Shown: positions 1-48,201 of the stretch, in pieces
Layout of the letters: each line of letters starts with the position of its first letter
Numbering within the stretch: position 1 is the first letter of the stretch
Origin: a virus
Taxonomy: Duplodnaviria; Caudoviricetes
IMG/VR virus record: IMGVR_UViG_3300023275_000046
Location: 1-48,201 of that record
DNA length: 48,201 nt
Reading direction: 5' to 3' (one strand)
Made by a program: the position numbers and the translations under genes
The notes under the pieces: generated by a model
Seen by the model: only the letters and a program-made list of their open reading frames with translations
What the model was told of the DNA's origin: nothing
Databases searched by the model: none

Positions 1-1929
1 GCCCTTCATGTACAGCGCGATGCCTTGCAGCATGTCGACGGCGAGAATCTGGCCGCCCCATCCGCCCATGCCGCCGCCGCCGACCGTGGATTGCGCACCA
101 GCAGATCGTGCGCCGCCGGCAGCACCATCGCCGCCGCTCGCGTCCAGTAGGTTCGGGACAACGGGACCGTTACGCAGCAGGAAGAACACGCGAAGCCCGC
201 CACCGCCGCCGCCGAACCCGCCACCGCCGCCGCCGCAGTTCAAGCCGGTCGCCGGCGCTGAGCCAGCCGTTGCGTTGCCACCGGTCGCGGAAATTGCCTT
301 CGCAGGTGTCAACGCGCTTGTCGTCAGCGACCGCGTATACAGCGACCCACGCCCGCCGCCTCGGCCGCCCGTACCGCCGAGGCCGCCGGGGTTTGTGCCA
401 TTGCCTGCGCCGCCGCCGCCGCCGCCGCCGCCGTCGCCACCTGGCAGCGGCTTGATCAACCATAGGTCCGGCGTCGCGCCGGCGCTCATGTCGACGTAGG
501 TGAATTCTTCCTGCGGCATGCGCGGCAGCGCGAAGATCGGCGATCCGATCATGGGAGCGCTGGACTGGCCGCCGAGCGTTGCAGAAGCGCTGCCAGCGCC
601 GCCGCGACCGAAAAGCTGGTTGTAGCCGCCATTCCCGCCCGAAAGCGCGACACGCAGCGCTCCCGATAACGCTGTGTTGCCTCCCGATGGCAACCCGGTT
701 GCGCCGGCGATTCCAGCGAACCCCCAGGAAGGCGCCGTCGTGGCATCCCAGTTGATCGCATGCGGGAGGCACGACGTGATGTCCATGTCGTTCCGTACCC
801 GCATGTTGTAAATCGACATCTGCAGGTTGCAGGTGCCGGTCAGCTTCAAACTGTTGGCGTAGATGTGATCGCGCGCCGTATAGACGCCGCCGCTGAACGT
901 GACCTTCGACGGTAGCGGATTCGTCGCGCCATCGAATACAAGGTCGCCGTCGCCGCCATCACCAAGGACCGTGGCGAGCGAGTCGTAGGCGACCGGCGAG
1001 CCATCGCCCGCGGTGGCGAATACGCGCCCCGCTGGTGCCGGCGCGGCCGCGCTGCCGACCACAAGCTTTGCGCTCGCGTTTGCCGTGGCGCCCGAAGAGT
1101 CGGTGACCTGAAAGATGCAGGCCGAAACACCGCTCGTCGACGTCAGCGCGGTAGGGACGCCGGTGAGTTCGCCGGTGGACTTGTTGAATTTCACCCAAGC
1201 CGGAAGCTGTGCGCCGATTGATCGGACCGTATACGTATAGCCGTCCGCGCCGCCGGCGCCGCTCAACTTTGCGTAGTACGGCTGTCCAATGATCGCCATC
1301 GGCAAGCTGACAGACAGTGAGAGCGCGGGACCGACATTGATCGTCAGCGGAATGAAGGTCTCCGATCCATTCGCATCGACGACGTGCACGGTGAACGTCT
1401 GCGTCACGCCTGTGACGTTGGCTGCCGTCAATACCGGGTTCGTCGATGCAGGGAATGCAATGCCGGCCGGCGCGGTACCGCTGGTGATTGAGTACGTCGC
1501 CGGCAGGGCGAGGTTCTGCAGCAGCGACGACACGTCGAACTGATACGGCTGACCCTGCACCGCGGGCACGGTACCGGTCTTCGACGTCGACCAGCCACCA
1601 GGCGGCTCGATCGTGTAGCCGGTGACGATGTGATACATGCCGGGGAAGGTGTTCAGCAGCGCGTCGGTCACCGTGATACCGAGGTCGAACGATGCTTGGC
1701 TGGCCGGGCAGTTGCCGGTGACTGCGCCGGTGCCGGGATCGACGACGACCCACGCCGGCCCTGACGTCTTTGCGAACGAATACCCGCTTGCGCCACCGAC
1801 GCCCCACACATTGCCGGTGTATGCGTGGCCGCGAACGCAGAAAGGCAGGTTCGCGCCGAGTGTGAGCAGCGTGGCAACCTTCGCCGTCGTGATGGCGGTG
1901 CCAAGGACTTGCTGCCGCTTCGCCGCCAT
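1..1929 (-). CDS. Tail-associated protein with about three Ig-like (He_PIG/cadherin-like) repeats and a glycine-rich C-terminal region; runs off the window edge
   Basis: Absent from the ORF track (no stop in window). Manual translation from ATG 1929 (TGATG overlap with the tape measure stop): MAAKRQQVLGTAITTAKV...GPAWVVVDPGTGAVTG...LPAWVKFNKSTGELTGVPT...GDGGDGDLVFDG...GGDGGGGGGGAG; 643 codons open. Confidence 0.8.
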   Translation of the reverse strand, partial: MAAKRQQVLGTAITTAKVATLLTLGANLPFCVRGHAYTGNVWGVGGASGYSFAKTSGPAWVVVDPGTGAVTGNCPASQASFDLGITVTDALLNTFPGMYHIVTGYTIEPPGGWSTSKTGTVPAVQGQPYQFDVSSLLQNLALPATYSITSGTAPAGIAFPASTNPVLTAANVTGVTQTFTVHVVDANGSETFIPLTINVGPALSLSVSLPMAIIGQPYYAKLSGAGGADGYTYTVRSIGAQLPAWVKFNKSTGELTGVPTALTSTSGVSACIFQVTDSSGATANASAKLVVGSAAAPAPAGRVFATAGDGSPVAYDSLATVLGDGGDGDLVFDGATNPLPSKVTFSGGVYTARDHIYANSLKLTGTCNLQMSIYNMRVRNDMDITSCLPHAINWDATTAPSWGFAGIAGATGLPSGGNTALSGALRVALSGGNGGYNQLFGRGGAGSASATLGGQSSAPMIGSPIFALPRMPQEEFTYVDMSAGATPDLWLIKPLPGGDGGGGGGGGAGNGTNPGGLGGTGGRGGGRGSLYTRSLTTSALTPAKAISATGGNATAGSAPATGLNCGGGGGGFGGGGGGLRVFFLLRNGPVVPNLLDASGGDGAAGGARSAGAQSTVGGGGMGGWGGQILAVDMLQGIALYMKG

Positions 1930-4900
1930 CAGCGACCACTCCGCGGGCGGCCGGCGGCCGATTCGACGACACCGCGCTCGAGCGAGCGGCCAAGGTCGGA
2001 CGTCTCGGTCACGACGTTGCGCACCTCACGCACGATGTCTTCGTTGCCTTCGCGCGCTACCGCAAGGATCTGATCGAGGCGATCGCGTACGTCGGCCAGC
2101 AACTGCACCGAGGGGCCGTTCGCGATCGCTGCGCCTGCCGTCTGGCCCGGCGTCGCGTACGTCGGCATGGCGTGGCCGGAATGCCCGTGCGGGAGGAAGA
2201 CAAGGTTAGACGTGTCGCTGTCGCCCGGCACATTCGGCACGACGCCGTCGCGCGAGCGTGGATCCGTATTCGAAATCGGTTGCACGGGAGCAGGCAACCC
2301 GGCGATATCGTAAAGCGCGGCGATAAGGCGATTGAAATTCCCGTCGAGGGAATCCGGGATCGCGTTTTCCATGTCCACGGAGTTTTGCAGGTACTTGTCG
2401 AGGTCGGCACCCGATAGGCCGAGGTCTTTCGCCAAATCCTTCAAGCTGAGGTGCAGCGAGTCGGCCACCTGCTGGAAGCTCTCGTGCTGCGCGTTTGCCA
2501 GCGACGCGACGTTCTGCGCGATCGTCTGCGCGTCGGCGGTTCGCTGTGCTGCCGATTGCTGTGCCGACTGCGCAGAGCCGGCGAGGGAGCCGCTACCGCC
2601 GCCTGCCGCTCCGCCGACGTTGTTGTCGCGGCGGTTTGCGAGCGAATTGAAGAGGTCGACATATTGCTGCGACGAACCGTAGAGGCGCTGGCCGATGGTC
2701 AGCACGTCCTGCTTGGAGACCATCCCCTGGTCGAACTTCTGCAGGGCGTACTGGAGCTTCTGGTTGTCGTTGAGCGGGCTGAGGTCGCCAAGCAAGAGCT
2801 GCACGGCCGCGGATGCCGACTCCGCAACCGACGTGATCGCCGAGCCGAAGCCATGCAGCGCGGCTGTGCCGCCGTTCGCGGAATCGCCGATGCTTTGCCC
2901 GTTGTGGTACAGCTTGTCGACCAGGTCCTGTGTCGACGACTGCAGCTCCGCGATCGCGTCGGAAATCTCTTTCGCCGCCACCTGATGGATCAGCGTCAGG
3001 TCTTGCTCGCTGGCGCCCTGCAGGCCCGCCGCCTTCGCCAGCGCGTTGGCTTGCTTGACCGTGTCGCGTTCCCACTGCTCAATCTGCAGGCGCGCCGTCG
3101 CAAACGCGCTGAGCTTGCCGGATTGATTCGCGAGGTCTCCGATGAAGTCACCGTAGCTCGCAAGGGACGTCGCGCGCTTTTCAAGGTCGTTGTAATAGGC
3201 GTCCGACGTGTCGGTCAGGCGAAGCAGCGTAGCGATCTGTGCGCGGCCCGCCTCCGTCGTGGCGTCGAGCGAGTTCATCAGCGCATACATGCCATCGCGC
3301 GTGGTCGGCAGCGTAAGGCCGACTTGCGACAGACCCGAATTGAGCGCGTCGGTCTCGTACTGGAACTTGGCACTGTCGGGCGCGAACTTGTCGACGAACG
3401 ACTGCATGCTCGAGATGAATGCGTCGAGTCCGCCGGCGGCTTGGACGAGGCCGTCAGCGATCTGCGCGAATTTCTCGGGGTCCGTTTCATTGACGGTGAT
3501 ACCGAGCCGCTTGAACGCCTCCTGCGATACCTGCACCTCGGTCGCGACACGCACCAGCGTTTCGCCTAATCCTTCGCCCACTTGTTGGAACTGACCGATG
3601 AAAGGCACGATCGCGCCCGCCAACCCATCGAACAGCTTCGAAAAAACGGCCTCCAGCGCCTTTTGCTGATCCTCTGCCGAAAGTCCCTGCAGGCTGATCC
3701 GCTGTTCCTCGACCTGAAACTTTGCCATCGCGGCGTCGATGTCCGCCGGCAACAGACCGAGCGCGAGCGCGCCCTGCCGCACCGTGTCGGCAATCGACTT
3801 GATGACGAGCTGGAATTGTTTGCCGAATTCGTCCGATATATCGACGAGCTGGTCATCTGTCCCGCCGCCGCCGAACAAGCCGCCGCTGGTCTTGATCGTT
3901 TCGTACGCACCGACCATGACCTGATTGAGCATGTCGTTCAGAGCGCCGCCGGCGATGACGATGCCCTGGTCGATGACCTTTTGCTTGCCGCCGAACAGCA
4001 GGTTGCCGATCGCTCCGCCAAGCGGATCCTTACCGAACGGATCGCCGATGTTGAATCCGTCGCTCGCGCCGGCGAACTGAGCGTCGCCGGCGCCGCGTGC
4101 GAGCTGGTTACCGGCCGCACCGAGCGCGTTCTGCAACGCCTGCAGCGCAGTGAGCATCCCCCGATTGAGGCCGACGAGCTGCGTCGTCGCGTTCGCGGTG
4201 ATGTCGATCGCCTTGGCGATGCTCTCGCTCTGCGCTGCGGTATCACCGAGCACGGAGCCGGTGCCCTGAACTTTCTGCCGCACCTCAGCCGAGTCCGAAG
4301 ATGGACCGCCGCCACCGCCGAACCCGCCGATGTCAACGCCGAGCGCGGCGACCGCGGCCGCCATGGCCGCCATGCGCGCGAAGGCGGTGTACGGGTCGCC
4401 CTGGCCCTGATTCAGCACCGCGCTGATTGCCTGCGCGACCGAGAGCGCATCGATAGCGACTTGAAATGCCTGGAACGCCTTCGAGCCGTCCTTTGTCATC
4501 GACTGAAGGCTGCGGAGGCCTGTCTGAGCGCTGTCGACGATGTTCACCACGATTTTCTGCCTCGTGGCGTCGAGCGTGCGATTGAGCACGAGCAGTTCGG
4601 CAGGATTCCACGTATCGGCCAGCTTCGCCTTCACCTTGTCGAGGTTTTCGAGAAGCTGATCGAATTCGGATTTAGAGCCGAACTGCTCGACGAGACTGAT
4701 GACTGGAGCGTTGTCGCGAATATCGGCCAGTTGTTGCAGCCGAGTAGCAAGTCCATCGGCAACGTCCTGCTGGGACCGGCCTTTATCAATCGAGTCCTGC
4801 GCGTCTTTGTTCGCCTGCACTACGCCCCTGTCGTACGCGACCTGTGCGGCGGTGAGCCCCATAAGCTTGTCGCGCTGTGCGCCGAGCTGCGCGGCCAATG

Positions 4901-7067
4901 CGTCGTTGCCGGTTTGGAGCTTGTTCCGCTTCGCAATCTCGTCGTTCGTGTGCGCCAGGTTGTCGCGCAGCAGATCCTCGCCTTTCTGCCACTTCGCCAG
5001 AATGTCCGTGATGTCGCCGCCGGCGATGGCGAGGGCGTACGCCTTTTGCTGAAGGTCGCCCATCCCTTTCTGAAAATCCGCCTGCGCCTTGTCGGTCGCG
5101 CTCATGCCGCCGCCGAGCGTCAGCAGCATGTCGTTCAACGACTTGTCGGCGGCCGCCAACTGAGCCGCGGCGGCGGCCGCTTCTCGGTCGGCCTTCGCGG
5201 CATCGCGAGCGGCCTTCCCGTGGTCTCCATACTTTTCGTTGATTTCCGCGAGCTGCTTGTCGTACTCGCCGCCGGAGAACCCGGTATCGGTTTTCTGCAC
5301 GTCGGCAAGACGAGGGTTATCGCCGGCGTTGGGCCCGTTGAACAGCGCAGTGAAGCGATTGTTTAGTTCTTGGATCGCCTTCGCTTTCTGCGCCTGCTTG
5401 TCGAGCGCGAGCGACGAGGCGTCGATGGCTTTTTGCGCCTCGACCTCAGCGTCAGCGAGCGCGTGTTGCTTGCGCGCATCATCGTCGACTTTCTGTTGCG
5501 CAGCCGCGCGATCCTGCAGCGACTTGATGAGCGCACTGTTGGCCGCCTCTTCCTTCGCAAGTTTGTCGGCGTACGTCGGATCGAAGTTGGCTAGGAAGCC
5601 CGTCACGCCGCCGGCGCTAAGGCTTTTCTTCCGCTCTGCGATGTCGAACTGATCGGTGTATGCGCTCGCGAGTTGACCCTGCAGGTCGGTGCGGCCCACT
5701 TGCTTTAGGTTGTCGATTGCACCGCCGATGGCGTCCTTAACGCCGCGCCATGCTTTTTCCACGATGCCGGCGCTGTCGACCATCGCTTGGCGGCGACTCT
5801 CCATCGTGTCGGCGAGCGTCTTGACTGCGAGAGTAGTGGCGCCCTGCGTATCCCCCTCGTCCTGCAGCGCTTTGATCTGGTCGTAAATCGCGCCGGTCAG
5901 GAAGTGGTATTGCTCGTTTAGCTTCTCCACGCCGTCGAGAGGGTCTTTCGCGAGCTTGTCTAATTCGTCGACCGCCTTGCTGACGGACTCGCCCGTCACC
6001 GCGGCCAGGGAAACGGCGCCGTTGGCTGCCAGTTCGAACGCGCTTCCCGAAAGCTTCCCCGATGCGGCGAGCTTCGTGATCGCCTCTGTGGCCTCGCCGT
6101 ACTCGCCAGTGGCCGCGCCGATTGCGCTGGCCTGGTCGCGCAGCGAGCCGACCGACTGGCCGGCGTAGTTGCCAGTAGCGATGAGCGCTTTGTTGAACGC
6201 TGCCGCCTCACGCTCGCCCGAGACGAACGTACCGATGACCACGGCCATGATGGCGGCGACGATGCCGATCGCGACGCCGAGCGGCGAGAACGCCGTCGCG
6301 AGCAGCCCCGTTCGGTTTGCGAGGGTCAGCAGCGAGCCTTGAAACTTGGTGAAGTCGCCGCGCGACATTTCCGCAGCGAGCACGCCGATTTCGCGCTTGG
6401 CGGCGGCGCTGTTGAACGACAGGTGCGATGCAGCCTCGCCGGCGCCAGTCAGTGCTGCGCGCGACGCGTTGATCTTCGCGGTGTAGTCGGCGAATCCTTC
6501 GTCGTCGATCAGACCTTTCGACTTGGCCTTGGCGAGCTGCGACTGCATCGCGTCGAGTTCGCCAAGCTTCGCCACGGCGGGGTTGATCCGGCCGAGCAGC
6601 TTGTTCAACTCGTCGCCTTCATCCTTCGTTGAACGAGTGGCGGCAACTGCCTGTTGCGCGAGTCGGCCCTGCGACGCGCTGAGGGCGTCTGCGCGCTCAC
6701 GTACGCGACCCGCGGATGCTGCGCTGAGGTCAAGTTGCTTGTTGAGCGCGGCGGCCGCGTCGGCGCTAAGGCCGCTGCGTTCGGCCAGGGTCTTCGAGTT
6801 TTCGCCGAGGTTACGCGTCGCATCGGCAGCGGCGACGGACGCTGCGACCATTGCCTTGATGCGGCCCGCGGCTTGCTCTTGGCTCTCGCCGAACGCATTG
6901 ACCGACTCGGTAGCTTTGTCGAGTCCATCGCTCGCCGTCTTGCCGGCGGCGGCAGCGGCGTCGCCAACTTGCTTGATCGCCGCCACGCCTTCGGACGCGC
7001 CCGACTTCATGCCGGACGCGTCGAGCTTCAGCGCAAACGTAACGGTTCGATTGTCGCCTGCGGCCAC
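1929..7067 (-). CDS. Tail length tape measure protein (1712 aa)
   Basis: Very long Ala/Gly-rich helical ORF downstream of tail tube and chaperones; lambda-like TMP segment (FNKALIATGNYAG...LAKDPLDGVEKLNEQYHFLT). Confidence 0.93.
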   Translation of the reverse strand: MAAGDNRTVTFALKLDASGMKSGASEGVAAIKQVGDAAAAAGKTASDGLDKATESVNAFGESQEQAAGRIKAMVAASVAAADATRNLGENSKTLAERSGLSADAAAALNKQLDLSAASAGRVRERADALSASQGRLAQQAVAATRSTKDEGDELNKLLGRINPAVAKLGELDAMQSQLAKAKSKGLIDDEGFADYTAKINASRAALTGAGEAASHLSFNSAAAKREIGVLAAEMSRGDFTKFQGSLLTLANRTGLLATAFSPLGVAIGIVAAIMAVVIGTFVSGEREAAAFNKALIATGNYAGQSVGSLRDQASAIGAATGEYGEATEAITKLAASGKLSGSAFELAANGAVSLAAVTGESVSKAVDELDKLAKDPLDGVEKLNEQYHFLTGAIYDQIKALQDEGDTQGATTLAVKTLADTMESRRQAMVDSAGIVEKAWRGVKDAIGGAIDNLKQVGRTDLQGQLASAYTDQFDIAERKKSLSAGGVTGFLANFDPTYADKLAKEEAANSALIKSLQDRAAAQQKVDDDARKQHALADAEVEAQKAIDASSLALDKQAQKAKAIQELNNRFTALFNGPNAGDNPRLADVQKTDTGFSGGEYDKQLAEINEKYGDHGKAARDAAKADREAAAAAAQLAAADKSLNDMLLTLGGGMSATDKAQADFQKGMGDLQQKAYALAIAGGDITDILAKWQKGEDLLRDNLAHTNDEIAKRNKLQTGNDALAAQLGAQRDKLMGLTAAQVAYDRGVVQANKDAQDSIDKGRSQQDVADGLATRLQQLADIRDNAPVISLVEQFGSKSEFDQLLENLDKVKAKLADTWNPAELLVLNRTLDATRQKIVVNIVDSAQTGLRSLQSMTKDGSKAFQAFQVAIDALSVAQAISAVLNQGQGDPYTAFARMAAMAAAVAALGVDIGGFGGGGGPSSDSAEVRQKVQGTGSVLGDTAAQSESIAKAIDITANATTQLVGLNRGMLTALQALQNALGAAGNQLARGAGDAQFAGASDGFNIGDPFGKDPLGGAIGNLLFGGKQKVIDQGIVIAGGALNDMLNQVMVGAYETIKTSGGLFGGGGTDDQLVDISDEFGKQFQLVIKSIADTVRQGALALGLLPADIDAAMAKFQVEEQRISLQGLSAEDQQKALEAVFSKLFDGLAGAIVPFIGQFQQVGEGLGETLVRVATEVQVSQEAFKRLGITVNETDPEKFAQIADGLVQAAGGLDAFISSMQSFVDKFAPDSAKFQYETDALNSGLSQVGLTLPTTRDGMYALMNSLDATTEAGRAQIATLLRLTDTSDAYYNDLEKRATSLASYGDFIGDLANQSGKLSAFATARLQIEQWERDTVKQANALAKAAGLQGASEQDLTLIHQVAAKEISDAIAELQSSTQDLVDKLYHNGQSIGDSANGGTAALHGFGSAITSVAESASAAVQLLLGDLSPLNDNQKLQYALQKFDQGMVSKQDVLTIGQRLYGSSQQYVDLFNSLANRRDNNVGGAAGGGSGSLAGSAQSAQQSAAQRTADAQTIAQNVASLANAQHESFQQVADSLHLSLKDLAKDLGLSGADLDKYLQNSVDMENAIPDSLDGNFNRLIAALYDIAGLPAPVQPISNTDPRSRDGVVPNVPGDSDTSNLVFLPHGHSGHAMPTYATPGQTAGAAIANGPSVQLLADVRDRLDQILAVAREGNEDIVREVRNVVTETSDLGRSLERGVVESAAGRPRSGR

Positions 7068-7462
7068 TATTTTCCGTCCTTATCGTTCATTACGGCCGCT
7101 ACGACTTGCGCCATGTGTTGCACCCCATCGAGCACGTCCGGCTCTTCCTCGTACGGCACGTGCATGAGGTGGCACGCCGCTTCGATTTCCCTTGCGGTGA
7201 CGCCTTGCCAGAACACCCCCATACCCACGGCGATCTGCGGTTGGCACCGCAAGAACACTTCGGCGGTGCGTAGGTTCTGGTCGAGGACGTCGATCACGAT
7301 GTAACGAGGCGCGTCGCTTATTTCCTCGTCAGCGACGTCTGATGTTTCGGTGCCATCCGCGGCGATCGTGATCGGCTCGCCGCGGATGGGTTCTGTCGGT
7401 TGATCCGCATCCGTTTCCGAGGGCTTCCCGATCAGCGCCCGCGCAACTTCAATCCGTTTCGG
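7067..7462 (-). CDS. Tail assembly chaperone GT part (DUF1799-like), probably reached by -1 frameshift
   Basis: Open in the -1 frame overlapping the end of the chaperone; NLRTAEVFLRCQPQIAVGMGVFWQG; position before the tape measure gene. Confidence 0.65.
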   Translation of the reverse strand, partial: PKRIEVARALIGKPSETDADQPTEPIRGEPITIAADGTETSDVADEEISDAPRYIVIDVLDQNLRTAEVFLRCQPQIAVGMGVFWQGVTAREIEAACHLMHVPYEEEPDVLDGVQHMAQVVAAVMNDKDGK

Positions 7463-7776
7463 CGGCGGGCATCCCCGTACTGCTCGAAGTACGCGTCGAC
7501 GAAGCCGGCGAGCGCCCACATCGACACGGGGCCTTCGCAGAACCATGCCGTGGCGGCTTCACCTTCCAGGCCATCCGGGCAGCCGTGAACGGCAGTGACG
7601 AGTTCGTCGAAATACTCTCGATCCTCGAGGTTTTTTTCGCGCAGTGCGGTGATTTCCTTTTTCGGGCGCACCTTGCAGTCGAGGGTGAAATAGCCTTTGC
7701 CGACCGGGCAATCCAATTCGAGCTTGAGCGGGAAAGTCGCTACGGGTTTGAAAACGAAAGTTGCGGGCGTGCTCAT
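7432..7776 (-). CDS. Tail assembly chaperone (gpG-like, 114 aa)
   Basis: ATG 7776 preceded by AGGAG; MSTPATFVFKPVATFPLKLELDCP...; position after the tail tube gene. Confidence 0.75.
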   Translation of the reverse strand: MSTPATFVFKPVATFPLKLELDCPVGKGYFTLDCKVRPKKEITALREKNLEDREYFDELVTAVHGCPDGLEGEAATAWFCEGPVSMWALAGFVDAYFEQYGDARRRNGLKLRGR

Positions 7777-7841
7777 CGAATACTCCTGAGTTAAGGCGCG
7801 CCGGCTCGCACCGGCGCGCGTGTTCGTGACGCGTCGTGTCG

Positions 7842-8825
7842 TTACGGGTTGGTGTCGCCAAACTCGATGTAGAACTCGTCGCCGCCAGCGGACGAGGCGA
7901 TGCACGGGCCGGTCAGCTCCCAACCGGCATCGCCGTCGATATCGACCTCGTTGATGTTCTCGATCTGGCCGCGGAAGCCGAGTTCGGAATACAGGAGGTT
8001 GCTGTCGAGCTGGCGGATGTTGGCCGTGATGATCTGGCCGGCATCGCGCACCGCCCAAGGATTGAAATCGGCGAGCGAGGTTCGAGCGATGCGATACGTA
8101 AACGAGGCCAAGCGATCGTCGACGGCATTGACCTTGAGCGACGTGTATTCCTTCGTCACAAGTTTGTTGCCGAAGTCGATGCCGAGGTTCTTCGCCCACA
8201 CGAGCAGGTTGACCGTCGCGCCATTCACGGAAACGATCTTCGAGGTGCCATTCTTCGACGTCAGAATGGCCGGGACGACGCTCGGCACGACGATCGCCGG
8301 AAGGTTCTCGTTGGTGACCGTGTCGTAGGTGCCTTGAATGCGCGTCTTGCCCTTGAAGCGATCGCCGATCGCCATCGACAGACCGGTGATGTTGTTGCGA
8401 GCGCCGAGGATCTTTTTCTTGATGTCGACGTTCCAGCCGTACGCCGAAGCCGTCTTGATACCGACGCTGATCGGGTTGTAGCGCGTCGTCTTCGCCACAG
8501 CGTCCTTGACGACGGTCATGCCGGCCGGGAGCAACAGCACCTCGTTGTCGCAGCTGGACGTCGCCGCGGCGCCGGGCGTCAGCGGCGGATACAGCTCGAA
8601 GTCGCCCTCGATAAAGGCGCGCTTGTTGCCGACCAGAAAGGGCGTGTTCGTGAAGTAGGGCGTATCGGTCGGCCGTTCGACCTTGTCGAACTCGGTGCCG
8701 CTGGTGCCGTCGAACAGCAGGACGCCGTTCGTCGCAGCGGCCGGGGTGGCGTCCACGCCTTCGTTCGTCTCGATCTTGATCGCGACGCCGCGGCGCTTGA
8801 ATTTGTCGAGTGCGGGCTGAGCCAT
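7842..8825 (-). CDS. Major tail tube protein
   Basis: 327 aa, KIETNEGVDATP motif, beta-rich, GAGGA RBS, position before the chaperones. Confidence 0.8.
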   Translation of the reverse strand: MAQPALDKFKRRGVAIKIETNEGVDATPAAATNGVLLFDGTSGTEFDKVERPTDTPYFTNTPFLVGNKRAFIEGDFELYPPLTPGAAATSSCDNEVLLLPAGMTVVKDAVAKTTRYNPISVGIKTASAYGWNVDIKKKILGARNNITGLSMAIGDRFKGKTRIQGTYDTVTNENLPAIVVPSVVPAILTSKNGTSKIVSVNGATVNLLVWAKNLGIDFGNKLVTKEYTSLKVNAVDDRLASFTYRIARTSLADFNPWAVRDAGQIITANIRQLDSNLLYSELGFRGQIENINEVDIDGDAGWELTGPCIASSAGGDEFYIEFGDTNP

Positions 8826-8828
8826 TGC

Positions 8829-9002
8829 TTATTCCTCGTTCTGCTTGCGCTGGCGCTTCGGCCGCGGCGCGGGGTCGGTTGCGGTTTCGCTGGCATCCGC
8901 CGGCGCTTGCTCTGCAGCGTCCACGTCGAGGACGCACTTGCCGTCGATCACGCGCCACGGTCCGTGGGCCGTCGGCGTGAACGGCGCGGGTGTCTCTTTC
9001 AT
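8829..9002 (-). CDS. Small hypothetical tail-region protein (57 aa)
   Basis: MKETPAPFTPTAHGPWRVIDGK...; TGATG coupling to the upstream gene, GAGGA RBS. Confidence 0.6.
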   Translation of the reverse strand: MKETPAPFTPTAHGPWRVIDGKCVLDVDAAEQAPADASETATDPAPRPKRQRKQNEE

Positions 9003-9442
9003 CACGTGTTCCTCGCGTAGGTGACTTCGGTGAAAAACACCATGTCGACGACGAGCACGCTTTCGGCCGCGGGACCGTCGCCGCTCGAGACCCAGGCGAA
9101 CCCCTGATCGGCGCCGGCGGGCGCCCACGTCAGCATTGCTGCGGACACGCGGTCGCAGAGGTCTGTCTCGCGATCCTCGGCGTCGGTCTCGCCGTCTACG
9201 AAGCGAGGCATCACGACGCGCAACGCGATTTCGATGCGCATGGTCTGGCGGTACTGGCCGGAATAGCCGTCGCCGTTGTCGAGGCGAAATGCTCGTTGTG
9301 CGCCGACCCACACGGCCGGCCAGACCCTCATCAGGTCTGCGGTGTAGTTGCGTTCCTTCGTCGTGCCGACGCGCACCGTGTCGTCGCTGAGCTGCGCGAT
9401 CAGGTGTTCCTTGCACTCACGAAGCGAGAGGCGGCCGTTCAT
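9002..9442 (-). CDS. Putative tail terminator protein
   Basis: 146 aa from ATG 9442 (ATGA overlap); WPAVWV motif; synteny. Confidence 0.6.
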   Translation of the reverse strand: MNGRLSLRECKEHLIAQLSDDTVRVGTTKERNYTADLMRVWPAVWVGAQRAFRLDNGDGYSGQYRQTMRIEIALRVVMPRFVDGETDAEDRETDLCDRVSAAMLTWAPAGADQGFAWVSSGDGPAAESVLVVDMVFFTEVTYARNT

Positions 9443-9930
9443 GCCGAGGTCTCGCCGAGGAACGACTGCAAGGCGCGCTCGATCGGGAGCAGCGCTTCCT
9501 GCGCCCACGCGCCAGGAAGCTCGGCCTGCCCGTCCTCGTGGATCGGGAAGAAGGGGCGGGCGACCGCGCGGCCGTTGCCGAATTGATTGGCCGGCGCGCG
9601 TGGATCCGGCAATCCGTTGCCGATCGACACCGTAGCGCCCGCTTCGGTCTGAACGACTTCAAGGCTGGCGTACATGGCCGTCGTGTCGATCAGAATTTGG
9701 GTCGAATCGTTTTCTCGCTTCACCCGGCGCTTGAGCGTTGCTTTCTTCAATGGCGCCCACGGATGGCCGAACGGGTCCGTTTCGTCACGGAACGTGGTAC
9801 GGATGTTCTGCGCGACCGAGTCGGCGGCGTCGCGCTCGGCGCGCTTCGCCACGGCCTCGGGAGTGCCGAGGCGTGCAAGCACGGCCAGCACACGCGAGTC
9901 GTCGATGTCGAATTGAACGGCGCCGGTCAT
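9439..9930 (-). CDS. Phage virion morphogenesis (tail completion, Mu gpG-like) protein
   Basis: FRDETDPFGHPWAPLKKATLKRR...ILIDT...QFG...ARPFF motifs; ATG 9930. Confidence 0.85.
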   Translation of the reverse strand: MTGAVQFDIDDSRVLAVLARLGTPEAVAKRAERDAADSVAQNIRTTFRDETDPFGHPWAPLKKATLKRRVKRENDSTQILIDTTAMYASLEVVQTEAGATVSIGNGLPDPRAPANQFGNGRAVARPFFPIHEDGQAELPGAWAQEALLPIERALQSFLGETSA

Positions 9931-10265
9931 CAGCCGTTCCTCGCGTAGCATTCGTAACCGACCACGACTGCGCCGGGACGAATCGGGGTGACCGGATCGA
10001 CGATCACGCGCGACTGCCCGTCGACGTCGTCGAAGCGATCGCCGGCCTGCATGTCGCTGGTCGATGGCGCCAAGAATTTGATGTCGCCGATTTCGAGCGC
10101 GGAGCCGTCCAGCACATGCTTGACGCGGCCCACTTCGAGTAGCTGGACATTCCGCGGCTGCACCACGCCGACGGCGGGGGTTCGAAAGATCGTGACCCTG
10201 CGGCCGTAGCGCGCGCATGCGCGGTCGACCGAGCCGCGAGCGCGGTCGTAGCTGAATTCGCTCAC
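9930..10265 (-). CDS. Putative head closure/head-tail joining protein
   Basis: GTG 10265 (GTGA overlap); MSEFSYDRARGSVDRACARYGRRVT...GD; synteny. Confidence 0.65.
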   Translation of the reverse strand: MSEFSYDRARGSVDRACARYGRRVTIFRTPAVGVVQPRNVQLLEVGRVKHVLDGSALEIGDIKFLAPSTSDMQAGDRFDDVDGQSRVIVDPVTPIRPGAVVVGYECYARNG

Positions 10266-10735
10266 GATGCACGCTCGATGCGCATGGACAGGCGGCCGCC
10301 GCCGGTCAACGATTCCAACAGAGCGTCCGCGGCGGCGTAGCGCGGCTGACCGCCGCGGCGGTCCACGGCGTACGTGGTCGAAATCGGGCCAACGGTTTCG
10401 CTGACGATGGCGGGGCCGGCCTGGTCGAGGTACAACGGGCCATCGAGGGCAGGGAGCGCCAATTCGCAAGACGCGCTGATGACCGCACGCACCGGCCAGG
10501 GACGCGTGCTGCGCGGCCATGCAAGCGCCTGGGTGTCGTTCAGCGGATCGCCGCGGAATCGGTACTGGGTGTCGATGTACTGCGCGGCACGGCGCAGCGC
10601 AGATTCCTTTGACGCGAGCGTCGCCGCCGCCCAGTTCGCGTTGCCGAACTGGGCGTGATACGCATCGGCGTCCGCCACGGAGACGTAAGCCTCCGCGTCG
10701 GACAAGCCGGTGCCATCTTCGACGACGAGCGGCAT
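10262..10735 (-). CDS. Head-tail adaptor, DnaT-like family
   Basis: LVVEDGTG..AEAYVSVADADAYH...QALAWPR...ETVGPISTTY signature. Confidence 0.85.
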   Translation of the reverse strand: MPLVVEDGTGLSDAEAYVSVADADAYHAQFGNANWAAATLASKESALRRAAQYIDTQYRFRGDPLNDTQALAWPRSTRPWPVRAVISASCELALPALDGPLYLDQAGPAIVSETVGPISTTYAVDRRGGQPRYAAADALLESLTGGGRLSMRIERAS

Positions 10736-10738
10736 CGC

Positions 10739-11002
10739 TTACTCGGCGCTGCCGTCGAGCAGCGCGGCGAGGTCTTCGCGCGAGGCCTTCGGATCGAAGG
10801 CGATGTCCTTCGCGCCGAGCGCCTTCTTGAGCTGCGCGACGGTCAGGCCCTCGGACGGCTTCGGACTCTCGCCATCGGGCGCCGTGACCTTCTTCGGCGC
10901 GCCTTCGGGGCGATACACCTCGTCGACGATCGTGTAGCCCTGCTCGCGCAGTTCTTTCTTGCGCTCCGGCGTGACCGGATGCTTTTCGTAAATGATCTTC
11001 AT
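10739..11002 (-). CDS. Small protein with C-terminal HeH/LEM-like domain
   Basis: LTVAQLKKALGAKDIAFDPKASREDLAALL; common immediately after major capsid genes. Confidence 0.7.
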   Translation of the reverse strand: MKIIYEKHPVTPERKKELREQGYTIVDEVYRPEGAPKKVTAPDGESPKPSEGLTVAQLKKALGAKDIAFDPKASREDLAALLDGSAE

Positions 11003-11045
11003 GGGATACCTCGTGCCAACATTGGATGGGGCGTGCGCGATAAGG

Positions 11046-11068
11046 CGGGGCGGCTCTTGGCCGCCCCG
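11046..11068 (-). terminator. GC stem-loop after the major capsid gene (attenuator or stabiliser)
   Basis: CGGGGCGGC-TCTTG-GCCGCCCCG; weak U tract. Confidence 0.45.
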
Positions 11069-11080
11069 AAGCGATCGCCG

Positions 11081-12046
11081 TTACTTCGCCGGGTCGCCGA
11101 TCAGGACAACGCCCGCGGTGTTCTTGATGTCGGTCGCGGTCTTGTCCCAGTTCGTGCCGGTGCCGAGGGCCGCGTTGGACGGCGACTTGCCGCCGTTGGC
11201 TTCGTCCCAGGTGTAGCCCTTGAGGCCCAGGCCGAACGTGTAATCGACCTGCATCGTCGTTTCGATGCGGGTCTGACCGTTGACGGTCTGCACGTTGGAA
11301 ATCACGTCCCCGGCGTCGTGCACGAGTGCGGCACCCTCGGCGAGGCCGAGCACGTAGTCCTTGTTCGGAGTGCCGGTCACAAACAGGGCTGGCGCATCGG
11401 TCACGATGATGGCCCGACCGAGGATGTCGACCACGCGGACGTTCTGCGCCGAGAACAGGCCGGCCGCGTTGGTGAGGTTCTGGCCGATCAGGCGATGGAA
11501 CACCGCGCCCGTCATCACGCTCGCGACGATATTGCCGCTGCGGTCGCCGAACTTGGCGTGAGCAGCGTTCATGCCCGCGTACGTGACGCCGGCGGTGGCC
11601 GACACGTCGTTGGTCGCGGTCGGCTGATTCGCGATCGCGGCGCGCAGAGCAAGGATCGCGGTGTTCAACTGATCCGCGAGCAGCGCCTCGGCGAAGTTGC
11701 GCGACGCAACCTCGATGCCTTCGGCAGTCGGCTTGTTGAGCCAGGTGAGCTGCGACGGCTCGAAGCGAATCGGACCGAAGCCGCCGGCAACCTTCACGCT
11801 CGACTGCTTGATCTGCGTCAGATCGGTTGCGGCAGCGGCACCCTGCGCGGCGTACCGATCGACGCGACGCTGCGCGCCATGAATCGCGGCGAAGAACGAT
11901 TCCTGCAGGAAGTCACCGGTAAAGCCTTCCGTGGTCAGACGGATCGCGCCATTGCTGGCCTGGTTGAACTTGTCGACCATCTGCGCCAGCGACTCGATCG
12001 TCGCCGGCATGATGAACTGATTGAAAACCTGCATCTGCGAGAGCAT
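11081..12046 (-). CDS. Major capsid protein
   Basis: 321 aa; ESLAQMVDKFNQASNGAIRL...GLKGYTWDEANGGKSP...NWDK..TDIKNTAGV; follows the scaffold gene. Confidence 0.9.
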   Translation of the reverse strand: MLSQMQVFNQFIMPATIESLAQMVDKFNQASNGAIRLTTEGFTGDFLQESFFAAIHGAQRRVDRYAAQGAAAATDLTQIKQSSVKVAGGFGPIRFEPSQLTWLNKPTAEGIEVASRNFAEALLADQLNTAILALRAAIANQPTATNDVSATAGVTYAGMNAAHAKFGDRSGNIVASVMTGAVFHRLIGQNLTNAAGLFSAQNVRVVDILGRAIIVTDAPALFVTGTPNKDYVLGLAEGAALVHDAGDVISNVQTVNGQTRIETTMQVDYTFGLGLKGYTWDEANGGKSPSNAALGTGTNWDKTATDIKNTAGVVLIGDPAK

Positions 12047-12078
12047 GGCGGGTACCTATATTGGAGCGCAGGCCGTGG

Positions 12079-12837
12079 TCAGGTCTGCTGCGCGAGTTCG
12101 GGGAATTTGGCTGCGATGGCGGCCGTGCGTTCTTCGCGCGTGCCACCGAAATTGCCGGTCTTCGTCGGGGTGCGTCCGCCCCCACCGCCGCCGCTCGGCG
12201 TGCCCGATCCGGGCGCGTTCGTCGGCTTGAGAATCGAGTCCTTGTGCGCGTAGCCGCCGACCAGCGTTTCGAGCGCTTCGTCGAAGGTGGCATTCGCGCC
12301 AGGGTTTGCCTTGCTGGTAATCACGTTGCCCGCGGCATCCACCGCGACGAGCTTTCCGCTCTCGACCTTGAAGTGCTTGCCGAACGTGGCTTGCACCATG
12401 TCGGTTGGAACGCCGAGCTTTTCGGCGATGTACTTCGATCGGGCAAAGTTGCCGCCGACGATTTCGCTGTGAAGTTGCTGCTGGACTTCGTCGGCGCGCT
12501 TCTTCTCCGCGTCTACCTTGTCCTGCCAAGCCTTGTTCGCGTCGGCGAGACGGCGATTGAATTCGTCCGCATCCTTCGACTTCGACGAGTCGTAGCCCTT
12601 GACGGTTTCGATGGCCTTGAGTGCTGCAGCGGGGTCCTCGATCCCTTCGAACGCTTTCAGCTTTGTTTCCGCAGCTTCCGCGCGCTCGCGGTTCGTCTTC
12701 GCCTCGGCGTTGCGGGCCTTGATCGTAGCGACCGTCGCAGCAGCATCGAATGCCACTTCCGAACCATCGTCATGGATGTAGACCGGCTTGCCGTCCTGCA
12801 GTACCGCGTTGCCCTTGTCGTCAAGTTTCAGCTTCAC
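12079..12837 (-). CDS. Capsid scaffolding protein (DUF6651-like)
   Basis: GTG 12837 with GAAGGTGG RBS; MKLKLDDKGNAVLQDGKPVYIHDDG..., coiled coil, Gly-rich tail. Confidence 0.8.
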   Translation of the reverse strand: MKLKLDDKGNAVLQDGKPVYIHDDGSEVAFDAAATVATIKARNAEAKTNRERAEAAETKLKAFEGIEDPAAALKAIETVKGYDSSKSKDADEFNRRLADANKAWQDKVDAEKKRADEVQQQLHSEIVGGNFARSKYIAEKLGVPTDMVQATFGKHFKVESGKLVAVDAAGNVITSKANPGANATFDEALETLVGGYAHKDSILKPTNAPGSGTPSGGGGGGRTPTKTGNFGGTREERTAAIAAKFPELAQQT

Positions 12838-13109
12838 GTTTCCACCTTCGGCATCCGCCGTTATTCGTTGGTCATCCGACCGGGAGCGCAGCGCGGCATC
12901 AGCGTTGCTGCAGTGGTGCGGATGGTTCAGCGGGGTGGTGTTGACTTGGAACGGGCGCGGGTCAACAGCGCCTAAAGGGGGCAGGGCGGCGGGGTATTCG
13001 GGCGTGGCCGTGGCCGCCGAAAATTTACATTCCAAGGAACTGAAAAAGGTTGACGGAGGCGCTGGCAAGCCCTACATAAAAAGACCGCAGTGGACCCACT
13101 GAGGTGTCT

Positions 13110-13304
13110 ATGCCTGACAGAAACAACGTAGCAGTTCACGTCTACGTCGACCGGAAGAAACACCAGTCCTTCGACGCGTAGCCTACCGTGCCGAGGATCG
13201 GCGAGCAGATCTGGGTGGACATCGATGCGGGCGGCCGACTGCTGCTCGACATCATCGGCTTGAGCTGGAATCCGAGCCCGGTCGGCGTGATCGTCGACCT
13301 GTGA
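13110..13304 (+). pseudogene. Small ORF interrupted by in-frame TAG (13179-13181)
   Basis: GAGGTG RBS; MPDRNNVAVHVYVDRKKHQSFDA*PTVPRIGEQIWVDID...VIVDL*. Confidence 0.5.
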
Positions 13305-13456
13305 TGCACACCATCGAAGCCGCAGCTACCGCGACTGCATACGCTCGCAAGTTAGAGCTGCACTACAAGGACCAGCATCGCGTGTATATCGAAGGCGAGT
13401 TTGCGGGCTACCTCGACAGGTTCTACCCGAAGATGGGCGGCTGTTCGCAGTGGTAG
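13304..13456 (+). CDS. Possible 50-aa hypothetical protein
   Basis: TGATG coupling to the preceding ORF; MHTIEAAATATAYARKLELHYKDQHRVYIEGEFAGYLDRFYP. Confidence 0.35.
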   Translation: MHTIEAAATATAYARKLELHYKDQHRVYIEGEFAGYLDRFYPKMGGCSQW

Positions 13457-13644
13457 TGCGGGCATGACTCTTGCGGTCCCCGAACGGGAAATACTCGTCC
13501 TGTGGCGCACGAGCCGCCCAGTGGCGCGCGGTGTCTTAACACTGGTTTACAATTGCTTGCAATGGTGAAGGAACGCGCCGTCATACGGCTGTCGTAGAGT
13601 CCAGCTGCGCCAACAGGGCGCTTGCCTAAGCAGGGGTTTCAAGC

Positions 13645-14481
13645 ATGCGGAACCGGATGAAATGGATTTTGGCGGCGGTAGGACTCGTTGGGGCGCCATC
13701 AGCCTTCGCGGCAGTCGACTACACCATACGTGAGTGCAACGGGTGCACTGCGGTAGGAGCTGCCGCGACTGCGGCCCAATACGGGAGCGGACAACGGCTC
13801 GTCTACGACCTTCCCGGCAATCACTTCTACAAGTTCGATTGTGAGCCGGGCTTCGGCGGAACGACTACGTGTACGAGCATTGGTCCGCCGGCCGCCACAC
13901 AGACTGACTTCAACAACTATCGTCTAGCTTGGTTGAACAACGGGCAGTCCGAGACCTTCCATGCCGCGATCAATGTGTCGATCCCTAGCCAGGGAATCCC
14001 AGGTGCGAACGGGCTGCCGATCGACAATGGCAAAATCAATGCGTTTGGAACCATCACCAACAGCAACTACCAATATCAGGTTGATCAATACCTACAGCAG
14101 GAAATTGGAACGGACTTCACTTTCTTCCACATGCCCAACCCAGGTGTGACGAAAGACTTCGAACACGAGACAATGATCGCGGTCGTCACGTTCGACGACG
14201 GAAGCACGCGGACGTTCTTGTTTAACAAGAACGACCTGAGCCCGGCGTTCAATCCAGTGCCGGGCACGGCGAAGGACTCTGCTCATAATGCGCTGCCCGA
14301 CAATATCGGTAGCGTCCCGAGCGGCTTCCATCAGTACAATTTCACAACCGATCCGCACGGCTATGACCGGACCAATATCTACCTGTGGCTGACTCCGACG
14401 GTTACGCCGCCGCCCGATGCGGGCAACTGCCAATCCGAGACCTTCGACGGTGAATCGGTGAACTGTATCCACCCGTTCTAA
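13645..14481 (+). CDS. Secreted Cys-containing hypothetical protein (moron)
   Basis: Sec signal peptide ending AFA|A; CNGC and further Cys pairs; opposite strand to the late genes; followed by its own terminator. Confidence 0.8.
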   Translation: MRNRMKWILAAVGLVGAPSAFAAVDYTIRECNGCTAVGAAATAAQYGSGQRLVYDLPGNHFYKFDCEPGFGGTTTCTSIGPPAATQTDFNNYRLAWLNNGQSETFHAAINVSIPSQGIPGANGLPIDNGKINAFGTITNSNYQYQVDQYLQQEIGTDFTFFHMPNPGVTKDFEHETMIAVVTFDDGSTRTFLFNKNDLSPAFNPVPGTAKDSAHNALPDNIGSVPSGFHQYNFTTDPHGYDRTNIYLWLTPTVTPPPDAGNCQSETFDGESVNCIHPF

Positions 14482-14489
14482 TGGACCAC

Positions 14490-14520
14490 AGCCACGCCCC
14501 CGCAAGGGGCGTGGCTATTT
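14490..14520 (+). terminator. Rho-independent terminator
   Basis: AGCCACGCCCC-CGCAA-GGGGCGTGGCT followed by ATTT. Confidence 0.7.
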
Positions 14521-14533
14521 CAAGGACATCAAC

Positions 14534-14854
14534 GTGGCATCTGCACCGAAGGAAGCAATGCCATGGCTAGCGTTCTGGCGCTGGAACGTCGGCTTCGTGC
14601 TCGTTGCGCTTGTCGTGAACGGCAACTGGTTCGCGCATCAGAACAATCACCTGCCGCTCTTCGGCGTTCTCTTCCTCGTGCTTTGGGTGCCCTTGTTGGC
14701 CGCTGCCGCTCTTACGGGATTGATGACGCTGTTTTTCACGCCCCAGCCGCTGAGCCGCTGGCGCAACATCTTCGTGCCAGTGTTCGGTGTGGCGGTCGCC
14801 GCGGGCTGCATCTTCGGGTGGGTGCTGGCGCTGCGCGGCTTGGTCTTCATGTAG
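14534..14854 (+). CDS. Small integral membrane protein (about 3 TM)
   Basis: AAGGA RBS, GTG start, three hydrophobic segments. Confidence 0.7.
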   Translation: MASAPKEAMPWLAFWRWNVGFVLVALVVNGNWFAHQNNHLPLFGVLFLVLWVPLLAAAALTGLMTLFFTPQPLSRWRNIFVPVFGVAVAAGCIFGWVLALRGLVFM

Positions 14855-14988
14855 TGAGCCGGCCGCGCGAATGGCCAATTTCTACACGCTAGGATCGGAT
14901 ATCGGAAACGTTCAGGCGTGAGGAAAAGTTAGTGCGCGGGAGGGTGACATCGTATCCGCGTAGTCTTATTTCAGATCGAGCCCAAGCC

Positions 14989-15483
14989 ATGTCTACACTA
15001 ATCACGAAGTCGTTTCGGCACTCCGCCGCGTTTGGAAAACGAATCGAATACTGGATCATCGGCAACATGTTGAAAGAGGGCTTGGACGTATACATTCCTC
15101 TCGTTGACGATGACGCCGTAGACGCTATCGTGAAGCGAGCTGACGGTACTACTGCGCTCATCCAAATCAAAGCGCGCTCCAAGTACGTAGTTTTTGGCGA
15201 TGCAGGGCTCTTTGCCGCTATTCCGCACGAGGAAGTCAGAGCGGACTACTGGTTCGTCTTCTATTCGGAACGCATGAGCGCGACGTGGATACTGACGTCC
15301 GGCGAGTTCTATCGCGAAGCCGTGAAGAACAAGACGGGGAAGAATGTTGGTCTGCGATCGATATGGTTTAACGGAAGGCGCAAGAACAAAGAAAGCGGTG
15401 AAACAGAAGAGTACTGTAAGCCGCAGTGGGAAAAGTATCTCGCCAAAGATTTTCAGCGCATTTCACAAACCACAGCGCGATAA
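14989..15483 (+). CDS. Stand-alone PD-(D/E)xK restriction-endonuclease-like protein
   Basis: GKRIEY...DVYIPLVDDDAVDAIV...IQIKAR (E...D...QxK pattern); AT-richer than the backbone. Confidence 0.75.
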   Translation: MSTLITKSFRHSAAFGKRIEYWIIGNMLKEGLDVYIPLVDDDAVDAIVKRADGTTALIQIKARSKYVVFGDAGLFAAIPHEEVRADYWFVFYSERMSATWILTSGEFYREAVKNKTGKNVGLRSIWFNGRRKNKESGETEEYCKPQWEKYLAKDFQRISQTTAR

Positions 15484-15560
15484 ACAAAGGACCATCACCG
15501 TGAGTCAGACGACTCGTGCGCGCTGACTAGTCATTATATTCCCCACATTGCTACCGCGAG

Positions 15561-15780
15561 TCCCGACCCCGACACCGCGAAGCACAACCCGCCGGGTTTA
15601 CCTGCGCGAACTGCTCGCCCAAGCTGGGATTTCGCAGCAAGCCGCTGCGCGCGCGATCGGCGTTTCACCACGCGTGATGCGTTACCACCTCGCCGATCAG
15701 GTCGGGGACTATCGCGAGGCGCCGTACCCGGTACAGTACGCACTCGAACAGCTAGCTAGGGCAGATAGGAGTTGGGCTGA
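15561..15780 (+). pseudogene. Degenerate Xre-type HTH protein
   Basis: YLRELLAQAGISQQAAARAIGVSPRVMRYHL...APYPVQYALEQLA; the expected N-terminus (PDTAKHNP) is in another frame and there is no good start. Confidence 0.55.
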
Positions 15781-15790
15781 TCCATCAGGA

Positions 15791-15800
15791 GGGGGGGGGG
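15791..15800 (+). repeat. G10 homopolymer at the RBS of the downstream gene
   Basis: CAGGA-GGGGGGGGGG-CA-ATG. Confidence 0.9.
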
Positions 15801-15802
15801 CA

Positions 15803-16249
15803 ATGAAAGCACGCTACATCCTCGCGCTTGCAATGCTGCTCACTGCGTCGGCGCACGCGACCGAGCCGACCAAGCTTGCGCAGCTATTCGGCTCCATCGT
15901 TCAAACGTGGACCGGTTGCACGAACGTGGTCGATCAGCTGACGCCAGGATTCTCTGACGCGTCTTCGCTGTCGGTCTCTGGCTGCTCCGATCACTTCGTG
16001 CACGTCAAGGAGCTCTCTGATTCGTGGATCGTGGTCGCCGGCAATACCGATGGTACGTCCGCACTGCCCGATGGATCGGTCGCGCCGAGCTGCGCGTTTA
16101 TCTCGCGTGACGCCATGGACCAAGGGCAGGCCATCGTGATCGAATACCCCGCGCCGGAGGTGCTCGGGAATGGGCTAACGCAGTTCGTGGGGAGCCTCGA
16201 TTTTGACCGGCAGGACATTGGTTATTCGACATCAGGGAAATTACAATGA
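15803..16249 (+). CDS. Secreted hypothetical protein (148 aa)
   Basis: MKARYILALAMLLTASAHA signal peptide. Confidence 0.65.
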   Translation: MKARYILALAMLLTASAHATEPTKLAQLFGSIVQTWTGCTNVVDQLTPGFSDASSLSVSGCSDHFVHVKELSDSWIVVAGNTDGTSALPDGSVAPSCAFISRDAMDQGQAIVIEYPAPEVLGNGLTQFVGSLDFDRQDIGYSTSGKLQ

Positions 16250-16261
16250 GAAATAGCAGCC

Positions 16262-17971
16262 ATGTCGAGGAATAAGAAGAAAGGTCCGTCCTATGGGCTT
16301 GAAGGGATGACAACGTCAACGCCCGGACGCAATGTTTTATATTACGGAGATAATATATCTGTAATGAAATATATGCCAAAAGATTGCGTTGACCTAATTT
16401 ATCTTGATCCTCCATTCAAGTCTAATGCAAACTACAATCTACTCTATAAAGGTATGACCGGCAAACCAGTGCCGGAACAAGCAGAAGCCTTTTTCGATAC
16501 ATGGGAACTTGATGCGGCTAAGTTGGAGGTCGCCAGGACAATGCCTGTCCTAATGCGGCAGCACGGCGTAGATGATACGTATGTAAATTTTTGGAAGATC
16601 TGGATGGAGGCTTTGAAAAACTCGCAGCCAGAATTGTTAGCTTATCTTATTTATATGGTTCAAAGGCTGCTATACATGAAAACGATCCTACGTCCGACGG
16701 GGTCTATTTTCCTGCACTGCGATCAAACGGCTAGCCACTACATCAAGGTGATGATGGACGGCATCTTTGGTCATGATAATTTCCGTAACGAGATAGTTTG
16801 GAAACGTCAAAGTGCTCACAGTGACGCGCGCAGTAAGTTTTCTGCTGTGTCGGATGCGATATTGTTTTACGCAGCTAGCAAGCACGCGAAGTTCTTTCCG
16901 CAGTACGTGGATCATGACCCCGATTACGTGGACAAGTTTTATAGATTCGATGATAACGACGGCCGGGGACGATACAGATTAGGGGACATGTCAGCTCCCA
17001 AGGGTGGCGGAATGGCCGCAATTAATAGGAACACCGGGCTTCCTAATGGATGGCATGTGTATAAAGGCTTCGAACCGCCTGCGACGGGTTGGCGGTATAG
17101 CCCTGAGACTCTTGCGAGGCTTGATTCAGAGGGGCGAATCTATTTTCCCAGGCACAAGGATGGACAACTTGACACATCGCGCCGGCTCGCGTTGAAGAGA
17201 TATCTCGATGAGCAGAAGGGCTCGATTGTAACGAACGTCTGGACTGACATTTCACCGGTGCAAGGCGGAGAGTCGCTGGGTTATCCGACACAAAAGCCGG
17301 TAAGTCTGCTGGAAAGGATTATTGCTTCAACGACAGAGCCCGGAGATATCGTTTTCGATCCTTTTTGCGGCTGTGGCACAACGGTTTATGCCGCTTCCAA
17401 ATTGAATCGCAAATGGATTGGCTGCGACATCGCTATTTTGGCGATAAAGCTGGTTCGGGAAGTTCTATCTGAGAAATATCGACTGGTCGAAGGTAACGAC
17501 TTTGATGTCGATGGGATTCCAGTAAGTGTGGAACAGGCTGAGGAATTATTCAATAGCGACCCGTTCCAGTTTCAGCATTGGCTGGTTGAGAGGGTCGGGG
17601 GTCTGCCGATGCAAAAAAAAGTAGCCGATCGTGGTATTGATGGTCGCCTTTATTTCGAAGTTAATAAAAATCTGGAGGAGATGGTCCTATCGGTAAAGGG
17701 TGGCAAACTTCGACCTACCGATGTTCGCGATCTTCGCGGGGTAATAGAAAGAGAGAAGAGCGCGATGGGTGGATTTTTGAGCCTTAGCGAACCGTCAAAG
17801 GCCATGCGACTTGAAGCGGCTGAAGCGGGTATGTACGAGTGCAATGGTGTTAAATATCCCAGACTGCAGCTTTTGACCGTTCGCGACGTTCTTGAAGGGA
17901 AAAAATCGCTTTTGACCCCCACTAAGTTAAATACGCGAATAAGTTCTGGTCAGCAGTCATTGGCGTTGTAG
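16262..17971 (+). CDS. N6A/N4C DNA methyltransferase (beta class, Mod-like) fused to a C-terminal Mrr-like nuclease domain
   Basis: DLIYLDPPF (motif IV), YPTQKP, DPFCGCGTT (motif I); C-terminal FQHW...DRGIDG...SVKGG...VRDLRG; markedly AT-rich. Confidence 0.88.
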   Translation: MSRNKKKGPSYGLEGMTTSTPGRNVLYYGDNISVMKYMPKDCVDLIYLDPPFKSNANYNLLYKGMTGKPVPEQAEAFFDTWELDAAKLEVARTMPVLMRQHGVDDTYVNFWKIWMEALKNSQPELLAYLIYMVQRLLYMKTILRPTGSIFLHCDQTASHYIKVMMDGIFGHDNFRNEIVWKRQSAHSDARSKFSAVSDAILFYAASKHAKFFPQYVDHDPDYVDKFYRFDDNDGRGRYRLGDMSAPKGGGMAAINRNTGLPNGWHVYKGFEPPATGWRYSPETLARLDSEGRIYFPRHKDGQLDTSRRLALKRYLDEQKGSIVTNVWTDISPVQGGESLGYPTQKPVSLLERIIASTTEPGDIVFDPFCGCGTTVYAASKLNRKWIGCDIAILAIKLVREVLSEKYRLVEGNDFDVDGIPVSVEQAEELFNSDPFQFQHWLVERVGGLPMQKKVADRGIDGRLYFEVNKNLEEMVLSVKGGKLRPTDVRDLRGVIEREKSAMGGFLSLSEPSKAMRLEAAEAGMYECNGVKYPRLQLLTVRDVLEGKKSLLTPTKLNTRISSGQQSLAL

Positions 17972-17976
17972 GCGAG

Positions 17977-18963
17977 CTACAACTTCGCCGTTTTTAACTC
18001 TTCTAGCGTGAGTTCCTGTCCACGCTGGCCGATCAGGTCGGCCAGCGTGATCTTGCCATCGCGATAGAGCTGCGCGCGGCGCGGGCCGAGCATGTCGTCC
18101 TGCTCGTCTTCGCTGTGCTTCGACAGCCATCGCGCGAAGTTGTCCTTTTCCTTGCCGCCATCCTCCGGCGGGCCATCTGGAAACTTCATGGGCAGCAGGA
18201 TCGAGCGGCAGTTCCAGTGACGCGGCGGCGGGCGATCCAGCACGACGGTGTGGCCGATCGGTTCAAGGTCGAGCGTGTAGAGCTTGCCGGCGCGCACGGC
18301 GCAGCCGATCGTCGTCTTGCTGTCGAGAATCGCGAAGAACTTGAGCGCATTGACACCGGAGGCCCTAAACGTGGCTAGGCGGCCCGCGTAGGCTGCGGTG
18401 TCCACTGCGGTACCGGTCAGCGCCTTCGCCTGCGCCTGCGCGGATTCCATGAGGCCGCCGGCCATGTTCGGCCCTGTGCCGAGCACCGTCGACGCTACCG
18501 TTTCGGCAGTTGGTGAGTTGGCGGCCGTTGCGACCTCACTCGACAGCTTCCACAGCAAGGCCTCGCCTTGGTGTGCCCACTGCTCGGCGAGAGGGCGGCC
18601 CTGCACCAGCAACCGATTGAGCGCGCTCTCGATCGCCGTGCGTGACGGCGCCGTGGCCGCATTGCCGGCGGCCTGGGCAAACTCTGATTCGACGGTGAGC
18701 AGATCGGCCAAGGCTTTCTGCTGCGCCTGCGCAATCGACGTGTAGGTGTCCGTAATGGCGGCCTCTGCGTCACGCAGGAGTGCCGCGAGAGCGCGCGCGC
18801 CGATTTCGGACAGGCCGGCGCCGCGCAGCAGCTTGCTCAGCGCCGCCGCCAGCTCCGCGAGTTCAACGTCCACTTCCTCGGTCAGCCCGTTCGCGTAGCG
18901 GATCAGCAGCAGGGCGCGGCGCGTGTACCGATCCGCGACCTCGACGTCGGTCGGATCAGCCAT
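17977..18963 (-). CDS. Head morphogenesis protein (SPP1 gp7/Mu F-like)
   Basis: AILDSKTTIGC...PPPRHWNCRS...LGPRRAQLYRDGKITL; ATG 18963 with GGCGG RBS. Confidence 0.88.
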   Translation of the reverse strand: MADPTDVEVADRYTRRALLLIRYANGLTEEVDVELAELAAALSKLLRGAGLSEIGARALAALLRDAEAAITDTYTSIAQAQQKALADLLTVESEFAQAAGNAATAPSRTAIESALNRLLVQGRPLAEQWAHQGEALLWKLSSEVATAANSPTAETVASTVLGTGPNMAGGLMESAQAQAKALTGTAVDTAAYAGRLATFRASGVNALKFFAILDSKTTIGCAVRAGKLYTLDLEPIGHTVVLDRPPPRHWNCRSILLPMKFPDGPPEDGGKEKDNFARWLSKHSEDEQDDMLGPRRAQLYRDGKITLADLIGQRGQELTLEELKTAKL

Positions 18964-18964
18964 G

Positions 18965-20381
18965 TTACGCCGCCTTCGCCGGGGCCGGCTTGTTTGCCGG
19001 ATCGTTCTCCGGCGGCGGCTTCGAGCCAGGCGCAGGCAATGGCGGCATGCCCGACTCGTCGATGCGGGTCTTTTCGTCTTCCCACTCGAGTTCTTCTTCA
19101 AGCAAACCGCGCCGCTTCGCCTCGTTGAACAGGGTCTCGTCGGACAACACGCGGGAATTGCGCATCGACAGCAAGAACGTCATCGACTCGACCGGCGCCA
19201 TGTCGGGGTCGAGGTTTGGCTGCGCCTTCGCGCCGCCGCCCTTGTCTTCGCCGCGCTGCTCCGCGATGAGGTCGGCCAGGTCGACAAGCGTGTCGTCGAG
19301 CTGCTGAACCATGCCGCCGAGTCGGGAATTCTCGCCGCGCGTTTCCTCGCCGGACTGGGTCGCCGTCTTCACGCCCTCAGCGAAAACGAGCAGCTTCGCG
19401 CCGGCCTGCCGCATTTCGTCTTTCAGCGCGTCGAGCGCGGTGCGGCCGGCACCGATCGCGGCGCCGGTGTGCTCCACGTACTTCATGTCGCCATCGAGCG
19501 GCAGGTTCACGCCGTGCTTGGCGCCAATCGTGATCCCACTCTTTTCACCCTCGACGTCGAGTCCGATGGTGCACAGAATCGGCACGCTCGCCGTTTCGAC
19601 CAGCATGTCGTTGTCGCTCTGCATGCGCCAATGCTTCGCGTTCAACTGGGCGAGTTCGAGCAGCGGCGGCCGCGCGATCATGAAGCCGGTGCGATTGCAG
19701 TACAGCGTGACGATAGGGATGCGATCCTGCCCCGGCACGGGAATTTCCTGCACGAGCGACCATTTGCCGCCGTCGCCTTTCTGGTGCACCGACACCTTGC
19801 CTACCTCGTAAACGCGGATCTGCTCGACAATGTGCGTGCCATAGTCGCCGTCGTCTTCCTCGACGCAGAATTTCACGCGCAACTGGGTCAGCTTGCCGGC
19901 GCCATCGGTGCGCCAACCCAACACGTCGCGCGGCGAAACGCGCGTGCAGTACGGCCGCACGCCGGCTTTTTTCTGGTCCGCTAGCGTCTTCACCTCTGCG
20001 GCGTTCGTGTTGTCGACAATGACGTGCGACAACCCGTAGTTGAATGCCTGCTCGAACCATTTATAGACGAACACGTGCAGGTTCGCCGGTCAAGTCGATG
20101 TTAGGGAACACCTCGGTCTTGATCCACTCGGGCGTCTTGTCGTCGAGTAGCAGCGGCTCGGCGAATACGCGCCCGACCATCGTCGCAACGGTCTCGCTGT
20201 ACGCAGGGTACAGGGTCGCGAAGTCAAGGCGTGCCCTGTATTCGTCAGGCTCTTCGAGTGGTCGCCTCGGCAAGTACGTTTCGGCGGCTCGGCGCATGGC
20301 CTTCGTGCCGCCTAGCAGGGCGTCGATCAGATCGAAATCGGCCCACATCGTGACGCAGGACTCGTGCGGTTTGTCGATCAT
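18965..20381 (-). pseudogene. Portal protein (DUF4055 family) split by a frameshift at about 20084
   Basis: N-part ALLGGTKAMRRAAETYLP...EY.ARL...NIDLTG; continuation NLHVFVYKWF...YGLSHVIVD...PPLLELAQLN.KHW in another frame. Confidence 0.85.
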
Positions 20382-20391
20382 CGTGGTTCCC

Positions 20392-21663
20392 TCAGTGGCG
20401 CAGCGGTCCGACGCGTGCGATACGACGCACGATCGGCCAGCGGTTGACGATCAGGTAGCCCATGGCATCGTTGCCGTGGTCATGCCCGGTTGTCTTGTCC
20501 GGCTCGCCGTCATCCCAGGCCTGTTGTTCCAGGCACTCAGTGAGGGTCGAGCACGCATCGGTGTTGATCTTGAAAGTGCGCTCGCCCTTGTCGTTCAGAA
20601 TGAGCGCGTTGAACGAATTGATGCGGTCTTTCACCGCCGGATTCGCGTTCGGCGCGCGAATCGTGAAGCCGGCTTGTTTGAGGATCGACAGGTCCGACTC
20701 GCTCGCGTTCTTGCTGCTCGTGTTGCCGCCGCTCGCGTCGGGATAGATCGTCACGGAGTGGCCGGCAGAGACGTACCGCTCTTTCAGCTTGACCGCCATC
20801 GCAGGCGTATCGCGAACCTTCGTGAGTTCGGCCAGGACACGCGGCTTCCCGTCGCGGATCACGCCGATAGCGGCCGTCATGTTCAGCACGTTGAAGTCCA
20901 TCCCGACGTGCAGCGGTTCGTTCGGCTGTATCGTCTCGTTGGTGTGATTCAACACGCGGTCGAAGTCGGGATAGATGCTGCCACTCGCGAGGTTGACGAA
21001 GCGCCCGTCCAGATACGCCGCGATGAGCTGCGGCGGATAGCTTTCGCGCATCGAGTCGATGTAGTCGTCGGGTAGGTTGGCCTCGTTGTCGTACGTGCTG
21101 GCGTGCACGATGCCGTAGAGCGTCGCCAGCGTAGGCTTGTCGCGCAGCTGCTTGACGAACTGGTCGTACATGAAGCCGAAGCCTTCGGGTGTCGTGGTCA
21201 CGTCAATGCCGTTCTGCAAGCCATCGCGCTTGACGCGCATGCGCGCGATGATCTTGCGCCAGGCCGCCTGCGCCTTCGGCTTCTTGAGCACGTCGAGTTC
21301 GTCGACGAGCGCGCGGCCAATCTTGAACCCGACGATCGATGCCGGGTTGTCCATCGACCTGCAGATAATTGTGCTGCGTAGCCTTGAACCGTCGTAGAGG
21401 TGGACTTCCTTGTTCGACGCGACGACTTTCGCAGTCAGGCCCCAGTCCTCGGCTACCTCTTCGATCGTGGGATAGAAAATGTCGCGGATCTGCGGATAGG
21501 TCGGCGCGAAATAGCCCGCGTTGACCTTCGGCCACTCCCACGCGTGCTTGCACAACCCCGCGCAGCCGACCCACGTCTTGCCGCTGCCATAGCCCGCGAC
21601 GAATGCACGGAACTTCTTCTGCAGCGCCAAGAATTCGGCTTGCGGAACGTTAAGCGTCGGCAT
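20392..21663 (-). CDS. terL: Terminase large subunit
   Basis: Walker A VAGYGSGKT, Walker B ALVDE, nuclease GMDFN...YPDASG...DHGNDAMGY. Confidence 0.93.
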   Translation of the reverse strand: MPTLNVPQAEFLALQKKFRAFVAGYGSGKTWVGCAGLCKHAWEWPKVNAGYFAPTYPQIRDIFYPTIEEVAEDWGLTAKVVASNKEVHLYDGSRLRSTIICRSMDNPASIVGFKIGRALVDELDVLKKPKAQAAWRKIIARMRVKRDGLQNGIDVTTTPEGFGFMYDQFVKQLRDKPTLATLYGIVHASTYDNEANLPDDYIDSMRESYPPQLIAAYLDGRFVNLASGSIYPDFDRVLNHTNETIQPNEPLHVGMDFNVLNMTAAIGVIRDGKPRVLAELTKVRDTPAMAVKLKERYVSAGHSVTIYPDASGGNTSSKNASESDLSILKQAGFTIRAPNANPAVKDRINSFNALILNDKGERTFKINTDACSTLTECLEQQAWDDGEPDKTTGHDHGNDAMGYLIVNRWPIVRRIARVGPLRH

Positions 21664-22084
21664 TGCGCACCCGCGCATTCTTGACGTGCAGCACTACCTG
21701 CACCGGCGTTGGCCCGTCTTCGGGGTCGGGCGCCTTGGCCTGATCTATGCCCATCAGCTTGGCGCGTCGCTCCATGATGCGCAGAGCCGCACCGAGGGAA
21801 TCGACGCTGCCCTTACGTGCGCGATCGAAATGGGTCGTGAACATCGCGTCGAGGCGCTCGAGTTCGAGCGTGCGAAGTTCCTCGGCGGGCTCGCGCGTAA
21901 TCTCTTTCAACGCCTTCGACACGGCTTCGTGCGCGCGCTGGCGACTGCTATAGCCGCATTTCGCAGCAATCTCGTCGAACGTGAGCCCCTGCATCCGCAG
22001 CTTCATCGCCTCCGCGGCAAGCACGCGGGCCGCTGCCGATTCCGGCGACGTCTTCGCCCCGTTGTTTTGGCGCTTGCCCGGCAT
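21650..22084 (-). CDS. terS: Terminase small subunit (HTH)
   Basis: LRMQGLTFDEIAAKCGY HTH; IMERRAKLMG; immediately upstream of terL. Confidence 0.75.
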   Translation of the reverse strand: MPGKRQNNGAKTSPESAAARVLAAEAMKLRMQGLTFDEIAAKCGYSSRQRAHEAVSKALKEITREPAEELRTLELERLDAMFTTHFDRARKGSVDSLGAALRIMERRAKLMGIDQAKAPDPEDGPTPVQVVLHVKNARVRNADA

Positions 22085-22090
22085 AGAGTT

Positions 22091-22546
22091 TTACTTGCCG
22101 GCCCCGGCAGTGCGGATCGCGACCTTGTCGGCGGTGCACAGCCGCAACGCCTCGCGGTACTGCTGACGCATCGTCGCGAGCTGGCCGTTGCAGAACACGC
22201 GCGCCGTGCCGTCCCAGCACGCCGCATCGGGCTCGGCCAGGGTGCAGGGCTGCAGCAGCGCCGGGTCGACGGGCACGCGGACTTCGCGAGGCACCTCGAC
22301 GGCGATCGACTTGACGACGGGGCGTGTGGGGCCACAGGCGGTGAGGCCCACGGCCAGGACGGCGCACGCGATCCAGTGCAAGTGCGATCCGATGTACGAC
22401 CAGAGCCAGCGGGCGCCCTCGATCAGCGCCCATCCCGCGACCGCGACGCACAGCAGGAAAAGGAGGAAGGCGCCGGCCAATCCGTCGTAGTTGATGAAGC
22501 CGCGCTGCCGCGAGGCAAGGCGGTGACGAGTGTAGTTCGTGTTCAT
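22091..22546 (-). CDS. Rz1-like o-spanin lipoprotein with N-terminal membrane extension
   Basis: Internal lipobox LTAC, VPVDPALLQPC...NGQL...ALRLC..DK.AIR; GGAG RBS at 22546; alternative TTG start at 22381. Confidence 0.7.
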   Translation of the reverse strand: MNTNYTRHRLASRQRGFINYDGLAGAFLLFLLCVAVAGWALIEGARWLWSYIGSHLHWIACAVLAVGLTACGPTRPVVKSIAVEVPREVRVPVDPALLQPCTLAEPDAACWDGTARVFCNGQLATMRQQYREALRLCTADKVAIRTAGAGK

Positions 22547-22558
22547 CGCGATGCTCCG

Positions 22559-22855
22559 TTAGGTCGAGGTCTCGATCAGCGCGTCGATCGCTGCGAGCGC
22601 GATGGCGGCCTCTTCCTGAGAAGGCGCCTGCGCCTGCACGACAATCCGCATGCCGCGCAACTGCTCGACGTCGCTTTCGCCCACCATGCCGATCAGCGCG
22701 TTGCGCAAGCGCGTGATGACCGGCTCGTCCGCCGCTCGGATCGCCTTGCGCATCACGCCCGGGTTGATCCACTCCGGCGGGAAATGACCATTCGCTGCTG
22801 CGACCGCTTCGCAGGCAGCGCGCACGCGTGCATCCATGTTGATTCCACCGTTCAT
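22559..22855 (-). CDS. Hypothetical protein
   Basis: ATGA-coupled ORF in the late operon. Confidence 0.6.
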   Translation of the reverse strand: MNGGINMDARVRAACEAVAAANGHFPPEWINPGVMRKAIRAADEPVITRLRNALIGMVGESDVEQLRGMRIVVQAQAPSQEEAAIALAAIDALIETST

Positions 22856-23058
22856 GCGCCCTCCAATTCACCCGGATAGCACCAGATTTCCCGCACAGAC
22901 TCGTCGTCCCACGTGCGAATCCGGTAGTTCGTTACGCCGCCCATTTCGACCATCACCGCGACAACGGTTCCGGTTCTGTCGATCGGAACGATGCGAACGC
23001 GTCGGCCGATGCCGTAGCGCACGCTGATCGATTGCGGAGTCTCGACCTCGTCGCTCAC
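22852..23058 (-). CDS. Hypothetical protein (68 aa, SH3/KOW-like pattern)
   Basis: GTGA overlap; YGIGRRVRIVPIDRTGTVVAV...WCYPGELE. Confidence 0.6.
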   Translation of the reverse strand: MSDEVETPQSISVRYGIGRRVRIVPIDRTGTVVAVMVEMGGVTNYRIRTWDDESVREIWCYPGELEGA

Positions 23059-23423
23059 GGCACGACCCCGCATGCAGGTTGCGACGCCCAGTCGCGGCAG
23101 CGCCCGTCGAGCACGGCCGACAGCTTCGCGCGCGCGGCCTGGGCGTCCTGCGCGATGGCTGCGCGATCGGTCTCGCGCTGCGCCAGCGCCGCGAGGTTGC
23201 CCGCGCGATCGAACACTCGACCCGCCTCGCAATCCGCGATGCTGTCCTTGAGCGCGTCTATCGTGACTTGTGACGAATCGTTTGCGTCAGCGACCTTGTC
23301 GACCTTCGCCTCGGCGCGTGCCGCATTGACGGCGCTCGCGCGCCACTGCAGCGCGTTGCCGGTAAGGCTGGTCACGAGCGCTAGGCAGACCCAGGCGAGC
23401 GTTGGAACGGCGTTGATATTCAT
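23055..23423 (-). CDS. Rz-like i-spanin
   Basis: N-terminal TM, Ala-rich coiled coil, C-terminal CRDWASQP. Confidence 0.7.
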   Translation of the reverse strand: MNINAVPTLAWVCLALVTSLTGNALQWRASAVNAARAEAKVDKVADANDSSQVTIDALKDSIADCEAGRVFDRAGNLAALAQRETDRAAIAQDAQAARAKLSAVLDGRCRDWASQPACGVVP

Positions 23424-23524
23424 CGTTGCTTGCTCCGTTTCCTGTTGCGTTCAATCTGCAGCTGCAAAATCGCTTTCTGTCGCGCCGCCTTGTCCAGCAG
23501 CCAGGCGTCGAGGCGGAAAGTCAT
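23420..23524 (-). CDS. Possible 34-aa basic peptide
   Basis: MTFRLDAWLLDKAARQKAILQLQIERNRKRSKQR; stop overlaps the i-spanin ATG. Confidence 0.35.
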   Translation of the reverse strand: MTFRLDAWLLDKAARQKAILQLQIERNRKRSKQR

Positions 23525-23565
23525 CCTTGGCCGCGCGGTCACCCCAACGAAGCGCGGCAGCGGAA

Positions 23566-23769
23566 TCAGAGACGACTGCACGCGTGGTCGATCGGTACGT
23601 GCGGCACCGGCTTGTGATCGGCGCATCGCGTGCCATCCGTGGCGGGCCGAAGCCATGGTTGATGGCTCGGCACCTGCCCCGGCGGGTGATGCCTCGGTGC
23701 GCGCACGCAATCGAGGCATGCGCGCAGGTCGGCGCCGAGGCAGAGTGCGTAGTACATCGCCTGGGTCAA
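23566..23769 (-). CDS. Small Cys/His-rich hypothetical protein
   Basis: ATGA overlap with the upstream gene, AAGGA RBS; CxxC motif. Confidence 0.5.
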   Translation of the reverse strand: MTQAMYYALCLGADLRACLDCVRAPRHHPPGQVPSHQPWLRPATDGTRCADHKPVPHVPIDHACSRL

Positions 23770-24143
23770 TCCTTGGTGCCCGGATCGCCAACGTCGAACC
23801 AGTCGCCAAGGCGCGGAGGCTCATCGGCGATGTCGAAGCCGACGACGTCGAGTGCGCCTACGAACGGCTGTCGGGGCTCGAGCCAGGTCGGCGTCCTGTA
23901 AACGAACAGGTCGAAGTCGACAACCGCCGAGGCGTCCCGGCCGTCGAGGAAGCGAACCTTGACCGGGTTCACCTCGTCGACCACGAGCATGGTCTGCTGC
24001 GCCTCGTTCACCGTGTAGTACGGGTAGACGAGAGCCTGTCCGAGCGCATCGGGGCTGAGGTCGACTGCCTGCCCGAGACCGGCGAATCCAGCGACGCCGC
24101 AGATGCCGGCGACAATGGCAGTGGTGAGCGCGTTTCGCTTCAT
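23766..24143 (-). CDS. Secreted truncated homologue of a proteobacterial S-layer/cell-surface protein N-terminus
   Basis: GAAGGAG RBS; MKRNALTTAIVAGICGVAGFAGLGQA|VDLSPDALGQALVYPYYTV...VKVRFLDG...VVDFDLF; similarity recalled, not searched. Confidence 0.7.
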   Translation of the reverse strand: MKRNALTTAIVAGICGVAGFAGLGQAVDLSPDALGQALVYPYYTVNEAQQTMLVVDEVNPVKVRFLDGRDASAVVDFDLFVYRTPTWLEPRQPFVGALDVVGFDIADEPPRLGDWFDVGDPGTKD

Positions 24144-24171
24144 CGGTGTTGCTCCTTCGTTGGGGGTTGGG

Positions 24172-24654
24172 TCAGTGGAACGTGCCGAGACACATCGAAA
24201 GCTCGCTGTCGCGACGCTTCACCAGTCCAGGCAATTCGATCGTCATGCCGAGGCGCGTTGCATGCGTCCATCGCGTGAGTTGATGGCACCACGTCGTCGC
24301 AGGCGCGCCAGCGTTGATCATTCGCAGCATCGTGGAGCCGCAGAACGCGCGTCCGCCGACGTTGAACGTGAACGACACGAGCGCTGCGGCCTCGTTCGTC
24401 TTGAGCGGCACGCGCACGCACTGCTCGACGGCTGCGTAGGCCTCGCGCAGGTCCGCGGCAAGAAGCGCCTTGCACGTGTCTGTGGTGAATGTCTGTCCTG
24501 GGGCTATGTCCGGGCCGGTATGACCGGTGCATGCGGTCGGCACGCCGACAGGATCGATGTAGGTGTGCGGGACGACGCCCTCGTAGTACACGACGAGCGG
24601 CGAAGCGATGGCGATGGCAGATGCTGCGATGCCGGCGAGCAGCTTGTTGTTCAC
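24172..24654 (-). CDS. SAR endolysin, T4-like lysozyme (GH24)
   Basis: GTG 24654; weakly hydrophobic Ala/Gly N-terminus; E-x8-D-x5-T triad (EGVVPHTYIDPVGVPT); FTFNVG; LPGLVKRR. Confidence 0.92.
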   Translation of the reverse strand: MNNKLLAGIAASAIAIASPLVVYYEGVVPHTYIDPVGVPTACTGHTGPDIAPGQTFTTDTCKALLAADLREAYAAVEQCVRVPLKTNEAAALVSFTFNVGGRAFCGSTMLRMINAGAPATTWCHQLTRWTHATRLGMTIELPGLVKRRDSELSMCLGTFH

Positions 24655-24947
24655 GGCGGATGCTCCGCGCGATCGATTTTCCCTTCGATGTCGTGCACGC
24701 GCAGGTCGAGTCGCTCGATGCGCTTTTCCACGCTGTCGATGCGTGCGTTCGTGCCGGACGAATTGACCTCGATCGTCGTGATCCGCGGCTTTATCTCCGC
24801 GATGTCGGTATGCGACTCGATGGTGGCCTGCAGCGCCCACAAGATCGCAGCCGTGGCGATCGACAACATGACCGACTGGAAGCGTCGCTCGCGCTGAATC
24901 TTGAGTTCGCGCCGCGCGTCTTCGGCCTTCTCGGTGGGTTCGGTCAT
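24651..24947 (-). CDS. Putative holin-position single-TM coiled-coil protein
   Basis: GAGGA RBS; one TM; directly upstream of the endolysin. Confidence 0.55.
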   Translation of the reverse strand: MTEPTEKAEDARRELKIQRERRFQSVMLSIATAAILWALQATIESHTDIAEIKPRITTIEVNSSGTNARIDSVEKRIERLDLRVHDIEGKIDRAEHPP

Positions 24948-25051
24948 GCTTTCCTCTGCGATGGTCGGCCAATCAGCCCAGCGGGAGCGCGCAACAAGCC
25001 TTGGCCCGCCGGAGTTTTTCCACGCGCAGTTGCAGAGAGGCACGAGCCGGC

Positions 25052-25351
25052 TTATCCCCCCTGCACCTCTGGCGCTGTGGCAGACACAGTGCGAGCAGGG
25101 GGCGTTGACACGGAACCAGCACGGGTCAACACCCGGTGGACAATGGCCACATCGACGTCGAAAAAGCGGGCGATCCGGCGCAGCGAATAGCCCAATTCGC
25201 GCGCCACGATGATGAGGGTGTCGCGCTGGCGCATCTGCGCACGGATCGCGATGTCGGTCGCGACGACAGCATCGTCGAGGCGCAGCCCCGCACGCGTCAT
25301 CTCGCCCTGCAGGCCTCGCCTACTGATGCCGAGGCGATCGCAGTGGTTCAT
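25052..25351 (-). CDS. HTH transcription regulator, candidate late-gene activator (Mor-like position and pattern)
   Basis: RQRDTLII...GYSLRRIARFFDVDVAIVHRVL; last gene before the lysis cassette. Confidence 0.6.
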   Translation of the reverse strand: MNHCDRLGISRRGLQGEMTRAGLRLDDAVVATDIAIRAQMRQRDTLIIVARELGYSLRRIARFFDVDVAIVHRVLTRAGSVSTPPARTVSATAPEVQGG

Positions 25352-25491
25352 GCCCATCCACGGGCCTCCGTGTAGCGACGACGTGCGGCCTGGACGCGCG
25401 TATCGATCAGTGCAGCCGCCTTGCCGAACGCCTCGCATAAGGCTTCGAACACGGCGACGAATTCCTGCGCTAGCTGTTGCAACGTGCTCAT
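25348..25491 (-). CDS. 47-aa hypothetical protein
   Basis: ATGA overlaps at both ends; MSTLQQLAQEFVAVFEALCEAFG. Confidence 0.5.
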   Translation of the reverse strand: MSTLQQLAQEFVAVFEALCEAFGKAAALIDTRVQAARRRYTEARGWA

Positions 25492-25880
25492 GCGGCGATC
25501 CGATTACGAGCTTGGTAGGGTGTGATGCGGAGCACGACGGCACCGAACAGGATCATTTCGAGCCGTTCCACGGTGTGCTTTGCGACTTGGCAGTCATCGC
25601 GCCAAATCTCGATCGCGGTCAGCGCGTCGAACAGCGGCTTCACGATGTTGTCGGTGTCTCGGCGCCGATCGTCGGGGACGTGCATGTCTATTTCGACTTG
25701 CAGGAGGCCGGTCAGGGGCTCAGCCGGCACACGACCGCATCTACGCTCCGGTGCGATGATTCGAGCAACTGCATCCCTGTAGCGCTGCCCTTCGGCCGAG
25801 ATGAGCACCTTGGCGCCGACATGGCGCCAATGATGGTTCGCGCTCGGCGGGTAGGGCAGGTACAGGGTCAGCGGCTTCAT
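25488..25880 (-). CDS. rusA: RusA family Holliday junction resolvase
   Basis: LPYPPSAN..WR, PDDRRRDTDNIVKPLFDAL...WRDDCQV. Confidence 0.92.
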   Translation of the reverse strand: MKPLTLYLPYPPSANHHWRHVGAKVLISAEGQRYRDAVARIIAPERRCGRVPAEPLTGLLQVEIDMHVPDDRRRDTDNIVKPLFDALTAIEIWRDDCQVAKHTVERLEMILFGAVVLRITPYQARNRIAA

Positions 25881-25882
25881 GT

Positions 25883-27295
25883 TCAGACCACGAAGGCCAG
25901 ATGCTTCGACGCTCGCGTCGTCGCGACGTACAGCGATCGGTTGTAGTCGAAGTCGCCGCGGATTCGGCCGAGGTCCGACAGGTCGACGATCGCGGTATCG
26001 AGCGTCGAGCCCTGCGACTTGTGCACCGTCATTGAGTAGACGTGTCTGACATCGGCGAGGTTGTTCTTGTGCGCCCAGGCGTCCTTGATGATTGCCTTGC
26101 GCTCCGCGTCATCGCTCTCGGCTTTCCGCATCGTGGCGGGCAACATGCGATCGACTTGGATCTGTCGCTTCATCGCGGCGGCGCGGTTGAACAGCTCGGT
26201 CACCTTCGCGTTGAGCTGTTGCGCATTGTCGGCGACCCAGCACAGCACGATTGCCCCGCTGTCACGCCGAAGCTTGAGCCGCCATGCCGGAACGTCGCGA
26301 TGGTACGGGTGCGGTTCCGGCTGAATCGCAACGACGGTCAACTCTTCGCTGTTGTAGAGATTGACCCGACCGTTCTTCATCGGGTTGGCTTCGTCCTCGC
26401 AAGCCCGGGCGTCGTGCGAGCTGTTCATCATCACGGTTTCGCCAACGTTGAATGGCGTGGCGTAGCCATGCATTGCGGCGTGGATTTCACGGTTGTAGCG
26501 CAGCACGGTTTCGTTGCGGAACGCGAGGATGCGGGTATCCATGCCCTCGCGGATGTCGTGCAGTGCCCAGTTGTAGGCCGTGTTGTAGCCACCGTGCGTG
26601 AGTAGCGCGTCCGCCGGCGCCGCGGGAATCGCGTCTTGGATGTCGGCATTCGACATCCGCCGGTTCGCCTCGATTGACTCGCGGATGCGCATCGAGAGCT
26701 TGATGATGGGCGAGTCGGCCGCTTGGCGAACAATGTCGGTCAGCACGGCTTTGTGCTGCACATGGGTGAACGTCGGGGACTCGGCGCCGTCGTCATCTAC
26801 CGGCGGGAGCTGCGCCGGATCGCCAACGAACAGCACGCGCGTATCTGTCGGGCCTGTCAGCATGACCAAGTGCCCGAACAGGGCCTGCGAGAGCATGGAG
26901 CACTCGTCAACGATGACGAGGTTATAGTCATGGATCGAGCTATCGCCCTCGGGGACGATTTGATGCCTGCCGTCATCCTGCTCTTTGAGTCGCAGGCCCA
27001 TGAACGAGTGGATCGAGCCGAAGTCGACCGAGCCGTAGCTGTCCTTGATTTTGTCGCGCAGCACCGAGACTGCCTTATTGGTCGGTGCTGCAATGGCAAT
27101 GCTGATGTCCTCGGCGAGGTCGCGCACCAGACCTGACACCAGCGTCGTTTTACCGGTGCCTGCATAGCCAGCCAGGGTCATCATGGCTGCGCCGTGCTCG
27201 CCGGTAGCGAAGGCCCGGATGAGTTCGAACGCGGACTGTTGTTGAGCGGTGTATTTGATGGCCGGTTTTACGGTGGCCTCTGCCGTCGTGTTCAT
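25883..27295 (-). CDS. SF1B helicase, Dda/RecD-like
   Basis: GYAGTGKTT, APTNKA, IVDECSM, GDPAQLPPV, IVRQA, TVHKSQGST, LYVATTRA. Confidence 0.9.
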   Translation of the reverse strand: MNTTAEATVKPAIKYTAQQQSAFELIRAFATGEHGAAMMTLAGYAGTGKTTLVSGLVRDLAEDISIAIAAPTNKAVSVLRDKIKDSYGSVDFGSIHSFMGLRLKEQDDGRHQIVPEGDSSIHDYNLVIVDECSMLSQALFGHLVMLTGPTDTRVLFVGDPAQLPPVDDDGAESPTFTHVQHKAVLTDIVRQAADSPIIKLSMRIRESIEANRRMSNADIQDAIPAAPADALLTHGGYNTAYNWALHDIREGMDTRILAFRNETVLRYNREIHAAMHGYATPFNVGETVMMNSSHDARACEDEANPMKNGRVNLYNSEELTVVAIQPEPHPYHRDVPAWRLKLRRDSGAIVLCWVADNAQQLNAKVTELFNRAAAMKRQIQVDRMLPATMRKAESDDAERKAIIKDAWAHKNNLADVRHVYSMTVHKSQGSTLDTAIVDLSDLGRIRGDFDYNRSLYVATTRASKHLAFVV

Positions 27296-27324
27296 TGGAA
27301 TACCCCTTGATTGTTCACTCACGG

Positions 27325-27545
27325 GAACACGAGACGTTGTCTCGTATGTCTCACTCAGGTTTTTCACCCCTCTAGGCCGCGCCACGCCTCAGGAAACAAT
27401 GAATCCGAGACGTGAGACCTATAAAGGGTTTCTGACTTTTCCTATAAATAGCCGTCTCACTGTCTCTAAAACCCCGCAAAACGTTGCGGGAGTAGGCGAA
27501 AACCATGAGACAAATCGTGTCTCGAAAACGTCTCATGTCTCGAAC
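27325..27545. repeat. Putative replication origin with 11 GAGAC/GTCTC iterons around an AT-rich core
   Basis: Pentamers at 27331, 27339, 27348, 27407, 27414, 27454, 27462, 27507, 27519, 27530, 27537; intergenic, just downstream of the primase. Confidence 0.7.
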
Positions 27546-27551
27546 TCGCGC

Positions 27552-29819
27552 TCACAGCTGCACCGCCTTGTCGATATGCCGGGCAAAGCGCGCCGCAACG
27601 AGGACCTTTTTGCGCTTGCCTTGCGGCGTGAACTCGATCAGGTCCCCGTCATCGATCAGCGTGGCGATCAGCGCATCGCGTTTCTCGCGCTCGCGGATCA
27701 TCTTGAAAGGGCGGCAGTAGTTGTGTAGTTCGCTGCGGGCAATGCCTGCGCCTTTGCGGTCGACCACGACGGCCACAACCTTTTGCGCCACGTCGGACTT
27801 TCCGTCGTCATTGCCCAACGTGTCATGCCGGTCGATCCATGCACGGGTGTGCTTGATCACGTAGCCAGTCGCCCAGTCGATGATTTCCCGCGTTGCCAGC
27901 GGCGCCTGCGGGTCGTGCCAGGCCCCGAGGGCGTTGCAGATCCTGCGCACGTTCGCCTGGGCGCCGAGCAGCAGCGTTGAGTGCTGCGGCTCCGTGCTGA
28001 TCGAGTCGATTGCCGCGGCGTGCTCTGCGAAGTCGACGGCGTAGCGGACCCGGATCAGCGCGGGCCGTTGAGTCGGCACGGCGCCGAAGATTTCGGCCTG
28101 CGACAGGTCGCCTGGATTCGCCGGCAGTCGTCGCACCATCCGCATGCGCTCGCGCAGGCCCGGCGTAAGCGGGTCGTTGCCGGCGGTGCGCTGAACCGTG
28201 CCCGCGCTATCCGTGATGACCGGCAAGCAGTGCGCAAGGAGGCCGCGGACCAATTCGCCACGCTGAAGCAGCGTCGCCATCTGCTCATGCGTCGACACGA
28301 GCAGCGTGGTCAACGCGGGGTGGTGAATCGTCATCTGGTCATCGGTCGCGCCGGCTTTCAGGCCCGCGTCGGTCGCATTGTCGATATAGATCGCGCCGAG
28401 GGTGTAGCAGTCCGCCATGGTGCTAAACGCTTGGTCGAGCACGCCGTTCGGTTGTCGCCTCGCGAACTGGGCGAGGTACCCATAATCGTTGACAACATGC
28501 ACGGCCGCGGGGGAGCGCCACAACGTTTGGTAGACCGCGCTCGCCGAGTTCGCGCGGGTGCCGCGGATCATTCGACGCATGCCGGCCTCGTCGAACGCGC
28601 GGAACACAGCATCGCGTGCATAGCCGGTGTTCTGTGTCGACTCGCCGACAATTCCGAGGCAGGCATGCGTGCCGTACCCTTCACCGCAGTACACGCGCGC
28701 TGCCACGGCCGCAGCGATCGTCAGCACGGTCTGGCGCGTAATGTCGGGGTGCGACGAGCTGGCGCGCGAGTCGATCCACGTCGCGAGGTCGGTCAGCGCG
28801 CGCACCGGGAAGTCCTGTACTGGCGGTTCCGGCGGTGCCTCGATGATTTCGATTCGGGTCTGCGCGTTCGCGCGGTCAATCATGGCTTGCGTCGCTTCGT
28901 CGAACTTGACGGCGAGCGCGGAGCCTGGGTTGACCCATCCCGCTTTCATCGCGAGGGCGAAAATCGTTTCGACATGCACGCCGTTCGGTTTCTGCGACAG
29001 CGATGCCCATGTCTTGCGCTGGTCATCGGCGCGGAACTTCGATGAAGCCTGCGCCCATTCGGTCCAGATGCCGTACGCGTTCGGCGCCGACGTCGAGTGC
29101 AGCGCCATGCCGACCGTCAGCCAGGTCTCGCGTGGATCCGGATCAAGGTAGGCGAGGGCGCTTTTCAGCTCGAGTAATTGCTGTGGGTCGATCATGCCGA
29201 CCGCGCGCTGCGCCACTGGATCGACATGCGCCGGCCCCGCTGCCTTGCCGGCTTCCTGCGCGATGCCGATCCATGCGGGCAGCTCGGCGAAGTCAACGCC
29301 GTCGAGCGGGTCGCAGGACGCCTCCCACGAGTACGAGCGGCCACTGCCGTGAATCGACGGCTCGACGACGATGTACTTGCCGTCGCCCTGCAAATCGATG
29401 CCTTTGCGCAGTTGCCCCGCGACGCGGCGACCATCGGAGTTACGGAACAGGAAGTGCCAGCCGCCCCCGCCCGTGAGCGCCATCACGGTATGCGGAAACT
29501 GCCCAAATTCGGCTTGGATGTTTTCGAGCTGGACGTCGCCGCCGTTACGCGGGTCGACGTCGACACACACGATGCCATCGCGCATCGCCATGCCGAGGTT
29601 GCTGTATGGGTGCATGCCCGCCCAGGCAGTCAGCACGATCGGATCGACACTCGCGTCGTCGACGCCGTGCAGGGTCAGTGGGTGCTTGCCCGGCGATTTG
29701 CACTCCGCGTCGCCGCACGTGCAGCGCGCGTTGATGATGGTGTGCACTGGGAACGTGTGCAGGCCGAGCGCCGCGTATTTCAACGCGTGGCCGAGCCATG
29801 GGGCTACGGCGGCGGTCAT
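27552..29819 (-). CDS. Bifunctional primase/polymerase (Prim-Pol) + PriCT-2 + C-terminal helicase-like domain
   Basis: CTCGDAECKSPGKHP, VDVDPRNGG, TGGGGWHFLF, VVEPSIHGSG; RETWLTVGMALH...WTEWAQ.SSKF. Confidence 0.88.
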   Translation of the reverse strand: MTAAVAPWLGHALKYAALGLHTFPVHTIINARCTCGDAECKSPGKHPLTLHGVDDASVDPIVLTAWAGMHPYSNLGMAMRDGIVCVDVDPRNGGDVQLENIQAEFGQFPHTVMALTGGGGWHFLFRNSDGRRVAGQLRKGIDLQGDGKYIVVEPSIHGSGRSYSWEASCDPLDGVDFAELPAWIGIAQEAGKAAGPAHVDPVAQRAVGMIDPQQLLELKSALAYLDPDPRETWLTVGMALHSTSAPNAYGIWTEWAQASSKFRADDQRKTWASLSQKPNGVHVETIFALAMKAGWVNPGSALAVKFDEATQAMIDRANAQTRIEIIEAPPEPPVQDFPVRALTDLATWIDSRASSSHPDITRQTVLTIAAAVAARVYCGEGYGTHACLGIVGESTQNTGYARDAVFRAFDEAGMRRMIRGTRANSASAVYQTLWRSPAAVHVVNDYGYLAQFARRQPNGVLDQAFSTMADCYTLGAIYIDNATDAGLKAGATDDQMTIHHPALTTLLVSTHEQMATLLQRGELVRGLLAHCLPVITDSAGTVQRTAGNDPLTPGLRERMRMVRRLPANPGDLSQAEIFGAVPTQRPALIRVRYAVDFAEHAAAIDSISTEPQHSTLLLGAQANVRRICNALGAWHDPQAPLATREIIDWATGYVIKHTRAWIDRHDTLGNDDGKSDVAQKVVAVVVDRKGAGIARSELHNYCRPFKMIREREKRDALIATLIDDGDLIEFTPQGKRKKVLVAARFARHIDKAVQL

Positions 29820-30559
29820 GCTGCACGCTCGAAAGACGGGAGCCCGAGGCGCTTTGCTGCGGCATCGATATGCGCTGTATCAGATTCGATCAGCGTCGCG
29901 TCGCATCCCGCGATGGCGGCAGCTAAAGCGGTTGTTCCTGAGCCGCCGAACGGATCGACGACGCTGCCGCCGACCGGGCACGCATATCGCAAGAGCGGCA
30001 GCACCAAGTCGACGGGCTTTTGTGTCGGGTGGATCGCGCGGCCGTGCTCGCTGCGAATCTGAAGAACGCTGCGGAGCATCCGCGGGCCACCGTCCTCCGA
30101 AACGTATTCGTGCGCGCCCGTTGCGCCGTGCCAATGTGGGGTGCGGATCTTGCGCCGCACCGTCCGCGCTCGCGCATCCATCGAGTACTGTGTGGCGTGC
30201 CAGACATCGGACCAGCGGCCGCGATAGAACAGCACGGCATGTTCGTGAACGCGTCGAAACCGATCGTTGTGGAACGAGCTGCCGTTGTGCTTTTCCCAAA
30301 CGATATCTTGGGAGTACACAAAGCCGTGCTGCGCCATCTCGGCGAACAGAGGCGCGAGGAACCGCATGCTGCCGAAGACCCACATAGACGCGGCCGGCCG
30401 CAGAACGCGCGCGACCGCTGGAATCCAACCGTCGCAGCGCGAGTCCCAGCGCAGGTTTGTATCGCCATACGGCGGATCTGCGATGCAGCAGTCGAACGTT
30501 GCGGCCGGTAGGCCAGGCAGCACGGCCCTGCAGTCTCCATGGATGAGACGTTTTTTCAC
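29816..30559 (-). CDS. Orphan N6A/N4C DNA methyltransferase (beta class)
   Basis: ADPPYG, HPTQKP, DPFGGSGTT. Confidence 0.92.
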   Translation of the reverse strand: MKKRLIHGDCRAVLPGLPAATFDCCIADPPYGDTNLRWDSRCDGWIPAVARVLRPAASMWVFGSMRFLAPLFAEMAQHGFVYSQDIVWEKHNGSSFHNDRFRRVHEHAVLFYRGRWSDVWHATQYSMDARARTVRRKIRTPHWHGATGAHEYVSEDGGPRMLRSVLQIRSEHGRAIHPTQKPVDLVLPLLRYACPVGGSVVDPFGGSGTTALAAAIAGCDATLIESDTAHIDAAAKRLGLPSFERAA

Positions 30560-30804
30560 GCCGCACCTACCATGCTGATGCGCGCGCCGCGATACAGCGT
30601 GTCAGCCGCGCCGTAGGCGTTGCCGCTCTGGTTGCGCACCGCATTGTCGAGCGCGCGGAACACTTCGCGACTGAGCCGCACGACATCCGGCTGTGGCTTG
30701 CCACACTCCGCGGCGTGCGAGGCAATGCGATCCCACGAGTCCAGGGCGAGACGGACAGGCCGCGGAATCGTGTACGCGGCGAGATTGCTGCTGCTGATCG
30801 TCAT
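30556..30804 (-). CDS. Hypothetical protein
   Basis: Coupled by 4-nt overlaps to both neighbours. Confidence 0.6.
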   Translation of the reverse strand: MTISSSNLAAYTIPRPVRLALDSWDRIASHAAECGKPQPDVVRLSREVFRALDNAVRNQSGNAYGAADTLYRGARISMVGAA

Positions 30805-31097
30805 TTGCCGGCCACCGCTCGCGTAACGTGGTCGGCGTAGTCGCGCAGCAAGACGTGCAGCGCGGCGTACGATGCCGCGGACATGGTCACGGTGCCGGCT
30901 TCATCGGCGACGATGCGCAGTCCGAGCGCATGCAACACGCGCGAGGTCTCTTCAAGGTTCAGTCCGCCGCCGTTTTCGCTCTCGCTTTTCCAGCGCGACA
31001 TCCGGGTTTCGCTGACGCCTGCCGTGCTGGCCGTCGCGGACTGTCCGCGATCGGCGAGCACGCGCAGGATCGTCCTTTCGATATCACGAGGCGTCAT
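30801..31097 (-). CDS. cII: CII-like transcription activator
   Basis: IERTILRVLADRGQSATASTAGVSETRMSRWK...LHALGLRIV; position after cro; TTGC-N6-TTGC site adjacent. Confidence 0.8.
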   Translation of the reverse strand: MTPRDIERTILRVLADRGQSATASTAGVSETRMSRWKSESENGGGLNLEETSRVLHALGLRIVADEAGTVTMSAASYAALHVLLRDYADHVTRAVAGK

Positions 31098-31130
31098 GCG
31101 CAACGCTTCCGCAAGACGGGAAGCGCGAAG

Positions 31131-31163
31131 TTGCGAGCAGTTGCGAGCAGGCTCTTGCAGTAT
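31131..31163 (+). promoter_or_regulatory. pRE-like CII-dependent promoter
   Basis: TTGC-GAGCAG-TTGC-N13-CAGTAT, same geometry as lambda pRE (TTGC-N6-TTGC-N13-AAGTAT). Confidence 0.7.
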
Positions 31164-31373
31164 TGACGTGCAGGCTTATCGGACAGGGAAAAGCGAATGG
31201 ATGACGACAAGAAAGTTGTTCGCGCACTCGATGAACAGATCGAACTCTTTCCGCACAGGACGCGGCGCAACGCGCCATGGCTTCGCAGCGGAGTGATGTT
31301 GCTGGACGAACCCCGGAACGAGGTCGCTGCGAATCGCATTGAAGAATCCCCCGGCACTACAGGTGTCACGAAC

Positions 31374-31580
31374 TCAAGCCGCCTTCACGCCCTGCCAAGG
31401 AAACTGCGGGGCCAATTTCGTGCGCGGAACATCGGTCGCAGCCTCGATTGCAGGGGCATGCTTTGCCGGCACGCATCCCTCCCTCAGCCATCGGGTGATC
31501 GCTTGGGGGTGCTGGCCGCACAGGCGAGCCAGGGCGGCTTGGGAACCGAGAGCTTCGACGGCTTGGCGGACGGCGTTCAT
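31374..31580 (-). CDS. cro: Cro/YdaS-like repressor (68 aa)
   Basis: GSQAALARLCGQHPQAITRW...VPAKHAPAIEAAT; divergent from cI. Confidence 0.88.
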   Translation of the reverse strand: MNAVRQAVEALGSQAALARLCGQHPQAITRWLREGCVPAKHAPAIEAATDVPRTKLAPQFPWQGVKAA

Positions 31581-31586
31581 GCAAAC

Positions 31587-31670
31587 AGTAAACACGATGT
31601 TTACGATGAAGTCAACATAGTGTTTCTTGACGCGGATGGACGCCGCCGCGACTATCAACAAATGGTTGAT
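31587..31670. promoter_or_regulatory. OR region: three 17-bp operators, pR and pRM
   Basis: GTAAACACGATGTTTAC (31588), GTCAACATAGTGTTTCT (31611), ATCAACAAATGGTTGAT (31654); minus TTGACT-N17-TTTACT; plus TTGACG-N17-GACTAT. Confidence 0.75.
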
Positions 31671-32414
31671 ATCAAGTTGAAGACGTTCGAAGGTCGCTTC
31701 GACGCCGCGCTCGCGCAGTGCGGACTTACGCGCGCTGAGTTCGCCAGGTTCCCAGGCATCGGCCAGGCCAACATCACGAACTGGAAAAAGCGGGGCGGCG
31801 TGGGTCAGACGTCCGGGCCGCGCGTCCGCGAGCTACTCGGGGTCTCGCTCGAATGGCTGAATTCTGGACACGGCGAACCGTTCCCGAACGGCCCTACGGT
31901 ATACGCCAACGGGAAGCCGCTCCCGCACACTCCACGCGTCCCCGCGTATTCGATCCGAGGTGTCGATGACGAAACGTTTGACCCCTCGCTCGATGTACTA
32001 ATCGACGTTGTCGATGTCGAGCTTTCCGCCGGCAACGGGCGCTCCGTACCTGAGTTTCGAAAGACGAGGCGCCAGCTCGCGTTTTCGATCGACTGGGTTC
32101 GCAGGAAACGATTCAAAGAATCGGCGCTAAAGGTCATGCCAGTGCACGGTGACTCGATGCTGCCGAAGCTGGCCGATGGCGACACCGTGCTCATCAACAC
32201 CGACGACACGCGTATCGTTGACGGGAAGATTTACGCCTTGATGCTCGGGCGTGAGGCGAAAATAAAAACGCTGCGCTGGCGAGCCGATGGTTCGCTGATC
32301 GTCATCAGCGAAAACAAGGATAAGGAGACCTATCCTGACGAGGTCATTCCGCCGGCTGACGCCGCGGATGTCTACATCATAGGCAGAGCGGTGCAGCGCG
32401 CCGGCGATCTGTAG
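31662..32414 (+). CDS. cI: CI-like repressor, HTH + S24 peptidase
   Basis: N-terminal HTH, LSAGNG cleavage site, GDSM catalytic Ser, AKIK catalytic Lys. Confidence 0.92.
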   Translation: MVDIKLKTFEGRFDAALAQCGLTRAEFARFPGIGQANITNWKKRGGVGQTSGPRVRELLGVSLEWLNSGHGEPFPNGPTVYANGKPLPHTPRVPAYSIRGVDDETFDPSLDVLIDVVDVELSAGNGRSVPEFRKTRRQLAFSIDWVRRKRFKESALKVMPVHGDSMLPKLADGDTVLINTDDTRIVDGKIYALMLGREAKIKTLRWRADGSLIVISENKDKETYPDEVIPPADAADVYIIGRAVQRAGDL

Positions 32415-32429
32415 CCGCCGACAGGTCGG

Positions 32430-32672
32430 TTACCAATCTTCGCCCATTGCGAAGTCCGGCACGACACCGTGCCGGACTATCTCTTGCGGCTCCGAATATT
32501 CGCCTAGATCGAAATCGCCGTCTTGCTTGTACGCCAGCACGCCGAGTGCGTTGGCGGCCAAGCCTGCGGCTCGGCGCCTCGCGTCAACCTCTGATCCGCA
32601 CAGGATCGTCCCGCGCGCCTGCGGTCCATAGCCGCTCATCTTGAACACCTGCACCACGAAGACGGTTTCCAC
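32430..32672 (-). CDS. Hypothetical protein (80 aa)
   Basis: GTG 32672; TVFVVQVF...ARRRAAGLA...GVLAY..DGDFDLGEYSEP...G.VP. Confidence 0.55.
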   Translation of the reverse strand: METVFVVQVFKMSGYGPQARGTILCGSEVDARRRAAGLAANALGVLAYKQDGDFDLGEYSEPQEIVRHGVVPDFAMGEDW

Positions 32673-32755
32673 TGCAGCACCCCAGGTCGAATTGATGGCG
32701 TGAATGCTCGTGGGTGCCGGTCTCATTGGCTGAGAAATTTAACGGCGCTCGCGTC

Positions 32756-33004
32756 CTAGTTGCCCGCCGACCCCTTCGGCGGCTCTTTGCAGCTGATCGG
32801 ATTTGGGTACATGTAGGTGCAGTAGTAGTCCCGGCCATCGCACGTAGCGCGGAACGTGTGCACGCCATTGTCGACATCTTCATTCGCGATCACGATCGCC
32901 TCGGGCGCGCAACCAGTAGCGCCAGACGCTAAGTTCTGAGAGACCCTCACGGACGTGCATGCGGGCAGGGCGAATGCGAGCGCGACGAGCAGAATCTTTT
33001 TCAT
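32756..33004 (-). CDS. Small Cys-rich lipoprotein (immunity-region moron)
   Basis: MKKILLVALAFALPAC lipobox; AGGGAG RBS; four further Cys. Confidence 0.8.
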   Translation of the reverse strand: MKKILLVALAFALPACTSVRVSQNLASGATGCAPEAIVIANEDVDNGVHTFRATCDGRDYYCTYMYPNPISCKEPPKGSAGN

Positions 33005-33110
33005 GGTGAACTCCCTGTGTACCGCTCCGTGCGGCTGCGGAAATGTAGCCTACTCGCGGCCTAACCCGACGGGAGGCGGCAACAAAATTCCGCCGCGTCT
33101 AAGAACCGAA

Positions 33111-33151
33111 ATAAACATGATGTTGACAACAGGATAAACATGGTGTTTACT
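33111..33151 (+). promoter_or_regulatory. OL operators and pL promoter
   Basis: ATAAACATGATGTTGAC (33111), ATAAACATGGTGTTTAC (33134); TTGACA-N17-TTTACT. Confidence 0.8.
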
Positions 33152-33192
33152 AGCTCCACGGTCGCCAACCCGGCGGCCTGGAGCACGCACCC

Positions 33193-33996
33193 ATGTCCGC
33201 ACACGCACTCGCTTCTCCGGTTGATCAGCCGCGTGGTATCTCCGCGAAGGCGCAACGCAAAACCTTCCCCATCAAAGCTCACGGCGGAACTCTGCGGGTT
33301 CGCCAGTTCGGCCGGTTCTCGCACCAGATCGAAGGCCGGACGTTTCAGTTTGTCGTCACGGCGAACCCGCACAACCCGGCGCTTCCAGCTGTCGTCACTC
33401 ACGCGATCAGCGGAAAGAAGCTGTGCTCTCTTCCGCTCGGCACGGCGCGCAACGGTGACGGCGACTTCTCGCTGCTTGCCCGTTTCGCGATTAATTCGCT
33501 ACTGCGCGACTGCGGCGCGGAGCGGGTGGCTAAGGTCCTGATCGACGCGGAAGCGGAGGCGGCGAAGGGCAATCGAAAGCCGATCGCCAGTCTCATCGCG
33601 CGCACGGCTTGCCTCCTGCTCGCGGTGTTCACGGCCGCCGGTTGCGTCAAGGCGAGCCCCGCTGTCGACACGCCGGCCGACCTGATCTTTATCGCGCATT
33701 CCGGCGTGCAGCTTTCGTACCGCTGCGAAATCAATCTCCTTCGGCAATGGCCCGCCGGCACCGTCATGACTGACGCGGTGCTCGCGCATACCTGCACCGA
33801 CGCGCTTCCAGTCGGCGGCGTTCCCTCGCTCAGCAAGCGCGCGGGTCAGTCGATGCAGAACATCAGTGATCGGGCGTGGACGGCAACGCTGATGTCCGAA
33901 GCTGGCGACACGGTGTACAGCGACTGCCAGCTGGTTAGCCTCGCGATAGATCAAGGGTCGACCACGCTCTCGCTCAACTGCGCGACGGTGCGGTGA
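33193..33996 (+). CDS. Hypothetical protein with an internal lipobox-like segment; first gene of the pL operon
   Basis: GGAG RBS; LLLAVFTAAGC near residue 150. Confidence 0.65.
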   Translation: MSAHALASPVDQPRGISAKAQRKTFPIKAHGGTLRVRQFGRFSHQIEGRTFQFVVTANPHNPALPAVVTHAISGKKLCSLPLGTARNGDGDFSLLARFAINSLLRDCGAERVAKVLIDAEAEAAKGNRKPIASLIARTACLLLAVFTAAGCVKASPAVDTPADLIFIAHSGVQLSYRCEINLLRQWPAGTVMTDAVLAHTCTDALPVGGVPSLSKRAGQSMQNISDRAWTATLMSEAGDTVYSDCQLVSLAIDQGSTTLSLNCATVR

Positions 33997-34322
33997 TGAG
34001 CGCGCGCCTCACGCTCTTGCAGCACGTCACGCCCGACGTGCCTCGTCTGCACATGCAGGACTCGGGAGCCAGCGTGATCGGCCGTCGCGCTGAGCTGGTC
34101 ATTTTCACGACGGACGACCGCCTTGACATCGTAACGGGGCAGATCGCCGCAACGTTCAACGCGCGCGCCGCGACGGCCACTGCGCTCGACGAGATTGTCG
34201 ACGCGAGCACCAACGACGTCTTAGTGCTCTCGAGCGAGGAATTGCGCAAGCGCCTCGCCGAGATTCGTCAAACGGCGCGCGAAGCGCTCGACATCCTCGG
34301 CGTGCTCGGGAGGCAGGCATGA
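33993..34322 (+). CDS. Hypothetical protein
   Basis: Coupled ORF. Confidence 0.6.
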   Translation: MMSARLTLLQHVTPDVPRLHMQDSGASVIGRRAELVIFTTDDRLDIVTGQIAATFNARAATATALDEIVDASTNDVLVLSSEELRKRLAEIRQTAREALDILGVLGRQA

Positions 34323-34513
34323 GCCGCTTCGCTACGCGCCAGCAGATCACGCAGGCCAACAACTACGCCTATGACTTGGGCGCGCAGCATGCCCGCGCCG
34401 GCAAGCATGCAAACCCGTTCGACCGCGTGACATCGCGTGCCAAGTATTTCGAATACGAGGAAGGGCACCGCAACGCCAAGCCGGAAGCGCTGCGCGCGGG
34501 CGGTGAGGCATGA
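34319..34513 (+). CDS. Hypothetical protein (64 aa)
   Basis: GGAGG RBS, ATGA overlaps; AY..G...G...NPF...Y.EG pattern. Confidence 0.6.
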   Translation: MSRFATRQQITQANNYAYDLGAQHARAGKHANPFDRVTSRAKYFEYEEGHRNAKPEALRAGGEA

Positions 34514-35289
34514 GGCCCTTGATCGTTCCCGCCGAAGTCGCCGGCCTGATCGTGTCAGGCGCGCTTTTCGTCGTGAATCACTCCGGCGGCAAGGACAGCC
34601 AAGCGATGTTCATCCGGTTGCTCGACAGCGTCCCGCTGTCGCAGCTGGTCGTCGTGCACGCATCCCTGGGCGACGTCGAATGGCCGGGCGCACTCGAACT
34701 GGCGCGCGATCAAGCCGCAGCCGCGGGCATCCCCTTCATCGTTGCGCACGCAGTCAAGACGTTCTTTGAAATGGTCGAGCACCGCTTCGCGGTCCGCCCC
34801 GGCCCGAACTCGCCTTGCTGGCCGTCGGCTGCCAATCGGCAGTGCACAAGCGACTTGAAGCGCGGCCCGATCCAGCGCGAGGTACGTCGCTACGCCAAAG
34901 AACACGGCTTTCGCGACATCGTGACCTGTATGGGTCTGCGCGCCCAGGAGAGCGGCGGGCGGGCGAAGAAAGAGCCATTCCGGCGCAACGATGTGCAGTC
35001 GAATTCCGTGGCGACTTGGTACGAATGGCTGCCGATCCATGGCATGCAACGTGACGAGGTGTTCGCGACGATCAGCAGGGCAGGGCAGCAGCCGCACTGG
35101 GCGTACGCCGCTGGCAACGATCGGCTGAGTTGCATGTTTTGCATCATGGGCAGCCGCAAGGATATTCAGAACGCGGCGCGTCACAACCCTGCGCTGCTCG
35201 CCCGATACATCGAAGTCGAGCAGCGCACCGGCTACACGATGCATCAGAGCCGTGCGTCGCTGACGGAACTCGCAGGCGGTGCGCCGTGA
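34510..35289 (+). CDS. Phosphoadenosine phosphosulfate reductase family protein
   Basis: HSGGKDSQAM, RQCTSDLKRGP, GLRAQES..R, RLSCMFC. Confidence 0.88.
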   Translation: MRPLIVPAEVAGLIVSGALFVVNHSGGKDSQAMFIRLLDSVPLSQLVVVHASLGDVEWPGALELARDQAAAAGIPFIVAHAVKTFFEMVEHRFAVRPGPNSPCWPSAANRQCTSDLKRGPIQREVRRYAKEHGFRDIVTCMGLRAQESGGRAKKEPFRRNDVQSNSVATWYEWLPIHGMQRDEVFATISRAGQQPHWAYAAGNDRLSCMFCIMGSRKDIQNAARHNPALLARYIEVEQRTGYTMHQSRASLTELAGGAP

Positions 35290-35516
35290 GGTTCGCCACC
35301 ATCGTTCCGCCCCATGTCGCGCGCGCCGCGCACGAGCGCGCCGTCGTGTCCATGGCTGGTCTGCGCGCTGTCTCTGCCGGTCTCTCGCCGATCCAGACCG
35401 AGGCGTTGTGCCGGTACGCACGCGAGCGCTTTCGCAGCGGTCACGTCAGCCCGGCGCGCGCCGCCGATGACACGCGTGTGCTCCTGAACTGCCTGCGAGC
35501 GGAGGCGGCCCAGTGA
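35286..35516 (+). CDS. Hypothetical protein
   Basis: GTGA overlaps at both ends. Confidence 0.55.
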   Translation: MRFATIVPPHVARAAHERAVVSMAGLRAVSAGLSPIQTEALCRYARERFRSGHVSPARAADDTRVLLNCLRAEAAQ

Positions 35517-35608
35517 GCGCGCTCAAAACAATCGGTGTCGGCCTGGCGACTCTCGGCCTCGGCGCTTTCATCGGTTTTCTGTTCGGTCTCGCGCTCCGCG
35601 CGCACTAG
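35513..35608 (+). CDS. 31-aa single-TM miniprotein
   Basis: GGAGG RBS; MSALKTIGVGLATLGLGAFIGFLFGLALRAH. Confidence 0.55.
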   Translation: MSALKTIGVGLATLGLGAFIGFLFGLALRAH

Positions 35609-35617
35609 GAATTCCCT

Positions 35618-35860
35618 ATGGACGTTCGCCATTGGTTTCGCGTCGTCGCTGTCGCATGTGCGCTCGGTACCGGCACCTACGCGATTTCACCCCAGGACAA
35701 CATCGAATCACTCGCCGCCACCCCCGGCGGGTGCTCCCGGAGTTCGACCGGCCTTCGTGACGCAAATCCCTCCGCGTCGACGAGTGCACCGCCCGCGGTG
35801 GGCGTTTCGAACAACACCGCGGCCATTCCGCGCCCGCTGTCGACGACAGCCGCGCACTGA
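35618..35860 (+). CDS. Hypothetical protein, possible signal peptide
   Basis: AGGA RBS; hydrophobic N-terminus, low-complexity tail. Confidence 0.45.
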   Translation: MDVRHWFRVVAVACALGTGTYAISPQDNIESLAATPGGCSRSSTGLRDANPSASTSAPPAVGVSNNTAAIPRPLSTTAAH

Positions 35861-35921
35861 GCAACAGCCGGCGACCTGATCGCCATTGCACCCACGCACC
35901 CAACCCGGAGCACACGCACCC

Positions 35922-36740
35922 ATGGCAATTTCCCTTGCTTCCATTAGCCGCACGACACGCGCGTCGAAGCCGCCGCGCGTCGTCATTCACGGTCCGCACG
36001 GCATCGGCAAGACGACGCTCGGCGCAAACGCGTACGCGCCGATCATCCTTCCGTTCGAAGACGGCTTGTCCGGCCTCGAGGTCGACGCGTTCCCGAAGTT
36101 CACCAACTACGCCGATGCACTGGCCGCGGTTCGCTTGCTCGCCGCCGGCGGCCATCAGTTCGGCACCGCCGTGCTCGATTCGCTTGATTGGCTCGAACCG
36201 CTGATTTGGGAACACGTTTGCAAGAAAAACGACTGGGCAAATATCGAGGCGCCCGGCTTCGGTAAGGGCTACATCGACGCGACGGCGACGTGGAGCGAAT
36301 TCCTCGAAGCACTCGACATGCTGCGCGATTCCGGCATGGCAGTGATCTGCATCGCGCACAGCGAGGTCAAGCGCTTCGACGCGCCGGACACCGAGGCGTA
36401 CGACCGCTACCAGATCAAGCTGCAGAAAGCCGCCAGCGCAATCGTGCACGAGTGGGCCGACATCGTCGGCTTCGCCCAATTCGAAACCATCGTGCACAAG
36501 GACAAGGTCGCTGGCGGTTTCAGCAAAGACGGACGCGCGCGCGGCGTCGCAACGGGTCGCCGCTTGCTCCGTGTCGTCGAGAAGCCGGCATACGTCGCGA
36601 AGAACCGCTACGGCATGCCCGACACGATCCCGCTCGACTGGAACGCGCTGGTCGCGGCGCTGACGCCGCCGCCCGCGCAACAGAACACCGCCGCGCCCGC
36701 GGCGGCCGAAACACCCGCGACCGAACAGGCCGCGGCGTAA
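35922..36740 (+). CDS. AAA_24 ATPase (Sak4-like single-strand annealing protein)
   Basis: HGPHGIGKTT, VLDSLDWLE, GFGKGY, AYVAKNRY. Confidence 0.88.
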   Translation: MAISLASISRTTRASKPPRVVIHGPHGIGKTTLGANAYAPIILPFEDGLSGLEVDAFPKFTNYADALAAVRLLAAGGHQFGTAVLDSLDWLEPLIWEHVCKKNDWANIEAPGFGKGYIDATATWSEFLEALDMLRDSGMAVICIAHSEVKRFDAPDTEAYDRYQIKLQKAASAIVHEWADIVGFAQFETIVHKDKVAGGFSKDGRARGVATGRRLLRVVEKPAYVAKNRYGMPDTIPLDWNALVAALTPPPAQQNTAAPAAAETPATEQAAA

Positions 36741-36780
36741 CTCCGCAACCCAACCCGCACACAGCACACGAGGCAATCCC

Positions 36781-37356
36781 ATGGCTTTTCTTGGTCAGAA
36801 CTTCAACCCGAACGAAGTCGCCCCATCGGTCGACTTGCAGCCGCTCCCGAGTGGCGAATACCCCGCAATGATCGTCGACTCGCAGATGAAGCCGACGAAA
36901 AACGGCAAGGGCCAGTATCTCGAACTGACCTATCAGATCATCGATGGGCCGATGAAGGGCCGCATGGTCTGGTCGCGCCTCAACCTCGTCAACCAGTCGA
37001 CGAAGGCCGTCGAGATTGCGAATCGCGATCTGTCGGCGATCTGCGCCGCTGTGAATGAGACCGGCCTCATTTCGGACTCGGCCGTTCTGCACAACCGACC
37101 GCACCTGATCCGCGTTGAGTTCGTCCCCGCCGACTATGACGCGGTGTCGAAGCCCACCGGCAACCGCAAGGACAGCAACGAGGTTGCCGCATACAAGCGC
37201 CTCGACGGCGCGCCGCCAACGATGGCGACGATTGTTCCCGCCGGCACCAACGGCGCCCTGCCGCTCGCTGGTGGCGCTACTGGCGGCAACAACGCGGCCG
37301 CGCCCGCAAAGCCGACTTGGGCCGGCGGAGGTGCGCAGCAGAACGCCGCGGCCTGA
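36781..37356 (+). CDS. DUF669 ssDNA-binding-like protein
   Basis: PLPSGEYPAMIVDS..KPTKNGKGQYLEL...GRMVWSRLNL; follows the Sak4-like gene. Confidence 0.85.
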   Translation: MAFLGQNFNPNEVAPSVDLQPLPSGEYPAMIVDSQMKPTKNGKGQYLELTYQIIDGPMKGRMVWSRLNLVNQSTKAVEIANRDLSAICAAVNETGLISDSAVLHNRPHLIRVEFVPADYDAVSKPTGNRKDSNEVAAYKRLDGAPPTMATIVPAGTNGALPLAGGATGGNNAAAPAKPTWAGGGAQQNAAA

Positions 37357-37369
37357 CCCATCGCTACAT

Positions 37370-37393
37370 AGCGGCGGCCGTCCGGTCGCCGCT
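37370..37393 (+). terminator. Stem-loop after the SSB-like gene
   Basis: AGCGGCGGCC-GTCC-GGTCGCCGCT; no strong U tract. Confidence 0.4.
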
Positions 37394-37419
37394 GCATCCC
37401 TTCGCTACCGGAGCACCTG

Positions 37420-37647
37420 ATGAGCACCACACGTATCTACGTTGTTCGACCGAAAAAGCCCGGCGCCGAAACGCCGCGGCTGGTCAATGCGGCGAGCCGC
37501 AACGCAGCGCTTCGCCACGTCGCAGCGTCTTCGCTGACAGTCGACGTCGCGGGCCAAAACGAGCTGGTCGATCTGATCGGCAAGGGCGTCAAGGTCGAAG
37601 TCCCTGGCCTCGAAGCCACCGACGACGACAAGGACGGCGCGCAGTAA
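37420..37647 (+). CDS. Hypothetical protein
   Basis: GGAG RBS; TRIYVV...RLVNAAS..AALRHVA. Confidence 0.7.
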   Translation: MSTTRIYVVRPKKPGAETPRLVNAASRNAALRHVAASSLTVDVAGQNELVDLIGKGVKVEVPGLEATDDDKDGAQ

Positions 37648-38744
37648 TGGCCCTCTTGCCGGCTCGCCCGATCGCTGACCCGACGCTGGATGCGGTGCGC
37701 GACATCGTCGAGGCGCAAGCCGCGGCGAAGAACGTGCGCACCTACCTTGGCATGTCGGCGATCGGGCAGCCGTGCGAGCGATGGCTTTGGTATTCGTTCC
37801 GGTGGGTCGTGCGCGAGGTCTTCACCACGACGGAGCTATGGCGCTTCGAAGACGGCCACCGCAGTGAAGACGTCATGGCTGCGCGCTTGCGCCTCGTGCC
37901 TGGCGTGCACTTGATGACGATCGACCCGCGCACCGGCCACCAGTTCGAATACGTCGACCTCGGCGGGCACTTTCGTGGGCATTCGGATGGCCTGGTTACC
38001 GGCCTTCTGCAGGCGCCGAAAGCCCTACACGTGTGGGAAGCGAAGTGCACGGACGAGGCAACGCATCGCGAGCTGGTGAAGCTCAAGACGGAAGACGAAA
38101 AGACGGCGCTGAAAAAGTGGGACGCCGTTTATTACGCGCAAGCGATCATGTACATGGCGTACGCCGAGGCGCCGCGCCACTACCTGACTGGCTCGACGTG
38201 CGGTGCGCGCGCGTGGGTCGGCGTTCGGACCGATTCGGACCTGCACTTCGCGAACCTGCTGCGCGAAAAGGCGGAGCGCGTCATCACGGCAAAAGTCCCG
38301 CTGACGCGGATCAGCGACAAGGCTGAGCTGTATCTCTGCAAGTGGTGCCCCGCGCAGTGGATTTGCCACGGCTCTGCAATGCCGGCGGTCAACTGTCGGA
38401 CCTGCGCGCACGCAACGCCGGAAATGAACACGGCCACCGGCCGCTGGTCCTGCGCGCTGCGCAACAAGGATCTGACGCCGGCGGAGCAGCGTGCCGGTTG
38501 CGCGGGTCATCGCTACGTCCCCGCGCTCGTGAAGTTCGGCGAAGCGGTCGACGCGGACCCGCAAGCCAACTGGATCGAATACCAGATGAAAGACGGCCGC
38601 ACGTTCCGCAACGGCGGGGCAGGGCCGAACGCCTACACGTCGGACGAGCTGCGAGTGATTCAACCCTCGTTGATCGGCGACCCCGAAACCGCAGCGCTGC
38701 GCCAGCACTTCAACGCGCGCCACGTCGAAGCGAGCAGCGCATGA
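37647..38744 (+). CDS. Cas4-like PD-(D/E)xK exonuclease
   Basis: YLGMSAIGQPCERWLWYSFRW, GHSDG, WEAK, YYAQ, CKWC, CRTC. Confidence 0.85.
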   Translation: MALLPARPIADPTLDAVRDIVEAQAAAKNVRTYLGMSAIGQPCERWLWYSFRWVVREVFTTTELWRFEDGHRSEDVMAARLRLVPGVHLMTIDPRTGHQFEYVDLGGHFRGHSDGLVTGLLQAPKALHVWEAKCTDEATHRELVKLKTEDEKTALKKWDAVYYAQAIMYMAYAEAPRHYLTGSTCGARAWVGVRTDSDLHFANLLREKAERVITAKVPLTRISDKAELYLCKWCPAQWICHGSAMPAVNCRTCAHATPEMNTATGRWSCALRNKDLTPAEQRAGCAGHRYVPALVKFGEAVDADPQANWIEYQMKDGRTFRNGGAGPNAYTSDELRVIQPSLIGDPETAALRQHFNARHVEASSA

Positions 38745-38884
38745 GAACAGTACCGAAACCCGGCGCAAAGCCGGCGCCGCAGAAACGCACCCATCCTTGG
38801 CGCAACTACGACAGCGCGTATTTCGCGCCGCGTCGCGACAGCAGATCAGAACCCGAATGGCACCAAAGGAAAACGCGCCGATGA
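38741..38884 (+). CDS. 47-aa hypothetical protein with HPWR motif
   Basis: ATGA overlaps at both ends. Confidence 0.5.
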   Translation: MRTVPKPGAKPAPQKRTHPWRNYDSAYFAPRRDSRSEPEWHQRKTRR

Positions 38885-39192
38885 GTCACCGAAAGCAAAA
38901 CACCGAGGGCATGTGCAAACCCATCGGCGATATATCCGACAAGGTTACCGCGCTGAGCAATGGCGTGCGCGAGCGCATTCTGCACACGCGCGGTCGCTGC
39001 GGCACCGTGCACGTTTTCGTGAAGCGCGGCGCCGTTTTCGCGATCGACGTCGAGTCAATGACCGCGCAGACGATGTTGCGCGATCCGAACGCCAGCCTGC
39101 TCGGCACTTATACGCGACGCGCGAAGCCGCGCGATATCGCTGACGACTTTAAAACCTACGTCAACGAGCTACAGGAGGCGCGCGCTGCATGA
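38881..39192 (+). CDS. Hypothetical protein
   Basis: AAGGA RBS; coupled ORF. Confidence 0.6.
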   Translation: MSHRKQNTEGMCKPIGDISDKVTALSNGVRERILHTRGRCGTVHVFVKRGAVFAIDVESMTAQTMLRDPNASLLGTYTRRAKPRDIADDFKTYVNELQEARAA

Positions 39193-39533
39193 GAGCGTTT
39201 CGGTGCCGTTGCCGTCGCAAGGCGTGCGAGGCGCGCCAGACCCTCGCAATGCATCCCGACGACTACCTGCGGCCACCACGGTGCAAATCCTGCCTCAGTC
39301 CGTGTCCGTGCGGGCAGCGACAGAACCACAAGAAAACCGACCGCTGCGGACCGCGCCCCGGACTGCGCGTCGACAAATACAGACAGCGGATCGAGACGAA
39401 GAAAAACGTTTGCAAATGCTACGGCTACTCGTTCCCGCATGCGTACGGGCGCGGGTGGTGCGAGCACAACAACAAGCTGACCGAACAGCACTACATCGAC
39501 CGATTTTCCTACATGGGTCAGCGAGCCGCGTAG
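39189..39533 (+). CDS. Cys-rich putative zinc-binding protein
   Basis: AGGAGG RBS; CRC...C, CKSC, CKCYGYSFPH..G..C. Confidence 0.7.
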   Translation: MRAFRCRCRRKACEARQTLAMHPDDYLRPPRCKSCLSPCPCGQRQNHKKTDRCGPRPGLRVDKYRQRIETKKNVCKCYGYSFPHAYGRGWCEHNNKLTEQHYIDRFSYMGQRAA

Positions 39534-39589
39534 CTCGCGGCCACCGTCGCCGGGTCGGTTACGCGGCAACCCACAAGAGGCTTTCCCCT

Positions 39590-40090
39590 ATGAATGGCAC
39601 GAAGTTGAAAATCTTGTCCGCGCTCTCGATCGCCGCCTTTATCGACGGCCGCATCGGCCCGGCGCATACCGTCACCAATCCCGGCTTCAAGGACCTGGTC
39701 GGCGTCAATCTCGGCGAGCACGGCGCGGCGACGTCGGTGTTCTCGCTGAATCCGGGCGAGGCGATCGCGATCAAGATCGATGCTGTGGACGCGGTCCGTG
39801 CGCGCAACGGCGGCAAGGACGGCTACACGCTTTCCTTCGCTTCCGCGAACAGTTCGGGCGACATGGCCGTCGCTGTCACGTCGACGCCGGAAACCCCGGA
39901 CTGGAACGACATCCGCACGACGATCAAGCGGGTCATTCCAACCGCGGGCGCAGGCGCCCTAAAGCTGGGTGTGCAGGGGCAGCAGCCCTGGCACATCGAG
40001 CAGGTGCACGGCCAGTTCTACGTAATCGCCAATCTCACGGATAAGCCGCAGCACTACTACTTCCAGGGCAACGGCGCTCCGGCGAAGTAG
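39590..40090 (+). CDS. Hypothetical beta-rich protein
   Basis: GAGG RBS; 166 aa. Confidence 0.65.
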   Translation: MNGTKLKILSALSIAAFIDGRIGPAHTVTNPGFKDLVGVNLGEHGAATSVFSLNPGEAIAIKIDAVDAVRARNGGKDGYTLSFASANSSGDMAVAVTSTPETPDWNDIRTTIKRVIPTAGAGALKLGVQGQQPWHIEQVHGQFYVIANLTDKPQHYYFQGNGAPAK

Positions 40091-40118
40091 GCGACAGCTA
40101 AGCGATTGAAGTCATCTC

Positions 40119-40151
40119 GGCCTGACCGGTCCGCCGGTCAGGCCCTTAATT
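40119..40151 (+). terminator. Stem-loop terminator candidate
   Basis: GGCCTGACCGG-TCCG-CCGGTCAGGCC then CTTAATT. Confidence 0.55.
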
Positions 40152-40161
40152 CGGAGTCCCC

Positions 40162-41079
40162 ATGTTCCGCAACCTCACGATGTTTCGTTTCCCGCCGTCC
40201 TGCGCTGATGCGCTCGCCGGGCTCGCGCACACACTCGAAGTAGAGCCGACCCTGATGCTGCGCGAGCCTGGCCCGATGGATCTGGCGACGCGCGGGTTCG
40301 TCCCCGTCATCAGCGACGACGTCGTGATGCACGTGGGGCAATACTTGCTCTTCGCGATCGGCACCCGGGAGCGCCTTTTGCCCGCGTCGGTAGTGAACCG
40401 CGCGCTGCAGGAACGCCTCACCAAGATCACCGAGACCGAGGGCCGCCGCGTCGGCTCCAAGGAACGAAAGCGGCTGCGCGAAGAGGTCATCACCGACCTG
40501 ATGCCGCGCGCCTTCATCGAACACAGGTTCACGCGCGCCTATGTCGACATCGCAGCCGGCTGGCTCGTGATCGACACAGCCTCGCGCCGGATCGCGGATG
40601 ACGTCGTCGCGCAGATTCGCGAAGCCCTGGGCCGGTTCCCCGCGCAGCCGATGGCGCCGCAGGAATCGCCGCGCGCGATCCTGACCGACTGGCTCGTTTC
40701 CGATCAGCCGTTGCCGGACGGCTTCGGCCTCGGCAGCGAGTGCGAGCTGCGCGATCCGGCCGAAGGCGGCGGTAAGTGGTCCGGCCGTCGCGTCGACCTT
40801 GAAGGCGACGACGTCCGCGAACACCTCGGCGCCGGCATGCAGGCGTTCGCGCTCGGACTCGAGTTCGACGATCGCATCGGCTTCGTGCTGACTGAAGACC
40901 TGGCGCTGCGGAAGTTCCAGACCTTCGATGTTGTGTTCGAGCAGCACGACATGGTGCAGCACGAATCCGCGAACGCGGAGCTGCAAGCGCGCCTTGCCCT
41001 GCTCGCCGGCGAGGTCGGCAACCTGCAGACGCGGCTGTCGTCGATCTTCGGACTGAGCCGCCCGGAGGATCGAGCATGA
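40162..41079 (+). CDS. rdgC: Recombination-associated protein RdgC
   Basis: MFRNLTMFR, ERLLPASVV, DLMPRAF, WLVIDTAS, FVLTEDL. Confidence 0.92.
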   Translation: MFRNLTMFRFPPSCADALAGLAHTLEVEPTLMLREPGPMDLATRGFVPVISDDVVMHVGQYLLFAIGTRERLLPASVVNRALQERLTKITETEGRRVGSKERKRLREEVITDLMPRAFIEHRFTRAYVDIAAGWLVIDTASRRIADDVVAQIREALGRFPAQPMAPQESPRAILTDWLVSDQPLPDGFGLGSECELRDPAEGGGKWSGRRVDLEGDDVREHLGAGMQAFALGLEFDDRIGFVLTEDLALRKFQTFDVVFEQHDMVQHESANAELQARLALLAGEVGNLQTRLSSIFGLSRPEDRA

Positions 41080-41633
41080 TCCGCCTCCCTACCTGGCTGC
41101 TGTTGCGGCTGTCGAATTGGGCGCATTTTCGCGTCACGGCCGCGCGAGACCCCGATCAGGTCATCGGCGGTCGCGACAACCCCTATATGAAACGATGGTG
41201 GGTGACGCCCTGGCGTGCATACGTCGCGATCCCGCGCGCCGAACGCACACGCTGGCAGAAGTTCGTCGTGGCCCTCGGCTTGCCCAACGTCTACGTGCAC
41301 GAGTTCTGGCGCAGCGACGATGACCGCGCGCTGCACGATCATCCGTGGGCGAACCTGTCGGTCCTGCTCGAAGGCGAATACACCGAACACACGATCGACG
41401 CCGGCGGAATTCATCGCCGCGTGATCCGCAAGGCTGGCGACCTCGTGATGCGTTGCGCCGCCAGCGCGCACCGCATCGAGCTGCACGACGGAATGTGCTG
41501 GACCCTGTTCGTGACCGGATTCAAGACGCGCAATTGGGGCTTCCATTGCCCCGAGCAAGGATGGATTGACTGGCGGCGCTTCACCAACGCCGCGGACGGC
41601 GGCGAGACGGTAGGACCGGGGTGCGACGCATGA
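41076..41633 (+). CDS. Phage cupin-like protein
   Basis: NVYVHEFWRSDDDRALHDHPW...G.Y.E...HRIEL...WTLF.TG...WGF. Confidence 0.7.
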   Translation: MIRLPTWLLLRLSNWAHFRVTAARDPDQVIGGRDNPYMKRWWVTPWRAYVAIPRAERTRWQKFVVALGLPNVYVHEFWRSDDDRALHDHPWANLSVLLEGEYTEHTIDAGGIHRRVIRKAGDLVMRCAASAHRIELHDGMCWTLFVTGFKTRNWGFHCPEQGWIDWRRFTNAADGGETVGPGCDA

Positions 41634-42091
41634 ACGACCATTACGTGGACTGGTACGGCCGCGGCGGCATCGGTAGTCGCCCGCAGAACTGGCGCACCCC
41701 GCGTGTCCTATTCGACGCCCTTCACGCGGAATTTGGGTTCACCCTCGACGGCGCCAGCGAGCCAGGCAACGGGTTGTTGCCGCTAGCGTCGACTGCGGAG
41801 CGTCCGATCAACTGGAGTGGGCACCGCGTGTTCTGTAACCCGCCGTGGTCCAACATCCTCCCATTCGTCGAGCAGGCGCCGTGCGCCGAACTCGCCGTAT
41901 TCCTCGTGCCGGCACGAACGAACGTGCGTTGGTTCCATCGTGCACTAGCACTCGGTGCGCGAGGTCGATTCTTCCCCGGAAGGCCACGGTTCGAGCTGGC
42001 TGAGCGCACTGGGCGCGGGCACAACAGCCCCGTCGACTGCATGTACCTCGTGTTCGGAGTGGCGAATCAGCTAGGGAGGGCCGCGGCATGA
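41630..42091 (+). CDS. Phage N6-adenine methyltransferase (T1 Dam-like)
   Basis: WRTP..LFDALHAEFGFTLD, VFCNPPW, LVPART...WFH. Confidence 0.85.
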   Translation: MNDHYVDWYGRGGIGSRPQNWRTPRVLFDALHAEFGFTLDGASEPGNGLLPLASTAERPINWSGHRVFCNPPWSNILPFVEQAPCAELAVFLVPARTNVRWFHRALALGARGRFFPGRPRFELAERTGRGHNSPVDCMYLVFGVANQLGRAAA

Positions 42092-42651
42092 CTTCGGCCC
42101 TCATAAAACGCTCCCGCGAACTGATCGCGGCGTGCAACAACGCGAAGACGGAGCACGAGCACGCGCTAGCTCTGGCGACACTCGAAGGCTGGCGCCTGGG
42201 CGTCGCTGACGCGGGCGGCGCGTTCGATTGGACGGACGCCGATCTACACCACATCGGCAGCGATGCCGATCGCCCGATGTGCATGGGCGTGTTCCTCGAC
42301 TGGAAGCCGGCCAGCGATGCGGAGTGCGCGTGCCCGCAGCACGGCCACTGGATCGGCGCAGAGAGCGTTCTGCGCGCGGCACGCGAGTTCGATATCGCTA
42401 TGCATGGCGAGTGCGCTGCAGAACGCCCCAGGTTGATCGACGTCGAGAAACAGGTGCTTGAGCACATTGCGCGGGCGAAGGCCCCCGAGGCCTACGCGCT
42501 TGTTCCGATCGAGCCGACCGAAGCGATGCTCGAACTGCTCTACGACTCGCAAGACGAAGCGGTATTCGGCATTACGTGGGAGCAGGAATGCGCGGGGCTA
42601 TGGAACACGGTCATCGTCGCCGCGCGCAGGTTCGGAGGTCGGTCGGCATGA
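42088..42651 (+). CDS. Hypothetical protein
   Basis: GGGAGG RBS; LVPIEPTEAML motif common in phage early proteins. Confidence 0.65.
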   Translation: MTSALIKRSRELIAACNNAKTEHEHALALATLEGWRLGVADAGGAFDWTDADLHHIGSDADRPMCMGVFLDWKPASDAECACPQHGHWIGAESVLRAAREFDIAMHGECAAERPRLIDVEKQVLEHIARAKAPEAYALVPIEPTEAMLELLYDSQDEAVFGITWEQECAGLWNTVIVAARRFGGRSA

Positions 42652-42977
42652 CGGTCTACGTCGACAGTATGCGCGCGTCGTTCGGTCGCATGGTCATGTG
42701 TCACATGCTCGCGGACACCGACGACGAGTTGCACGCCATGGCCGACACGATCGGCGTGGCGCGTCGTTGGTGGCAGTCCCCCGAGCGTACCGGCGGGAGC
42801 CATTACGACATCGCGCTGAGTAAGCGCGCCCTAGCCGTCGCAGCAGGCGCGGTGGAAATCTCATGGCGACAAGCCGGCTGCATGAACATGCGCCGCCGCC
42901 TCACGGGTGAACTCGGCCCGCCAGCCGAGGCGGAAGAGTGGGTACGCGAGAAAGCGTTCGCGAAGGTGGCAGAATGA
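42648..42977 (+). CDS. DUF4031 family protein
   Basis: MTVYVD...MCHMLADT..ELHAMA..IG..RRW.Q...HYDI...KRALAV..GA. Confidence 0.85.
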   Translation: MTVYVDSMRASFGRMVMCHMLADTDDELHAMADTIGVARRWWQSPERTGGSHYDIALSKRALAVAAGAVEISWRQAGCMNMRRRLTGELGPPAEAEEWVREKAFAKVAE

Positions 42978-43714
42978 AGCGCGCCCCCTGGTCCGAAACC
43001 GACGTCGCCGCGGCCGCAATGGCGTGGCTGCAAGAGCGCGGATGGGATTGCTACCCCGAGGCGCAGTTCCAGCACGTCAGCGGTCGCGCCGACATCGCCG
43101 CGGTGTTCGGCAGGCGATTAACCATCGTCGAGGCGAAAACCTCAGCGACGATGACCGTGCTCGATCAAGCCGCGCGGTGGATCGGGAAAGCGCATTACAT
43201 CTGGATCGCGACGCCGGTCGATCCGGGCGACACGGTGCGGTGGGTCTGCGAAACGCGCGGCATCGGCATCATGGTGGTGCGCCGCTCCGAGGAATGGCGC
43301 GACGGCAGGCGCGTGTTCGTCCCGTATGTGGACGACGTACAGCCGGCGACCGGCGCCTATTTTTGGAGCGCGACCGGCGGCCGGCAACGGTACGGCTCGA
43401 TGGCTGCGCCGCTGCACCGGTTCGCGCGCGCCGCGGACCTGATCGCCGGCCTTCACCCCGACATGAAACGCGCGACGGCTGGCATGCAGGCGAGACGGGG
43501 CGGCTACTCGACGCCGTTTTCCCGAACGATCGACGCCGCGCGCGAGTTCGTGCAGCGGAACCCCGGCTGCACGATCAAGGAAATGGTCGCCGGCATTTCG
43601 CACCACTACGCGAGCGACGCGGGCGCGCGCAATTCTTTGACGGCGTGGGTCGCTCGCTTCGCGCGCGTCGACGGGTCGCGGCTGTTCCCGATCGGCGAGG
43701 CGAAAGCGGCATGA
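42974..43714 (+). CDS. PD-(D/E)xK-like nuclease with probable C-terminal wHTH
   Basis: SETD...GWDCYPE...RADIAAV...IVEAK. Confidence 0.65.
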   Translation: MKRAPWSETDVAAAAMAWLQERGWDCYPEAQFQHVSGRADIAAVFGRRLTIVEAKTSATMTVLDQAARWIGKAHYIWIATPVDPGDTVRWVCETRGIGIMVVRRSEEWRDGRRVFVPYVDDVQPATGAYFWSATGGRQRYGSMAAPLHRFARAADLIAGLHPDMKRATAGMQARRGGYSTPFSRTIDAAREFVQRNPGCTIKEMVAGISHHYASDAGARNSLTAWVARFARVDGSRLFPIGEAKAA

Positions 43715-43995
43715 GCATCGATAGCCTTGCAGCGCTCGTGAAAGACGCCGAGCAGAACTGCGAGCAGTTCACCTGCGAGAAGCACGGTCACGCGTGGGAG
43801 AGCGCTGGCGGGCGCCAGTGCCCGCGCGGCTGCACGTACAGCCAAACCTACTACGTGTGCCGGCGTTGCGGCGAGGACGACTACGGCGACCGCGGCGGGC
43901 CGGCGCACGCCGATTGCTTCGGCAACGGCGGCGAGCGCTGCTGCGACGGATCGAACGAGAGCGACAACGCTGAAAACATGGAAGAACAGGCATGA
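43711..43995 (+). CDS. Cys-rich hypothetical protein
   Basis: C..HGH.W...GGR.CP...C.Q...C..CG..DYG. Confidence 0.6.
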   Translation: MSIDSLAALVKDAEQNCEQFTCEKHGHAWESAGGRQCPRGCTYSQTYYVCRRCGEDDYGDRGGPAHADCFGNGGERCCDGSNESDNAENMEEQA

Positions 43996-45599
43996 GACGC
44001 ACCCCGCGCCCCTACCAGTCCGCGGCCGTCACCGCGACGTGGAATTTCCTGCAGTACCGCGAGGGGAATCCGTGCATCGTGATTCCGACCGGCGGCGGCA
44101 AGTCGATCGTGATCGCGACGCTTTGCGAGGACGCGTTGACGCAGTGGCCTGGCACACGCATCTGCATCCTCGCGCACGTGCAAGAGCTGGTCGGGCAGAA
44201 CTACGACAAGCTCAAAACCCAGTGGCCGGAAGCGCCGGCTGGGATCTATGCCGCGAGCCTGAACCGGCGCGACCGATTCAATCCGATCATCTTCGCGAGC
44301 ATCCAGTCCGTCGCCAAACGCGCAGCCACGCTCGGATGGTTCGACTTGCTACTGATCGACGAGGCGCACCGCATCCCGCTCAAGGACGAGGGGCTGTATC
44401 GAATGTTCATCAATGCGTGCTTGGCGATCAATCCGCGCCTGCGCATCGTCGGTCTGACGGCGACGGACTACCGCCTCGGCGGTGGCCCAATCGTCGATAG
44501 CGACTACATCCTGACGCACAAGGTTTACGAGGCCCGGATCGGCGACCTCGTGCGCGAGGGCTATCTGTGCCGGCTCACCAGCAAGGCCGGCAACGCGCGC
44601 GCGGACATGGACGGCATGCACATCCGCAACGGAGATTACGTGCAGGCCGAGTTGCAGCAGGCTTCGAACGTCGAGGCGATCGTCAATGCGGCGTGCGACG
44701 AAATGGTCGAACGCTGCGCGGACCGCCACGCATGGATCGTCTTCGCCGCTGGCGCCGAGCACGCAGAGTCGGTCACGGCGAAGCTGATAGAGCGCGGGAT
44801 CGCTGCGGCGTCGATCACGGACAAGACGGCGACGGGCCTGCGCCGCGAGCGCATCGCGAAGTTCCAGAACCGCGAGCTACGCGCCCTGGTCAACGTCAAC
44901 ATCCTATCGGAAGGCTTCGACGCACCGCATATCGATGCCGTCGTGCTGATGCGCCGCACACAGTCGGCCGCGCTGTACTACCAACAGGTCGGTCGCGGGA
45001 TGCGCTTGTTCCCCGGCAAGGCTGACTGCCTAGTGCTCGACTTCACCGACAACGTCGAGCGGCTTGGCCCGGTCGACGCCATCGTCGGGCCGAAGCGCCC
45101 AGGCGACAAGGCGAAGGGCGAGGCGACGCTGCGCCAGTGCCCGGAGTGCAACACCTATGTTCCGGTGCAGACGCGAACCTGCGCATGCGGACACGAGTTC
45201 CCGATTGCCGAGGAAAGCGCGAAGCACAACGCGACGGCCAGCGATGCGCCGATCATGTCGGACGAAATCGAGCCGGTTCGGCCGACGATCTACAACGTCG
45301 TCTCTGTCGACTACTCGGTGCACAAGAAAAAGGGGCGGCCGGACACGTTCAAGGTCGCGTATTTCACCGGCATGCGGACCTTCTATGTGTGGGTGCACCT
45401 AGAGCACGGCGGCGAGGCGCGCGCCCGAGCGATGGGGTGGTGGATGCTGCACGACCGCGTGGGCCTGACGCCGCGCACCGTCGCTGACGCGATGCTCGCA
45501 AAAGACCGGCTGCGCAAGCCGGTGCAAATCCTTGTATCCGAATCCGGCAAGTACCCCGAGGTTATCGACTATGCATTTGATGAATCCCGCGCAGCGTGA
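43992..45599 (+). CDS. SF2 DEAH-box helicase (RadD/YejH-like) with zinc finger
   Basis: PTGGGKS, DEAH, GLTAT, LSEGFDAP, QQVGRGMR, CPEC...CACG. Confidence 0.92.
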   Translation: MRRTPRPYQSAAVTATWNFLQYREGNPCIVIPTGGGKSIVIATLCEDALTQWPGTRICILAHVQELVGQNYDKLKTQWPEAPAGIYAASLNRRDRFNPIIFASIQSVAKRAATLGWFDLLLIDEAHRIPLKDEGLYRMFINACLAINPRLRIVGLTATDYRLGGGPIVDSDYILTHKVYEARIGDLVREGYLCRLTSKAGNARADMDGMHIRNGDYVQAELQQASNVEAIVNAACDEMVERCADRHAWIVFAAGAEHAESVTAKLIERGIAAASITDKTATGLRRERIAKFQNRELRALVNVNILSEGFDAPHIDAVVLMRRTQSAALYYQQVGRGMRLFPGKADCLVLDFTDNVERLGPVDAIVGPKRPGDKAKGEATLRQCPECNTYVPVQTRTCACGHEFPIAEESAKHNATASDAPIMSDEIEPVRPTIYNVVSVDYSVHKKKGRPDTFKVAYFTGMRTFYVWVHLEHGGEARARAMGWWMLHDRVGLTPRTVADAMLAKDRLRKPVQILVSESGKYPEVIDYAFDESRAA

Positions 45600-45828
45600 T
45601 CGGACGGCCGCGCTTATTCGAAAGCTCGCGGACCAGCTTGGCGCGACGGCGGAACGCCGCGACTTCGCCGACCAACTGGCCGCCCAGGTCGAAGCGATGT
45701 CGATTCGCCGGGTCTGCAGCGAGTGCTCACATTTCAACAATGGCTACTGCGGCCAATGGCGCGCAGACGTACCTCAAACCGAGCGGCACAACGGCTGCGA
45801 CGCGTGGGACGAAGACATTCCGTTTTGA
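45580..45828 (+). CDS. Hypothetical protein with Cys cluster and acidic DIPF tail
   Basis: CSECSHF...C...W...VP...GCDAWDEDIPF. Confidence 0.65.
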   Translation: MNPAQRDRTAALIRKLADQLGATAERRDFADQLAAQVEAMSIRRVCSECSHFNNGYCGQWRADVPQTERHNGCDAWDEDIPF

Positions 45829-45841
45829 CACAGGACCGACA

Positions 45842-46255
45842 ATGAAAACGACTCACGAACTAATCTGTGAGTGCTGCGAAAAAGTGGGCAAGCCGTGCCG
45901 CGTCGAAATTACGATCGACGATGCAATCGCGCAGGACAACGGCGAACCGAGTTGGAGCGGCGCGTGCCAGACGTGCGGGCCGCGGCTCGCGATTCCTGCT
46001 GCGCTTTATGCCGAACTCCGCGCACAGCACGAGGAAAAGGCCAACGGCGCAGCCAACGCCAACGCGGGCGATGCCATTGGCCGCGTGCTGCCTGCGATCG
46101 AAGAACTGCAACGGTGTCTTTGGCAAAACGACGATGCAGAGTTCAACGCGTGGGTAGGACAGCAGCCGGATAAACATTGGGCAAAGCTCGATCTGTCAGC
46201 CTTGAGGATCGGCTATGAACTGGGCAAGGCTGCGCGGAGGGCCAATGGTCGCTAA
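45842..46255 (+). CDS. Hypothetical protein
   Basis: AGGA RBS; CECC and CQTC. Confidence 0.6.
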   Translation: MKTTHELICECCEKVGKPCRVEITIDDAIAQDNGEPSWSGACQTCGPRLAIPAALYAELRAQHEEKANGAANANAGDAIGRVLPAIEELQRCLWQNDDAEFNAWVGQQPDKHWAKLDLSALRIGYELGKAARRANGR

Positions 46256-46493
46256 GGCAGTCCGCCGCGCCGCCACGCTCGCGCGCCGCAACCGCTCGCG
46301 CGAGGCTACGTCACGCGAGTTCGACGGCGTGCCTAGCGACACGCTTGAACGCATGCGCGCTGGCTGCGCGACCCTGGTCGACGAGCAGCGCTCGTCGCTC
46401 AAGGCGAGCGAGCGTCTACTGAACCGGATCACTGGTGAGCAGCACCGCCGCCGGCATGCCGCGATCCGGCTGGTCAAAGCGGTGCCGGAATGA
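46245..46493 (+). CDS. Hypothetical protein
   Basis: GGAGG RBS. Confidence 0.55.
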   Translation: MVAKAVRRAATLARRNRSREATSREFDGVPSDTLERMRAGCATLVDEQRSSLKASERLLNRITGEQHRRRHAAIRLVKAVPE

Positions 46494-46660
46494 CGCCCCA
46501 GGACATTGCGACGTGGCACATGGTGTTTTTTGGCCACCGAATGCGCGCGCTCGAAATCGTGGCGCAGCGGATGCCTAAGGCGACGCCCGAAGAACTCACG
46601 AAAGAGGCCGACAAGCTGCTGCGGTGGGCCGCCGCGACTGACCAATCGAGCACGTCATGA
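46490..46660 (+). CDS. 56-aa hypothetical protein
   Basis: ATGA overlaps at both ends; MTPQDIATWHMVFFGHRMRALE. Confidence 0.5.
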   Translation: MTPQDIATWHMVFFGHRMRALEIVAQRMPKATPEELTKEADKLLRWAAATDQSSTS

Positions 46661-46869
46661 GCATGTACCTCACCCCCGATGAAGTCGCCGAAATCACGGA
46701 CTGCAAGCGCCGGGACACCCAGTGCGAGCGCCTGGCGAAGATGGGAATTCCGTTCCGGCCGTCGTTCGCTGGCCGCCCCCTTGTTGAGCGCGCGGCCGTG
46801 CTGACGTATAAGGATCGACCGCAGAAAAAGCGGTCGGAACCCAACTTCGACGCGATCAAGGTGGCATGA
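46657..46869 (+). CDS. DUF4224 excisionase-like protein
   Basis: YLTPDEVAEITD.KR...Q...L..MGIPF....GRPLV...EPNF; directly upstream of the integrase. Confidence 0.82.
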   Translation: MSMYLTPDEVAEITDCKRRDTQCERLAKMGIPFRPSFAGRPLVERAAVLTYKDRPQKKRSEPNFDAIKVA

Positions 46870-46870
46870 C

Positions 46871-47848
46871 GTGAGCCGCAGGATCCACAAGCGCCTATAT
46901 TTCGATCACGGCGCGTACTACTACGTCGCGCGGTCGGGCGGAAAGGTGAAGTGGACGAAGCTCTCTGCCGACTATGGCGACGCTCTGCGGAAATGGGCCG
47001 AGATTGAGGGCGGCGCGAAGCCGAGGGCGTGGACCGTCGGCGAGGCGATTGCGCACTACCTCACGGTCTCTGCCCAACGCCTTAGCAAGATCACGCTCGC
47101 CGGCTACGCGCAGAACGCGCGGCACCTGCTGCCCGTGTTCGGGCACGTCTCGATCGAAGACGTCACGCGCGCCCATGTGTACGCGTACGTTGTCAAGCGA
47201 GGCAATTATGCCGGCAACCGCGAGCGCGGATTACTGTCAGCCGTGTACGCGCATCTCGGACGATCCGGCGTGTTCAACGGCCAGAACCCCGCCGGTGGCA
47301 TGCGGTTTCGAAATCCAGAAAAGCCGCGCAAGCGCTACGTCACCGACGAAGAATTGCACGCCTTGTTGGCTGCGGCGAGTCCCCGCATGCGAAACCTATT
47401 TTCGTTCGCCTACCTCACTGGCATGCGACAGGCCGACGTGATCGGATTGCGGTTAACTGCGGCGACCGACGAAGGCATCGCATACACAATGCAGAAAACC
47501 GGCGAGGCGCACCTGATCGCCTGGACAGACGAACTTCGCGCGTTATGGAAAGAGGCCGCGCGCAGTCGCATCGGCGCGCAACCGTTGTTCCTCGCGCGTG
47601 ACGGCATCGCATATAAATCGAGTGGTCTGCAGGCTGCTACGCGCAGGATCGCGAAGCGTGCGGGGCTCGTCGATTTGCACTTTCACGACCTACGACGGAA
47701 GGCCGGCAGCGACAGCGTTGACCTGGGCAGCGCGCAGGAGCTTCTAGGCCATGTCGACAGCAAGGTCACACGCCGTCACTACCGTGCGAAACTGGTCGCA
47801 GCGACGCCGGTCGACATGCCGAGTGTTAGGCAGAATCCAAAACGTTAG
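46871..47848 (+). CDS. int: Tyrosine integrase
   Basis: TGMR, QKT, FHDLRR, LLGH, RRHY catalytic residues all present. Confidence 0.93.
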   Translation: MSRRIHKRLYFDHGAYYYVARSGGKVKWTKLSADYGDALRKWAEIEGGAKPRAWTVGEAIAHYLTVSAQRLSKITLAGYAQNARHLLPVFGHVSIEDVTRAHVYAYVVKRGNYAGNRERGLLSAVYAHLGRSGVFNGQNPAGGMRFRNPEKPRKRYVTDEELHALLAAASPRMRNLFSFAYLTGMRQADVIGLRLTAATDEGIAYTMQKTGEAHLIAWTDELRALWKEAARSRIGAQPLFLARDGIAYKSSGLQAATRRIAKRAGLVDLHFHDLRRKAGSDSVDLGSAQELLGHVDSKVTRRHYRAKLVAATPVDMPSVRQNPKR

Positions 47849-47852
47849 GCAG
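47825..47852 (+). repeat. Tandem GTTAGGCAG direct repeats, candidate integrase arm sites
   Basis: Copies at 47825-47833 and 47844-47852, between int and the host junction. Confidence 0.55.
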
Positions 47853-47922
47853 TGCGACAGCGCGCGGTAACCGGAAAGTCGCGCGCCGCCTCACTCTGCC
47901 AGAAGCGCGCAAAAGTGTCGTC

Positions 47923-48201
47923 TTGATGGTGAGTCATGGCGACAACGATCACGCCGGCGGCGCGCCAGCGGTCGCGAAGGCGTATCCGGAAGCGCAGCGC
48001 TATACGGGCGAGCCGCAGCGCTTGCCGATATCCGCCGCGCAGTGCCGCGCGGGGCAGGCCTGGCGCTGGGATGACGTCGGATTCCGCGTGCTCGGCCCGC
48101 TGCCGGCCGCACTCGGCGATGCGCCGGCGGCAAACGACAACGATCGCTCCTGCGTCCTGCTGGTCGAGGGCGCGGCGGGACGGTTGTTGCTGACCGGCGA
48201 C
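47923..48201 (+). pseudogene. comEC: 3' fragment of host comEC/rec2 (metallo-beta-lactamase domain), interrupted by the prophage; runs off the window edge
   Basis: Absent from the ORF track; translation LMVSHGDNDHAGG...CRAGQAWRWDDVGFRVLGP...NDNDRSCVLLVEG..GRLLLTGD; in-frame TAG upstream at 47827. Confidence 0.9.

Follow-up and report, generated by a model that had tools for sequence, protein, structure and literature searches.

The question raised by this locus is why a temperate phage carries, in the midst of its lysis genes, a 125-codon gene whose front part resembles the start of a much longer bacterial surface protein. The gene is located in a window of 48,201 nucleotides, the whole stretch of DNA analysed here (IMG/VR record IMGVR_UViG_3300023275_000046, positions 1 to 48,201). 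A preliminary description had proposed that the phage captured the export signal and first domain of an S-layer protein, fused to an unrelated acidic tail, as a dominant-negative poison, in effect a fourth lysis component, or as a receptor decoy.

The prophage and its lysis genes

The window represents a temperate prophage with integrase, excisionase and repressor genes, along with head and tail genes. The features on which the analysis relies are the following:

47923..48201, plus strand, fragment of host comEC past the integrase, with the best matches in Dokdonella genomes
46871..47848, plus strand, integrase, a marker of a temperate prophage
46657-46869, excisionase, a marker of a temperate prophage
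31197-32414, repressor, a marker of a temperate prophage
24651..24947, minus strand, likely holin with one hydrophobic stretch and a weak XhlA-like match (E 0.036)
24172..24654, minus strand, SAR-type endolysin (phage lysozyme PF00959), from the domain match and the N-terminus
24152..24158, minus strand, ribosome-binding site GAAGGAG, 8 nt before the ATG and unlike the host npdA ribosome-binding site
23766..24143, minus strand, the 125-aa chimeric gene, from an ORF check, ribosome-binding site, codon use and the relative P0123
23566..23769, minus strand, orf67, a small Cys-rich ORF
23055..23423, minus strand, candidate Rz-like i-spanin (phrog_5151, E 0.008; homologue in prophage locus L111)
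22091..22546, minus strand, o-spanin-like ORF (phrog_456, E 3e-4; LysC, E 0.042)

The frame claimed in the preliminary description is real, running on the minus strand from 24143 to 23766 and encoding 125 amino acids behind a good ribosome-binding site, and it does directly follow the SAR endolysin gene, with 28 nt between the stop of the phage lysozyme and the ATG. Its own stop overlaps the start of orf67 (67 codons). The codon usage of the gene (score 0.27, GC3 0.82) is inside the range of the large genes of the phage, and the similarity to host npdA DNA begins at the ATG, behind the phage ribosome-binding site. One contig of the likely source run covers the stretch with 0 differences and is not independent of it. 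The endolysin has a Gly/Ala-rich hydrophobic stretch at the N-terminus followed by E25-D34-T40, which we take to be the mark of a SAR endolysin, and homologues of the putative holin are syntenic in L111 and L143. The o-spanin-like ORF (22091-22546) has a hydrophobic extension of ∼60 aa ahead of a lipobox-like LTAC site, and two small ORFs separate it from the Rz-like gene.

The comEC fragment is matched in 47 of 50 genomes, all 50 chosen for carrying the donor gene discussed below, with the highest identities of 78% (Dokdonella sp.), 76% and 74% (D. ginsengisoli), and because these best matches are to Dokdonella, the host likely belongs to this genus. The prophage apparently resides inside comEC, with the C-terminal part of ComEC encoded after the integrase (46871-48201), an insertion that would be expected to disable DNA uptake. 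The left end of the prophage lies outside the window; a 58,283-bp contig encoding the 125-aa protein exists. The head module includes genes on the opposite (plus) strand at 13645-14854 and 16262-17971, namely, a 278-aa ORF with a likely signal peptide, a 106-aa membrane ORF without a PHROG match and a DNA methyltransferase, which are likely further accessory genes. The portal gene appears to be split into two overlapping minus-strand ORFs (20061-20381, 106 aa, and 18965-20074, 369 aa), possibly by a frameshift.

The front end: the start of a probable NpdA-type S-layer protein

As the preliminary description had anticipated, the gene product is similar to the N-terminus of long surface proteins: codons 1-87 are ∼60% identical to the start of NpdA-type proteins of ∼490 aa, and the motifs quoted there, including VKVRF and VVDFDL, are indeed present. 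Of 1007 longer candidates, 380 match the 125-aa protein at E≤0.001, and the best 120 of these 380 show 50-62% identity over 65-86% of the query, are nearly all 440-540 aa long and, where named, come from Rhodanobacteraceae/Dokdonella; one match is the ‘Cell surface protein' of Dokdonella soli. The matching part divides into two segments:

24066..24143, minus strand, codons 1-26, likely Sec signal peptide from an NpdA-type protein, with the putative cleavage site between GQA and V (between ANA and V in the host)
23883..24065, minus strand, codons 27-87, main strands one to four of the beta-sandwich at the NpdA N-terminus

As modelled by AlphaFold (pLDDT 92.7), the D. soli protein consists of a low-confidence N-terminal helix ahead of a folded part with main strands at 37-44, 50-57, 62-71, 77-85 and 90-97, on to ∼229. 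That the phage captured the N-terminus of a host S-layer protein along with its export signal is supported, whereas capture of its ‘first domain' is not, in that the phage gene holds only four strands of a predicted domain that spans residues ∼34-230. The rest of the host npdA-type gene is absent from the window, and the 125-aa protein, of which only codons 1-87 match the NpdA family, is not a full-length two-domain subunit; it would presumably be unable to form a lattice alone, and on its own it models poorly (pLDDT 51). The kept part is rich in near-invariant family positions. In the 125-aa protein, 21 of 35 family-conserved positions are kept and 14 are lost, the loop 57-64 is rebuilt relative to NpdA, and the strand core motifs GQxLVYPYYTV, VKVRF and VVDFDL are kept both there and in its closest relative, P0123.

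In the full-length host protein, the N-terminal domain is predicted to be a beta-sandwich like TM1070 (1nc7) and the Anabaena sensory rhodopsin transducer (2ii7). Residues 34-230 of the host model align to TM1070 over 104 residues (Z 8.8, rmsd 2.4), a likeness of fold only (15% identity, Foldseek E 0.047), and the phage protein holds about half of this domain. The model of the donor-type protein P0103 (L004 10001-11470) has a high-confidence fold with a TM1070/ASRT-like N-terminal domain and a C-terminal half that is barely covered by the fold search. A search of the ESM Atlas yields clusters without names and, at 0.78, a weak link to Slr4.

The ∼490-aa donor proteins have no Pfam, PHROG, NCBIfam or PDB sequence match, and their genes directly follow a gsp cluster, with T2SSF/G/H/M and secretin genes upstream in L004, L025 and L050. 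NpdA, known from Delftia acidovorans Cs1-4 and Paracidovorax citrulli (PMC3110197, PMC10765051), is described in the accessible text of PMC10765051 as a proven S-layer protein with a signal peptide, encoded after a gsp cluster and with orthologues in genera that include Dokdonella, Rudaea and Tahibacter; according to the same text, Rudaea cellulosilytica is among the 16 imaged cultures and no Dokdonella is. The donor proteins are assigned to the NpdA family because they share with it the size, signal peptide, lack of a known (Pfam) domain, gsp position and genus list and have betaproteobacterial-type relatives, so that the family name stands on these proxies rather than on an alignment to proven NpdA (DelCs14_2799, AAVE_RS20655). 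From these relatives, we infer that the actual host of the phage has an S-layer. The phage gene differs from npdA in having 87 of the ∼490 codons, a foreign tail, a phage ribosome-binding site and no gsp cluster.

Both the 125-aa protein (P0002) and P0123 have a cysteine at position 15 of the signal peptide, preceded by A-G-I, where the closest hosts have an alanine. The lipobox consensus is [LVI][ASTVI][GAS]C, and this canonical form is not present in either protein. Many Rhodanobacteraceae genomes (G003, G147, G217, G242, G304 and others) encode several npdA-like paralogues, with up to 10 npdA-like matches in Tahibacter aquaticus. One of these, G003:C4:222723-222857 (L089 5709-6089), is a truncated chromosomal paralogue of 126 aa, with no phage genes seen nearby.

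The tail: probable scraps of the same host locus

The rest of the protein (aa 88-125) is acidic, as originally described, with 9 D/E compared with 3 K/R, but not unrelated, because similar sequence is found in the host locus past the npdA start. Three pieces can be delineated:

23860..23876, minus strand, PRQPFV, weakly matching the 3' end of npdA in a shifted frame and possibly a relic of it
23828..23850, minus strand, possible relic of a methyltransferase gene, DVVGFDI compared with DVVGVDI, in frame; a moderate to weak match
23780..23831, minus strand, relic of an unannotated gene of ∼620 codons, IADEPPRLGDW compared with IAK[AD]PPRLGDW, in frame and on the same strand

The PPRLGDW-type core motif is found 7.4-10 kb after the npdA start in 35 of the 53 loci that are long enough, and the score of the real P0002 tail is attained by 0-1 of 150 shuffled versions of it in each of five single loci. 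In a comparison of the tail DNA with 29 host loci, two distinct stretches reach scores of 49 and 41, and the two taken together as a collinear pair reach 77, values that 0 of 690 control phage tiles attain (maxima 43, 36 and 72, respectively). Each of five genomes not picked for it has a single occurrence of the PRLG[DG]W codon pattern, located in the npdA locus, compared with three occurrences of the reversed pattern across the same five genomes. Genome-wide, the npdA locus is the top match of the tail DNA in three of five genomes picked for good locus matches and in none of five unselected genomes. The PPRLGDW piece quite probably comes from the host npdA locus, although the result in the unselected genomes speaks against it.

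Such an origin is less certain for the other two pieces. The methyltransferase gene is located ∼6.2 kb downstream of npdA and is matched at 22 of 23 nt at best, by a common string, and the npdA 3' piece falls below the background (best score 24, compared with a control median best of 30) and is not significant alone. All pieces follow the order of the host locus, that is, npdA start, npdA end, methyltransferase and 620-aa gene, as would be expected if an S-layer locus had collapsed into this gene. In the simplest history, the phage would have taken up a block of ∼9 kb starting at npdA, and this block would then have shrunk through deletions because a phage head cannot long hold extra DNA. Antisense matches of the tail and of the short proteins P0166, P0251 and P0303 to host loci (scores 46-61; 29 of 45 nt) were treated as background, and a 12-nt match between ‘MYY' at the orf67 start and the methyltransferase end was rejected as being out of order.

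In the hosts, the conserved block after npdA (L004 13373-20143, L025 12946-18826 and equivalents) encodes a PPIase, an ABC-2/Wzt transporter, the methyltransferase, the ∼620-aa protein, which has no Pfam match and a weak PqqD-like NCBIfam match (E 0.0065), and a GT2 glycosyltransferase, and is likely an S-layer-linked glycan locus; ‘glycosyl' is absent from the main text of PMC10765051.

Relatives and selection

The tail is carried by two proteins only, the 125-aa protein and P0123 (141 aa), which match end to end with 69% identity and group together with 100/99 support on a long stem in a tree of 39 rows (P0178 left out). With the linker 83-91 left out, the differences between the two are conservative (mean BLOSUM +1.05, compared with −0.51 in the null; 0 of 5000), as are all 28 differences taken together (0.39 compared with −0.57; 8 of 5000); for the tail only, the test is marginal (206 of 5000). 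The tail is identical at 30 of 34 positions, and the front parts at 46 of 55 and 20 of 27. In comparison with 18 host genes, dN is 0.21-0.22 and dS is 0.87-1.04, which translates into a dN/dS of ∼0.25-0.32 on the phage branch compared with 0.05 among the hosts (medians over 65 codons, with one mis-parsed host row of the 18, L028, left in). The preliminary description had suggested dN/dS as a check on the gene; judging from these substitution patterns, the gene is under purifying selection.

Five further short, diverged NpdA-like proteins were detected: P0166 (nine contigs of up to 42.5 kb), P0286, P0251, P0303 and P0279. The seven short proteins require at least three changes on the tree; a single clade also fits (p-AU 0.114). 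Scans of IMG/VR with P0002, the P0002/P0123 alignment, the tail pattern, P0103, P0123 and P0166 revealed no true relative, the two loci that match P0002 being 17-aa chance matches, and there is no relative among GenBank phages; in one metagenome scan, only the window's own record matched. The front end is matched in 123 of 401 genomes of the host family (unpublished G323 adds one count), and none of the 150 matches listed, with 130 more unlisted, extends beyond profile position 118. Most of the short protein matches seem to be pieces of host genes, cut off at a contig end or broken by a frameshift, and seven short-frame genome matches were rejected as frameshifted, contig-end or truncated chromosomal copies with no phage context.

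An optional gene in a variable slot

If the gene were a fourth lysis component, as had been suggested, it would be expected to accompany endolysin genes in related cassettes, and the survey proposed along with that suggestion found the contrary. The fragment is absent from ±1.5 kb around 30 endolysin loci of the host family (31 matches in 28 of the 401 genomes), and only three of these 28 genomes carry npdA, so that the fair count is 0 of 3. The empty site is seen in the Dokdonella prophage L143, where the endolysin gene runs directly into the orf67 homologue, the stop of the former overlapping the start of the latter. The G107 prophage has the same gene order, rusA, HTH, holin, endolysin, Rz-like, o-spanin-like and terS, interspersed with other small genes. 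A core lysis gene should be conserved in related cassettes of hosts with the same barrier, and the 125-codon gene is not; like an accessory gene, it is inserted between genes that are adjacent in relatives. By the evidence of gene order, it is an insertion in a variable slot, an optional accessory and not required lysis machinery.

A moron in the strict sense has its own promoter and terminator. In the region 22800-25500, there is no promoter consensus (0 sigma-70 sites), and the two terminator-like sites compare with 1.5 ± 1.5 expected by chance. The lack of a promoter consensus makes it likely that the gene shares the late lysis transcript.

Possible functions

We tentatively favor, at odds of roughly one in three, the prediction that the 125-aa protein is an accessory inhibitor, made late and exported, that interferes with the export or assembly of the S-layer. 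Under this scenario, late expression would come from read-through of the lysis transcript, the signal peptide would send the protein through Sec, like NpdA, and the unfinished subunit, with the family's most conserved strands, would engage the NpdA export or assembly path as a dead-end partner, so hampering export or assembly of new S-layer; a protein made this late could presumably affect only new lattice, not the lattice already built. A half-domain that models poorly alone is more in keeping with a poison of assembly or export than with a receptor decoy, which would have to fold. This proposal is weakened because only two proteins carry the tail and because prophages in the three npdA-bearing genomes lack the fragment, and the loss of 14 of the 35 conserved residues could reflect drift away from binding NpdA just as readily as adaptation.

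A competing, if doubtful, explanation is that the NpdA export signal and first strands are reused as a mere carrier, with the selected function residing in the acidic tail and unrelated to the S-layer; for example, the protein may tune lysis in the periplasm or compete with the SAR endolysin for Sec. That the tail is as conserved as the front, that many NpdA-invariant residues are lost with the loop rebuilt, and that the products of both neighbor genes also have N-terminal hydrophobic export signals would all be accounted for, but preservation of the core motifs of all four strands in both proteins goes beyond the needs of a signal.

It is also unlikely, despite a late-operon position that would be suitable, that the fragment is released at lysis and binds the lattice on debris, or blocks its display, so that the progeny are spared re-adsorption. 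S-layers are reported to serve as phage receptors elsewhere (PMC9615553, PMC12680318), and masking of LamB by lambda Lom, as cited in 10.64898/2026.10.24.761521, provides a precedent; yet the fragment is half a domain that models poorly, and a true receptor mimic would be expected to inactivate the phage's own progeny.

We consider it improbable that the gene is a near-neutral relic of a transduced block of host DNA, kept open mainly to carry ribosomes into orf67 and the spanin genes. The rarity of this gene form in the scans, the overlap of its stop with the next start, the mosaic origin and a dN/dS five to six times that of the hosts are all compatible with such a relic. An open frame alone, however, does not predict conservative substitutions at the level observed (0 of 5000 and 8 of 5000) or a dN/dS well under 1, and a stop was gained in half to two thirds of neutral simulations.

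The strong form of the original proposal, a fourth, required lysis component for breaching the S-layer, is very improbable even with the position directly after the endolysin gene, the tight junctions and a host that likely has an S-layer, since the holin-endolysin-spanin cassettes of three npdA-bearing genomes lack the gene and four other small ORFs interrupt the cassette of the window as well, so that position says little.

Comparison with other envelope-targeted phage genes

The bor and lom genes of lambda and llp of T5 are accessory envelope genes located near lysis or late genes, and Llp acts by receptor masking. The gene described here is similar in being an optional, small, apparently envelope-targeted gene in a variable phage slot. 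The difference is that those genes encode whole folded proteins or lipoproteins, whereas this one joins the truncated form of a host structural protein to a pieced-together tail, has AGI-C without a canonical lipobox and has no promoter of its own that we could find. It appears to be a variation on the envelope accessory genes that phages capture, represented by two sequences and with a predicted function. A literature search, with most subscription journals outside its coverage, found no phage-borne NpdA fragment or dominant-negative S-layer inhibitor and no dedicated protein described for phage exit from, or avoided re-adsorption to, S-layer-coated Gram-negative cells. A more ambitious and, in our estimate, unlikely generalization is that phages of NpdA-coated bacteria have more than once made an S-layer inhibitor from the most conserved NpdA half-domain, with a 9-kb host locus collapsed here into one selected gene of 378 bp.

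Should the 125-aa protein indeed block the export or assembly of NpdA, it would be a dedicated factor for leaving S-layer-coated cells or avoiding re-adsorption to them, and a convenient tool for studying the NpdA family, on which little work has been done. Irrespective of what the protein does, the gene appears to represent a traceable new phage gene, made from in-order scraps of one host cluster and kept under selection.
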